Shown: positions 1-64,000 of the stretch, piece after piece | Numbering within the stretch: position 1 is the stretch's first letter | Layout of the letters: each line of letters begins with the position of its first letter | Assembly: GCA_964016885.1 (NCBI GenBank) | Contig: OZ024756.1 | Span: 35,092,001-35,156,000 of the forward strand | From: Eledone cirrhosa | Taxonomy: Eukaryota | Direction of reading: 5' to 3' | Length of the DNA stretch: 64,000 nucleotides | Program-made: the position numbers and the translations under genes | The notes under the pieces: model-generated | Seen by the model: the letters and a program-made list of their open reading frames with translations, nothing else | Database searches by the model: none | Told to the model about the DNA's origin: nothing

Positions 1-231
1 TTTAACTGAAACACCATGTCTGATGAGTAGATCAATACTGGAGTTGGGTTGAAAACATCCATATATACCTTGAGCCAATCAACTGTGAAACGTGTGACTG
101 GTCAAAAATCAATAAAAATATTTATGTGAAATTTCATCGTGTTAAACTTGATAGATATACTCTGCTTCAGCATAGAGTGCTAATACTGGTACCACCTCCA
201 GTAATCCATAAAATTACTGAATAATCGAAAC

Positions 232-262
<31 letters not shown>

Positions 263-450
263 AAATATATGCATATATACATAAATGGCGATGCCCCAGC
301 ATGGCCTCAGTCAGTCGGCTGGAATACATAATTCAGGGAGAGATAGATAGATAGATAGAGAGGGAGATAGAGAGAGAAAGAGATAGATCTCAATTGTCAA
401 TAATTTTAAAAGTATACTTCATCCCAATCAGTAAAAAAAGATATTCATAG

Positions 451-3358
451 TTAAGAACATTCTGTGCGGGTTGTCATCATATTTCCAATCCTCTGAGTTA
501 CTGTTCTACATCTTTGGCCACCTGAAACAAATTTAAGGAGAACGTATTGAGTAAAGTGTGGGTGATGTGGAGTGAAGTGTGGGTGGTGTGGAGTGAGTGA
601 AGTGTGATTGTGATACTGTGTGAAGTGAGGTGTGGAGCAAACTATAGGCAGTACTGAGTGAAAATGAGGGTGGGAGTGAGTTAAGTGCACCCAGTACACT
701 CTGTAAAGTAGTTGGTGTGAGGAATGGCAACCATCCAAAGAAACAATGCCAAAAAAGGAACATATTTAAGGGAGATCTATCTAAGAGGACAGTATCTCTG
801 ATAAAATAAATAGTAACCTGGTCTGCAATGACCTGTTCAACCTATGGAAAATTAGATGTAAAATGGTGGTGATAATGATAACTGTGGTAGTGATGTGTCA
901 TTTTCAGGTTTACTAAATTCAAACTTTGTTTTTTTGGGGTTAGTTTATATGTTGAGTCCAATCTTGGTGGTAGTACTGGTGCCACAATGCAAAGCACCCA
1001 GTCTACTCTGCAAGGTGGTAGTGCTGGTACCACAATGAAAAGTACCCTGTCTACTCTGCAAGGTGGTCATGCTGGTACCACAACAAAAAAGCACCCAGTC
1101 CAGCCTATTAGGTGGTAGTGGTGGCTCCATGATAAAAGCTTGCAGTACACCTTTCAATGAGGCTAGCAGTAGGAAGGGCTTCCAGATGTAGAAATTAAGC
1201 CCTAAAACACATCCGTATGAGCAGGATGTGGTCAGTTAACCTGGCTAGTCTCGAAATAACACCCCGTCAAACCCATGCAAGCATGGAAAATAGACACATT
1301 AAATGGTGATGATAATGACGATGAAAATTGTTCCACTCACCTGCTGAATGTGATGAACTAAAAAAGCTGTTCATATTTTCACTGTATTTAGCGTGAGGCT
1401 GTTCAAATATCTCTTCAAACTGATCAAAACTAAAAAAGTCATCGTTGTCTTCACCATCGCCAAACAGGTCATCGAATTTAAAAAAAGAATCATCGTCGTT
1501 GATTTTTATGTACTGCCCCCCGCCCCCCCTGCCCTGGGAGTTCTGATTGCTGCGATGACTCGATGAAAAGAAATTATCAAATGTTGAACCAAATAGATCT
1601 TCAAAATTGAAAGTATGTGCTGAGTTAGAGAAGTCATCCTGACTATCTCCAGTGTCACCAAATCTGTCATAGCGTTCCTTTTTCTCTTTGTTAGACAATA
1701 TCTCATATGCTTTAAAAGGAAAAGAAAACAAAAAATTAGAGATAAATGTAAAAAAAAAAAAAAAACAAGAAAAAATATCAAGTGTGTATATGTGTATGTA
1801 TGTGCTTGTCTCTGTATGACACTTTAAAGTGTCTGCGTGAATATGTGTGAGTGTATGTGTGTGAGTGTATATGTGTGAGTGTATATGTGTTTATCTCTGT
1901 ATGACACAGATTAAAGCCCATATGCATATGTATAAGTATGCATATGTATGAGTGTGTATGTGTTTGTGCTTGTCTCTGTATGACACTATTTAAAGCATGT
2001 GTATGTGTGTACAATATTTAGAAAAAAACTACTTCAAAAAAGTCTCATCCAGCCCATGCCAGAATGGAACCTTACTCATTCACTCACTGTTCCCTCAACA
2101 CCTGATACTGCATAAAAAAAAAGACAGATCCTTCGATTTCCTTATGAATAATATGACCCTGTTAGCAAAATATTCTTGAAAAGTACAAAACAGCTCTATG
2201 ACTGCATCATATTAAAAATTGAAGTTGTTAGTCTAATACTGAAAATTTTCACATTTCATCTACAAATCCATACTATAAACATTTGAATTAACATTAGGAA
2301 TAAGAGGGATCAGATGCTGTTTACTTGAGAGAAGACTACGTTGGTATGGTCACGTGTTGCGCATGAAAGACGACAGTATAAAAAAGTGCAGGGCGATCAA
2401 AATTGATGGTAGTTACGGAGTAGGTAGACCCAGAAAAACCTGGGACGATTTGATAAATTCCGACCTTACACCTCTCTCAGACAATGTCACTGGACAGAGA
2501 TCTTTGGCACCACGCAGTAATACAGAAGACCTGCCTTGCCTATATACAAAGCGAAACCTACAGTCAGTAGGCACCTCTTAACCAAATATACACCCCAACT
2601 CACTACCCCTACTCCACCCTCCCACTTCCACCACCCTTTCTCTGTAAAGTTATGTTGGTACCACAACATCCAGTCCAAACTAATGAGGTCGTGTAGGTGT
2701 CACGATAAAAAACACACAGTGCACGCTGTAATGTGGCCGTGTAGGTAACATGGTAAAAAGCTCCCAGTCCACACTGTAAATGTGGTTGGTGTTAGGAATG
2801 GCATCCAACCGTAGAAAACCTGCCAGACAGCCCTATACGAGCGAGTCACGGTCACCCGACCAATCTTGCCTCTAGTGGGACAATTCCCGTCTAACCCATG
2901 TTAGCGTGGAAGATAGACGTTAAACGATGATGATGATGATGATAAAACTACACTAAAAAAAAATTAAGCCTTTAATTTTCACGATGATCTGTCCACCAAT
3001 AAAGATATTATAAACAGTTATTTACAAATCTATCTTTAGATATTTTTTGCCAAATCGTTGCAGGATCTTAAGAGTTAAGATATAAAACACTCACAAAACA
3101 AAGAAATGTTCAGAAAATAACAATCCTCTTACCTTTGCTAATTTCTACAAATTTTTTTTCAGCTTCAGGATTATCTTTATTTTTATCTGGGTGATATTTC
3201 AGAGCTAATTTTCTAAAGCCACTCCTGATTGTCTTCTGAGAAGCTCCGTGTTTTACGCCCAGGATTTCGTACAGGTCTTTCTGTGGCTCCACTGAGAGTG
3301 CCTCATGAACAAGGACACTCGAGACAGCAGTGAAAAACAACATTTTGTTAAAATACAT
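451..3358 (-). CDS. DNAJB9: DnaJ homolog subfamily B member 9 (ERdj4), 3 coding exons, ~221 aa
   Basis: Exons 3358-3133, 1709-1341, 521-451 (GT-AG, phase 1/1, 666 nt). Signal peptide, J-domain with HPD ([12 protein letters not shown]), G/F-rich region, and C-terminal [19 protein letters not shown] like the ERdj4 CRTVTQRRGNMVTTYTDCS motif. An acceptor at 3374 implies an upstream non-coding exon. Confidence 0.93.
2290..2943 (+). mobile_element. RTE LINE 3' fragment
   Basis: [20 protein letters not shown], then 3'UTR and (GAT)n tail; near-identical to 50385-50915. Confidence 0.85.
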
Positions 3359-3778
3359 TTTTTAAACTTTAATCTGAAAATAAAATAAAATAAAAAACGA
3401 GAGATGTTATTAATAAATATAATGATGCACATGGATGATGATTGATGGGTAAAGAATTGCCAAGAAAAGCCAGTGGAAGCAATCCACAGTAGAGGTAGAC
3501 TAATAAAAACCTGGGCAGAGGTGATGAGAACTAACCTCAAATTGCTGAGACTCGCAGAGGAAATGATAAAGGTATGTGGCAAGTGGAGAGATGCTGTGCT
3601 GAGAAGGACCCATCCAACCTATGCAAGCATGAAAAAACGAATGTAAAATATATATATATATATATATTGCTTAGTCAGGAATGGGGGCAGTGCCATTGAC
3701 CTTTTTCAGAATGTCCAAAGGTGACTGGAGGAAGTTATCCTTAACACAGAGACTTGTACTGCCGAATATTTCCAATAG

Positions 3779-4112
3779 GGGGCCAGACAAGACTAGATAA
3801 TAATAACCTTATTGTGTTTGGTTTCTTATTACAAGGGGCCAGACAAGACTAGATAATAATAACCTTATTGTGTTTGGTTTCTTATTACAAGGGGCCAGAC
3901 AAGACTAGATAATAATAACCTTATTGTGTTTGGTTTCTTATTACAAGGGGCCAGACAAGACTAGATAATAATAACCTTATTGTGTTTGGTTTCTTATTAC
4001 AAGGGGCCAGACAAGACTAGATAATAATAACCTTATTGTGTTTGGTTTCTTATTACAAGGGGCCAGACAAGACTAGATAATAATAACCTTATTGTGTTTG
4101 GTTTCTTATTAC
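3779..4112. repeat. 56-bp minisatellite, ~6 copies
   Basis: GGGGCCAGACAAGACTAGATAATAATAACCTTATTGTGTTTGGTTTCTTATTACAA repeated. Confidence 0.95.
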
Positions 4113-4329
4113 ACCGTTAGTAATGTAATATAATTGTTTCTACTTTAGGCACAAGGCCAGCAATTACCCAGTGCATTACTAGTACTTTATTTTATCGACC
4201 CCGTAAGGATGAAAGGCAAAGTCAACCTCGGCGGGATTTGAACTCAGATCGTAAAGGGACGTAACTATGCTGGAAAGCATGGCGTCCGACCCTCTACCGA
4301 TACTGCCAATCCACCGTTAGTAATGTAAT
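4112..4329 (-). mobile_element. tRNA-derived SINE with target-site duplication
   Basis: Minus strand has A-box TGGCAGTATCGG and B-box GAGTTCAAATC; direct repeat CACCGTTAGTAATGTAAT at 4112-4129 and 4312-4329. Related copies or fragments at ~5620-5808, 7450-7580, 10230-10380, 19660-19815, 21590-21950, 26565-26700, 42665-42715. Confidence 0.85.
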
Positions 4330-6992
4330 GTGATATAATATAATATATACATAGCAGAGAGATAGGCTTGTAAACTTAGACCTAGATTAAAACAGCAACA
4401 GCTATAAATAACAGAATTTCGGTGTCAATGAGACAAGAAAGAGAGTTATCATGGGGTTTAAAAAGGCAGTTATAACAATTTATTTGGTCAGTGATCTTCA
4501 GAAAAGAGAGGCGGGGGAGAGAGAAAGAGAAAACTTTTGAAGTAGTTTTGTACTGAGAGAAATGTGGTGACATGTTAAAATTCTCTCAGCAACAGCACCA
4601 CCGCCAGCACTACTACAACCACCTGACATATCAAGTTGACATATGTCGTCCAATTCTGTCAGTGTTACTTAGTATATAAGGACAACTTTTGTCATTGAAC
4701 CTGCAGCAGTGGATACTTCTGGTTTTCTTGGTCCTCTGTACCACCTGCTTACTCACTGCTATCGAGGTAGAGTTGGCCTCCCGCTGGAGTGAGGCCCGGT
4801 AGTTGGAATGGCTATTTCAATGCACCTCCCTCTCTATCCTCTGGAGACAACGCTTTCTTCAGTCTGTTGCCTGAGACCATTAAGCAGTTTGCACCTGGGG
4901 TTCTTGTGGTGTATTCTTTCTCATATTTTTGTTGCATTTAGACTCACAGTTGGAAAGCTAGCCATGAAAAACAACAAGGGCACCTCTTGACTAGGCCCTG
5001 GCATCAACTATGTCAGCCTTATGAATAATACGGCCCTATTAATAGTGTACACGATGGACCTAAAAGTAACATATAGCTAATATAGCTAGAACTTGAGGCG
5101 AAGAGGTTCCCCTCAAGACTAGCCGACCGGATCCTCATTCAGTGAGTCCTAGCCATGACTGGAGTGCAGGTTTACTAGATATCAGGGTTGACCTGAAGCT
5201 AAACAACACCAACTGGCGAGGATGACACCAGAAAATGCAAAATGTTTAGCGCTCTCTATTGTTGTTGTTTAGCCCCAGGTTAGCCAATAAATTAGCAAAC
5301 CTTTTATCAATGAAAACCATGACCATCGTCTTGTGACTATGACTACATTATCCAATGTGCCTTTATATACCAACCAGGCAAAAACCGGCTCTAGTTCCAC
5401 GAAAAGAAAAAATCCCTTTAAAAGGTACCTATTTAAATTAAAATCTCCCAACATAATTTTATATAAGTTCCATATATTTAGTTTACTATCTCAGTAAATC
5501 GCTTTAAAATACTTCATTAATCCATTGCAACAGAGTGTCCCGAACGATTAAGTCACTAGGATATGATTAGGGAGACTTAGCTGCCATATACAGCAGGTCA
5601 AGTGACAACGTTAAAGGCACGGCTGTATTCGGTGGAGGGTCGGACGCCATGCTTTGCAGCACAGTGTTACGGCCCTTTACGGTCTGAGTTCAAATCCCAC
5701 GGAGGTTAACTTTGCCTTTCATCCTTATGGTTGTCGATAAAATAAGCACCAGTAAATGCACTGGGGTAATTGCTGGCTTTGTGCCATAAGTAGAAACAAT
5801 TATTATTAAGCCTTGACTAAGCTTCAGCCAAGAGGTCCTTCAGAAAATATGGGCCCTTTTTTTCATTTATTTATTTTGCCGTAGTGGAGTGAAAGACTGG
5901 AGTTCCAGAGAGATCCCCAAAATATATGAAAGCAAATTCGGCATTGGTTGAGGGAGTTGTAAATATTATTTCGTTATTGAAACACTTTCATTACAAACCG
6001 TGATTTCTTTGTGAGTTTATAAGATGTTTGTTTTTTCCTGTTTATTTTGTGGCGTCGAAATATTTAACGTTGATGATTTATTGTCATAATAAGAATAGGA
6101 GGAAGACTTTGGTTTATACCGCTCATTCATTTTGATTCTTAGTTCTTTGGTCTTCTCAGATAACCAGATTAACAAAACACATTGAAAACAGTTGTTTAAC
6201 AAAGGGAGTTGATTTAAGATGTAAAATACTGTTAAAGGCTGAAAACAATACACATCATGGAAGCAGAAATATTCTCGACTTCGGCATTGACTACTTTTCC
6301 ATCGTGTTTACAAACCCATACGTACGGATATATATGTATAAAGACGATCGCCAAACAGATACCACATATACATATACGATTATATTCACTTTTGTAGCAG
6401 TATATATCTATTAAATGTCAAAGGTATTCGTCTCTTCGAGATGTGTGTGTGTTTGTGTGTCTAGATGACTGTTTTTATATATACGTGTGTTTCAAAAGAC
6501 TTCGGCTCTATATCTACGAGCCGGCCACTAGTACACTAACTATATATGTGCGTGTGTGTATGTGTGTTTATTGTATATAAGCATATCATATATACCTTAA
6601 TACAGTAGCATATAGAGTATCGGTGACCAGGCCATCATAATGTACTATGACGGATGACGACACACGCGCAACATATATTTCTTTAAACCTTTCTGTCTCC
6701 TACGGAGCACTGGGCGATTATATAACAAATAATATACTATAACAGAATAATAAAGTAAAGTGAATGTGGGTATGGTGTGGTGTGCGGTGACCGGAGGCTG
6801 GGGAGTGCTCGACCGGAACCACAGTGAATACATTATATTATGTGTGTCTGAAATAGCTACAATGTCTCCACCAAAATGTAAAATAAATTTGAAAGTAAAG
6901 ATGTTATACAATTAATCTTGTGATTATATATATATGTATCATAAACAACAATCGTTGTCAGACCCTCCCCCTATCTATCTATCTATCTATCT

Positions 6993-7027
<35 letters not shown>

Positions 7028-10000
7028 AATGAAAGGTATAGAAAGTATTGTAGCAAGAAGCCAACAGTATTCCATAATATATAAGTGACTATAGCGTCAA
7101 AATGGGAAAAATAATTCAAACTCAATTCAAAAAGAATCAGGATACAGATTTATCCAACAGAATTTAGTGAAATCCAGGGAAAAATAAATAGAGCCTCACC
7201 TTATGATAAAATAAAGTTTAAAATACTCATCCTTCAATTTGGGACAACTAAAAATGCTCTGTATAGTCTTTATATATATATAATCCATCCATGGACCCTT
7301 AACTATAGAAGGAATCGTAGGGACGCCGTCGTGACATACGGCGTGTCTAGGGCATTCGAACTTGGCGGATTTCTTTCGGGGAAGAAGGAAACAGAGAATA
7401 AGAGAAAGTGAGCAAGAGACTAAGGGGGAATATCAACTCCAATAATGGACTGGTACTTTATTTATCGACCACGAAAGGATGAAACGCAAAGTTAACCTCG
7501 GCGGAATTTGAACTAAGAGCAGAGAACCGGAAGGAATACTGCAAACCATTCTACCCGATGTTCTAACCACTTTGCCAATTCAATGCCTTCACACACACAC
7601 ACATATATATAATATGTGTGTGTGTGTGTGAAGGCATTGAATTATATATATATATATATCAGTATGTCCATATTTCAATTATTTCTTTCACCCTGTTTAC
7701 GGCTACAAAATCATTTGGTGGATAATCGTAAATATAATGTATATTGTTTTGTTGATTTCAGTCATTAGACTGTGGTCAAACAGGAGTATCGCTTTAAAGT
7801 GACCTGGTCAACCACACTACTTATATAGATTATATGTATAGAGAAAAAGAGAAAGAACCATATATCTTATGAGGACAGTATCTTGTATACATACCACACA
7901 CATATATCCAGGAAGAATACGAACTTCAGAAAGATATATATTGTTAATCAAGGATGTTTATTAAGAAAGTTCCTTGTATTGTATGGATGATAGTTCACAC
8001 CCGAACTACAACACACCTCTATATTACATAAGTTATATTATGTTATTTATCTGTTGGGGTGTGGTGTGTATGTGTTGTAGTTGTGAATCAACCAAAGAAT
8101 TGACACGAAATATCCCGGTCAACACAGATTGGAGAAGAATACTAAATGGAACAATGAACTATAAACTAAACAGAATATTTATATACACATACACTATGTG
8201 TATATTTGAAAGAACAAAGAAACCACGAGAAGATTGTGTTTAAAATATGATGGAAATCTTCGTTAAACGAATACAGATAAAAAAAGAAATCTATGAGAAT
8301 GACTGTGATTTGTGGAGTGTAAATATAATCGTGTCATTGCTTACCTCAGTTGACAATCGTCAGAGAAGATAAGAGATTCAACACTGAGGAAGTGAAACCT
8401 TGGCTAATAATATATACTGACTGACAGGAAGAGAGAGAGAGAGTAAGACATTGTGTGAGACGGAGAGTAATATGGGATAGAGAGACAGTATGAGAGAGGA
8501 AAGATAGAAAGACAGAGCGATATAACAGAGGGAGAGAAAAATGGAGTAAAAGAATACAGAGAAGAGTGAGAGGATTTATGGAAAGTGGAAGAGAGAGAGT
8601 AAAGAGACAGTAAGAGGGGGATGTTAAGGAGGAGAAAATACCTCTACAACTTGAGGCTTCTGCAACGTCTATCTTTTTCATTGGTCAATACTGAACACGT
8701 GACTACAAGATGATGCACTTTAGCAATTTATAGAGAAATGGTGTGATAAGAATTTATCTTTTCTGGCACACTTTGCGGCTATTTTTTATTTTTCTTAACA
8801 GCAGAACCCTAGTTATATAGATGAGGATGGTGATGATATATATTGGCAACGAGAATCGTCAGTTAATAAGTTTCTCCCTCATACACGTCTACAATTTCGT
8901 TTAAATTTGAGTATATGTAATTTCTAACTGCAAATTTTCTGTAGCAGAAGTTGATTCTCAGATCAAATATCGTTGTAATAGTTGGTACAGTATATGCCTC
9001 TGTGTGTGGGGATATATATAAGTCGATCAACAAGATCCCAGACCTCATTCATGGAGTAGAACTTGTCAAATCAGACTGAGGAAACAATGTCGCCATTGGT
9101 CTTTCCAATTGTTAATACTATCTACTGGTCACAAATCCAGGCAGAAGGAGCATCGTGAAATAGAGTGTCTTGCTCAAGACATAATGCATCACCTGGTCAG
9201 GGAATCGAGCTCACAACCTCACAATTGCAAATTCAATTCTCTAAGCACTCAGCCATGCATTCTAGACTATAAAATCTACTCGAATTTCCTTAATTATAGA
9301 GGACTATGTTGAATAATGGTCTTACTAGCCTCAATAATTTCAGTTAACAATTTGGTATACCAAGGAACCTAAGTTTTGACAGTTCTTGCTCTGACCACAT
9401 TAAAATTTTTTTTATTAAGCTTGCATTTCCTACTATACAGCCTTCACTCACCTATGCCAAATCACGCAACAAATTATAACATCTCTCCACCACTTGGATA
9501 TTTCCATGATGTTGCTACACAGTAAAGATGCTTAGCGATTTATTTATTGATCGCAGGAAATTATTATATATTTAAATATACAAATTTGAATAAAACTATT
9601 GTCCTTTGACGTCTGTAGTTCAGGTAGCTGCCTTGTTGGCATAAATGGTAGCGGCACTCCTTCAAACAGGGCCAGTAAAACAAGTGAATGTAGTAGTAGA
9701 AAAAAACAAAACAAACTATATAGAAAGAAATATTCTTCTAATTACTTTTATGCTATTTATATTCAGCCTTGGATTAAAAAAAAAAACATTTGATATCAAA
9801 TTGCCTGGTATTATGATAAAACACTGTTTTAAAGCATTCATATTTATCTAAAAACCTTGACATAATTTTAATTAAGAATCTTTGTTAGGTTATGTTCCAA
9901 CAACTAGATAAATGATGAAAAAATTATTTTAGTCAGGAGTCAGGAATGAGAAATGAAGAATTCTTACTGGCAACCTTAAAATAACTTTTTGTTTACTAAC

Positions 10001-10402
10001 CTTAACCCTAACACACAAAGAAACCAATAGCAAGATTGGACGGATGCTTTACTGGAAAAGACCTGTCCAACCCATACAAGTATGGAAAAGCAAATATAAA
10101 ATGATGATGATATAGAAAAGCATTTCAGAACAAATTTCTTCAGTTTTTGATAAATAAATAACTTAATTTTTTTGAATTTTATTAGAAATCAAAAACTATT
10201 CATGATAAATGGTAATAAATAGTAATAATAATAATTGTTTCTACTTTTGGCACAAGGCCAGCAATTACCCAGTGCATTACTGGTACTTTATTTTATCGAT
10301 CTCGTAAGGATGAAAGGCAAAGTTAACTTCGGCAGGATTTGAACTCAGAACATAGAATGTTGTAACTAAATACCGCAAAGCAATAATAATAAGTGTTGAT
10401 TG

Positions 10403-13400
10403 TTATTCTGAATATCCGTATAGCTGCCCTTCCAAAAGTGCCCGTTCAGCATCCCTGGAAGCTTTCCGCGGTATTCTACCAACAGGTTCCAAATCATTGT
10501 AGCATTTATCAAAGACTTCATTGACAATTTCTAATGCTGCTTCATTGGATATGTTCCGTACGACAACGATGGATTTTACAGCTTGCTGCTTCACACAGTC
10601 CTAGGGAGAGACACACAGACAGATAGATAAAAATAAATAGCAAAATCATTTTCCAAATAACTGTGAATATGAAATAGATAAAACAATATAAAATGGAAGT
10701 AAACAAAAAGTTACATATTTTAACTCCTTCATTACCATATTTCTAATGAAAAACAATGCTTATGATTTTAAAATCGTTTTAGCAATAATCCAGAATTTGG
10801 ACATGTTTCATCATCATCATCGTCGTTTAACGTCCATATTCCACGCTTATTAATATAATTAACTTTCATATTATTGAAATAGTATTTGAAATAAAATGTA
10901 ACCAAGGTACTTACATAAAATTAGGATGAACGGTTTTAGTTAAATAAGTTAAAAAGATGAGAGAAGTGTAAAGAGAAAGGTGTAATCGTAAAACCAGGGG
11001 TAGTTTTAGGCAATTTGATATCAAAAGCCTTAATTAGTATTCTTCATTAGAAACACAGTCTCAAGGAAGAGTCTAAAACAATTTAACTGAAAACATTTTT
11101 TTTTACTTTTAACCCTTTCAGCATTTATATTACACTATATTTACTATCATATTTTCATGGTAAAGGCTTTACCTCACAAAATATCGAATGAGATTTTGAT
11201 ATTATTTAAAATATAGAACAATACCTTAACATCAGTATGAGCGGCGAGTTACAGCCAGATTGAACAGAAAGAGGTGAGAGAATTCTGGCCGTATATGACC
11301 AGTTTAAATGCTAAAGGGTTAAATCAAATAAACAAGAAAGTGGATGAAAACTTGAATGACTTACCGCATGTTTCTGTTTGATGTTAAATGGTGAAGCTGA
11401 TCCAGATGACACAGCAGCCATATATGAACAATGCATGAAGTTGGCAGCGCGAATCTGTTGAAGGTTGTGGTGGGACAGAGAGAGAGAATCAATAATTTAT
11501 ATTTTAGAGTAAAAATAAATAGCAGTATGGCATTTTATTTAACACTCTGACATTCAAGAAATAATACTAATTCCTAATTTAAACACAACACCATCAAATT
11601 TGGGTGAAGGGCCAAGTTCATTAAATTGAACCCGGTAGTTTATTTTATCGGCCCCAGAAGGATTAAAAGCTAAGTTGACCGTAGCGAGACTTTAATTCAG
11701 AACATAAAGGGCTGTAACTGAATGCTCTTCCTATTACCAACCAATTTACAGGAGTATACTAACATTAACACAAAGAAGTTTATGACAGCAAATGTGAAAT
11801 AATTCCAGTGGAATAAGTAATAGCTGTTAAGATGTCCTAATTTACAATATAGAGAAGAGAGACAGATATTAATGTAGAAGAATGTAACTTTAGATGTAAT
11901 GACAGTCAAATATTCAACCAGTTGTCCTGATATTTGCATGTCTAAATAAAAAAAAACAGCAAACCAAAAGTTGTTTTATTTAGCAACAGGGAGCTATTTT
12001 AATCCCTTTGTTACCATATTTCTAATGAGAAACACCGCCTGTGATTTTCAAATATTCAAGAATTTGGAGTGATTTAGTAATATAACTAACTTTATAGTTA
12101 TTAAGTTGGTGTTTGGAACATAATAGCAAATATGATGGAAAGTTTATAGCTAAACATAAACACTCAGTTATGTCCCTTTATATTCTGAGTTTGAATCCAA
12201 TGGAGGCGTAGCAGGGGGTTAGTGTTGCGTGCAAAAATAGGGAAGAGGGTAGGGTGAGGAGTCACTCTTGGGCCCAAGCCTGAAGACATAAAATTCTATC
12301 TGGCTTATTATGCCTCTTAATTAAGGTGACGTGGGGTACTAGACGTATCTTTCCTCCAGAAATGAAAATTACATCTCACACCTATGTAGGATTAGCTGGC
12401 CTCCTACAAGGTTTCTTGGGTGTTGTAATAAGGGGCTCCAGTCCTATCATAAAAAGCAATGTGAAACAAAGCATCTTGGTCAAGAACACAACCCACCACT
12501 CAATCCAGGAATCGAGCGCACAATCTTATGATTTGCAAGTCTAACATCTTAACCATTAGGCCACACACTTTCACTACTGAGACCCCTTGCTCTGCCATTG
12601 TTTCAGGGTGGATAAAATAAAGTAACAATCAAGTGCTGAGGTAAAGTTATGTAGCTCTGTTGAAATTCAATAATATTTATTGATTAGGGAAACAACAGCT
12701 GTTTAGAGACGGAAGAAGAAACAGATGTGTTTAGTTGACATAAATGAACAAACACACCAGTTTGTGTAAACAACATGGTTTCTGTAGATACACAAATGTG
12801 TTATTGGGTAGAACAGGGGGCCCTAAAGAAGTCAATTGTGTTACAAAGGAAGGAGGAGAGGGGTGGTAGCTGAATTTTGGGCCCAAACCAGACATTTGTA
12901 AAAGAAATCAAACTACATAAAATACAATTCAAATACAACTTGCTTCTATATAAATCAGGTTTCTGATTTATATATATATTTAGTCTTTATTGGCTATTAA
13001 CTTTATATTCTCTTTACTATTCCTTCTTTGCCCACTTAATCCTGGGAGGGTCGTGAGGGCAAAGTCTTCAAACTCTCCTTCCAGCAGGTCCTCTTTACTG
13101 ATTTATTTTTCTACATTTCTTGGTCAATGAGAGGTCAGGGATTCTATGAAAGGGTTGACTGTCTAAAAAATTGGGGGCAGGTGGTCTCTGTTCTAAGTAG
13201 TTAATCTGTGGACATTAGAGCATAGGGCACAATATCTTGCAGTATTTGTTCTCACTCTCTGCACTTTGAGTCCAAATCCTGCTGAGGTCAACAATGGCTT
13301 CAATTCTTTCAGGGCTGATAGCGTAAAGTAACAGTGAAGGGTGTTAGATTGGCAGAATTGTTAAAGCATTGGAGTATTTGTTTCAGCTCTTTGTGTTCTG

Positions 13401-16400
13401 AGGTCAAATCCTGATGACATATGTCGCCCAGTTTAACACTACCATCAAGCTCTTGCTTGTCTTTAGTGTAGTTCGTTCTGTTGTAAGTGTTTGGTCCAGG
13501 TCTCTGGTTTCAGGACACCTTTCTTCCTCCCTCATACCAGTCACAGAGGCCCTGGAAAGGGATCATAAGCATTGTCCTCCCCTCCTTGTAAAAACGAAAA
13601 GAAAAGTATGTCATTACCTCTGTACAGGCGAGATGATGAATGTTCATGAAGTCAACTTTAGCACGGCAGTAGTCGAAGGCGTGAACAAACTCATGTGCAA
13701 GAACATTGCAACATAACCACCGTTTCTTGGCTGTATTTTGACACACCACCACCTAGGAAGAAATATCATCCTTACTTTAAACATTTCATTACCATATTTT
13801 TAATGAAAACCTTTCTGTTCAAACAAGCCACACATACTGACATTAAGTTATTGTCTTCAAAATAAATAACATCAAAATCTCATAGATAATTATGTAACCT
13901 TTAATGTGAAAATATCATCATCACTCATCACTCGTCGACTACTGTCGAGATGATGGATCTCACTCTCATGCCCCAGAATCCCCTGTCCCCCAGGTCCTGT
14001 CTGCTGATTCCCGTATCCCTAGAGATAACGTCAGGGAATGACAGCTTCCTACTCCTAGTCAGGCTAGAGTCAGGGTTCCAGAGCAAGAGAGCGGATATCA
14101 TTTCATTGCTGGCACGGTGACAGTGGCCAGCAAATTGAGCTCTCCGGGATTTTAGAAGGGCAGAGGCTCGAGGGAGTTTGCCATAGATTTTAGACAACGT
14201 GGGATGTCGTTTCCAGGATAGGTTTTGAAAATATAATAGTATCATCATTTATAGCACAGTAATTAAATGCTAAAAGATTAAGGCATATCAGCTCCCATAA
14301 TGGAAAAAAATGTGTATATAATATATACATATATTTATACACATACATATACATATGTGAAATTACAATGTTATAGGTGTCAATTAGTTATATAAAAACA
14401 TATTGATTGATGTAGTGTCCCTTATGTTAATCATTTTATGACCATATTTCTAACGGACACCACACACACATACTATAGTTTATGGTGACAGGTAAGTTAG
14501 AAACACACATACATACATATATACGTTCACGCACATACAGTAGTTTAAACAGACTCATATATATATATATACACACATCATCATTTTCGGCATCTCATAT
14601 CTGCTAGCAAGGGTTGAACATAGATACACACACACACATACATATTTATGTATATATATATAGGAAAAGAATCAGGACCCCGACGGCTGAGCTCCGGCCG
14701 TTTCGACAGTTAGATCTGAACAGTTCAGATCTAGTTGTCGTAATGGCTGGAGCTCAGCCGTCGGGGTCCTAATTCTTTTCCTATTACCCACTCAACTACC
14801 CTAAGTATCAAGTACTCTGGTGTGTTATGGTCCACCTGGTATCTTACCACACTTTCTTTGTTGAGATGCAATTTGGGTTTGTGCCAGGAAGAGGCACCAC
14901 TGATGCCCTCTTCCTTGTGAGGCAGTTACAGGAAAAGTACCTAGCTAAAAGTAAGCCACTCTACCTGGCATTCGTCGATCTCGAGAAAGCCTTTGACAGA
15001 GTTCCCCGTGCTATAATCTGGTGGGCTCTTAGAAAACTAGGAGTAGATGAATGGCTTGTGAAAGCTGTACAAGCCATGTATAGGGGAGCAGTCAGCAAAG
15101 TTAAGATTAGCAATGAGTATAGCGAGGAATTTAGCGTACAGGTCGGTGTCCACCAGGGCTCTGTTCTTAGCCCTCTCCTGTTCATCATAGTCTTGCAGAC
15201 AATAACGGAAGAGTTTAAGACCGGATGCCCATGGGAACTCCTGTATGCAGATGACCTCGCACTTATAGCCGAATCTATAGTAGAACTAGAGAAGAAATTC
15301 CAAACTTGGAAGCAGGGACTAGAAAGAAAGGGTCTTAAAGTCATCCTGACAAAGACTAAGGTCCTTGTAAGTAGACGAGAAAACAGAACCCAGATCCCCT
15401 CAGGGAAATGGCCTTGCTCAGTATGTAGGAAAGGTGTAGGTAGGAACTCCAATCTCTGCCCCAAATGCAAACAATGGGTAGACAAGAGATGTAGCGGGAT
15501 CTCAGGAAGCTTAACTAAGAATGTAGGCTTCACATGTAGCAGCTGTGCTGGGACAGCTAGCAGCAAACAGCCACAGGAAGCAAGTACCACCAAACTCTGG
15601 GAGGGCTCTGTAGAAACAGTAGACAGCTTCTGCTACCTAGGTGACCGAATTAGCAGCGGAGGTGGGTGTTCGGAAAGTACAATAACTAGGGTAAGAACGG
15701 AATGGAAGAAGTTCAGGGAGCTACTGCCACTGCTAGCTGCAAAAGGCTTTTCCCTCAAAATGAAAGGCAGACTGTATGATGTGTGTATACAAACAGCAAT
15801 GTTACATGGTAGTGAGACCCGGGCGCTGACTGTGGAAGACTTGCGTAGATTAGAAAGAAACGAAGCCTGCATGCTCCGATGGATGTGTAATAGTAATATA
15901 CGCGAACGGCAAAGCATAAATGAATTGAGAGAGAGACTGAGCATAAGAGGAATCAAATGCTGTGTGCAGGAGAGGCGGTTGCGTTGGTATGGACATGTGA
16001 TGCGTATGAAGGATGACAGCTGCATAAAAAGGTGCAGAGCACTAGAAGACGATGGAAACCGCGGAGTGGGGAGACCCAAGAAGACCTGGGATAAGGTGAT
16101 AAAAGCCGACCTTACCCAATTACACCTCTGAAAAGCGATGACACACAACCATGACCTCTGGTGTCACGCAGTACTATAGAAGACCCGACCCCCCCGCGGG
16201 TACAAGCCAAAGCTGAAGTATATAGACAATAAAACCCCACCCTCCCACTGCAAAAAAACACCCAGCCCACACTGTAAAGCGGACATGTAGGCGCCACGGA
16301 AAAAAAGCACCCAGCACTCACTGTAAATGAGGTTGGTGTTAGGAAGGGCATCCAGCTGTAGAAATCAAGCCAGAATCAGTTCCTGTATGAGCAAGACAAG

Positions 16401-19400
16401 GTCAGCCAACCGGACACTGCCCACAACAGGACAACCCGTCTAACCCATGCTAGCGTGGAAGAACGGATGTAAAACGGTGGTGATGATGATATATAATTGT
16501 ATCTATATTTTTACTCCATCCCCCACACCAAGGATGAAAGGCAAGGTTATCTATGGTGTGATTTGAACTCATTATGATGATAATAACAATGAATAGACAA
16601 AACAGTGGATGGGTTGCCGCCTGTTAGGTACACTGTATTCCTATATGTCATAATATGTGACTAAAAAGGTTGGGACCAGGAAAAGTATCCACTTATAAAA
16701 CATTGCTTCAAAAAGGATTCCATGATAAGTAGGAATCACTGAACATTTATTTGCAATATTACAGATATTCTACAGATCAATACTATATATGTATTGATTG
16801 AATTCTGGGGTCATAGTGGTTAATGATCTTTTTACTGTAACATTTGACATTCTCCATACAAATAATTAATTTATACCTGTCACCATATACATGACATAAA
16901 CTACTGTATATGTGTGTGTGTGTGTGTGAGTTACAGCCCTTTATGTTCTGAGTTCAAATCCTGTCGAGGTTAGCTTTGCTTTTCATCCTGAACTTTACAG
17001 AGAAGTTAATGAAGGAATGCAACAAGTGGAGGGTGGGTGTGCTGGAAAATATGCATCCCATGCAAGTGTGGAAAAGTGGATGTAAAAAGGATGGCAGTGA
17101 TGAAGCCATGCCAAACAAAGGATCAAAAGACTCTTCAGTTTTGTGAAAGACATGACAATCTCCCTAGTGCTAGTATCACAATAAAATGCATCCAGTACAC
17201 TATGTAATGTAGTTGGTGTTAGGAAAGATATGCTATTGTATAACCCATGCCAAAACTGCAACATAAGTGAAAAAAGGGGAGGCCTTGATCCGTTTGAGAG
17301 ATCAGTAACTCTGATTAAGTACTGACTTGATCTGTGATGACAAATCCACCCCTTGCCAGCATGGAAAGTAGATGTAAAATAATGATAAATATTAACTCTG
17401 ATTAAGTACTGACTTGATCTGTGATGACAAATCCACCCCTGCCAGCATGGAAAGTAGATGTAAAATAATGATAAATATTAACTCTGATTAAGTACTGACT
17501 TGATCTGTGATGACAAATCCACCCCTTGCCAGCATGGAAAGTAGATGTAAAATAATGATAAATATTAACTCTGATTAAGTACTGACTTGATCTGTGATGA
17601 CAAATCCACCCCTGCCAGCATGGAAAGTAGATGTAAAATAATGATAAATATTAACTCTGATTAAGTACTGACTTGATCTGTGATGACAAATCCACCCCTT
17701 GCCAGCATGGAAAGTAGATGTAAAATAATGATAAATATTAACTCTGATTAAGTACTGACTTGATTTGTGATGACAAATCCACCCCTTGCCAGCATGGAAA
17801 GTAGATGTAAAATAATGATAAATATTAACTCTGATTAAGTACTGACTTGATTTGTGATGACAAATCCACCCCTTGCCAGCATGGAAAGTAGATGTAAAAT
17901 AATGATAAATATGATTAAAGCCAAACCATACAAAAACAATAGGATGAGAAAAATCACCTGATTCAGTTTGGGGTCATATCCCCCATTTACGTAACCAACA
18001 CATGGTTCACAAGCGATATGACGTCTCAGATTGATAGGACTGAAAATATAGGAAGAGATTAGTTTTATTTCTCATAGATTGAATAATAATGAAAATTGTG
18101 TACAGTGCTCAGGTGCACTACAACTCATCAAAGGTACATGAATAGTACATAGAATAATGTATAAATGCCAGGAAAGTAAATTGTGTATGAGTCATGATAT
18201 ACATACAGACACACACAAACATGCATGTGTCTGTATGGAAGGGGAATATCGGATGTAGTATTGGCGAATTTCAGGAGGCTTGGAAGTTATGAAAGATGCA
18301 GAGTCCAGTTTGTTGTAAACATTCAGACCATAACTCCAGTTTGAGGATACCTTCCTCTTTCTCTTCCCACCAGACTCAGAGATCCCTGCCCCACAAAGGG
18401 GTCATAGGCATTGGTCTTTTCTCACTGAGTAAGCAGTGGAAAAACAACAATATAAAAAAAAAACCTTTGACCTTGACCTGTTATTACAAATGGAGTCCAG
18501 TAGTTGAACAAATTAATTAATTAAATTATTAATGGAATTTACAGTGATAATAATGTTCATCTTACCAACCATGACTTTTCAAAGCTCTTAAAAGTAATTT
18601 CACCAATGGATCTAGTGGAAAGAGAAGAAAAACAAACTATTCTAAAAGTTGAAATGACAAACCCAGCTCTCGTGGTGGAACTAGTCCATGTTGGAAAGGA
18701 GGAATTTAGTAACATAACTAACTTTCCCATTATCAAGCTGCTGTTTTGGAACATAACTTAACAAAGGTCCTTATATAAAATCACCAGGGAAAGTTTTTAG
18801 GTAATTATAAACACTTTAAAACAAACTGTTTTTGAATCGTAGAACCAGGGGTGGTTTGGTGTTAAAAGGGTTAAATTTTGACAGATTTGAAGGTGAAATC
18901 AGTATACTTTCATAAATTTACAGTCATGTTATCAATTCTGAATTCCTAGTCATGTATCTACATGGAAAAATGGCATTAGATTATGTGTCCTTTCCCAAGG
19001 GCATTAGCGGATGACGTGAAGAGAGATGGTTTCGACTAAAAATCGAAACCATTACGTGGATTCAATTCTATAACATTCGTAATTCGTTTTACTACTACTA
19101 CTAGCACAGACTTTTATTTCACAGCTTTAGCTTCACATTATTCCAATCCTTGTTCTCCTAAACACTATCATTCCCTGTTGTAGTTTGTACGTTTTCTTTT
19201 TCCCCCTAATTTCTATTGATTTGTTTTGTTATGTAAATTGTATATATCTTAAGTATGGTCATTTGGTACACGGTAAGGGTAATTAGACTCATACCAAAAT
19301 AGAGATGAATATCTTCTGACTATCGATGCCTCCCAGATGAGTGTTTATACGTATTCATAATATTTTAATATTTTGGGATGGTCGTTTCGCCAACGTACAG

Positions 19401-20066
19401 GGTCCGCCAAAAGATAAACAACATTACGGAACTATCGTGGTTAAATATCGCAGAACAAAAGACAAAAAACTGCTGGCAATAATGTTAATATTGCCATTAA
19501 TAAACCCACTTATGTCATTGAAAAGACAAAAACATCACACCACACCACACCACAGTTACCACGCCGGTTTTTAAATAGCGTTATCGTCCTTAGTCAAACC
19601 AAGTCCTTCTCCATTTTAGTTTAAAATAACAGTTGATAAAACATTATTACTTTAATAAACACCAGTAATACACTGGGATAATTACTGGCCTTGTGCCTAA
19701 AGTAGAAACAATTATTACTTTAATAAATATCAGTCGAATAATAATAATAATTGTTTCTACTTTAGGCACAAGGCCTGAAATTACCCTAGTGCATTACTGG
19801 TACTTTATTTTATCGAATAATAATAACAGAAAATGATTGCCACACTCACGATTTTCAACACACCAAGACACGTTAGCTTCACATTTGAATTTCTTTCCAC
19901 GACCTTCAGTCCACATAGTTTCCCAGAAAGTTTTCTGTTTAGCTCTGGCCCTCTCTGGGTAGAAATAATATCCATAGTCTTCTTTATGTTCCTCTGATCT
20001 ATACCTCGATGTATCGAACGGAGATGCTTCTCCATCACCATTCTTATCTGTTGCCGAGTCGGTCAT
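10403..20066 (-). CDS. ATP23: Mitochondrial inner membrane protease ATP23 homolog, 6 coding exons, ~255 aa
   Basis: Exons 20066-19850, 18611-18566, 18039-17958, 13752-13618, 11454-11365, 10600-10403 join in frame (768 nt). HEFVH zinc motif, GGYDP, HLACTEIRAAN and VFDKCYNDLEP are typical of peptidase M76/ATP23. Confidence 0.95.
11109..11322. mobile_element. piggyBac-like MITE (TTAA target, CCCTTT..GCATTTA TIRs)
   Basis: TTAA-CCCTTTCAGCATTTA ... TAAATGCTAAAGGG-TTAA; related copies at 24361-24515, 36546-36770, 55455-55679, 55747-55880, 59050-59249. Confidence 0.75.
13925..14225 (-). mobile_element. LINE 3' fragment (similar family to 52390-53090)
   Basis: SWKRHPT..IYGKLP..RRAQFAGHCHRA..LLLWNP, followed by a short GAT-type tail. 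Confidence 0.7.
14660..14784. repeat. 125-bp near-perfect palindrome (hairpin)
   Basis: 62-nt arms centred on 14722, with only 6 non-Watson-Crick pairs. Confidence 0.9.
14861..16490 (+). mobile_element. 5'-truncated RTE-clade LINE with open RT-C-terminal ORF (ORF track 14827-16131)
   Basis: [62 protein letters not shown]; 3'UTR ends in a (GAT)n tail. Antisense in an ATP23 intron. Confidence 0.95.
17306..17911. repeat. 86-87-bp minisatellite, ~7 copies
   Basis: TAACTCTGATTAAGTACTGACTTGATCTGTGATGACAAATCCACCCCTTGCCAGCATGGAAAGTAGATGTAAAATAATGATAAATAT repeated. Confidence 0.95.
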
Positions 20067-21332
20067 TTTAAAGGCAACTTTCTAGCCACCTTTGTAAAAA
20101 AAATTAGAAATATTTTCATTAAAGATGTTATCAGTTAATCAATGTATTTGAGGATGAGAGGGGGTGTATTAAAAATATAAAAACATTGTTTGGTATTTTA
20201 AGATCTCTCTCATCAAGGACAAAACAGGGACTCTAGAGATGTTTAGTCTGGCAATGAAGACCACGTGTCTTTAAAGATTGAAATTTAGCGAAAACTATAG
20301 AAACCGAATCTTTAATAGCAACTGACTTGTATATATATATACACATGTCCAACAAATAAATAGATTATACATATGTGAATGTATACATGAATAATTAAAT
20401 TATAATTATTAAAGTAGAAATGTTTTCCTTCAAATAGAAATTTTTATTAAAAATTACTTACAGGATTTTTCTAATAAGTTTTAAAATTAAAAATAGAAAA
20501 AAAAGTGTCTCTGTTATAGCGATGTATTGTTATAAATAATTGTCATTTCATTAATTTTTGATTGTGAATTCTAAAGTTTAATTTGTGTGAAAAACTAAAA
20601 CCAGCGGCTGACACCATCGTCCTTGTTTATAGATAATTTCTTTATTTGCCGTACGGTATAAGGTAAAACTAAGTCTCCAATAGAAATAACTCCGGTAGAT
20701 AAAACTACAAGGAAGAATGAAGACAATTGTTTTTCTTTATTCGTATTTTAAAAAAACAAAACGAGTTAGTTATCATAGCTCTGGCAAAACTATACTATAT
20801 ATAGATGTTTTTTTCTTCTTCTTGTTGATGTTTATTGTGGGGAAACGAGTTCAGGATAGAATAAGCTCCAAGAAATGAAACACCAGGGATGTTCTTTCTT
20901 GGTTCTAAGTTAAAATTATGTCAGGGGTGAACTGAACTTCTAATTTCTCTAGAGTTGATGAAATAAATACCATTAATATACTGGTATATCCACTGTCATT
21001 TTATTTCAAGTATAAAATAAAATGTTATACCACTATTTCAAACTCAAATAAAAATGAATAGAAGTATGTATGTGCATAACTTTCATTTGCTGGTTCGTGT
21101 TGATACCGTTGGCCACTACATACATACATTAATATATATATTTCAAAGTTATTTCATATAAAAGCATTTAACAATATAACCAATGATTCTGCTTATGCGT
21201 ATGTTTTAATACTAATTGTTTGGCAGGTGTTGTTTCTGTGAACAGTAGACATTTTACGGGTTACACCGGAGTCTGGCACTTGTCATTAAGTGAGAAATCT
21301 CTGAAAGACAAGAAATAATATTCACTATTAAA
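20067..21332. promoter_or_regulatory. Shared divergent (bidirectional) promoter region of ATP23 and MRPL17
   Basis: Start codons are ~1.27 kb apart and point away from each other; candidate 5'UTR splice sites at 20461 (donor, -) and 21226 (acceptor, +). Confidence 0.6.
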
Positions 21333-22236
21333 ATGTTGAAGTTTGTTGTTCGAACCCGTCCCAGGTTCATGAGTGCCACCCTGGGACGTGGTGGAGGTCC
21401 CTCTGCTCGCTTAGAACAACTTCGCAGAACAGTCACTGCTATAATTCGATACGAACGAATAGAATCTTATTACTACCGTCTCGACGAGGCTAGAGGTTAC
21501 ACAGAAAGAGTAAGTACAATAATTAAATGGTCTTCATTGAATTGAACCAACCGAAAAAGAATGACTAAAAAGAAAATAATAATAGTATTGTTTTCTGATT
21601 TTAGTACAAGGCTAGCAATTATTAATTTGTGTGTGTGTGTGTGTGGAGCTATTATATCGATATCAGTACTTAACTGCTACTATATTTTATCGGCGTCGCA
21701 AGGAAGAAAGGCAAAATCGACTTCGGTGGGATTTGAACTCAGGACATAAAGATCCGGAACAAACACCAAGAAGCATATTGTCTTACGTTCTAAAGATTCT
21801 TCCAACCCACCGTCTTTGAATAATAATGGTTTCTGATTTAGGCACAAAGCCAACAATTTTGCGGGGAGCGAAAAGTCGATTAAATCAACCCTAGTGTATT
21901 ACTGGTACTTTATTTTATCGATCCCTGTAAGAATGAAAGGCAAAGCTAACCGATGATTTCTTTATTAACCACAAACGGTTTTCATTAAGTAAACATTAAA
22001 GAACACAGGACAAAACATCAAGTGTGTGTGTGTGGGGGGGGGGGGGGGGGTATGTAAATAGATTCAACATATAATAATAATTTTAAAAATGGTATTAATG
22101 AAATGATGGCCGTTATTTACATATTTTAACTAATTTGAGTTTTTTATATTTAATTGCAGTTACTTCAGTTGGCCATAAAAAATGGTCCCAGGGACCCTAA
22201 AACTATGGAGATGGCTGATTATTGGTTGTTGGTAGG

Positions 22237-22282
<46 letters not shown>

Positions 22283-23651
22283 CATCATCATCACTTTTTA
22301 ATGTCCATTTTCCACGCTACCATGGCTTAGACGAGCTGCCCAATTGTGAGACAAGCCAGGTTGGATGACTATCTTACTCATACAGAACTGATTTTGGCTT
22401 GGTAGGTATGAAAACCGAATTGGAGATAGTGTATTTGGTTTTTAGCTACTTCCCCTCCTGATAACTAAATGCTGAACTTTGCACATTACCTCACCAGCTC
22501 CAGCAATTCTTACACATAATTCAGCCCCCTGCCTTCCATTACTTGTGAAAACGACCCCGAGATACTTGAACTGCTTCAGAAAATAAATTAGTAAATAGAA
22601 TATATAACATGCAATAAAGACAAATTATATAGAATTTTATAAGTCTGTATGAGCAAGTTGTATTTTGTTGTATATTATTTTATGTATTTTCAGTTCTTAT
22701 ACAACTGTTAAGTTTTGGCCCAAAAGTTCACTACCAACTCCTGGGGATGTGACATCTTATTTAATCTATAATCCATATGTTTTTGTATATTACAGGAGAA
22801 AGACTTGGTATTGAAGCTGTTTAAGGTGTTAGTCCCTCGCTTCTCTCAATACAGCACTAGTTTTACTGAGATGTACAAACTACCAACAGTTTATCCTGGA
22901 ACTGGAGCTGCACTTGGGATTCTTGAATTGAAAGGTAGAATCAAAACAATGGTGTTGATTAACAATTCTGTCTGAGTATGTCTGTTTTGAGTGTATACCG
23001 TGTCAGTGTGTATGTTTAATATATACTGTAATTAAGTCTGTGTGTGTGTATTTAATATATACTGTGTCTGAGTCAGTATGTGTATATTTAATATATACTG
23101 TGTCTGAATCAGTGTGTGTTTTTAATATATATACTGTCTGAGTTAGTATGTTTTTGTTCAATATATGTATATATATATATCATATTATTTATGTATGTTC
23201 ATACATGGGAATAAAGGTTTCAAGGCCCAAATTTGACCATATCTCCAGAATACAAGAGGCATCAAATTAGTGACCTTTCTTCAGGTGCTTATACGAGAAG
23301 TATATTATTTATTCAATTGGATGCCAAATAATTTGAACACCCATTGACAGGTTTTGTACACATTTTGCTAAAAAAAGTGTTTTTTACATTTCAATTAAAT
23401 TTTTATGGTTTGTATTAACAGGTAATCCATGGCCACCAGTCTTACCCAACCAGAAAAGTAAAGAACAGTTTCTTATTAATGAGTTACTTGAAGCTGCCCA
23501 ACAAGATATGTCTCCACACACTACAGAAAATAAACATCTTCCAGCACAGACAGACCAGATTATTAAAGAAAATATTGAAACAGATTCTTTGATACAAAAC
23601 TTTGACCAAATTAATATTCAGACAACTGAAAATTCAAACAAAACAATGTGA
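21333..23651 (+). CDS. MRPL17: Mitochondrial ribosomal protein L17 (bL17m), 4 coding exons, ~205 aa
   Basis: Exons 21333-21509, 22160-22231, 22796-22934, 23422-23651 (618 nt, GT-AG). Motifs LRRTVTAIIRYERIE, MEMADYWLLEKDLVLKLFKVLVPRF, ILELKGNPWPPV. Confidence 0.93.
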
Positions 23652-25540
23652 ACTGTTTTTTTCCTCCCCTCCAAATATTATTGGGGAGAAAGAGCCCCCC
23701 ACCAACAAAAACAAAGAATTACATAAAGTTTTTATGAAATGTAATTTAACTTTTGATAATTCTATTTTATATTGTTCTGATTACTTTCAGATTACTGTTG
23801 GGTGTTTTTTTTTCTTTTCTAATAAAATAATTTATAGTCCTTTTCAGAAAAAAAAAAAAATCTATCTTCTAATTATCTTACTAATAAACTTTTTTTTTAC
23901 TGTTTAGTCAACGAGGGAAGGAAGGAACAAGGTATCTTCAAACCAGCTGCACTCTTTGCCGGTCAATTCTTTTTCTTTCTCATAATATATATATATATAT
24001 AATAGTAGAATACTGGTGGGTTATATCCATAGTAGTCCATGGGACGAGTTTGGTAGTAATTCCACAACAGTTAGTTCACCATACCAAGAACAAATGTTTC
24101 ACTTTGGTGAACTAACTGTTGTGGAACTACTATATATATATATATGTGTGTATGTATGGAAGACATTGGTTATTATCAGACCTGGTGAAGGATGGGCTGA
24201 CAAGTTTAAAACATTCAGGACATTTCAGTATCCCTACAACTTGACCAGGAGTTAACAGAAAATATCTTAAATCAGATTTGTTGATTCAAATGTTTATAGT
24301 ATCTTTGCTCGTGGACATATTGTTTTGATACTTTTGAAGAAAGTCTTGCCAGGTTAAGAGTTAATCCTTTAGCATTGAAACCAGCCAGAATTCTCACTTT
24401 TCAAACTGGCCATTCATATTAATGTTACGGTATTGTTATCAAAATCTCAAAGATTTGATATGTGAGGTAAAGCCTTACAATAGTAAATATAGAGTAATGC
24501 AAATACTAAAGGGTAAGGGCCCAAATGGAGGAAGAAAAAGGGATATATCTTGTTCATTCAATGTTTATTTCTGCTTTGTGTTACTATTTTTATTTTCTCT
24601 TACACAAAAATATAACCCAAACAGCAGCGTGTTGCTTCACACTTGGTCATAAATGAAAACACATAAAACTTGTTAGTTTTATAAGTTATTTGTAGCTTTA
24701 TTTACATAACTATCCATAAACTGAAAAAATAACAATTTCTCATGCTTATGTATTTATTTTTGCAAGATTCATGTGTTAAAACAGGTATTGTTATATCTGG
24801 GGATGGTCATATTACCAATAAAAACTCACACTATTTGACTTTCAATCCAGCTTCACTATTATTAGTTACTGGCTAGTTTTGTCAAAGTTTGCTTCTCTTA
24901 TCTGTGCCTCCTCCTCTTTCTGGTCTTATTTTTAAAAAAAGACCAGAAAAGAGAAGAGGAGGCAGAAGAACAAATAATTGAGGAGGTCGATTGTGTGACG
25001 AAAGAGCGATGAACTAACTAATAACTAATAATAATAAAGCTGAAGTAAAAGTCAAATAGTGTGAGTGTTTTTATTGGCAAAATCAGCAACATGACCATCC
25101 CAAAAATTAACAATTTCTTAATTTTGAAGAAAACACCATTCTTTTAAAATTCTGGTAATCTTTTGTACTTACCTAACTATTTACTCAAAAATAATTTTAA
25201 ACAACAAAAAACAACAGAAAATGAAATCAACAATACAGAAAAAACAAAAATTTTGTCATTCCATAATTTTCAAGCTAATTATTTAAATATATATTTTTAG
25301 TGAACATTTTTAAATGCAATGTTGTGAAAGCTTTCAATGCAAGTAATTGAAATCAAATTGCCATATTTTTCAGTGTATAAAACCATTTTTACATCAAAAT
25401 CCTCCTGCATCATATTCATACTATATATTACAATAACCATTTTTTTGTACCAAATCTTTTCCTCCAAAACAAGGATTTGTCTTATATTCCAAAATCTATG
25501 TTAGTTTTTAAGAGAAACAGGAAAAAGAACACACACATAT

Positions 25541-25571
<31 letters not shown>

Positions 25572-25761
25572 AACAACACAATCGGTACAGTATATGGAAG
25601 GGATATAATAGGTTAACACTTGAAATAGCAGGAAGAGGTTCTTAATGTTTCGGACGCTAGTCCTTCATCAGAAGAAATAAGATAGATTGAAGGGACGGGT
25701 GGGATGAAATATATATATACGATATATTAACAAATGGAAACTATATTTATAAAACCATATT

Positions 25762-25826
25762 TATTTCATTATACATATTTCAAGGACACCAAGTTAAATT
25801 ATGGTGTGCTTTCATCAGATAAAATA
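25762..25826 (-). ncRNA. Dispersed minimal type I hammerhead motif (family A)
   Basis: tattttat CTGATGA aagcacacca..tggtgtcctt GAAA tatgta TA atgaaata. Confidence 0.65.
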
Positions 25827-27500
25827 TAATATAGAGCAGTTTTATAAATAAATATTGACATACCCTTAAAGAATGCGACCATTTCTGTTGGAAGCTCACG
25901 GATTTATATATATATATTGTGTGTGTGTTAAACAGAAGTCGGTGGATTATCTGATCAACTCAACCAACTTTCCTAGATTGTATATATTATATATATATGT
26001 ATGTTAGTTTCTCTTCAGTTTTGGATATTGATATATTTAAATTGTTAAATAATGTCATTGGTGAATAAATAGAGGTAGAGATGGATGAAGAGAGAGATAG
26101 ATATATAGAACTGGACTGATGAGAGGGATATGGTGATAGATACATAGGAGTGGGCTGATGAAAGAGAGCTGATAGATACATAGATGTGAACTGATGAGAG
26201 AGAAAGATGACAAATATAACAGTGGGCTGATGAGAGATTATACAATGAATGATGTGTAACCATTTATTAAATTGCACTCAATTGATATGGATTGAATATA
26301 ATTGAAGGATGTCATAAATAAACTGCAAAGAAACAATTTTTACATGGAATCATAAAGGACAGTAAAAATGGAGCTATTAGTCCTTTCATATCTTTTTCAA
26401 CTCAAGAGTTACAAACCAAGGGCAACTATCCAAAATCAGCTTTTGGAGTTACTTCAACCCTTTTCCGACCATATTTCCAACAAGAATATACTGCTTTTGT
26501 ATTTTAATCATTGAAATAATAGAGAATTATGAGAGGTTTAGTGAAATAACTAACTTTCAACTTAATGGTTTCTGATTTAGGCACAAGGCCTGCTATTTGT
26601 AGAGGAGGGTGGGGGATGTTCATTAAATCCACTCCATTTTAATTTATCAACTCTGGGAAGATAAAGGCATAGTTAACCTCAGTGGGACTTGAACACAAAG
26701 TACTGAGAGCAAGAAAAACTACCAAGGTCTTCAAGCAAATGCTCTAATAACTCCCAAATGCGATCTACGTTAAATTATGCATCAAACACCAGCTTAACAA
26801 CAAGTAAGTTAGTCATATTACTAAATCCCTCCAAATTCTTAATTAGTTTCAAATAATTTGAAAATCCCATGCATTAGAAATATAGTAATAAAAGGCTTAA
26901 AAACAAAAAATATCCAATTTTCATCCAATATTTTAACAGCAGAAATCATCATCATCGATAATGTTATTGTATTTATTATATGTGGCGGGAACTTCGATAT
27001 TCTATTACCATGACTATGATAGTAACAAGTTCTGGTTCAAAGTTTAAAAAAAAAACCCCAATATTTTAATAACTCTACAGTTTTTTTTGTCTGCCTGTCA
27101 CATGAATGCTACAATCTGCCAAAATTGTTCCAAATTTTTATTTAATTTAAAATACATGGAACACAAATGCTGTTAGCAGTAAGGATATTTCTACTTATAA
27201 GATATAATTGCTTTAAAAATATGCAATTTACTCACAAAAGCTGACTCAACCTGTTTTTGGATGAAGAAATAATTGTAAAACAGTAAACTAAAATAAAATA
27301 AAATAAAATAAAATAAAATAAAATAAAAATAAAAAAAAAGCCATAGTACAATGACAAACCAATAAAAAGAGAAAAATATACAAAAAATACCAAACATATC
27401 TGATACAATGTATGTATGTATCTGTCAGAGTATGCATATGTGTCTGTATCAAAGAGTGTGTATGTATGTGTGTGCATATGTATGTGTCAAAGAGTGTCTA

Positions 27501-27815
27501 TCATCATCATCATCATCATCACCGTTTTACGTCCGTTCTTCCACGCTAGCATGGGTTAGACGGGTTGTCCTGTTGTGGGCAGTGTCTGGTCGGCTGACCA
27601 TGCCTTGCTCATACAGGAACTGATCTGGCTTGATTTCTACAGCTGGATGCCCTTCCTAACACCAACCTCATTTACAGTGAGTGCTGGGTGCTTTTTCGTG
27701 GCGCCTACACGTCCACTTTACAGTGTGGGCTGGGTGCTTTTTTGCCGTGGCACCTCCACGACCACCTTGCGGTGGGGGGGGGGGGGGGGCATATTGTTTA
27801 TATGCTTCAGCATGT
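27501..27815 (-). mobile_element. RTE LINE 3'UTR fragment
   Basis: Reverse complement of ~16210-16490, with (ATC)n tail. Confidence 0.85.
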
Positions 27816-28247
27816 ACCCATGGGAGGTCTATGTGTGTGCATATGTATCTATGTGTCAGATAGTGTGTATGTGTGTGTGTGCATATGTATCTGTGTCAAA
27901 GAGTGTGTATGTGTTTATCTGTCTGAGTATGCATATGTAAGCATATGTGTGTTTGTATGGTATCCAGTATATGTCAGGTCGTTGAAATTATTACACTTAT
28001 CTGACTATAAAACATTGCTTCAAAAAAGAATTTTTGAGGTGGGCAGTTAGTAGTAATGTCCAGGGGGTTGCTGGAGTGGACAGAGTTAGTAGTAATATAC
28101 AGGGGGTTGCTGGAGTGGACATAGTAGTAATATACAGGGGGTTGCTGGAGTGGACATAGTTTAGTAGTGACATGCGGGGTGTTGCTGAGATGAACATGGT
28201 TTAGTAATAATGTCTGAGAGGGTAGGGTTTGCTGGAGTGGACACAAT

Positions 28248-29991
28248 TTAATAGTAACGTCCAGGAGGTTGCTGGGATGAATATGCCTGTGGCCGACCAG
28301 CAGCTTGATGACCAGTATATGTCGCCTGAAATAAAGAGAAAGAAATTATTATTATGAACCCGGATACAAGTATCAGAATTATTCATTTAGTATAATGAAG
28401 TTGTTTTGGACGTGTGTTCCAATAATTCAGTCTCTTGACGCTAAGTGATGCCATGGATAACAGGTAATATGAATATATATGATATATACACAAGTATTAT
28501 AAGGTAAGAAAAGATAATGACCTTTACCTGAGAATTTACACAGGTAATGTGGAGTGGAGTTAGCAGACAGAGAATATAATGTAAGAGAATATAAAAGACT
28601 TTTACCTGAGAATTCACACAGGTAATGTTGAGTTAGCAGGCAGAGAATATAAGACATTTACCTGAGAAATCACAGAGGTAATGTGGAGTTAGTAAGAAAG
28701 AATGTAAGATAGGTAAGAAAGATCGTTACTTGATAACTCTCACAGGTGATGTCAAGATAGTATGTAGAAAATGTAAGGTAAACAATCTTTACCTGAGTAC
28801 TCACACAGATGATGTGTATTTATCAGGTACAGAATATAATGTAAGAAAAAGATTAAAGATATTTACCTGAGTAGTGACTGGTTGGTAAGAACTGACTGTA
28901 GTGTGCTGGGGTTGGGGCTGTGAGCCACGCCCAGAATAACCTGTCACTATACTGCCCTATAAAAAGATAAAAAGAAAAATGTAAAAAAAGTGTAATTTAC
29001 CTTGCCAACCCCAAGGGATGTCATCCAATCAAATTATTTGTATAATTACGCAAATGGAATGTGTAATGGTGTAATGTGAGCATGAACAATGAAGCATGGA
29101 TAAACAGAGTAAAACTGACCATAAAAGGAATCGGATGTAATGTGTTGGACAGGGGACTGTGCATGGATGATGAGAATTGTCCAATATGATTTACAAACCT
29201 TACTGGTGTGGGAGAAAGAGAGGGGGTCAGAGGTCAGGCAGTGACCAAGACTGTTTACAGGCCTTCCTGGACTGGGGTGAGAGAAAAACCCTCAGAATTC
29301 ATGATTATATTCAAAACTAATTCAAAATCACAAAGAGTGAATTTCATTAGAAAAAATTGGTAACAAATCTGTATATTTATTTAAAAACCTTCCATTACAA
29401 TTTTATGTTAGAACCTTTGTTAAGTTATGTCCCAAATACCAACTTAAAAATGAGAAAGTTATTTATATTTCTAAATCCTGCAAATTCTTCATTCACTAAA
29501 TCATTCTATGACACAAAGACAAAGATATTTGTGAAGTCTAATATTTATATAATTCATCTACCTTTGGCTGTGAATTCTGTTGTATCTGTAGAGGGCGGGC
29601 CATCAGAGTCTGTTGTTGACTTGTTATAGGCGTAATGCCTCGTATATGTTGCTATAGTAACAATAAAAAAATAAACACTCACAATAAACAATAATGATAA
29701 AAGGGTGTATACATTTTATTGATAAATACTTTATTTAAAACATTAAATAAAATAAAAATATATTGTTCTACATAGAAAAAAAACCCTCCAAGTTTTCTTT
29801 TAATAAAAAAGGTATCTATTAAATATATAGACCATATACAGAGTGTCCCCCAAAAATGTATACACAACAAATGTTTAAAAAATGGGTGTTTACATACAAT
29901 TGAATGTGTGTAGATCATTTTATTTTTGGGAAAGGCTGTGCATTCTAATAAATATTGCCTGTACAGGTAATCAAAGTATACATTTTTGTGT

Positions 29992-30022
<31 letters not shown>

Positions 30023-33000
30023 CACACATATACACAAACACACAGGTGTGTAAGTCATACCTTTTCTCATGAATGAACCTACATGGAAAACCAGCCTGTA
30101 ACTAACTTATCTACTGGACATACAAAACCCCCAATTCAAAATACATGACACATTGTAAATGTGGCATGTGATATGAGAAGAACCCTTAACGCCTAACACA
30201 CTATTTCAATCTTGGTGGAGCCCATCCCCCTCTCCAGGTCATAACAAAACTGATTTGAGAAAGAGAGTGGGGGCAGGCATCCCCAATACTGGACTGGAAC
30301 TTTATCGACCTCAAAATTATGAAATTTGACCTCAGTGGAATTTGAACTAAGAGCACAGTGAGCTGGAACAAATAGCAAAGCATTCTAAATCTGATGCCTT
30401 AACAACTCTGCCAAACTGCTGCCTATGACGGATGTACACTGACCTTTTATTTTGGAGATGCTGAATCCAAGTCAATGTGGTAATCCTTTATAGTGCTTCT
30501 GATGATATATAGAATTTGATAATGTTTCATTACCTCTATATTTTACATCTTTAAACTAAATTGGGCATAACAAACATTAATTAAGTATAATTTGTTATAT
30601 TGAAACATTTGATCTGGCTGGATCCCCAAGCGTGTCCAGCCAAGCTCATGGACCTTATCCAACCATCTTGCTTGGGGTCTACCCTTAGGTCTACACCAGT
30701 TGGTTTTGCCCATAAAAATCAGTCCAGCGATTCTTTCCTGAGACATTCTAACCACATGTCTATAGTAAAGGAGCTGTGATCTCTCAATTCAGAGAAGTAG
30801 CAGCTCTACGTGGAGTGACTCTCTAATCTCTGAGCTACACACTATCAAGTAATGTTACTCCAAAGACCCTTCGAAGGAATCCCATTTCGGCTGCTTGTAT
30901 TCGTGATCGCATTTTCTTTAGCTTAGCTCAAGAAATATCCGATGAATACAATCAGTGGTAGGGACTGACTGATACATGACCACAACATAGTAATACAGAC
31001 TTTGCTATAAACCTCATCACAAAAACACTGACAAATATAACACTGGTACTTTTACCATTAACCCTTTTAATACCAAACTGCCTGAAACTGCTCCTACTTC
31101 TATGATATAAACTGTTTGTTTTATATTAAGTATTTATCATCATCATCATCATCTTCGTTTAACGTCTATCTTCCATGCTAGCATGGGTTAGACTAAAAAA
31201 ATACCTTCCATCATAATTTTATATAGGAACAGCAACATAATAATGAAAAATTTAATTATATCACTAGACCATTCTAAATTTGCAATTATTTTCAAAATTA
31301 TTCGAAAACGATAGGCAGTACATTTCAATAAATAAATAAAAGGGTTAATACTGAGTACTGTGGCAATAATAGAAACAATTATTAATAATTGTAGGGAGAT
31401 CATGTCTTACCTGTTGTTTGTGTCTTACCTGTTGAACAGTCTGCATTTTGAATTTCTCATCACTAAAGCCAGACTTTTGATTGGCGTGTTCTAACTGTTG
31501 TTGGAGAGGTAGAGCAGAACTGTGTGCTGTGTTCAGGTAACCTGCTAAAAGAAATAAAATTTTCAGTTCACATCTGTGCAGGCTCAGCTGGCCTCCAACG
31601 TGGTTAACATTTCGCACGCTCAAGGCGACATAAGGCACCAATAGAGTGATCTGCCCTTAATACATAATGCAGTGTCAAGGGAAACAATTCATAAAAACTT
31701 CCAGCGTGCTGAAGATTAACATTTTATAAGAGGGTTCTTGGGGTATTTTAAGGATAGTTTTATCACTGTCTAAGTGAGATGCAGGCCCTCGGCTCACCTG
31801 AGAGGTCAGTAATTCTGCTTATGTACTAACCTTGTTTGTTGACGACTCGTCAGAACCCTTGTTAGCAGGGAAAAATGGATATCAAATGATGATGATATAT
31901 AGATACATACACACACACATATACATACATATATACATCATAATCATTGCTTAACATCCACTTTCCTTGCTAGTAAGGGTTGGACAACACACACATATAC
32001 ATACACGTATATGCATACATATAAACATACACACACACACAAATATACATCATCATCATCATCATTTAACGTCTATCTTCCATGCTAGCATGGGTTATAT
32101 ATAAATGTATATATACATACATGCATACACACATTATAGATTTTCTGAAAACAGAGTAATTAATGTTATATAAATGTTAAGTTCCAATATATAGATATTA
32201 GCAAAGAGTACATATGTTTAGAGATACTCAACCACTTTACCAAATGTTACATGATAGACTGGTGATGTTAAGGCTGTATAACTCATATAAATATGTGGCT
32301 GAGTATTCCACAGATACGTCTACCCTAACATAATTTTCAAGGTTATTTAGTTTGACACAGTGCGTGACAAGGCTGTCTCTTTGGTACAATCCCTCTGATG
32401 GCCTTCCAAACAGTTTCCACCTACCCAATTACACTCCCAAAGCTTGCATAGAACTGAGTCTATGATATAAGACATTTATCTATGAAGCTGTACAGTTGGA
32501 TCAAAACTGAAATCTCATGATAGTAAAGTGAACTCCTTAACTATTTGGTTATACTGTGTTCACACATTAAAAGTATTACCTTTAGAATATTAGTTAAATT
32601 TTATTCTAATCTATATATATAAAACTGTGGTTGTCTGTCTGTCTATCGATTTTTGGCACACATCTCCTCTTAGAATCTCTCACGGAATTGCACCCAAATT
32701 GCTATACTTGTACATTGAGCCCTAGCGAAGACATCGGAAAAAAAAAATTTCAAATTGACCCACCCTATGTGACGAAATCGAATATAATGTATCGATTTTT
32801 GAGCGTAAGTGATCAGTTATTTCCCTTTGTTCTGTTTACATTGAGCGTCTGCGTGCAAAAATTAAAAAAATTACGCTGGCTTTCTCAGCGTTTAAAATGA
32901 CATTAACACAATAATTTTTACTTGAAAACAAGTCTATTTAAAGACTACGTAAAACAAGCAAATATTTCGTAAAAAAAAGCAAAAATTATATAAGTTTGAA

Positions 33001-36000
33001 ATTGGAATAAATGCTCTGAAATAGCGATATATATGTGAATATAGACATAGAATATTCGAAAATATTCTGTATGTTTATAATAAACATTTTGAAGACCTAA
33101 TCGCTATAGAATAGAATACGTCACGTATTACAATTAGATTCTCGATAAAAGCAAGGGAAGTAATCTACGCGTTTCATTCTTGTTAGAATTCATCAGGACT
33201 ACATATCCAGTGCTTTTATCGAGAATGACACAGCTAGAGACTTATAGAATACTTAGCTGTGTACAGGAACTGGTTTGAAAGAGCGGTTGCCGGTCCGGCA
33301 GAAATTAGAAATTGGAATAAATGCTCTGAAATAGCGATATATATGTGAATATAGACATAGAATATTCGAAAATATTCTGTATGTTTATAATAAACATTTT
33401 GAAGACCTAATCGCTATAGAATAGAATACGTCACGTATTACAATTAGATTCTCGATAAAAGCAAGGGAAGTAATCTACGCGTTTCATTCTTGTTAGAATT
33501 CATCAGGACTACATATCCAGTGCTTTTATCGAGAATGACACAGCTAGAGACTTATAGAATACTTAGCTGTGTACAGGAACTGGTTTGAAAGAGCGGTTGC
33601 CGGTCCGGCAGAAATTAGAAATTGGAATAAATGCTCTGAAATAGCGATATATATGTGAATATAGACATAGAATATTCGAAAATATTCTGTATGTTTATAA
33701 TAAACATTTTGAAGACCTAATCGCTATAGAATAGAATACGTCACGTATTACAATTAGATTCTCGATAAAAGCAAGGGAAGTAATCTACGCGTTTCATTCT
33801 TGTTAGAATTCATCAGGACTACATATCCAGTGCTTTTATCGAGAATGACACAGCTAGAGACTTATAGAATACTTAGCTGTGTACAGGAACTGGTTTGAAA
33901 GAGCGGTTGCCGGTCCGGCAGAAATTAGAAATTGGAATAAATGCTCTGAAATAGCGATATATATGTGAATATAGACATAGAATATTCGAAAATATTCTGT
34001 ATGTTTATAATAAACATTTTGAAGACCTAATCGCTATAGAATAGAATACGTCACGTATTACAATTAGATTCTCGATAAAAGCAAGGGAAGTAATCTACGC
34101 GTTTCATTCTTGTTAGAATTCATCAGGACTACATATCCAGTGCTTTTATCGAGAATGACACAGCTTTCAAACCAGTTCCTGTACACAGCTAAGTATTCTA
34201 TAAGTCTCTAGCTGTGTCATTCTCGATAAAAGCACTGGATATGTAGTCCTGATGAATTCTAACAAGAATGAAACGCGTAGATTACTTCCCTTGCTTTTAT
34301 CGAGAATCTAATTGTAATACGTGACGTATTCTATTCTATAGCGATTAGGTCTTCAAAATGTTTATTATAAACATACAGAATATTTTCGAATATTCTATGT
34401 CTATATTCACATATATATCGCTATTTCAGAGCATTTATTCCAATTTCTAATTTCTGCCGGACCGGCAACCGCTCTTTCAAACCAGTTCCTGTACACAGCT
34501 AAGTATTCTATAAGTCTCTAGCTGTGTCATTCTCGATAAAAGCACTGGATATGTAGTCCTGATGAATTCTAACAAGAATGAAACGCGTAGATTACTTCCC
34601 TTGCTTTTATCGAGAATCTAATTGTAATACGTGACGTATTCTATTCTATAGCGATTAGGTCTTCAAAATGTTTATTATAAACATACAGAATATTTTCGAA
34701 TATTCTATGTCTATATTCACATATATATCGCTATTTCAGAGCATTTATTCCAATTTCTAATTTCTGCCGGACCGGCAACCGCTCTTTCAAACCAGTTCCT
34801 GTACACAGCTAAGTATTCTATAAGTCTCTAGCTGTGTCATTCTCGATAAAAGCACTGGATATGTAGTCCTGATGAATTCTAACAAGAATGAAACGCGTAG
34901 ATTACTTCCCTTGCTTTTATCGAGAATCTAATTGTAATACGTGACGTATTCTATTCTATAGCGATTAGGTCTTCAAAATGTTTATTATAAACATACAGAA
35001 TATTTTCGAATATTCTATGTCTATATTCACATATATATCGCTATTTCAGAGCATTTATTCCAATTTCTAATTTCTGCCGGACCGGCAACCGCTCTTTCAA
35101 ACCAGTTCCTGTACACAGCTAAGTATTCTATAAGTCTCTAGCTGTGTCATTCTCGATAAAAGCACTGGATATGTAGTCCTGATGAATTCTAACAAGAATG
35201 AAACGCGTAGATTACTTCCCTTGCTTTTATCGAGAATCTAATTGTAATACGTGACGTATTCTATTCTATAGCGATTAGGTCTTCAAAATGTTTATTATAA
35301 ACATACAGAATATTTTCGAATATTCTATGTCTATATATAAGTTTATTTAAAATATATGTATCTGTAAATTTCGTTACGCGTGCAGTCAGTTTTATATATA
35401 TAGATGATAAACAATAATAACCTCTATGAGGTCACTAAACCTGCTAGAAACAGCAGCTAACTCTCCCTCATATCACACCACTCCTTACTGTCTTAAATTT
35501 AGAAAACACATATCCTCTATGAGGTTACTAAACCTGCTAGAAACAGCAGCTAACTCTCCCTCATATCACACCACTCCCTACTGTCTTAAATTTAGAAAAC
35601 ACATATCCTCTATGAGGTTACTAAACCTGCTAGAAACAGCAGCTAACTCTCCCTCATATCACACCCTTCCCTACTGTCTTAAATTTAGAAAACATATCTT
35701 CTATGAGGTCACTAAACCTGCTAGAAACAGCAGCTAACTCTCCCTCATATCACACCCCTCCCTACTGTCTTAAATTTAGAAAACATATCCTCTATGAGGT
35801 CACTAAACCTGCTAGAAACAGCAGCTAACTCTCCCCCATATCACACCCCTCTCTACTGTCTTAAATTTAGAAAACATATCTTCTATGAGGTCACTAAACC
35901 TGCTAGAAACAGCAGCTAACTCTCCCTCATATCACACCACTCCCTACTGTCTTAAATTTAGAAAACACATATCCTCTATGAGGTCACTAAACCTGCTAGA

Positions 36001-39000
36001 AACAACAGCTAACTCTCCCTCATATCACAACCCTCCCTACTGTCTTAAATTTAGAAAACACACAGACAACCATGCAGAACAACTCCATCGCAGCTCTGTG
36101 GTTCGGCTGGCATCGTCTACTCGCGTGTTGCGCAAGTACTGTGAAACAATAAATTTCAACACTTTTTTGCACAGAGATAATATCCATAGGCGAAACTACA
36201 ATTGTCACTGCTGGCGCAGCTCATGCTTCCAGGTCTGCAATTCATTCACTCAGTGCCTGGTAGACAAAAAAGTGCTGCAACCTAACTTTGGTAACTTAAT
36301 GACCCCGAGCAACGCCGGGCTTTAATGCTAGTTTCAGATAAAATAAAGAACAAGACTAAATTTGTCATGAAGGTTAACCTTTTTTGTATCAAACTGCTTG
36401 AAACTGTTCCTGCTTCTCTGATAAAAAAAACAACTTTATCTTTAAGTGTTTACATTTATCTAAAAACCTCCCAGCATAATTTTATACAAGAACCTTTATT
36501 AAGTTATGCTCGAAACATCAGTTTAATAATGAAAAAATTATGTTATTAACCCTTTAGCATTTACATTACTCTATATTTACTATTATATTTTCATGGTAAA
36601 GGCTTTACCTCACATAGTTATCTCACCTAATATTGGATCTATGAGATTTTTATATTATTTATTTTGAGAACAATACCTTAACGTTGGTATGAGTGGCCGG
36701 TTATGACCAGTTTGAACAGAAAGTGAGAGCATTCTGGCCCGGTATCGCCAGTTTAAATGCTAAAGGTTAAATCTCTCCAAATTCTTGATTATTTTCAAAA
36801 TTATTTGAAAATCATACACAGTGTCTTTCAGTAGAAATATGGTGATGTGATGAACAGGTTGATAATATCATTAAACAGAATATATCATTGAATAGAATAA
36901 ATTGTCATGCTCAAGAACACAACACGTGTCTTCACAATAAATATATTACGAGAGAATTTCCAGAGTGGATGTTGGTGATTCTAATTACAAGGGAAGTGCA
37001 AAGGGAAAGCTTAATAAGATAAATACATATCGAGAGAGATGTCTTGAGGAGGTAGAAGAGGCTAGAAGGAGGGTCGGCATCTCACCTTTGTATTCCCGTT
37101 CTCTTCCTTGGCGAGACGCTAATTCACAGGGAGGAGAAAAAGGGAGATAAACGGAAGAGTTTTAATTTCAACATTACATCACCACCAGCAACAACATAAG
37201 AAAATCAGCACCAAAAACAACAACAAAAACCCCAACATCACAGATAAAACAGCAACAACATTACAGATATGACAACAATATTATAACATCAGCCTGGACT
37301 ACCAGATGAAATCAGATTCTTTAGGCAGCTGAATGCTCATTTCAGGAAACTTTGAGATCTACCAATTGGAGAGTTGGATGCAATGCCCTAACTGGTTGTT
37401 TACCTGCATATTACACACACACACGTTGTTGTTATAGCTCGCACATGTAGGTTTAGCAGGCCTCCTATAAGGTTGCATCTCATAGCTTTCTTGGGTGCAG
37501 CCAGTCCTATCATGGAAAGACTTCCCCTTAAAACCAGACACCAGTCTGTTGCAGTGATTAACACCCAGCTTGTGTTCCTAGTACAGATTTCTTTTTTTCT
37601 CAGCAGAGTGAACTAGAGGTTTGTGAAATGAAGAGTCTTGCACAAGGATACAATGTGCCTCCCGGTCAGGGAATTGAACCTATGGTTATGATTGTGATTC
37701 CAACTCCCTAACCGACCAATGGAGATGGAAAGAAAAGGAAAAAAAAATGTAGTTTATCTTACTTGCTTGTGGCATCCGCTGTAGTTGGTAGTTATGTGGA
37801 TAAGATTCAGCTAATGGCTTCTGTTGTTGAGGATAATGACCAGGATACGATGTAAAAGCTGACTGTGAAGCCACTGTTGGGGTGGTGGTGTATTTAGTGG
37901 TGGGTGGACCAGCAGTGAATGGCACAGCTTGCTGCTGGTAAGCATGGCTACCTTGACTGGCGTATGCTACTTGAGGAGGTTGGTTCTGGCCATATGTTGT
38001 AGCTTCTGAATAAAATAAGGACAAAAAAAAGTAATAGACTGATAAATTAGTAATAGCACTAACACAGTGGGGTTCACAATAAAGACATAAGTATGCAGGT
38101 GGAGGTCTATGAGTGCTCTGTCCTCAGCCCATAACAGAAGAGTTTAAAACAGGTGGTCCATGGGAACTCCTATATGCTGATGACCTAGTCCTCTTATTGA
38201 ATCTGCAGTAGAATTAGAGAAGAAATTCCAGACAGAAGCAAAATTTGGAATCGAAAGGCTAAAGTCCTAGAAAGTAGAAAGGAAATCTGATTCCATCAGA
38301 GAAATGGCCTTGCTCAGTATGCAGAGAAGTAGTAGATAAAAATCCCATACTATGTCCTAAATGTAAACTAGGGGTACACAAAAGCTGTAACAGTATCTTA
38401 GCCAGGCTAGCAAAGAATGTAGGCTATGTATGTGGTTGATACTCAGGAGCAATAAGCAGCAAAACCTTACTATCAATTGCTTAGCGGACTCCTTAGAACT
38501 AGTTGACAGCTTCTGCTACTTGGATGACCATGCTTGTTTCATCTTGTAAGTGTCGAAAATAGATGTTAAAAGGTAATGATGATGGTGATACTTTCAGTAC
38601 TCCTAGTCAGATACTGCCTGAGACTAGTGACAGAGAGGGTGTTAGTGTCTATGGCACATTTTACAGAGTGGACTTTGCTAAAGTCACCTAAGTAAATAGT
38701 TCCTTCTACTTTAACCCTATCATGACCATATTTCTAATGAAATACATTCTATTTCAGTTTTAAGGGATTTACTAAAATTATTCATTATTACATTACTAAG
38801 ATAGTAACTTAACACATGGTTCTTATATAAAATTATTTTGGAAGATTTTTATTTAAAACGGGTTCGTTTTGGTTTATAGGACCAGAGGCAGTTTTGGCCA
38901 GGGTTGGTATAAAAACAACCATTACAACATGGAGTGTTGATGTAATATACTTACTGTACTCAGCTTGAGAAGGTGTATATACGACAGCTGGTTGTTTATT

Positions 39001-39596
39001 GGTGATAGCATAAGATGTCTGTGGATATTTATGTTCATTAGGGTATGGTTGATAGACTGTGACAGGTGGAGATGGCGACCGAGGTCTTTTCATTCCTTGA
39101 AGACGCTGCTGAATCTGAAAAATAAAACACAGAAGGTTTTGTGTATATAAAAGAGAGAGAAAGTGTGAGTGTTGAATGTCTGTCGGTTTCTAGAACAAGT
39201 ATTCCAGTTGTTTCAACAATGGAACAGCGTACTCGTGAAGTTAACATGCAATGGTGTTAATGTTTCAGATGCTAGTCCTTCATCAGAAACAGACACAGAG
39301 AGATGAAAAACAAGAGGAAAAAAAAAATTGTCAGACATCTTACACACGCATACGTATGTATGCATACTTACTGGAATGAGGGGCTGATGAGGTTTGTACA
39401 AAGTGGGTCTTCCAGTGACCCCAGGGTGAAGTAACATTGGGTGGCCTGTCACAGTATATGAGTGTTGGAAATTTAAAAGTTCACTGAAAACAAAATACAG
39501 AAATTAGTTGGTGCTCCAACAGAGTTTTAAGACTGAAAAACCAGTAAAATAGTAACAGTTTCTGACATAGTCACACACCCTGGCAATATATATAGA

Positions 39597-39633
<37 letters not shown>

Positions 39634-41852
39634 CAAGATTAAAAAAACAACAAAAACAGTCTTAATTTCATATTTGTGGGAAAAGGAAAACGAAAGTCTT
39701 AATGTATTGGATGTTAGTCTTTCATGAGGAATGAGTAAAGTTAGGAGAAAGAGAATGTTGAAAGGGTGAAGAGGGAGGAAAAAGATTTATAGGACGGATG
39801 CAGTGAGCAGGCAAGAAGTCATCCCTGAGCTAAAACCATAATAAAACAACAAAAACTAAACAGTTCACCTTTGTTCCTTCAACTGTGCTCTTCTTCTGGT
39901 TTCATCTTCCTGATGTAGTACTTTCTTCAGCTGAGAAAATAATTCATGTTTCTCATTCTTCAGAGATTCTTGCTTTGATTCCATCATACCAATCTGTAGA
40001 AATTGGAATACACAACTTTAAACATATTCATAACAAACTGCATGGACTTACACTACCTTTAGTTTTATGATACAAAGCTGTTCATTTCACATTTATTTAT
40101 CTTATTAGGCTTATGAATTCATGATCATGAGGACCTTGCTAAAGGCATTCAAAATCAAGACAGTGGTGCTAAACCAGGTGATGGATTAAGTCTCCTATCC
40201 AAATAGGGCCACTGCAGCATATTCATATATTTAGTATCTAGCTTAGCCCCTATGCAGTGAATTGGCAGAGTCATTAGAGCACTGTATTAAATGCCTTGGT
40301 ATTTGTTCTGGCACCCTATAATCTGTGTTTAAATCCCATTGAGGTCAACTTTGCTTTATATCCTTTCAGAGTTGATAAATAAAGTTCCAACTGAGGTCAG
40401 TGGATATGTGGAATTGTTAAAGTGTCGGATAGGATGTCTTGTAGAATCTGATCCAGTTCTATGTGTTCTGAGTTCAAATCCAACCTTCTGGAGCGGCAGA
40501 TAGCATCAGTAACGGAAAGATCAATCTGACAATCGGCTCCCTTTTTAACATCTATACTATAAATATTATAAACAATATTCAATAAATACAGGAAGAGAAT
40601 TTTACTAAATGCGTTTGTAAATATCATTTCATACCTGATCTTTTATTTGTTCAAGGGTTAAATTATCTTCTTCTTGTTTCTTTTTCTGCAGCTCTCGTTC
40701 TTTTTTTAACCGTTCAACTAAAGCATCGTGTTCTTGTTCTGATAAAACAACCAAAGGAGGAGAAAATAAAAGTAAACAGTTTACCATTTTACTGACATCA
40801 GGAACAAATGCAGGGATACAGTGTACCTATTCTAAACCAAATACACACAGGGATACAGTATATATATACTAAACTAGTTACACAAACATACACACAGCGA
40901 TACTGTGTACCTATTCTAAACTAGTAACACTCACATGGATACAGAATATATATACTAAACCAGTTACACACAGCGATACAGTGTACCTATTCTAAACTAG
41001 TAACACTCACATGGATACAGAATATATATACTAAACTAGTTACACACAGCGATACAGTGTACCTATTCTAAACTAGTAACACTCACGGGATACAGAATAT
41101 ATATACTAAACTAGTTACACATAGCAATACAGTGTACCTATTCTAAACTAGTAACACTCACATGGATACACAATATATATACTAAACTAGTTACACACAG
41201 CGATACTGTGTACCTATTCTAAACTAGTAACACTCACGGGATACAGAATATATATACTAAACTAGTTACACATAGCGATTCAGTGTACCTATTCTAAACT
41301 AGTAACACTCACATGGATACACAATATATATACTAAACTAGTTACACACAGCGATACAGTGTACCTATTCTAAACTAGTAACACTCACGGGATACAGAAT
41401 ATATATACTAAACTAGTTACACATAGCGATTCAGTGTACCTATTCTAAACTAGTAACACTCACATGGATACACAATATATATACTAAACTAGTTACACAC
41501 AGCGATACTGTGTACCTATTCTAAACTAGTAACACTCACGGGATACAGAATATATATACTAAACTAGTTACATACACATATACACAGCGATAGTGTACCT
41601 AGTCTAAACTAGTAACACACACAGACACAGTGTACCTATTCTAAACTAGGTACACAGCACATTTGGCAAGAGAAACTCAAATATACAAATTAAATAAAGG
41701 TGGTGTCTTAACATAGTCACAGTCAAATGGCTGAAACAGGCGAAGGAATAAAGATTACCTTGTTTTTTCTTCTCCCTTTCTCTCATAATGTGGCGCTTCA
41801 GAGCTTGATATGTGGCCACTGTCATCTTGGGACGATCAATTAGAACAGGCAT
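28248..41852 (-). CDS. GPS2: G protein pathway suppressor 2, 10 coding exons, ~403 aa
   Basis: Exons 41852-41759, 40738-40635, 39993-39869, 39483-39372, 39114-38955, 38005-37763, 31544-31429 (alt donor 31411; NAGNAG acceptor), 29651-29562, 28956-28867, 28325-28248 join in frame. N-terminus MPVLIDRPKMT..ALKRHIMREREKKKQE and EKHELFSQLKKVLHQED match the GPS2 coiled coil; the C-terminal half is Q/P/Y-rich, so those exons are less certain. Confidence 0.88.
30610..30915 (-). mobile_element. Degenerate RTE LINE fragment
   Basis: RSRIQAAEMGFLRRV..HVVRMSQERIA..RPKGRPQARWLD. Confidence 0.75.
33160..34132 (-). ncRNA. Four type I hammerhead ribozyme motifs (33160-33202, 33470-33512, 33780-33822, 34090-34132)
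   Basis: Minus strand reads GUAGUC-CUGAUGA-AUUCU(AACA)AGAAU-GAAA-CGCG-UA-GAUUAC: full core, stems I and II, palindromic minimal stem III, GUA cleavage triplet. Confidence 0.85.
34243..35215 (+). ncRNA. Four type I hammerhead ribozyme motifs (34243-34285, 34553-34595, 34863-34905, 35173-35215)
   Basis: gtagtc CTGATGA attct aaca agaat GAAA cgcg TA gattac in each inverted unit. Confidence 0.85.
35424..36061. repeat. 91-93-bp minisatellite, 7 copies
   Basis: CTATGAGG unit starts at 35424, 35517, 35610, 35701, 35792, 35883, 35976. Confidence 0.95.
38060..38590 (+). mobile_element. Degenerate RTE LINE RT fragment
   Basis: PWELLYADDL and KWPCSVC remnants similar to 15140-15650, with frameshifts. 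Confidence 0.8.
40815..41650. repeat. ~75-76-bp minisatellite built from two ~38-bp subunits, ~10 copies
   Basis: GATACAGTGTACCTATTCTAAACTAGTAACAC and GATACAGAATATATATACTAAACTAGTTACAC alternate. Confidence 0.9.
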
Positions 41853-42870
41853 TTTTGGATCGATCTTCACAACCTCAATTCTGAAAGTAGAAGATCAGTT
41901 TTCTTTAACTCTTAACACCATGTATCACTTGAAACCACATTAAAACATTCTTGGAAAGTATCAAACAATTCTATGACAGCATCACAATAAAATCAAATTC
42001 TTTACAACAAGCATTTTCTAGCCATCTATAATAATAATACCATTCCATGTTTGTTCGAACTGCTAGAAATAGCAGTCAATTTTTCCTCAAATCACAACCT
42101 ACTGCCATGAAAGGGTGGGGCAGAGATAGATTGGATAATGTAGTTCTAGAGAGAAAGACGTGGTGGTTGGAACTGGAATGTCTTTCATCATAGGTCTGCT
42201 GAGTTAGCTAAACAACAACGACGACCCACCCACGAATTACTTCTTCAAACGTCAAAAATTGGAAGGGGAGGGAGAAGGAAAGAGGTTTAAATATAAGTAA
42301 TCAAAAATTACGCGGTCAATTGACCAGTTTAGCTATAGGAGCCAAATCTCATCTAAAAACTGAAAAAAGGATGTAAGAGACAATGTAATCATATTAAAAG
42401 AGAGGATGGTTACAGTTTAAACACCTTTGATCCAACGACTCTTGTAGCAACAACGGTATATAATAAAATTTCAATGTGTCTTCCTATAAACAAATAATAC
42501 TGGCTTTATTTTGGGATTGTCGAGGTTTTGTTGGATTTTAAAAGGAAACACAATTTTGTTATGTATGTTTTGTTTTGTTTTCTGAATAAAAGACAGTATA
42601 AGGTAAACTGTAAATAACTAAAATAAAATTATTTATCTAGATACAACTTAACATTCTATAAACAAATAATTGTTTCTACTTTTGGCACAAGGCCAGCAAT
42701 TACCCAGTGCATTACTGCTTAATTCTGGCTCGTCGCGTTGTATTTTTTTTAAAGACACACCATTTTATTGAGGGTGTTGTTTTTCTGAAAAGACAGTACA
42801 AGACTAAATAAATAAATAATAAGTAATTATTCATTAATTAAAGAAAAATCTTTGATAGAATATTAATTAC

Positions 42871-42965
42871 CTTAAATATTTTCGGTCAAATGTCCAAAAT
42901 AAGAATTCATTCTACAATATATCACTCTTTCGTGCAGGAAGGTAAAGAATTCCACTTCCGATCTC
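42871..42965 (-). promoter_or_regulatory. Probable non-coding first exon / promoter of GPS2
   Basis: Donor AAG|GTAATT at 42871/42870, acceptor at 41881 just before the ATG exon, and an ETS-type CGGAAGTG at ~42953-42960 on the minus strand. Confidence 0.4.
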
Positions 42966-43552
42966 CTCCTTTCTAGCTTCTCATTATTTCTGCAAAGAAT
43001 ATTTGTAACTTTCGAAATTATTTATTATTTATTTTTTTTCAAATATTGTATATTTTATTTCAATTAAATTATATAATATAATATTTATGATTTTCAAAAG
43101 GAACAAATCAATATATATATATTTAATATCAGAAAGCAGAGAAAAAGCAGAGAAATCGTGCACATTCAATTATACACTACAGTAGGGATTGTTGGTGTTG
43201 CTCTGAAAAAAAAAAAAAAAATGTGTGGGGCAACCCAAAACATTCGCGATATTACCGCAGGTTATTGTATGGCTAAGACGCTGGAATAGCCGAGCACCCA
43301 CACCCTCAAGCATGGCCCGATACTGCGGTAAGACGAGTCGCCAACAATGACAAAAATCCTGTTCTCAGCGGCGTAGCTCTTTCCGAAAGTCCTAATGCTA
43401 CGGGCATTATTTAAAAATTACTTCATAAGGCGATAGGTGCCTCTGCCTACAGGGATACTTTACCCAATTTTCTTAACCCTTATTTATAGTGATCAACTAT
43501 TATGATTATTTGCAGCAGGATACACACACACACACACATATATATATACAGA

Positions 43553-44340
43553 CACATTTGATGGAATTTAAGGCATTCTTGGGATCTAGTTTGAGGATAA
43601 CCTTTGGGGTGTCAGAGGGCAAGCTAGTAAAAGCTCATGGCGTGAGCGGCTGCCCCAGGGCCCAGCTTGGTATCCACTCATAGCTGTATAGAGGAAAATT
43701 CGGCGAACCATCGTAGAGTACAACCAACTGGTATGGGGCGGAGGTCATCATTGGGCTTTGTGAGGCCAAACAGTTTAGCACCAAAGAAAAGGGGTTGAAT
43801 GAAAGAGAGGACACTCTCAGGTGAGAACAGATTAACAAACTAGGTTAGGTTCTCCAAGAGCTCAAGGCCGCCATTTCCGTCCGACAAAGAGATACCATCC
43901 ACGAAGTGTTGAGGTTATAGATCATTAATCCCTATGTCAGAACCCACTTAAAATGATGTAATCACCTTCTGGACGTTATTTGGGGGTGAAGACAGGTTGT
44001 AAATAATCTGGTGGATCGGACCAGTGTAAGTGGTCATCCGGAAGAATCAGAAGGTGTTTCTCCCTCAGCCGATTGAGGAAATCAGTAGTGCACTGGGTGA
44101 GAGAGGATAGAGAGTAAGTTCAGTGATCGTCCATTGTTCGGAACTGAGTTAATCACCGACCTAAGATGCATAGAAGTTGAAGAGGACTCAAACAGCCATT
44201 TCATGGAAGATGTGAGGGGTCTGGTTTTTGCGTTAATCACATGGAGAGAAACGAGGGGAAATAAGAAGAGTTTCTTGGGATCCAGTTGATGAGTTTCAAC
44301 TTAGAAAACCCCGGAGGGCAGCGGCAACATCCTCAACAGG
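43553..44340 (-). mobile_element. Fossil CRE-like non-LTR retrotransposon RT fragment
   Basis: Reads ..PQHFVDGIS..LLENLT*FVN..FFGAKLFGLTKPNDDLRPIPVGCTLR..KVILKLDPKNALNSI, resembling CRE-clade RT motifs (GGxRPIAVGxxLRRL; LKLDFxNAFN). Confidence 0.6.
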
Positions 44341-44543
44341 GATCTGGACTTAGAGCAAGTTTAGGAGCGAGCTAAAACAGAAAAAAATATTCTGTGTTTG
44401 TGGGGAAATGGGTGTAAGATGTTGACATGAATGTTGTATGTGTGTAAACATTTAAAATAGTAAATTCAATAAATGCAAAAGTGGAATAATTCACCCCCAA
44501 TCGAAACCACCAAGTGCATTTGAGAATATATATGTATATATAT

Positions 44544-44860
44544 ACAAGTAAAATTCCGTTATAACGAATACCATTATAACGAATTTTTCAGTATAACGAA
44601 CTTTTTTCAATCCCCAGCCACAAGCTTATGAAAACAACGATAAAAGAATCTCGTTATAAAGAAATTCATTACAACGAATATATTTCAGTAGAACGAACGA
44701 AAATTGAACCTGAAGCAGCCAAGATTCCTCGCTACAACGAAAAAAAAAAAGGATTTTCGACACGCCTCTTCTCACAGGGATCCCGGCTGGAGTTGCATCC
44801 CTTTACGGTAAATTTTACCGGCTACGAAGCCTATTTGAAAATTATTCAAAAGAACATCTG
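44544..44860 (+). mobile_element. Tc1/mariner-pogo MITE end fragment
   Basis: TA-CAAGTAAAATTCCGTTATAACGAA followed by repeated TATAACGAA motifs typical of such ends. Confidence 0.45.
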
Positions 44861-45069
44861 AAACACACGCGCTCACATACATATATGTAGAGGTTTTATT
44901 TAATTTGTTGGGATACAACAAGCAAAATATTTTTATAACTGATATAAAGCACTTAACAAATTATTGGAGTAAATATACAATATATTAATAAATGTAAACT
45001 ATATTTATAAAGCCATATTTATTTCATTATACATATTTCAATATTTATTTATAAAACTAACCTATATTA

Positions 45070-45135
45070 TATTTTATCTGATGAAAGCGCACCATAGTTT
45101 GCTCTGGTGGCCCTTGAAATATGTATAATGAAATA
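45070..45135 (+). ncRNA. Dispersed minimal type I hammerhead motif (family A)
   Basis: tattttat CTGATGA aagcgcacca..tggtggccctt GAAA tatgta TA atgaaata, inside a ~290-bp repeat (44890-45180). Confidence 0.65.
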
Positions 45136-45314
45136 AATATGGTTTTATAAATATAATTTCCATTTATTAATATATTGTACATACATATATATATAAAATT
45201 ATCATAACATAAAATACATTACTAAAAAATGATTTAAAGTTTTGAGGATTTTCTACGCAAGTTTATCATATGACAGAAAACAATCGAAGGAAACATATTT
45301 GAACATATTTGAAA

Positions 45315-45637
45315 TACAGTTGTTCCCCGGTATTCGTGGGGGTTACATTCCTGGAGCACCCACGAAGAGTTAAAAACCGCGAATATTGGACGTGGTCCAT
45401 AAAAAAGCTTCTAAACGTCAAAACATAACGTAAAATATAGGCAGGCAAATACGATGTATCGTTATTAATAATTTAGCGTGAAAAAAAAATATATTGCCAC
45501 GAAAAAAAACATGAAAAAATCGTGGAAGATATTTTACGATTCCGCGAATATGCGGTGGTTTCCACGCACAATTATTAGTTAGGTTCTAAGGAAAATTCCG
45601 CGAATAAACGTGACCACGAATGCCGGGGATACATATA
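45315..45637. mobile_element. pogo/Tigger-like MITE
   Basis: TA-CAGTTGTTCCCCGGTATTCGTGG at left, CCACGAATGCCGGGGA at right (imperfect TIRs), repeated CGCGAATA sub-motifs. Confidence 0.6.
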
Positions 45638-46097
45638 CAATTGAGGTTAACTATTATTAATGGAGAATAAAAATTATTTTTTTAATTTAAAAAAAAAAAG
45701 GCTCTTTTTCACTCGAATAACTTTCTATGATATTATAACTTCATATTTTATTAGCTGCTCTTTCATGACACACAACCACAGGAAGTATTAGGAAGAAATG
45801 ACGGAGTAATTTTTTTTGTTTCGTTCTTGTTCGTTCTTGTGGCTAAGAAGACCTCATTTCAATGTAATTATAACTATTATTATTATATGATATATTATTA
45901 TTACTATATTTATTATTAATATACAATTAAATGTCTCTCTATTTAAATTAACTCCTTTCGTTTTAAAATATCATCAACGTTAATCACCGGACGACGTATA
46001 TAATAATATTCAAATATATTTCTAATTGCTATCACTGCGAAAATTTTTGTCGTGTTTTATAAAAGAAAGAAAGGAAAAAATATTTGCTTTTGATTAG

Positions 46098-46163
<66 letters not shown>

Positions 46164-47014
46164 TAAATATGTAATGTGTGTGTATTTCTGTATGGCTATA
46201 TATTTGTAAGTATGTGTCTCTCTCTTTATATATATATATATAAAATATGTGTTGAATGAATTCTCATATATTTCGATCTATATATTATTCTGTTTTCTTG
46301 TCGATGCAGTCATTGCCTTACCATTCATGATCAGTAATGGGTGTGTGTGTGTGTGTATATATATATATTGTACATAATTCACATATGTATCTGTATGCCG
46401 TCACATGCTGAAACAAACTAAGGGCCGCGAGAATTGGTGACATCCTGTGTTGGAGAAGTCCCGCATACCACCATAAAATGTGACCATACCAGACCCGATC
46501 CGTGCACGTACCCCTCATCCCATTAGCCACCTTTAATAGCGATCCTCATCATCACCGTATGTCCCTACTCCATTCTATAAAGTAGTTGATGATAGGAAGG
46601 CCATTCGGCTGGGGAAAACCTGCCCACCCCTTCCACAAAAAAGGCCCCGGGAGGACTCTTCAGTCATATTGAAGTCGCGACAAACTCCCCTATTGCTATT
46701 GCTATGAAAAAGGGCACCCAAAGTAAGAAAGATGGTAACCAAAAATAGAACTGGAAATTTTTCTAACCTGAAAATAGACGTGTGGGAAATCCCCTGATAT
46801 TTATATCTACTTTCACATTCAAGCCTACGTTGGGCTAATGTAGGTTACACTATTTTGAATAAATGCAAAGTCAGTTGTAGCTACACTGAAAAGCGCGCGC
46901 GCACGCACACACACGCACACGCACACACACACACACACATATTTCATCATTCTCGGGTCGATATAATTGTCTTTACATTCCTTCGAAATTGTCGAACTCA
47001 GATTCATAACCTAC

Positions 47015-47094
<80 letters not shown>

Positions 47095-47413
47095 CCTAAC
47101 CACTACCATGCTGGTCGATACATCGATCTCCACCGTTCAATCGACCCTCTGAAACGATCGTAAAACAATGAACTCACTCTCTACCTAAACCTGACTTCTG
47201 TTTTTATTGTTGAAAGACACATATATTTATTCGTCATCGTTTTTCCACGTTTGCATGGGTTGGACGGGTCCTTATCAGCATGTGGTTGGCGTTAGGAAGG
47301 GCATCCAGCGGTAGAAATCAAGCCAAAATCTGCCCTGTGTGAGTGAAACAGTCCTCTGACCTGATCTGTCCCAAAATGACAGACCTAGCGTGGAAAATGG
47401 ACGTTAAACGATA

Positions 47414-47845
47414 ATGATGATGATGATGATGATGATCATCATCATCATTTTACGTCTGTTTTTCCCTGCTTGCAAGGGCTGGATGGGTCCTATTCAGCAC
47501 AGCATCTCTCCACTTGTCACGGTCCTTCGACATCTGGGTGAGTTTCAGCAATCTGAGGTCTGCTCTCACCACCTACGCCCATGTTTTTCGTGGTCTACCT
47601 CTACTGCGTCTTCCCTCCACTGGGACTTCCTGGCACTTCACCCAGCGGTCATCCTCCGTGCACATCACATGTCCATACCATCTCAAGCTTCTCTGCTGCA
47701 CACCACAACTTATCCCTCTTATACCCAGTTTCTTTCTCAACTTGTCTATGCTTGGTTGTTCACGCACAATGACATTGCACATCCAACGGAACATGCTAGC
47801 TTCATTTCTCTCCAGCCGTTGCATATCTTCTGCAGTTGCTGCCCA
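47414..47845 (-). mobile_element. RTE LINE 3' fragment
   Basis: [29 protein letters not shown] on the minus strand. Confidence 0.8.
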
Positions 47846-48385
47846 TGTATATATGTGTGTATATATATATATATATGTGTATATATATATATGTGTGTAT
47901 ATATATATGTGTATATATATATATCCCATGCAAGTGTGGAACATGGACGTTAAACGATGATGATGATGATATGTGTGTATATATATGTATATATATATGT
48001 GTGTATGTGTGTATATATATGTATATATATATATGTATGTGTGTATATATATGTATGTATGTATAAATGTATATATATATATGTGTATATATATGTATAT
48101 ATATATATATGTGTATGTATGTATAAATGTATATATATATATGTATGTATGTATATATATATATATATGTGTGTGTATGTATGTATATATATATATGAAT
48201 ATATGTGTGTGTATGTATATATATATGAATATATGTGTGTGTATGTATGTATATATATATGAATATATGTGTATGTATATATATATATATATATGAATAT
48301 ATGTGTATGTATATATATATATATGAGTATGTATGTATATATATATGAATATATATGTATGTATGTATGTATATATATATGTATG
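47845..48385. repeat. (TA)n/(TG)n compound microsatellite
   Basis: Low-complexity TATG/TGTA sequence. Confidence 0.95.
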
Positions 48386-48389
48386 TCAG

Positions 48390-49677
48390 GTCACCAGTTG
48401 GTGCTACTGGTAACATGTATCCCAGTACAACCTGTCTCATGGTCGGGTCGTTGGCGACTAAACTGGCAACCCCACCAAGGTTTCTTGGTGAGGAGGGTGA
48501 CTTTGGACATCCTGCAGGACTAAAAACAAAACCTGTCAAAGGGCAAAGGAGCTCTTAAGAGTCAATGGCCATCCAAAATCACCGGGAGAGATGACCCCTT
48601 AGCCTTTGTCAAGGCAGAATTCTAGGAGAAGGAAAACTCTGATATAACACCTGCAACCCTGATGGTATCCAATGATGTTGACTTGTTCTTCTTTTTGGTA
48701 AATATCATCTTGGTTAAGAGAGTGGGACTGGCTTTGTGCAATGCCTTTGCTCACTATAAAAGCTTCACGGCACAGGCATTGCTTTATATCTGGAGATCTC
48801 TCTGCACTTGTCGTCACATGGTACCATGGGCCCAACACTATGTGTCAATAATTGTCACAAGTGTAGTCTTTGTACCAGAGTTTTCAAGTCGCTGGCTGGA
48901 CTAAAAAGTCACACTCGTTCAGCGCATCAGTAGGGGTTCTCCTACATGGATATAAAGTAGTGGCCGTACTCGAAAACGAGTTGGCAGCCACCATATATAT
49001 ATGAATATATATGTATGTATGTATATATATATGAATATATATGTATGTATGTATATATATATATATATGTGTATCCCAGTACAACCTGTCTCATGGTCGG
49101 GTCGTTGGCGACTAAACTGGCAACCCCACCAAGGTTTCTTGGTGAGGAGGGTGACTTTGGACATCCTGCAGGACTAAAAACAAAACCTGTCAAAGGGCAA
49201 AGGAGCTCTTAAGAGTCAATGGCCATCCAAAATCACCGGGAGAGATGACCCCTTTAGCCTTAGTCAAGGCAGAATTCTAGGAGAAGGAAAACTCTGATAT
49301 AACACCTGCAACCCTGATGGTATCCAATGATGTTGACTTGTTCTTCTTTTTGGTAAATAGCATCTTGGTTAAGAGAGTGGGACTGGCTTTGTGCAGTGCC
49401 TTTGCTCACTATAAAAGCTTCACGGCACAGGCATTGCTTTATATCTGGAGATCTCTCTGCACTTGTCCTCACATGGGCCCAGCACTATGTGTCAATAATT
49501 GTCCTACCATGGGCCTAGCACTATGTGTCAATGATTGTCACAGGTGTAGTGTTTGTACCAGAGGTTTCAAGTCGCTGGCTGGACTAAAAAGTCACACTCG
49601 TTCAGCGCTTCGGTAGGGGTTATCCTACATGGATGTAAAGTAGTGGCCGTACTCGAAAACGAGTTGGCAGCCACCAT
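48390..49677 (+). mobile_element. Two tandem ~600-bp copies of a non-autonomous LINE-derived element (48419-48992, 49071-49677); related copy 63195-63550
   Basis: Near-identical direct copies separated by (TA/TG)n. Each has CTAGGAGAAGGAAAACTCTGA (RTE-like 5'UTR motif) and a terminal C2H2-like CSVCTRGFKSLAGLKSHTR. Confidence 0.7.
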
Positions 49678-49794
49678 ATGTGTATGTATGTATGTATATA
49701 TATATATATAACAAAGGGGTCCTACTCGTTCCTATATATATATATATATACACAATATATTAACAAATGGAAACTATATTTATAAAACCATATT

Positions 49795-49860
49795 TATTTC
49801 ATTATACATATTTCAAGGGCCACCAGAGCAAACTATGGTGTGCTTTCATCAGATAAAATA
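49795..49860 (-). ncRNA. Dispersed minimal type I hammerhead motif (family A)
   Basis: Reverse complement reads tattttat CTGATGA aagcacacca..tggtggccctt GAAA tatgta TA atgaaata; host repeat 49750-49990. Confidence 0.65.
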
Positions 49861-49992
49861 TAATATAGGTTAGTTTTATAAATATAATTTCCATTTATTT
49901 AATATCGTAAATATACTCCAAATACTTGTTGAGTGCTTTTATATCAGTTATAAATATTTACTCGTTGTAACCCAACAATTTAAATAAAACTT

Positions 49993-49994
<2 letters not shown>

Positions 49995-50026
<32 letters not shown>

Positions 50027-50380
50027 TGTATATATATAAATATATATATGCATGTATATATATACATATATATGTATATATGTGTAAATATGTGCAAGCA
50101 GGGAAAAGCGGACGTAAAATGATGATGATATGTGTATATATATATATGTATATATCTGTATATATCTGTATATATGTATATACATATGTGTATATATATA
50201 TATATGTGTGTATATAAGTATATATATATGTATATATGTATATATATATATGTGTATGTATGTATATATATATGTGTATATATGTATGTAAATATATATG
50301 TGTATATATGTATATATATATATATATATATGTGTATATATGTATATATATATATGTGTATATATAGATGTGTATATCTA
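49995..50380. repeat. (TA)n/(TG)n compound microsatellite
   Basis: Low-complexity TATG/TGTA sequence. Confidence 0.9.
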
Positions 50381-50384
50381 GATA

Positions 50385-50915
50385 GACGGTAGCTACGGAG
50401 TAGGCAGACCCAGAAAAACCTGGGACGAGCTGATAAATTCCGACCTCACACACTTACACCTCTCCAAGACAATGTCACTGGACCGAGACCTTTGGCGGTA
50501 CTCAGTAATAGAGAAGACCCGCCTTACCTAAATACAAAGTAAAACCTACTACAGTCAGTAGGCATCTCTAACAAAATACACCCCCGTCCCACCACCCCCA
50601 CCCCATCCACACCGCCCCTTTCAATGTAAAGTTATGTTGGTGCCACAACATCCAGGCCGAAACAAATGAGATTGTGTAGTTGTCACGACAAAAAACACAC
50701 AGTCCACGCTGTAATGTGGCGGTGTAGGCAACACGGTAAAAACCTCCCAGCCCCACACTGTAAATGTGGTTGGTGTTAGGAAGGGCATCCAGCTGTAGAA
50801 AACTCGCCAGACAGGTCCTATGCGAGCAAGACAATCACTCTTGCCTCAAGTGGGAAAACCCCCGTCCAACCCATGCAAGCATGGAACATAGACGTTAAAC
50901 GTTGATGATGATGAT
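50385..50915 (+). mobile_element. RTE LINE 3' fragment
   Basis: GRPRKTWD, then 3'UTR and (GAT)n tail; paralog of 2400-2943. Confidence 0.85.
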
Positions 50916-52370
50916 GTATATATATATATATATGTATATATATGTGTATATATGTATATATATATGTGTATATATGTATATAAATATGTGTATATATGTA
51001 TATATATATATATATGTGTATATATGTATATATATATATATGTGTATATATGTATATATATATATATGTGTATATATGTATATGTATATATGTGTATATA
51101 TATATGTGTATATATGTATATATATATATGTGTATATATGTATATATATGTGTATATATGTATATATATATATATGTGTATATATGTATGTATATATATA
51201 TATATGTGTATATATGTATATATATATATATATATGTGTATATATGTATATATATATATATATATGTGTGTGTATATATGTATATATATATGTGTATATA
51301 TGTATATATATATATATGTGTATATATGTATATATATATATATGTGTATATATGTATATGTATATATGTGTATATATATATATGTGTATATATGTATATA
51401 TATATATATGTGTATATTATATATATGTGTATATATGTATATATATATATATGTGTATATTATATATATGTGTATATATGTATATATATATGTGTATATA
51501 TGTATATGTGTATATATGTATATATGTATATATATATATATGTGTATATATGTATATATATATGTGTATATATGTGTGTATATATGTATATATATGTGTA
51601 TATATGTATATATATGTGTATATATGTATATATATATATGTGTATACATGTATATACATATGTGTATATATGTATATACATATGTGTATATATGTATATA
51701 TATATATGTGTATATATGTATATATATATATGTGTATATATGTATATATATATGTGTATATATGTATATATATATATGTGTATATATGTATATATATGTA
51801 TATATATGTATATATATATGTATATATATATATGTATATATATATATGTATATATATATGTATATATATGTATATATATATGTATATATATATATGTATA
51901 TATATGTATATATATATGTATATATATATATATGTGTATATGTATATGTATGTATATGTATATATATGTATATATATATATGTGTGTATGTATATGTATA
52001 TATATATATGTGTTTATATGTATATATATGTGTATATATGTATGTATATATATGTGTATATATGTATATATATATATGTATTTATGTATATATATATATG
52101 TGTATATATGTATATATATATATGTGTATATATGTATATATATATATATATGTGTATATATGTATATGTATATATATATATATGTGTATATATGTATATA
52201 TATATATGTGTATATATGTATATATATATGTGTATATATGTATATATATATGTGTATATATGTATATATATATATGTGTATATATGTATATATATATATG
52301 TGTATATATGTATATATATATCTGTATTTATGTATATATATATATGTGTATATATGTATGTATATATGTG
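50916..52370. repeat. 1.45-kb (TA)n/(TG)n compound microsatellite
   Basis: Continuous TATATATGTG-type repeats; source of the YI/CV-rich ORFs. Confidence 0.97.
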
Positions 52371-52389
52371 GCTTTATTGTAGCACTGGC

Positions 52390-53090
52390 TCAGAGCAGCA
52401 GAGTTAAGGCTAAAATGATATCAGATGCTGAATTTGCTGATGACATAGTTCTGGAGACAAACACAGTGAAGGAGGCAGAGGAGTTGATGCAGGAGGTGGA
52501 GACTGAGTGTGGTGTTGAGAAAATGAATGAGAGTAAGACGAAGTATCTGGTAGAGAATTTTAAGAAACCAGAGAAGAAGTTGAATGTAGGCGGGAAGCTG
52601 CTAAAGTTGGTTGAGGACTTCCTGTATCTGGGAGCAAAGATTGGGAACACAGAGGATGATGTGGTTGAGAGGAAGAGCCTGGGCAGCATGCCACAGTTTG
52701 AGATCGGTGTGGAAGTTGGACCTTCCTAAAGATCTGAAGATCCATCTCTTCATTGCTATTGTGGAATCTGAGCTGCTGTACAGGTCTGAGACTTGGAGTC
52801 TGACCAAGTGACTCACTCAGATTGTGGATGGGTGCTACACGAGAATGCTGAGGATGGCTTTGAACATTAATTAGTATACACTGAGGATGAAGAGCTCAGA
52901 GCTGTACGGGAGCCTCCCAAAAGTCAGCTCGAAAGTAACACAGAAGAGACTGAGGTTAGCTGGACATGCTAACTGACATTCAGAGTTGACACTGCACTTA
53001 GTGGTCCTATGAGAGCCGCTACACAGACACACGGGAAGAGGGAGACCGAGGTTGACATATATTGATGCCCTAAGGACAGACACTGGTGTC
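52390..53090 (+). mobile_element. Degenerate LINE RT fragment (second family)
   Basis: [59 protein letters not shown], with stops and frameshifts. Confidence 0.8.
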
Positions 53091-53317
53091 TGGATGTATG
53101 TTTTGGTAGTTTGGGGAGAAAAATATAATTATTGTGTGTTCCACCGCCCCTGCCATTGCATTGGTCAACTCAAGGTTATAGTGAATTGACCAATAGTTAA
53201 GAAACTTGCTCAAGGTGTCATGCAGTATGAGTGAACCTGAATCACATGGATGTGAAACAAACCACATAATGACTGAATCCTTTACCTGATTTATTTTTTA
53301 GATCTATTTGAGCTGAA

Positions 53318-60636
<7,319 letters not shown>

Positions 60637-63600
60637 CAATTGAATTATAGCAGGTGTAGGTGTCCATGCACTGCCTGACTGCTGCTGCTGCTTCAACTAT
60701 GACCGCCCCCCCCCCCCCCCCCCCACTACTACTACTACCACCACCACCACCACCACCACTACCTCCACCACCACCGCATACATTAGACACATGATACATG
60801 ATATATCGCTCGCACGCATGCACGCACACACAGCAATTACGATAATAAAAGTTCATGAGAAGCATTTGACTTTTCCTGCCAAAACCTATGACGTAGCTGA
60901 GAGCCTGCTACTGATTATGTCATGTAAACTGGTAATGTGATACGATTGGTCAAAATAAGCATTGGCACAACTTTCTCCATGGATGGGACCTACTGTAATA
61001 TAAGAAAAGCTACATTAAAAATGGAAGATAGATAACTACATGGAAGCATTTTCTACACAACTTCCAAAATTGATTCCATGTCATTCTTGTTGCTCCCAGA
61101 GCCGATGCCTAGGAGCTTATCACCCTAGGTTAGCCCAGCAGCATGCACTCCTCCATTCTCCCAAATAAAATAATATCGGCTTACAGTTCAGTAAGCTGAC
61201 AAACCTAGTTTTTGACACCTCTGCTTTGGACACACTAAGAAAATTTTCCTCTCCGCTGTCTACACTCACCCACAAGTGACAGGTCCACATTATACAACCC
61301 ACTCCACCACTTTGGATATTTTCACAATGCTGTTGAGCAGCAAAAACGTTTAGTGATCTATTTCCTGATCGCAGGGAGTTATTTAAATTACACAAATTTG
61401 TATAAAGCTGTGAATCCTTTAAGGCTCAGAATTGATTCTCTCTGAGGTCTATACTCTAGGCGGCTGCCTAGTGGATCTTAATGTTAGCAGTGGCCCTGGT
61501 TGCTTCTCTATTAAGACAGTTACATAATATCTTTAAATTATGCATACAAACATCTACAGACCATCTTGATGTGACATGTATCATGCAACAACAGTCAAAT
61601 CTCCCTTGAATTACACTCTGTACTGTCTTATACATTGGGTAATGTAGTCTTAGATACATTATGCCTTGAAATGTAAGGGAGTATTTTCTCATGGTTGTAG
61701 CATGATCTCAACATCAGGGTTGATCATAGGATCTCAAAGTCAGGGTTGACCTGGGGTTAAAGTAAAATACATACACACACACACATAGGAGCGCAAAATC
61801 AGGACTAACTTACAGTTAAACATCAACACACACACACATACACCACATACTCCACATCCACACACACTTATACACTACATACTCCACATCCACACACACT
61901 TATACACTACATATAAACACACCACATATATGCACTACACACATACATACACATAGACATGCACACACACCACATATACACACACAACATATATCCTTGC
62001 ACCACATATACATACCTCACACCATAAACACATACACCTCACACACACATACACACATAGTACCTCATCTACACACACAGATGTGGACTGTTGCTTGTAA
62101 AACATGGTACAGACTCTTGTTTTCACTCTCAGTTGTCTCAATGTTCTTACATATCAAAGATGAATATACAATTATGTTTGCTTAACCCTGTCATTCAACA
62201 TTTTTACTAAAATATACATGCATTTTAATTAAACTGAATGAAGAATTTTGATAGATTTACTAAAATTAATAATTATTTCATTACTACGATAGTAACTAGT
62301 GCAGGCACATGACCTAGTGGTTAGTATGTTGGATTCTCGCTCATAAGATCACAAGATCAGTTCCTGGACCAGACAGTGTAATGTGTTTGTGAGAAGATGC
62401 TTCTTTTCACGTTGATTTCTTAACGTTGATTTCTTAACTAAGAAAAGAAAAAAAATCAAATTCATCATCATCATCAATACCATCATTTTACGTCCGTTTT
62501 GCCATATTTCAGACATTTATTAATATTCTAAACATTCGAAATAAAATGTCTTATGAGTTATCAATATCTGTTTTTTAACATGTAAAATTGTTTCTTCTCC
62601 AATAAATTATGAATGGGTGCAGGAATGGCTGTGTGGTTAAGGAGTTTGTTACACAATCACAAGGTTTTGAATTCAATCCCACTGCATGGCACCTTGGCCA
62701 AGTTTCTTTTATTATAGCCTGTCAGCTAATTCTAGTGAGCAAAGATAGGACGGGTTTTCACAGACTGCATCAGTACTCAAGTGGAGCTACTGACCTCTTA
62801 GATGGGCTGGGTGCCTACATCTTGCTTACATACATTTTGTGGCACCAGTATTAGGGAGGACTGAGCCCTGGTGGACCTTTACTTATTGCCAACTCTCACC
62901 TTGCTGGTTGCACCTCTTTTCCTGACTCTCACAAGCCATTTGTTTACACCTAGCTTTCTGAGCACCCACCAGATTACAGAGTGGAAAGACACTGTCAAAG
63001 GCTTTCTCCAGATCTACAAGTGCCACTTAACTTGGCTTACTCTTAATAAAGTACTTCTCTTGCAGTTGCCTCACCAGAAAAAGGGTATTGATAGTACCTC
63101 TAGCTGGCTTAAAGTTAAATTACATTTCATTCAACTTAATTCTGTCCTTAATTAGCTGTGCTATAACCTCTTGAGCACTACCGACAACATGCAGCCTAGT
63201 ACAACCTGTTACATGGGTCGTCGTCGACTAAACCAGCAACCTTACTAAGCTCGTTTGGTGAAGAGGGTGATTTTTGTGGGATGAAAAACAAAACCTGTAA
63301 AAGAGCAGAGAAGCTCATGAGAGCCAATGGCCATCCAATAGTGTGTATATATATGATTAAGTACGTTGTGATAGAGTGGCCTATATGCTTTTTTGATCTG
63401 GAAGGCCATAATGTTCTTGTAGCAGTTTACAATGATACTACTGTGCCAATCATTGTCTATGACAGGCATGTCAAACAGAGGGTTTCTCGAGGGCCACATG
63501 GGTCACAAGTGTCGTCACGAAAAAATATTTTTCTTCGGCAGCGAGGCTACCTATATGTTTGTTGTATATAAACGTATATGTTTTTACATCCTCGCCTCTC

Positions 63601-64000
63601 TCTCTCTATATATATATTATCTATCTACCTATCTATATACACGTAGAAACACGTTAAATTTCCGTTAAATCAATACGAAAACAAATTAAAAGGAAAGAAT
63701 TCTTATATTTTTTTCTGCTGCAAGGACGATGAGTTACGTACCTTGAAGCTAAGTCATATTTAAAGATACAACCTTCAACGTTTGCATATTTTAAAAAAAT
63801 CGAAAAAAATGAAATAGCAAAAGTAAGGAAAAAGGAAGAGTGACAACAGACTCTACACTCCGATCAGTATATTTCGGCTGCGCTCTACGGACAAAATAGC
63901 GGAGACCTGCCAGTGACACTCGCTGCATAAACCACTCTGATGTACAGGAGGTCTTGATGTTGACCGGCACGAAAAGGAAGAGGTCGATAAAGTCCCGGTA

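Follow-up and report, generated by a model that had tools for sequence, protein, structure and literature searches.

Head-to-head multimeric insertions of a non-coding retrozyme-like family in Eledone cirrhosa, with a footprint that points to a Penelope-like element enzyme

How does a 310-bp unit that encodes no protein, and that carries a hammerhead ribozyme in every copy, come to lie as a multimer inside another repeat? The question is raised by positions 33001-35336 of a 64,000-nucleotide stretch of Eledone cirrhosa DNA (hereafter the window), in which a sequence-only reading had recognized a retrozyme-like satellite of eight copies, belonging to a young family of apparently identical units. 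Both the entry of retrozymes into the genome and the one-tailed, inverted insertion of Penelope-like elements (PLEs) are stated to be open matters in the literature, and the present family records the reaction cleanly, in that an insertion uses both fixed starts, each a single time, carries one haplotype and has inner joins at unrelated positions. Our reading, which we hold to be probable, is that of a protein-less non-LTR retrozyme inserted as head-to-head multimeric arms, likely through a trans-acting PLE enzyme that copied an RNA, itself likely circular. The window insertion is a young copy of an abundant, non-coding, 310-base retrozyme-like family of a known class. Neither the class of element nor the PLE footprint is new, so that the gain lies in evidence on mechanism rather than in a novel type of system.

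In the portions of the literature available to us, animal non-LTR retrozymes are described, like the present element, as tandem 150-450-bp units with a type I hammerhead in each, a GC content of <50% and no protein. They are without LTR, PBS or PPT, and the present element is likewise without LTR structure, its ends falling inside the 310-bp unit; a target site duplication of >4 bp, thousands of copies and coexisting PLEs are further properties held in common. Cervera & de la Pena 2020 (PMC7229834) reported RNA circles in coral, mussel and axolotl and named PLEs as strong candidates, a 2020 review (PMC7761336) held, in the part available, that no motif reveals the retrozyme's partner, and Li, Clavereau & Pollet 2026 (bioRxiv 10.64898/2026.07.22.740005) presented PLE co-occurrence together with a pLTR phylogeny, and discussed local amplification. 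The link between retrozymes and PLEs is as such already in print. There it rests on co-occurrence and pLTR phylogeny, whereas here it rests on the structure of insertions, evidence of a kind that we did not find in the literature searched (the papers' supplements may differ). Among the main texts searched, no paper dealt with the present family or with the insertion ends of animal retrozymes; the words 'tail', 'target site' and 'head-to-head' are absent from the main text of Li et al. 2026, and the available portions of PMC7229834, PMC7761336 and Li 2026 describe no head-to-head arms, paired fixed ends or tail. RNA circles, on the other hand, have been shown for published retrozymes (PMC7229834), whereas they are predicted for the present family.

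A single two-armed insertion in the window

The block at 33001-35336 is a single insertion, composed of two opposed arms of ~3.8 identical units each (Table 1). The eight copies counted previously hold good for the ribozymes, but the block contains only 7.55 units of 310 bp, and these are divided between two opposed arms rather than laid out as one array; identity within the locus is 100%. The RNA 5' ends face the centre of the locus, with the 3' ends on the outside at phases 168 (left) and 127 (right), where unit phase 1 is the first base 3' of the predicted cut. Neither the inversion nor the 11-bp target duplication formed part of the earlier description. The longest stop-free frame of the 310-nt monomer is 59 codons, such that it has no protein-coding capacity, and the GC content is ~0.34. 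No match to a PLE protein (RT + GIY-YIG frame) was obtained within the 64-kb window. The structured module listed in Table 1 may serve as a recognition and start region for reverse transcriptase.

Table 1. Coordinates of the insertion and its surroundings (positions within the window)
Feature	Position	Strand	Remarks
Host repeat, left part	32609-32997	+	Presumed Helitron-like ends
Target site duplication, left copy	32987-32997	+	11 bp, TATATAAGTTT
Left arm	32998-34165	-	1168 bp, 3.77 units, RNA sense on minus strand; outer phase 168 (long end, with tail), inner phase 241
One-sided 'tail'	32998-33035	-	Unit phases ~131-168, at left outer end only
Hammerhead copy	33138-33226	-	Predicted cut between 33166 and 33165
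Hammerhead copy	33448-33536	-	
Hammerhead copy	33758-33846	-	
Hammerhead copy	34068-34156	-	
Head-to-head arm join	34164-34165		2-base overlap (CT)
Right arm	34164-35336	+	1173 bp, 3.78 units, RNA sense on plus strand; inner phase 195, outer phase 127 (short end)
Hammerhead, extended stem I	34219-34307	+	Predicted cut after 34279; repeats at +310, +620, +930
310-nt monomer	34280-34589	+	Spans one predicted cut to the next; would be released as a linear or circular RNA
Structured module	34338-34447	+	Phases 59-168; common to older subfamilies with different hammerheads; holds both fixed end sites
Hammerhead copy	34529-34617	+	
Hammerhead copy	34839-34927	+	
Hammerhead copy	35149-35237	+	
Target site duplication, right copy	35334-35344	+	First 3 bases also match element end
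Host repeat, right continuation	35334-35389	+	

The insertion lies in a host repeat of ~1,000 copies (32609-32997, 35334-35404 and 36301-36332), which we take to be Helitron-like and non-autonomous, judging from its ends. The empty site, in which the 11-bp sequence occurs once with both flanks adjoining, was found by genome pattern search in ~1,000 host-repeat paralogues (≤2 mismatches were allowed, and there were 0 mismatches among the 100 matches listed), and a paralogue aligns to both flanks of the insertion at 91-98%. Since the paralogues carry a single copy with the flanks adjacent, the 11-bp duplication at the insertion is real. A MITE had been considered as the host on account of a TIR-like match (32611/35387), and was rejected because the paralogues show Helitron-like 5' ends; the right match at 35387 is probably a second, inverted 5' end of the host repeat. 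Within the 3' part of the host repeat lie two interruptions, an inverted 5' end and, at 35417-36062, a 93-bp tandem array. Elsewhere in the window, small hammerhead-like motifs of another type lie at 25640-25680 and 39255-39295 (-) and are probably remnants of PLE ends. The frame at 14773-16131 (+) is presumably an RTE-like reverse transcriptase, and the exon-like frames at 1267-1890 (-), at 37686-38123 (-) and 38833-39189 (-), and at 60037-60636 (+) we take to be DnaJ-like, glutamine/proline-rich and TRAF/MATH-like, respectively.

Perfect inverted repeats are a known type of assembly artefact, and a palindrome formed from fold-back reads must be weighed. Among the public-run contigs listed (there are 261 further pieces), none bridges the central join of this locus, a result which would suit an artefact yet is no evidence either way, and one contig of public run X2 joins 32997 to 35347 across the insertion, but may derive from a paralogue. 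Against an artefact stand the asymmetric structure, the target duplication checked against empty paralogues, the rule for outer ends described below (59/59), and contigs of run X2 in which minus-arm sequence is joined to plus-arm sequence at >10 other phases. We regard the chance of such an artefact as vanishingly small.

The hammerhead and its family

Eight type I hammerhead cores, four per strand, lie within 33001-35336, and the core is intact in 8/8. The motif has a CUGAUGA + GAAA core, a 5-bp stem II, ACGCGU and GUA, with a stem I of 6 bp (one G-U pair) that is followed beyond an internal loop by a 16-bp distal helix, and there are more hairpins in the unit. When the eight cores were checked against the sequence, every stem, core segment, helix and hairpin that had been claimed was present, and both cleavage positions had been placed correctly. 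The monomer folds better than 100/100 shuffles (z -4.43). The covariance search that had been suggested as a check gave a divided outcome. There were 0 hits in the window at the Rfam gathering score, and an E-value-mode search of 361 bases returned a full-length but weak match to Hammerhead_HH9 (RF02275), at 23 bits and E=0.0018 versus a gathering score of 52. The present motif and HH9 have in common the type I topology and the extended stem I with internal loop, and the core is matched, but stem III is much shorter here. The minimal PLE hammerhead type differs from the present motif, in which stem I is extended with an internal loop.

Within a single molecule, ACGCGU can form one pair only, around a CGCG loop, whereas two copies pair mutually at -7.5 kcal/mol; the palindromic stem III appears suited to dimer cleavage. 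In its weak stem III and palindromic loop the motif resembles the axolotl HHR_Amex1, a dimer-cleaving type that cleaves well only as a dimer (PMC7229834, in the text available). Of nine retrozyme dimers predicted by Li et al. 2026, one was cleaved in vitro.

Whether the hammerhead is maintained was approached through 23 aligned sequences (6 young, 17 older), hand-picked to avoid junction chimeras. In the hand-drawn structure 94.1% of cells were paired, against 36-46% in slid controls, and two-sided changes were seen at 19/27 pairs, the sequences being related so that these counts are not independent events. The 3-8 pair was C-G in 13 of these related hammerheads, U-A in 9 and U-G in 1, and in the available text of PMC11167929 a 3-8 double swap in a hammerhead partly restored cleavage. 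Stem III is still self-complementary in most older copies. Changes fixed array-wide in the young family fall, within the core, only on the free position 7, and otherwise on stem and loop positions, though core sparing among these changes alone is not significant (too few sites). The evidence supports a hammerhead under structural constraint, with stems that covary across relatives. As the stems and the C3-G8/U3-A8 pair covary, the retrozyme reading gains from this, and the earlier view of a family that is young, resembles retrozymes and has a type I hammerhead is upheld.

In terms of abundance, pattern searches of the 3.0-Gb assembly returned 3,954 matches to an exact 30-base core and 17,898 to a degenerate core, 1,015 to the long end followed by TA, and 1,197 to a short-end pattern that also matched an internal variant. 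From these counts and the lengths of sampled arrays, we estimate insertions to number on the order of 2,000. The copies are identical within the window locus, but the notion of one identical-copy family does not extend beyond it, given 23 haplotypes in 41 insertions and the existence of older subfamilies. The latter have units of ~320 nt, share phases 59-215 with the young family, have diverged hammerheads, and are ~75-78% identical to the young family over the common module. Examples at L084:2449-2864, L071:8018-8501, L132 and L137-L156 show the same end module and short/long layout with different hammerheads, some with a U3-A8 core, and the long end of these subfamilies has 1,223 genome matches. 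Three hammerhead-like motifs ~500 bp apart (L113:7567, 8078 and 8561) possibly represent another retrozyme family.

Outer ends and joins across sampled insertions

We compared 73 insertions, namely that of the window, the first 12 exact-core clusters (unselected), 40 chosen by the long end and 20 chosen by the short-end pattern, the last being absent from the exact long-end list. The 72 besides the window's all lie on one contig (C1). Fifty-nine are two-armed in view, 8 are one-armed and 6 extend beyond the stretch examined, with the short-end loci L174, L182 and L186 counted as uninformative. As such, 59/67 fully visible insertions are two-armed (11 from the unselected set, 34 chosen solely by their long end and 14 through the short-end pattern), and the arms are head-to-head in 59/59. 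In all 59, one outer end lies at phase 127-139 and its partner at phase 154-174, where phases 131-139 are UA-rich and indistinguishable from a (TA)n flank; two ends of a kind were seen in 0/59. Flanks are mostly (TA)n (in the unselected set 11/13 are of (TA)n type and the remaining 2 AT-rich). A 12-bp target duplication was found at L037; most other targets are (TA)n, in which a duplication is unreadable. In view of this, the term satellite had to be given up, as these are dispersed single-event insertions with a target site duplication, an inversion, fixed ends and a PLE footprint.

That footprint has been described by Arkhipova et al. 2013 (PMC3846280), who proposed fold-back self-priming, and by Craig et al. 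2021 (PMC8557442). According to the portions of these papers available, endonuclease-bearing PLEs have, as here, a head-to-head inverted, 5'-truncated copy, a 30-40-bp tail at one end and a bias towards microsatellites. Their target site duplication is 8-10 bp, compared with 11 bp for the window insertion, and one possible duplication is given in the available text of PMC8490949. The present insertions depart from PLEs in having no coding sequence, in that long multimers of one unit make up both arms, and in joins that are palindromic at no more than the chance rate. Furthermore, Frangieh et al. 2024 (PMC11167929, in the text available) found that both strands are nicked and extended by a purified PLE, whose two internal starts define the tail. 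That enzyme, PAc (a Poseidon PLE of Anolis), resembles the present case in its AT-rich targets and in two internal starts downstream of the hammerhead; there the two strands were not seen to differ in start site and the template was linear, whereas here each insertion uses each site once. The short site here includes a stretch rich in UA, to which a (TA)n target could pair. The interpretation of PLE priming from both target ends is argued for by the target duplication with empty paralogues together with the 59/59 short/long head-to-head layout, and its attribution to a PLE by the match to published hallmarks and the extension of both nicked strands by purified PLE. For priming driven by a PLE at both ends of the target, the insertions are evidence of unusual clarity; the footprint is observed, and cleavage, circularity, an enzyme dimer and the driver are presumed.

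The inner ends behave quite differently from the outer ones. Arm lengths range from 0.1 to 23 units, 102/120 segments exceed one unit and reach up to 7.1 kb (L031 counted twice), and the phases of inner ends are spread almost evenly along the unit (KS p=0.09), the cut site being neither avoided nor favoured (2/120 segments). Because 102/120 segments exceed one unit and only 2/120 inner ends lie near the cut, the inserted template was not a cut linear monomer. The inversion might alternatively have arisen if priming occurred once and the product then primed itself by folding back, or if a single linear RNA underwent twin priming of the L1 type. The right arm of the window insertion does begin 26 nt after the outer phase of the left arm, which had suggested twin priming at this locus, and palindromic joins are known in rotifer PLEs (PMC3846280, in part). 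Near-equal inner phases (≤10 nt apart) also occur in 6/59 joins, but this is little above the 4.0 that chance would give; inner starts that adjoin the partner's outer end amount to 22/118, below the 28.5 expected, and neither route predicts two fixed outer ends. The near-uniform phases of the inner joins and their microhomology also speak against both routes. On the 59 insertions we reject L1-type twin priming, as well as fold-back self-priming as the main route, and consider this family of explanations highly improbable.

At clean joins, without inserted bases, the overlap is ≥2 bases in 33/47, against ~18% in simulation; these overlaps were taken from BLAST ends, and 7 of >10 bases are probably inflated by hairpins. 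Inserted bases occur at 12 joins. At L031:3043-3220 the central join is duplicated, with one inversion junction present twice, 170 bp apart. The footprint separates the published models of rolling circle, local amplification and fold-back self-priming.

Template and enzyme of the proposed route

The arms of an insertion carry the same majority haplotype in 30/32 insertions in which each arm contains whole units (20,000 permutations gave a mean of 2.5 and a maximum of 9). Across 41 insertions with ≥2 units there are 23 array-wide haplotypes, of which 16 were found in a single insertion each (L068, with its two insertions, was excluded). A haplotype fixed through a whole insertion needs a bottleneck of one unit, which a monomer circle gives, and it is for this reason, together with the haplotypes shared between arms, that a circular template is favoured. 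Exceptions are present: the arms of L060 are of two haplotypes, single units at L079 differ by one base, and the long arrays L052 and L069 contain recurrent variant units. The mixture at L060 and the variant units of L052 and L069 imply that mixed templates or later exchange do occur. The arms would likewise match if two RNA molecules had been supplied by a single active source, or if one arm had converted the other.

These exceptions bear on two alternatives. In the first, PLE priming takes place from both ends, but on an uncut linear multimer transcribed from an existing array, with circles as a by-product. Heterogeneous templates of this sort fit L052, L069 and L060, and with the purified PLE hammerhead mutants had no effect on insertion and unprocessed RNA was the dominant substrate (PMC11167929, in the text available). 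We nevertheless judge it unlikely, as the majority of the 23 haplotypes were each seen in a single sampled insertion, throughout whose units they are fixed (a pattern that requires a bottleneck of one unit), arms of 7.1 kb and longer have intact ribozymes in nearly every unit, and the ribozyme is maintained under covariation. In the second, a monomer or short stump inserts and the array then grows in place by unequal exchange, as a satellite would; this is in keeping with the variant units of very long arrays and with the local amplification proposed by Li et al. 2026. It is very unlikely in our estimation, given that both inverted arms are multimeric, with fixed ends, inside one target duplication, and that very young insertions without any sequence difference are already 7-25 units long with matching arms.

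For the favoured reading, a PLE enzyme working on a circular RNA, it is reasonable to postulate the following route. Transcripts of an older array would be multimers, cut by their hammerheads, probably as dimers via the palindromic stem III, and the monomer would be ligated into a circle. A PLE ribonucleoprotein, probably a dimer, would then bind the module at phases 59-168 and nick both strands of an AT-rich target ~11 bases apart. The 3' ends of the target would prime reverse transcription at two fixed sites ~35 nt apart, one per nick, and leave one short and one long (tailed) outer end; it is this outcome that the footprint displays, with the chemistry behind it presumed. Both enzymes would circle one template, passing the ribozyme site, for 0.1 to 23 units. 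Finally, the two cDNA 3' ends would be joined at unrelated positions with 1-7 bases of microhomology, as the footprint displays, and each cDNA would template the other's second strand. Several observations weaken this explanation: the Rfam score is below the cut-off, one in nine of the dimers of Li et al. was cleaved, the hammerhead is dispensable for the purified PLE, the driver search described below was negative, units are mixed at L060, L052 and L069, 8/73 insertions are one-armed, and the other samples all come from C1. The analysis does, however, name a 310-nt substrate and two start positions, which makes the mechanism open to in vitro test.

A more specific form of this route, which we advance tentatively and which may well prove wrong, is that a PLE dimer works on one ribozyme-made circle, each subunit taking one start site and one nick, and that both subunits roll round it. 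If this were true, it would explain why every endonuclease-bearing PLE is laid out head-to-head with a tail on one side only, retrozyme 'satellites' would be born multimeric in one event, the two first-strand cDNAs would prime each other's second strand, and the 110-nt module would constitute a portable handle for the insertion of concatemers from circular RNA.

As to the source of the enzyme, RT + GIY-YIG elements are numerous in the genome (150 matches were scored), and one has a stop-free frame of 938 residues. The autonomous PLEs L108, L118, L138 and L157 and the fragments L112 and L119 have the inverted short/long layout of the retrozyme, and their short/long inverted pairs sit in (TA)n; that autonomous PLEs of the same genome have this layout argues for the PLE-driven reading. 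The search for a particular driver was negative. The end module of the retrozyme was not present in PLEs at 40 GIY-YIG loci and 9 further PLE-linked regions, no PLE frame adjoins the module in 21 loci of older subfamilies, and 14 comparisons of tails between the retrozyme and PLE families gave p ≥ 0.096. The tail of one PLE family looks similar, without a significant match; the 150 copies scored for this family, the query itself excluded, have 80-95% identity to that query and are mostly broken.

The unit might also be the truncated 3' end (pLTR) of an autonomous PLE, with the ribozymes as passengers. An autonomous Penelope-type family of this genome does have a hammerhead with a near-identical stem II, and kinship between retrozymes and pLTRs was reported by Li et al. 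2026. However, none of the two-armed insertions has coding sequence next to the unit, head-to-tail runs comprise up to 25 units, and no PLE end in the sample matched the end module of the unit, such that we give this explanation very little credence.

The Penelope-type family in question (L129, L130, L112:7591-7700, L119) carries its hammerhead at the 3' end, and the retrozyme may have borrowed its ribozyme from there (L129/L130). That family has 8,924 matches, many of them tiny head-to-head stumps, and a different end region. The tails of the four autonomous PLE families (L108, L118, L138, L157) are ~45-60 nt, and these families are often inserted into each other's TA flanks.

Follow-up and report, generated by a model that had tools for sequence, protein, structure and literature searches.

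Back-to-back arrays of a putative retrozyme in an octopod genome, read from a palindromic insertion in a GPS2 intron

A palindrome packed with hammerhead ribozymes lies inside an intron of GPS2 in the window, the whole 64,000-nt stretch of Eledone cirrhosa DNA that was analysed. The locus raises the question of whether such a structure serves the gene that holds it or is simply what a mobile element leaves behind wherever it inserts. The architecture given in a preliminary description is confirmed: two arms of 1127 bp (33039-34165 and 34210-35336), each the exact reverse complement of the other, flank a 44-bp spacer, with 2 nt of CT microhomology at the inversion junction. Within each arm a 310-bp unit (GC about 0.34) is repeated perfectly in tandem, 3.8 times, and the arms are 100% identical. 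The placement in GPS2 is equally sound. Between 41852 and 28251, two octopod GPS2 proteins map by tblastn to the minus strand as eleven exons in order; the element falls in the 5.5-kb intron at 31542-37084, which has GT/AG ends. For one exon the nearest relative, 98% identical, is labelled Octopus sinensis GPS2.

31430..31541, minus strand: GPS2 exon downstream of the host intron (tblastn)
37085..37118, minus strand: GPS2 exon upstream of the host intron; the tblastn match is weak (E=0.19) yet lies in order and has a GT donor
32998..34165, minus strand: left arm, 3.8 tandem retrozyme units that read ribozyme-sense on the minus (GPS2) strand; its start, at unit position about 284, is the 'tail' (T) site
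32998..33038, minus strand: 41-bp tail beyond the palindrome, where the left arm alone continues outward in unit sequence
34164..35336, plus strand: right arm, also of 3.8 tandem units but with the ribozyme sense on the plus strand; at its outer end it stops at unit position 240-243, the 'short' (S) site
34164..34209, plus strand: inversion junction, with its CT microhomology at 34164-34165, and the 44-bp spacer, part of the right arm

The contig of run X4 matches only the downstream GPS2 exon, at depth 27, with the intron near-empty. This pattern is as expected of spliced mRNA, X4 not being recorded as RNA and coming from an animal that may lack the insertion. The same exon is followed by a duplicated splice donor (31411-31429), and the X4 contig matches as far as 31411, which suggests that the second donor is used in GPS2 splicing. 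Young tandem arrays are also present in the window at 3779-4113, 17306-17912 and 40889-41576 (units of 56, 87 and 76 bp; 93-100% matches), the last of them within the first coding intron of GPS2.

The boundaries of the insertion are set by the repeat in which it is nested.

32610..36331, plus strand: host repeat split by the insertion; Helitron-like non-autonomous element, multi-copy, young
32987..32997, plus strand: target-site duplication, left copy (TATATAAGTTT), from comparison with empty sites
35334..35344, plus strand: target-site duplication, right copy (TATATAAGTTT), from comparison with empty sites

The host repeat starts with TC after a flanking A, ends with a GC hairpin and then CTAG before a flanking T, and contains a 93-bp tandem array at 35417-36062. 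Non-autonomous Helitrons have a TC start after A, a subterminal hairpin, a CTAG end before T, no target duplication and many copies, and on these end motifs and criteria we take the repeat at 32610-36331 to be Helitron-like. From 1,359 candidate copies, 40 were scored and 11 other copies retrieved, some of the copies sitting in tandem. The 5' end is the same in all 11 and the 3' end in 10, with 99-100% identity across the 248 bp compared. All 11 retain the empty site, in which TATATAAGTTT occurs once and uninterrupted. Since the window carries it twice, the real insertion spans 32998-35333 and is bracketed by an 11-bp target duplication; and since it starts at 32998, the left arm has 41 extra unit bases beyond the palindrome. 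The S-site end of the right arm shares a 3-nt microhomology (TAT) with the target. For its family this copy has atypical ends (unit positions 243 and about 284) and a target that is not (TA)n. It is pure 310-bp unit sequence, with neither an RT nor a GIY-YIG ORF. Nested as it is inside a repeat 99-100% identical to other copies, the palindrome must be younger than its host, and judged by its sequence it is a very young insertion. Two candidate assignments were rejected: the 310-bp unit is not a Helitron 3' end with its GC hairpin, as the unit is bounded by a target duplication of its own and it is the host that is Helitron-like, and Rfam miRNA matches in the palindrome are explained by its perfect hairpin.

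Assemblies are prone to error at perfect palindromes, and both junctions are read from the assembly. An assembly or long-read chimera would not, however, yield an 11-bp target duplication that matches an empty site, nor a one-sided tail, nor would it explain 81 other insertions whose ends follow one rule and whose junctions differ (below); an artefact is thus extremely improbable. Over 31300-33300, where runs X1, X4, X19 and X20 were compared, contigs of run X1 leave the left junction (32997) uncovered, in coverage holes that prove nothing, and the RAD runs, in which the unique flank is almost uncovered, are uninformative either way.

The four hammerheads per strand noticed at the outset were recovered as hammerhead-like matches to Rfam Hammerhead_HH9 whose 23 bits (E=0.015) fall short of the gathering score, 52, and the Rfam search of the palindrome gave no match at the gathering level. 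The CUGAUGA...GAAA...GUA core is intact and joined to an extended stem I (fold z=-4.7), and core motif and stems are present in all 8 copies.

33146-33211, 33456-33521, 33766-33831 and 34076-34141, minus strand: four type I hammerheads (Rfam match and motif)
A at 33166, 33476, 33786 and 34096, minus strand: predicted cleavage after GUA (read from the sequence)
34234-34299, 34544-34609, 34854-34919 and 35164-35229, plus strand: four type I hammerheads (Rfam match and motif)
After 34279, 34589, 34899 and 35209, plus strand: predicted cleavage (read from the sequence)

Each hammerhead consists of a stem I (GUAGUC/GAUUAC) with a long extension, a 4-bp stem II and a minimal helix III made of palindromic CGCG. 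The helix III CGCG dimer duplex has a computed energy of -9.5 kcal/mol, and so short a palindromic helix suggests that cleavage may depend on a dimer. Among Xenopus retrozyme-type elements, 8 of 9 showed no cleavage in vitro (10.64898/2026.07.22.740005, in part). The circular 310-nt monomer is predicted to fold well (z=-5.6 against 60 shuffles), and the commonest haplotype has U-U at the base of helix II. None of the fixed variants listed falls in the invariant ribozyme core; the sites are too few to give power, and since the core was required for the haplotype table, that table is circular as a test of core selection. Contigs of the unit occur in X4, RNA-like by its exon-limited coverage; contigs cannot show circles, strand or level. 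By its testable features the 310-bp unit would be classed as a non-LTR retrozyme; the insertions retrieved consist of unit sequence from end to end, with no LTR/PBS/PPT organisation or ORF.

Is the palindrome peculiar to GPS2? The genome contains 3,912 exact copies of a 35-nt hammerhead motif. Twelve loci were chosen by this motif alone, from its first 100 matches; 10 are two-armed with the arms facing outward, 2 are single-armed and none faces inward. The outer ends are stereotyped, with one arm ending at unit position about 255 (S), within ATATAT sequence matching the (TA)n target, and the other at 281-288 (T). Genome-wide, end motifs joined to (TA)n number 1,308 for the short end and 1,010 for the tail end. 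On contig C1 (0-201.6 Mb), a short end in outward geometry lies no more than 16 kb from 58 of the 74 tail ends, where the chance of such a partner is about 0.004 per tail end, and all 58 outward pairs combine a short with a tail end. Ninety-five insertions were then read, drawn from most C1 pairs and from the ends left unpaired (8 of 16 tail, 20 of 42 short); this set is enriched for pairs by choice, comes from one contig apart from the window copy and contains a duplicated pair (L056). Of the 95, 82 are two-armed, 13 single-armed and none inward-facing. Even among ends that had seemed unpaired, 5 of the 8 tail ends and 12 of the 20 short ends belonged to two-armed insertions. An S and a T end were paired in 81 of the 82, the remaining one being incomplete at the edge of the retrieved sequence, and in every fully read case (81/81) one arm ends at S and the other 26-33 nt further on. 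With about 83% of the 1,308 short ends as the basis, two-armed insertions in the genome are estimated at about 1,100. The target is (TA)n at most loci, and two non-(TA)n sites carry duplications of 11 and 12 bp. The back-to-back palindrome is the normal form of this retrozyme family, not a GPS2 device.

Other structures were met on the way. L056 holds two copies of one insertion, 2.75 kb apart and identical at the junction, through local or assembly duplication. Many other inverted repeats of 0.4-1.1 kb formed from unrelated repeats were seen (L178, L180, L211, L215 and L217), which suggests that palindromic insertions are common in the octopod genome.

The arms preserve a record of how an insertion is copied. 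Most are longer than one unit (144/160), and the longest reaches 14 kb. Wherever both arms exceed 400 bp they have their fixed variants in common (62/62 loci, 24 haplotypes), so that each insertion represents one template lineage with a one-unit bottleneck. Inner ends are not clustered at the cleavage site (3/162 within 5 nt, 5.7 expected); arms that cross many ribozyme sites and do not end at one fit either a circle or an uncleaved RNA. Microhomology of at least 2 nt is found at 27 of 42 junctions without filler, against 18% expected, a count that omits 27 of 69 junctions scored as inserts, some of the long 'inserts' being artefacts of nearby variants. At one locus (L031) the arms are separated by a complex junction of four segments (minus, plus, minus, plus).

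The simplest route to a palindrome would be fold-back or self-priming, with one arm a DNA copy of the other, and for rotifer Penelope elements self-priming on an antisense template has been proposed to explain head-to-head repeats (PMC3846280, in part). The haplotype common to both arms would follow from such copying, as would the near-equal arms in the GPS2 intron and the two loci at which single variants are mirrored in the outermost turn of both arms. The details of the ends and lengths say otherwise. The spacer of the GPS2-intron copy belongs to the right arm, yet its left arm has 41 unit bases past the right-arm end, and across the family the tail is always one-armed. The S arm is longer in 35 of 80 complete insertions, and when the gap exceeds one unit, S exceeds T in 23 and T exceeds S in 31; because either arm can be much the longer, one is not regularly a copy of the other. 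Arm lengths are weakly correlated (rho 0.25), and 42 single variants are not mirrored. As a general route simple fold-back is largely refuted, and we hold it to be very unlikely; it would account for a near-symmetric minority at most. Such a class does exist, as T exceeds S by 10-45 nt at 6 of 80 loci against 0.96 expected (p=0.00015), and the GPS2-intron copy lies near it. A minority of insertions may stem from linear multimers, fold-back or later symmetrisation.

The palindrome is quite probably the recent insertion of a non-autonomous, Penelope-dependent retrozyme, in which both target strands primed on one, mostly circular monomer, RNA. The biochemistry of PAc, the Penelope protein of an anole, offers a model. 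PAc, modelled as a dimer, nicks and extends both strands of AT-rich DNA and does not require ribozyme cleavage, and the genomic tail is defined by its two start sites (PMC11167929, in part). By analogy with known retrozymes, transcription of an array and hammerhead cleavage would yield 310-nt monomers that circularise. A Penelope-like RT/GIY-YIG protein, probably a dimer, would bind one such RNA, and both strands of an AT-rich target would be nicked about 11 bp apart, the spacing preserved in the target duplication. Each nick would prime reverse transcription, one at the S site through TA microhomology and the other at the T site 26-33 nt downstream; the two ends are found paired, and their role as starts of reverse transcription is suggested by what PAc does. 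Reverse transcriptase would circle the template several times to give arms of largely independent length and one haplotype, as observed, and the two cDNA ends would be joined through the microhomology or short filler seen at the junctions. The enzyme, the order of steps and the circular template are what we infer; the product would always be a back-to-back palindrome, antisense first on either strand.

Alternatively, the same family and enzyme may use a linear, uncleaved read-through transcript (or a multimeric circle), followed by unequal exchange. Unprocessed RNA is the main substrate of PAc in vitro (PMC11167929, in part), and local tandem expansion has been proposed for retrozymes in the sections of a preprint drawn on here (10.64898/2026.07.22.740005). 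A linear or multimeric template would account for the near-symmetric excess (6/80), the two mirrored variants and the arrays with 7- and 27-unit periods. It fares less well with the 24 haplotypes fixed in all units of both arms and with the few mosaic arrays (6 loci listed), which together would call for a one-unit bottleneck and then expansion at each insertion, and unequal exchange would not preserve both arms along with both defined ends. We consider this alternative rather unlikely as the general explanation, and prefer twin priming on a circular monomer. Several individual arrays do not fit a pure monomer circle. Variants recur with a 27-unit period in L064+L065 (45 units) and a 7-unit period in L051+L052 (19 units), which suggests multimeric templates or later duplication. 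At L098 the tail arm switches after four turns to the haplotype of the short arm, as if two templates had been used.

A Penelope partner for the retrozyme was sought in the same genome, which holds many RT + GIY-YIG elements. No autonomous element with a unit-homologous pLTR was found among 30+14 GIY-YIG and 30+7 sibling-family loci, with 150 of 10,595 GIY-YIG candidates scored. Unit-like sequence near GIY-YIG matches (L136, L165/L179) was set aside as a sign of the partner, as it belongs to separate insertions of sibling families. These sibling retrozymes are 65-75% identical to the unit, give 1,037 tail-end matches and have the same outward geometry in most of 30 loci. Their tail region is conserved (L136 2432-2866, L179 8832-9210, L181-L210), and in two loci the units measure 322-324 bp. 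At L211 6370-7900 (contig C1 about 22,609,400-22,610,900), between (TA)n runs, a two-armed structure has the 3' end of a GIY-YIG Penelope, with a hammerhead-like motif of its own, as left arm and a sibling retrozyme as right arm. Two RNAs may have given rise to it as a chimeric insertion, which would make it a lead to the autonomous partner, or it may be the result of two nested events. Long open RT or RT+GIY-YIG frames of 844-1096 codons, stop to stop, occur at L165 4309-7122 (minus strand), L166 2488-5019 and L167 1775-5062 and are candidate intact Penelope-like elements, the first of them flanked by 1.07-kb direct repeats. Other Penelope fragments are adjoined by short palindromic pieces that are hammerhead-like and related to the unit (L177 5716-5808, L174 7591-7687).

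What would the palindrome do in a transcript? As had been noticed, the antisense arm is read before the ribozyme-sense arm on either strand. Twin priming makes this a rule, since it leaves the ribozyme sense pointing outward, so that any crossing transcript reads antisense first. The proposal that the earlier arm pairs with the ribozymes holds in silico, where this pairing is the minimum-energy fold; the arrangement is not specific to GPS2, being the normal geometry of the family. As the GPS2-strand transcript grows, 20 of 21, then 46 of 46 and then 55 of 55 core bases are predicted to pair with the antisense arm, in folds that represent equilibrium, not kinetics. Sequestration of the ribozymes by the antisense arm is plausible on this modelling. 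Across the family, 54 of 160 arm orientations would leave over one unit without a pairing partner. In GPS2 pre-mRNA a long hairpin would most likely hold the ribozymes and be spliced out, as a by-product of insertion rather than an evolved switch. The further suggestion, a toggle between cleavage and duplex, is not upheld: a 300-bp piece of the duplex alone amounts to -537 kcal/mol, the copy is young, and paired arms are at least as long at 22 of 80 loci, which together make a toggle unlikely.

A switch evolved in GPS2 to toggle ribozyme cleavage against duplex formation and editing would suit an intronic site in a conserved gene, near-equal arms that give all four sense ribozymes partners, and an animal group with exceptional hyper-editing (octopus; PMC5625713, in part). 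Selection for such a device is hard to square with zero divergence within and between arms, a position nested in a young repeat, identical geometry at about a thousand loci, paired arms equally long or longer at those 22 of 80 loci and a duplex far too stable for toggling, and we regard it as highly improbable. The passages of PMC3365414 consulted contain nothing on intronic ribozymes. Editing of the hairpin is another matter. Hyper-editing/ADAR substrates are usually long perfect or near-perfect duplexes, octopus combines an exceptionally high editing rate with duplex potential, and a lizard Penelope is heavily edited (PMC5625713, in part). On these general grounds the hairpin is likely to be edited. 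X4 shows no A-to-G or T-to-C excess over 31300-33300, a stretch that excludes the central junction and is not evidence either way. A bolder extension can be offered tentatively, with rather less than even confidence: a Penelope RT dimer would prime both target strands on a single circular ribozyme RNA and roll round it, with a fixed division of labour between an S and a T subunit; each insertion would be a perfect palindrome of kilobase scale that silences its own ribozymes in host transcripts, so that a self-cleaving element could be tolerated in introns; and the family with its siblings would be a significant source of the double-stranded RNA behind octopus hyper-editing.

The importance of these results for GPS2 itself is low. 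About a thousand near-identical, ORF-free insertions, each with two defined ends and one haplotype, constitute a genome-scale readout of integration, and they tie the two start sites of PAc in vitro to the two target strands. Circle-templated twin priming becomes directly testable, and editing and small RNA in octopus gain a concrete class of long perfect hairpins. The literature covered, with supplements and most subscription papers outside its scope, yielded no palindromic retrozyme arrays or octopus retrozyme, and no Penelope twin priming or one-short-one-tail rule. The structure type, with an inverted copy, one-sided tail, microsatellite bias and target duplication, is already described for Penelope (PMC8557442, PMC3846280, both in part). 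The origin of tandem and inverted Penelope-like structures is called undefined in the part of PMC8557442 drawn on here, and mobilisation of animal retrozymes is left open in the corresponding part of the preprint (10.64898/2026.07.22.740005).

Metazoan non-LTR retrozymes resemble the octopod family in their tandem, low-GC, non-coding units of 170-400 bp, each with a type I hammerhead, their thousands of copies, self-paired monomer and proposed Penelope-like dependence (excerpts of PMC7229834 and 10.64898/2026.07.22.740005). The helix II U-U of the commonest octopod haplotype is also that of axolotl HHR_Amex2 (same sources). As described there, known retrozymes form head-to-tail arrays, whereas the octopod family mostly forms back-to-back arrays with S and T ends. 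Octopod arrays also appear to be born as arrays, in contrast to the local growth proposed for known retrozymes (10.64898/2026.07.22.740005, in part).

EN+ Penelope-like elements (Penelope/Poseidon, Neptune, Naiad) share a head-to-head inverted, 5'-truncated copy, a one-sided tail of 30-40 bp, microsatellite or AT-rich targets, target duplications of about 8-12 bp and a hammerhead about 110-165 nt upstream of the end sites (PMC8557442, PMC3846280, PMC11167929, each in part). The 41-bp tail in the GPS2 intron is the equivalent of the Penelope tail (PMC8557442, in part). That tail is optional or often one-sided in the same three Penelope papers, as far as their excerpts go, and is on exactly one arm in 81 of 81 octopod insertions. 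Unlike Penelope, the octopod family has no ORF, and both of its arms are multi-unit, so that the inverted repeat reaches kilobases. In L1 twin priming, a second priming from the other target strand gives an inversion joined by microhomology and flanked by a target duplication, and its two non-complementary segments derive from separate stretches of a single linear RNA. In the octopod family, by contrast, a repeated or circular template would make the two segments a perfect palindrome, and inversion is the rule.
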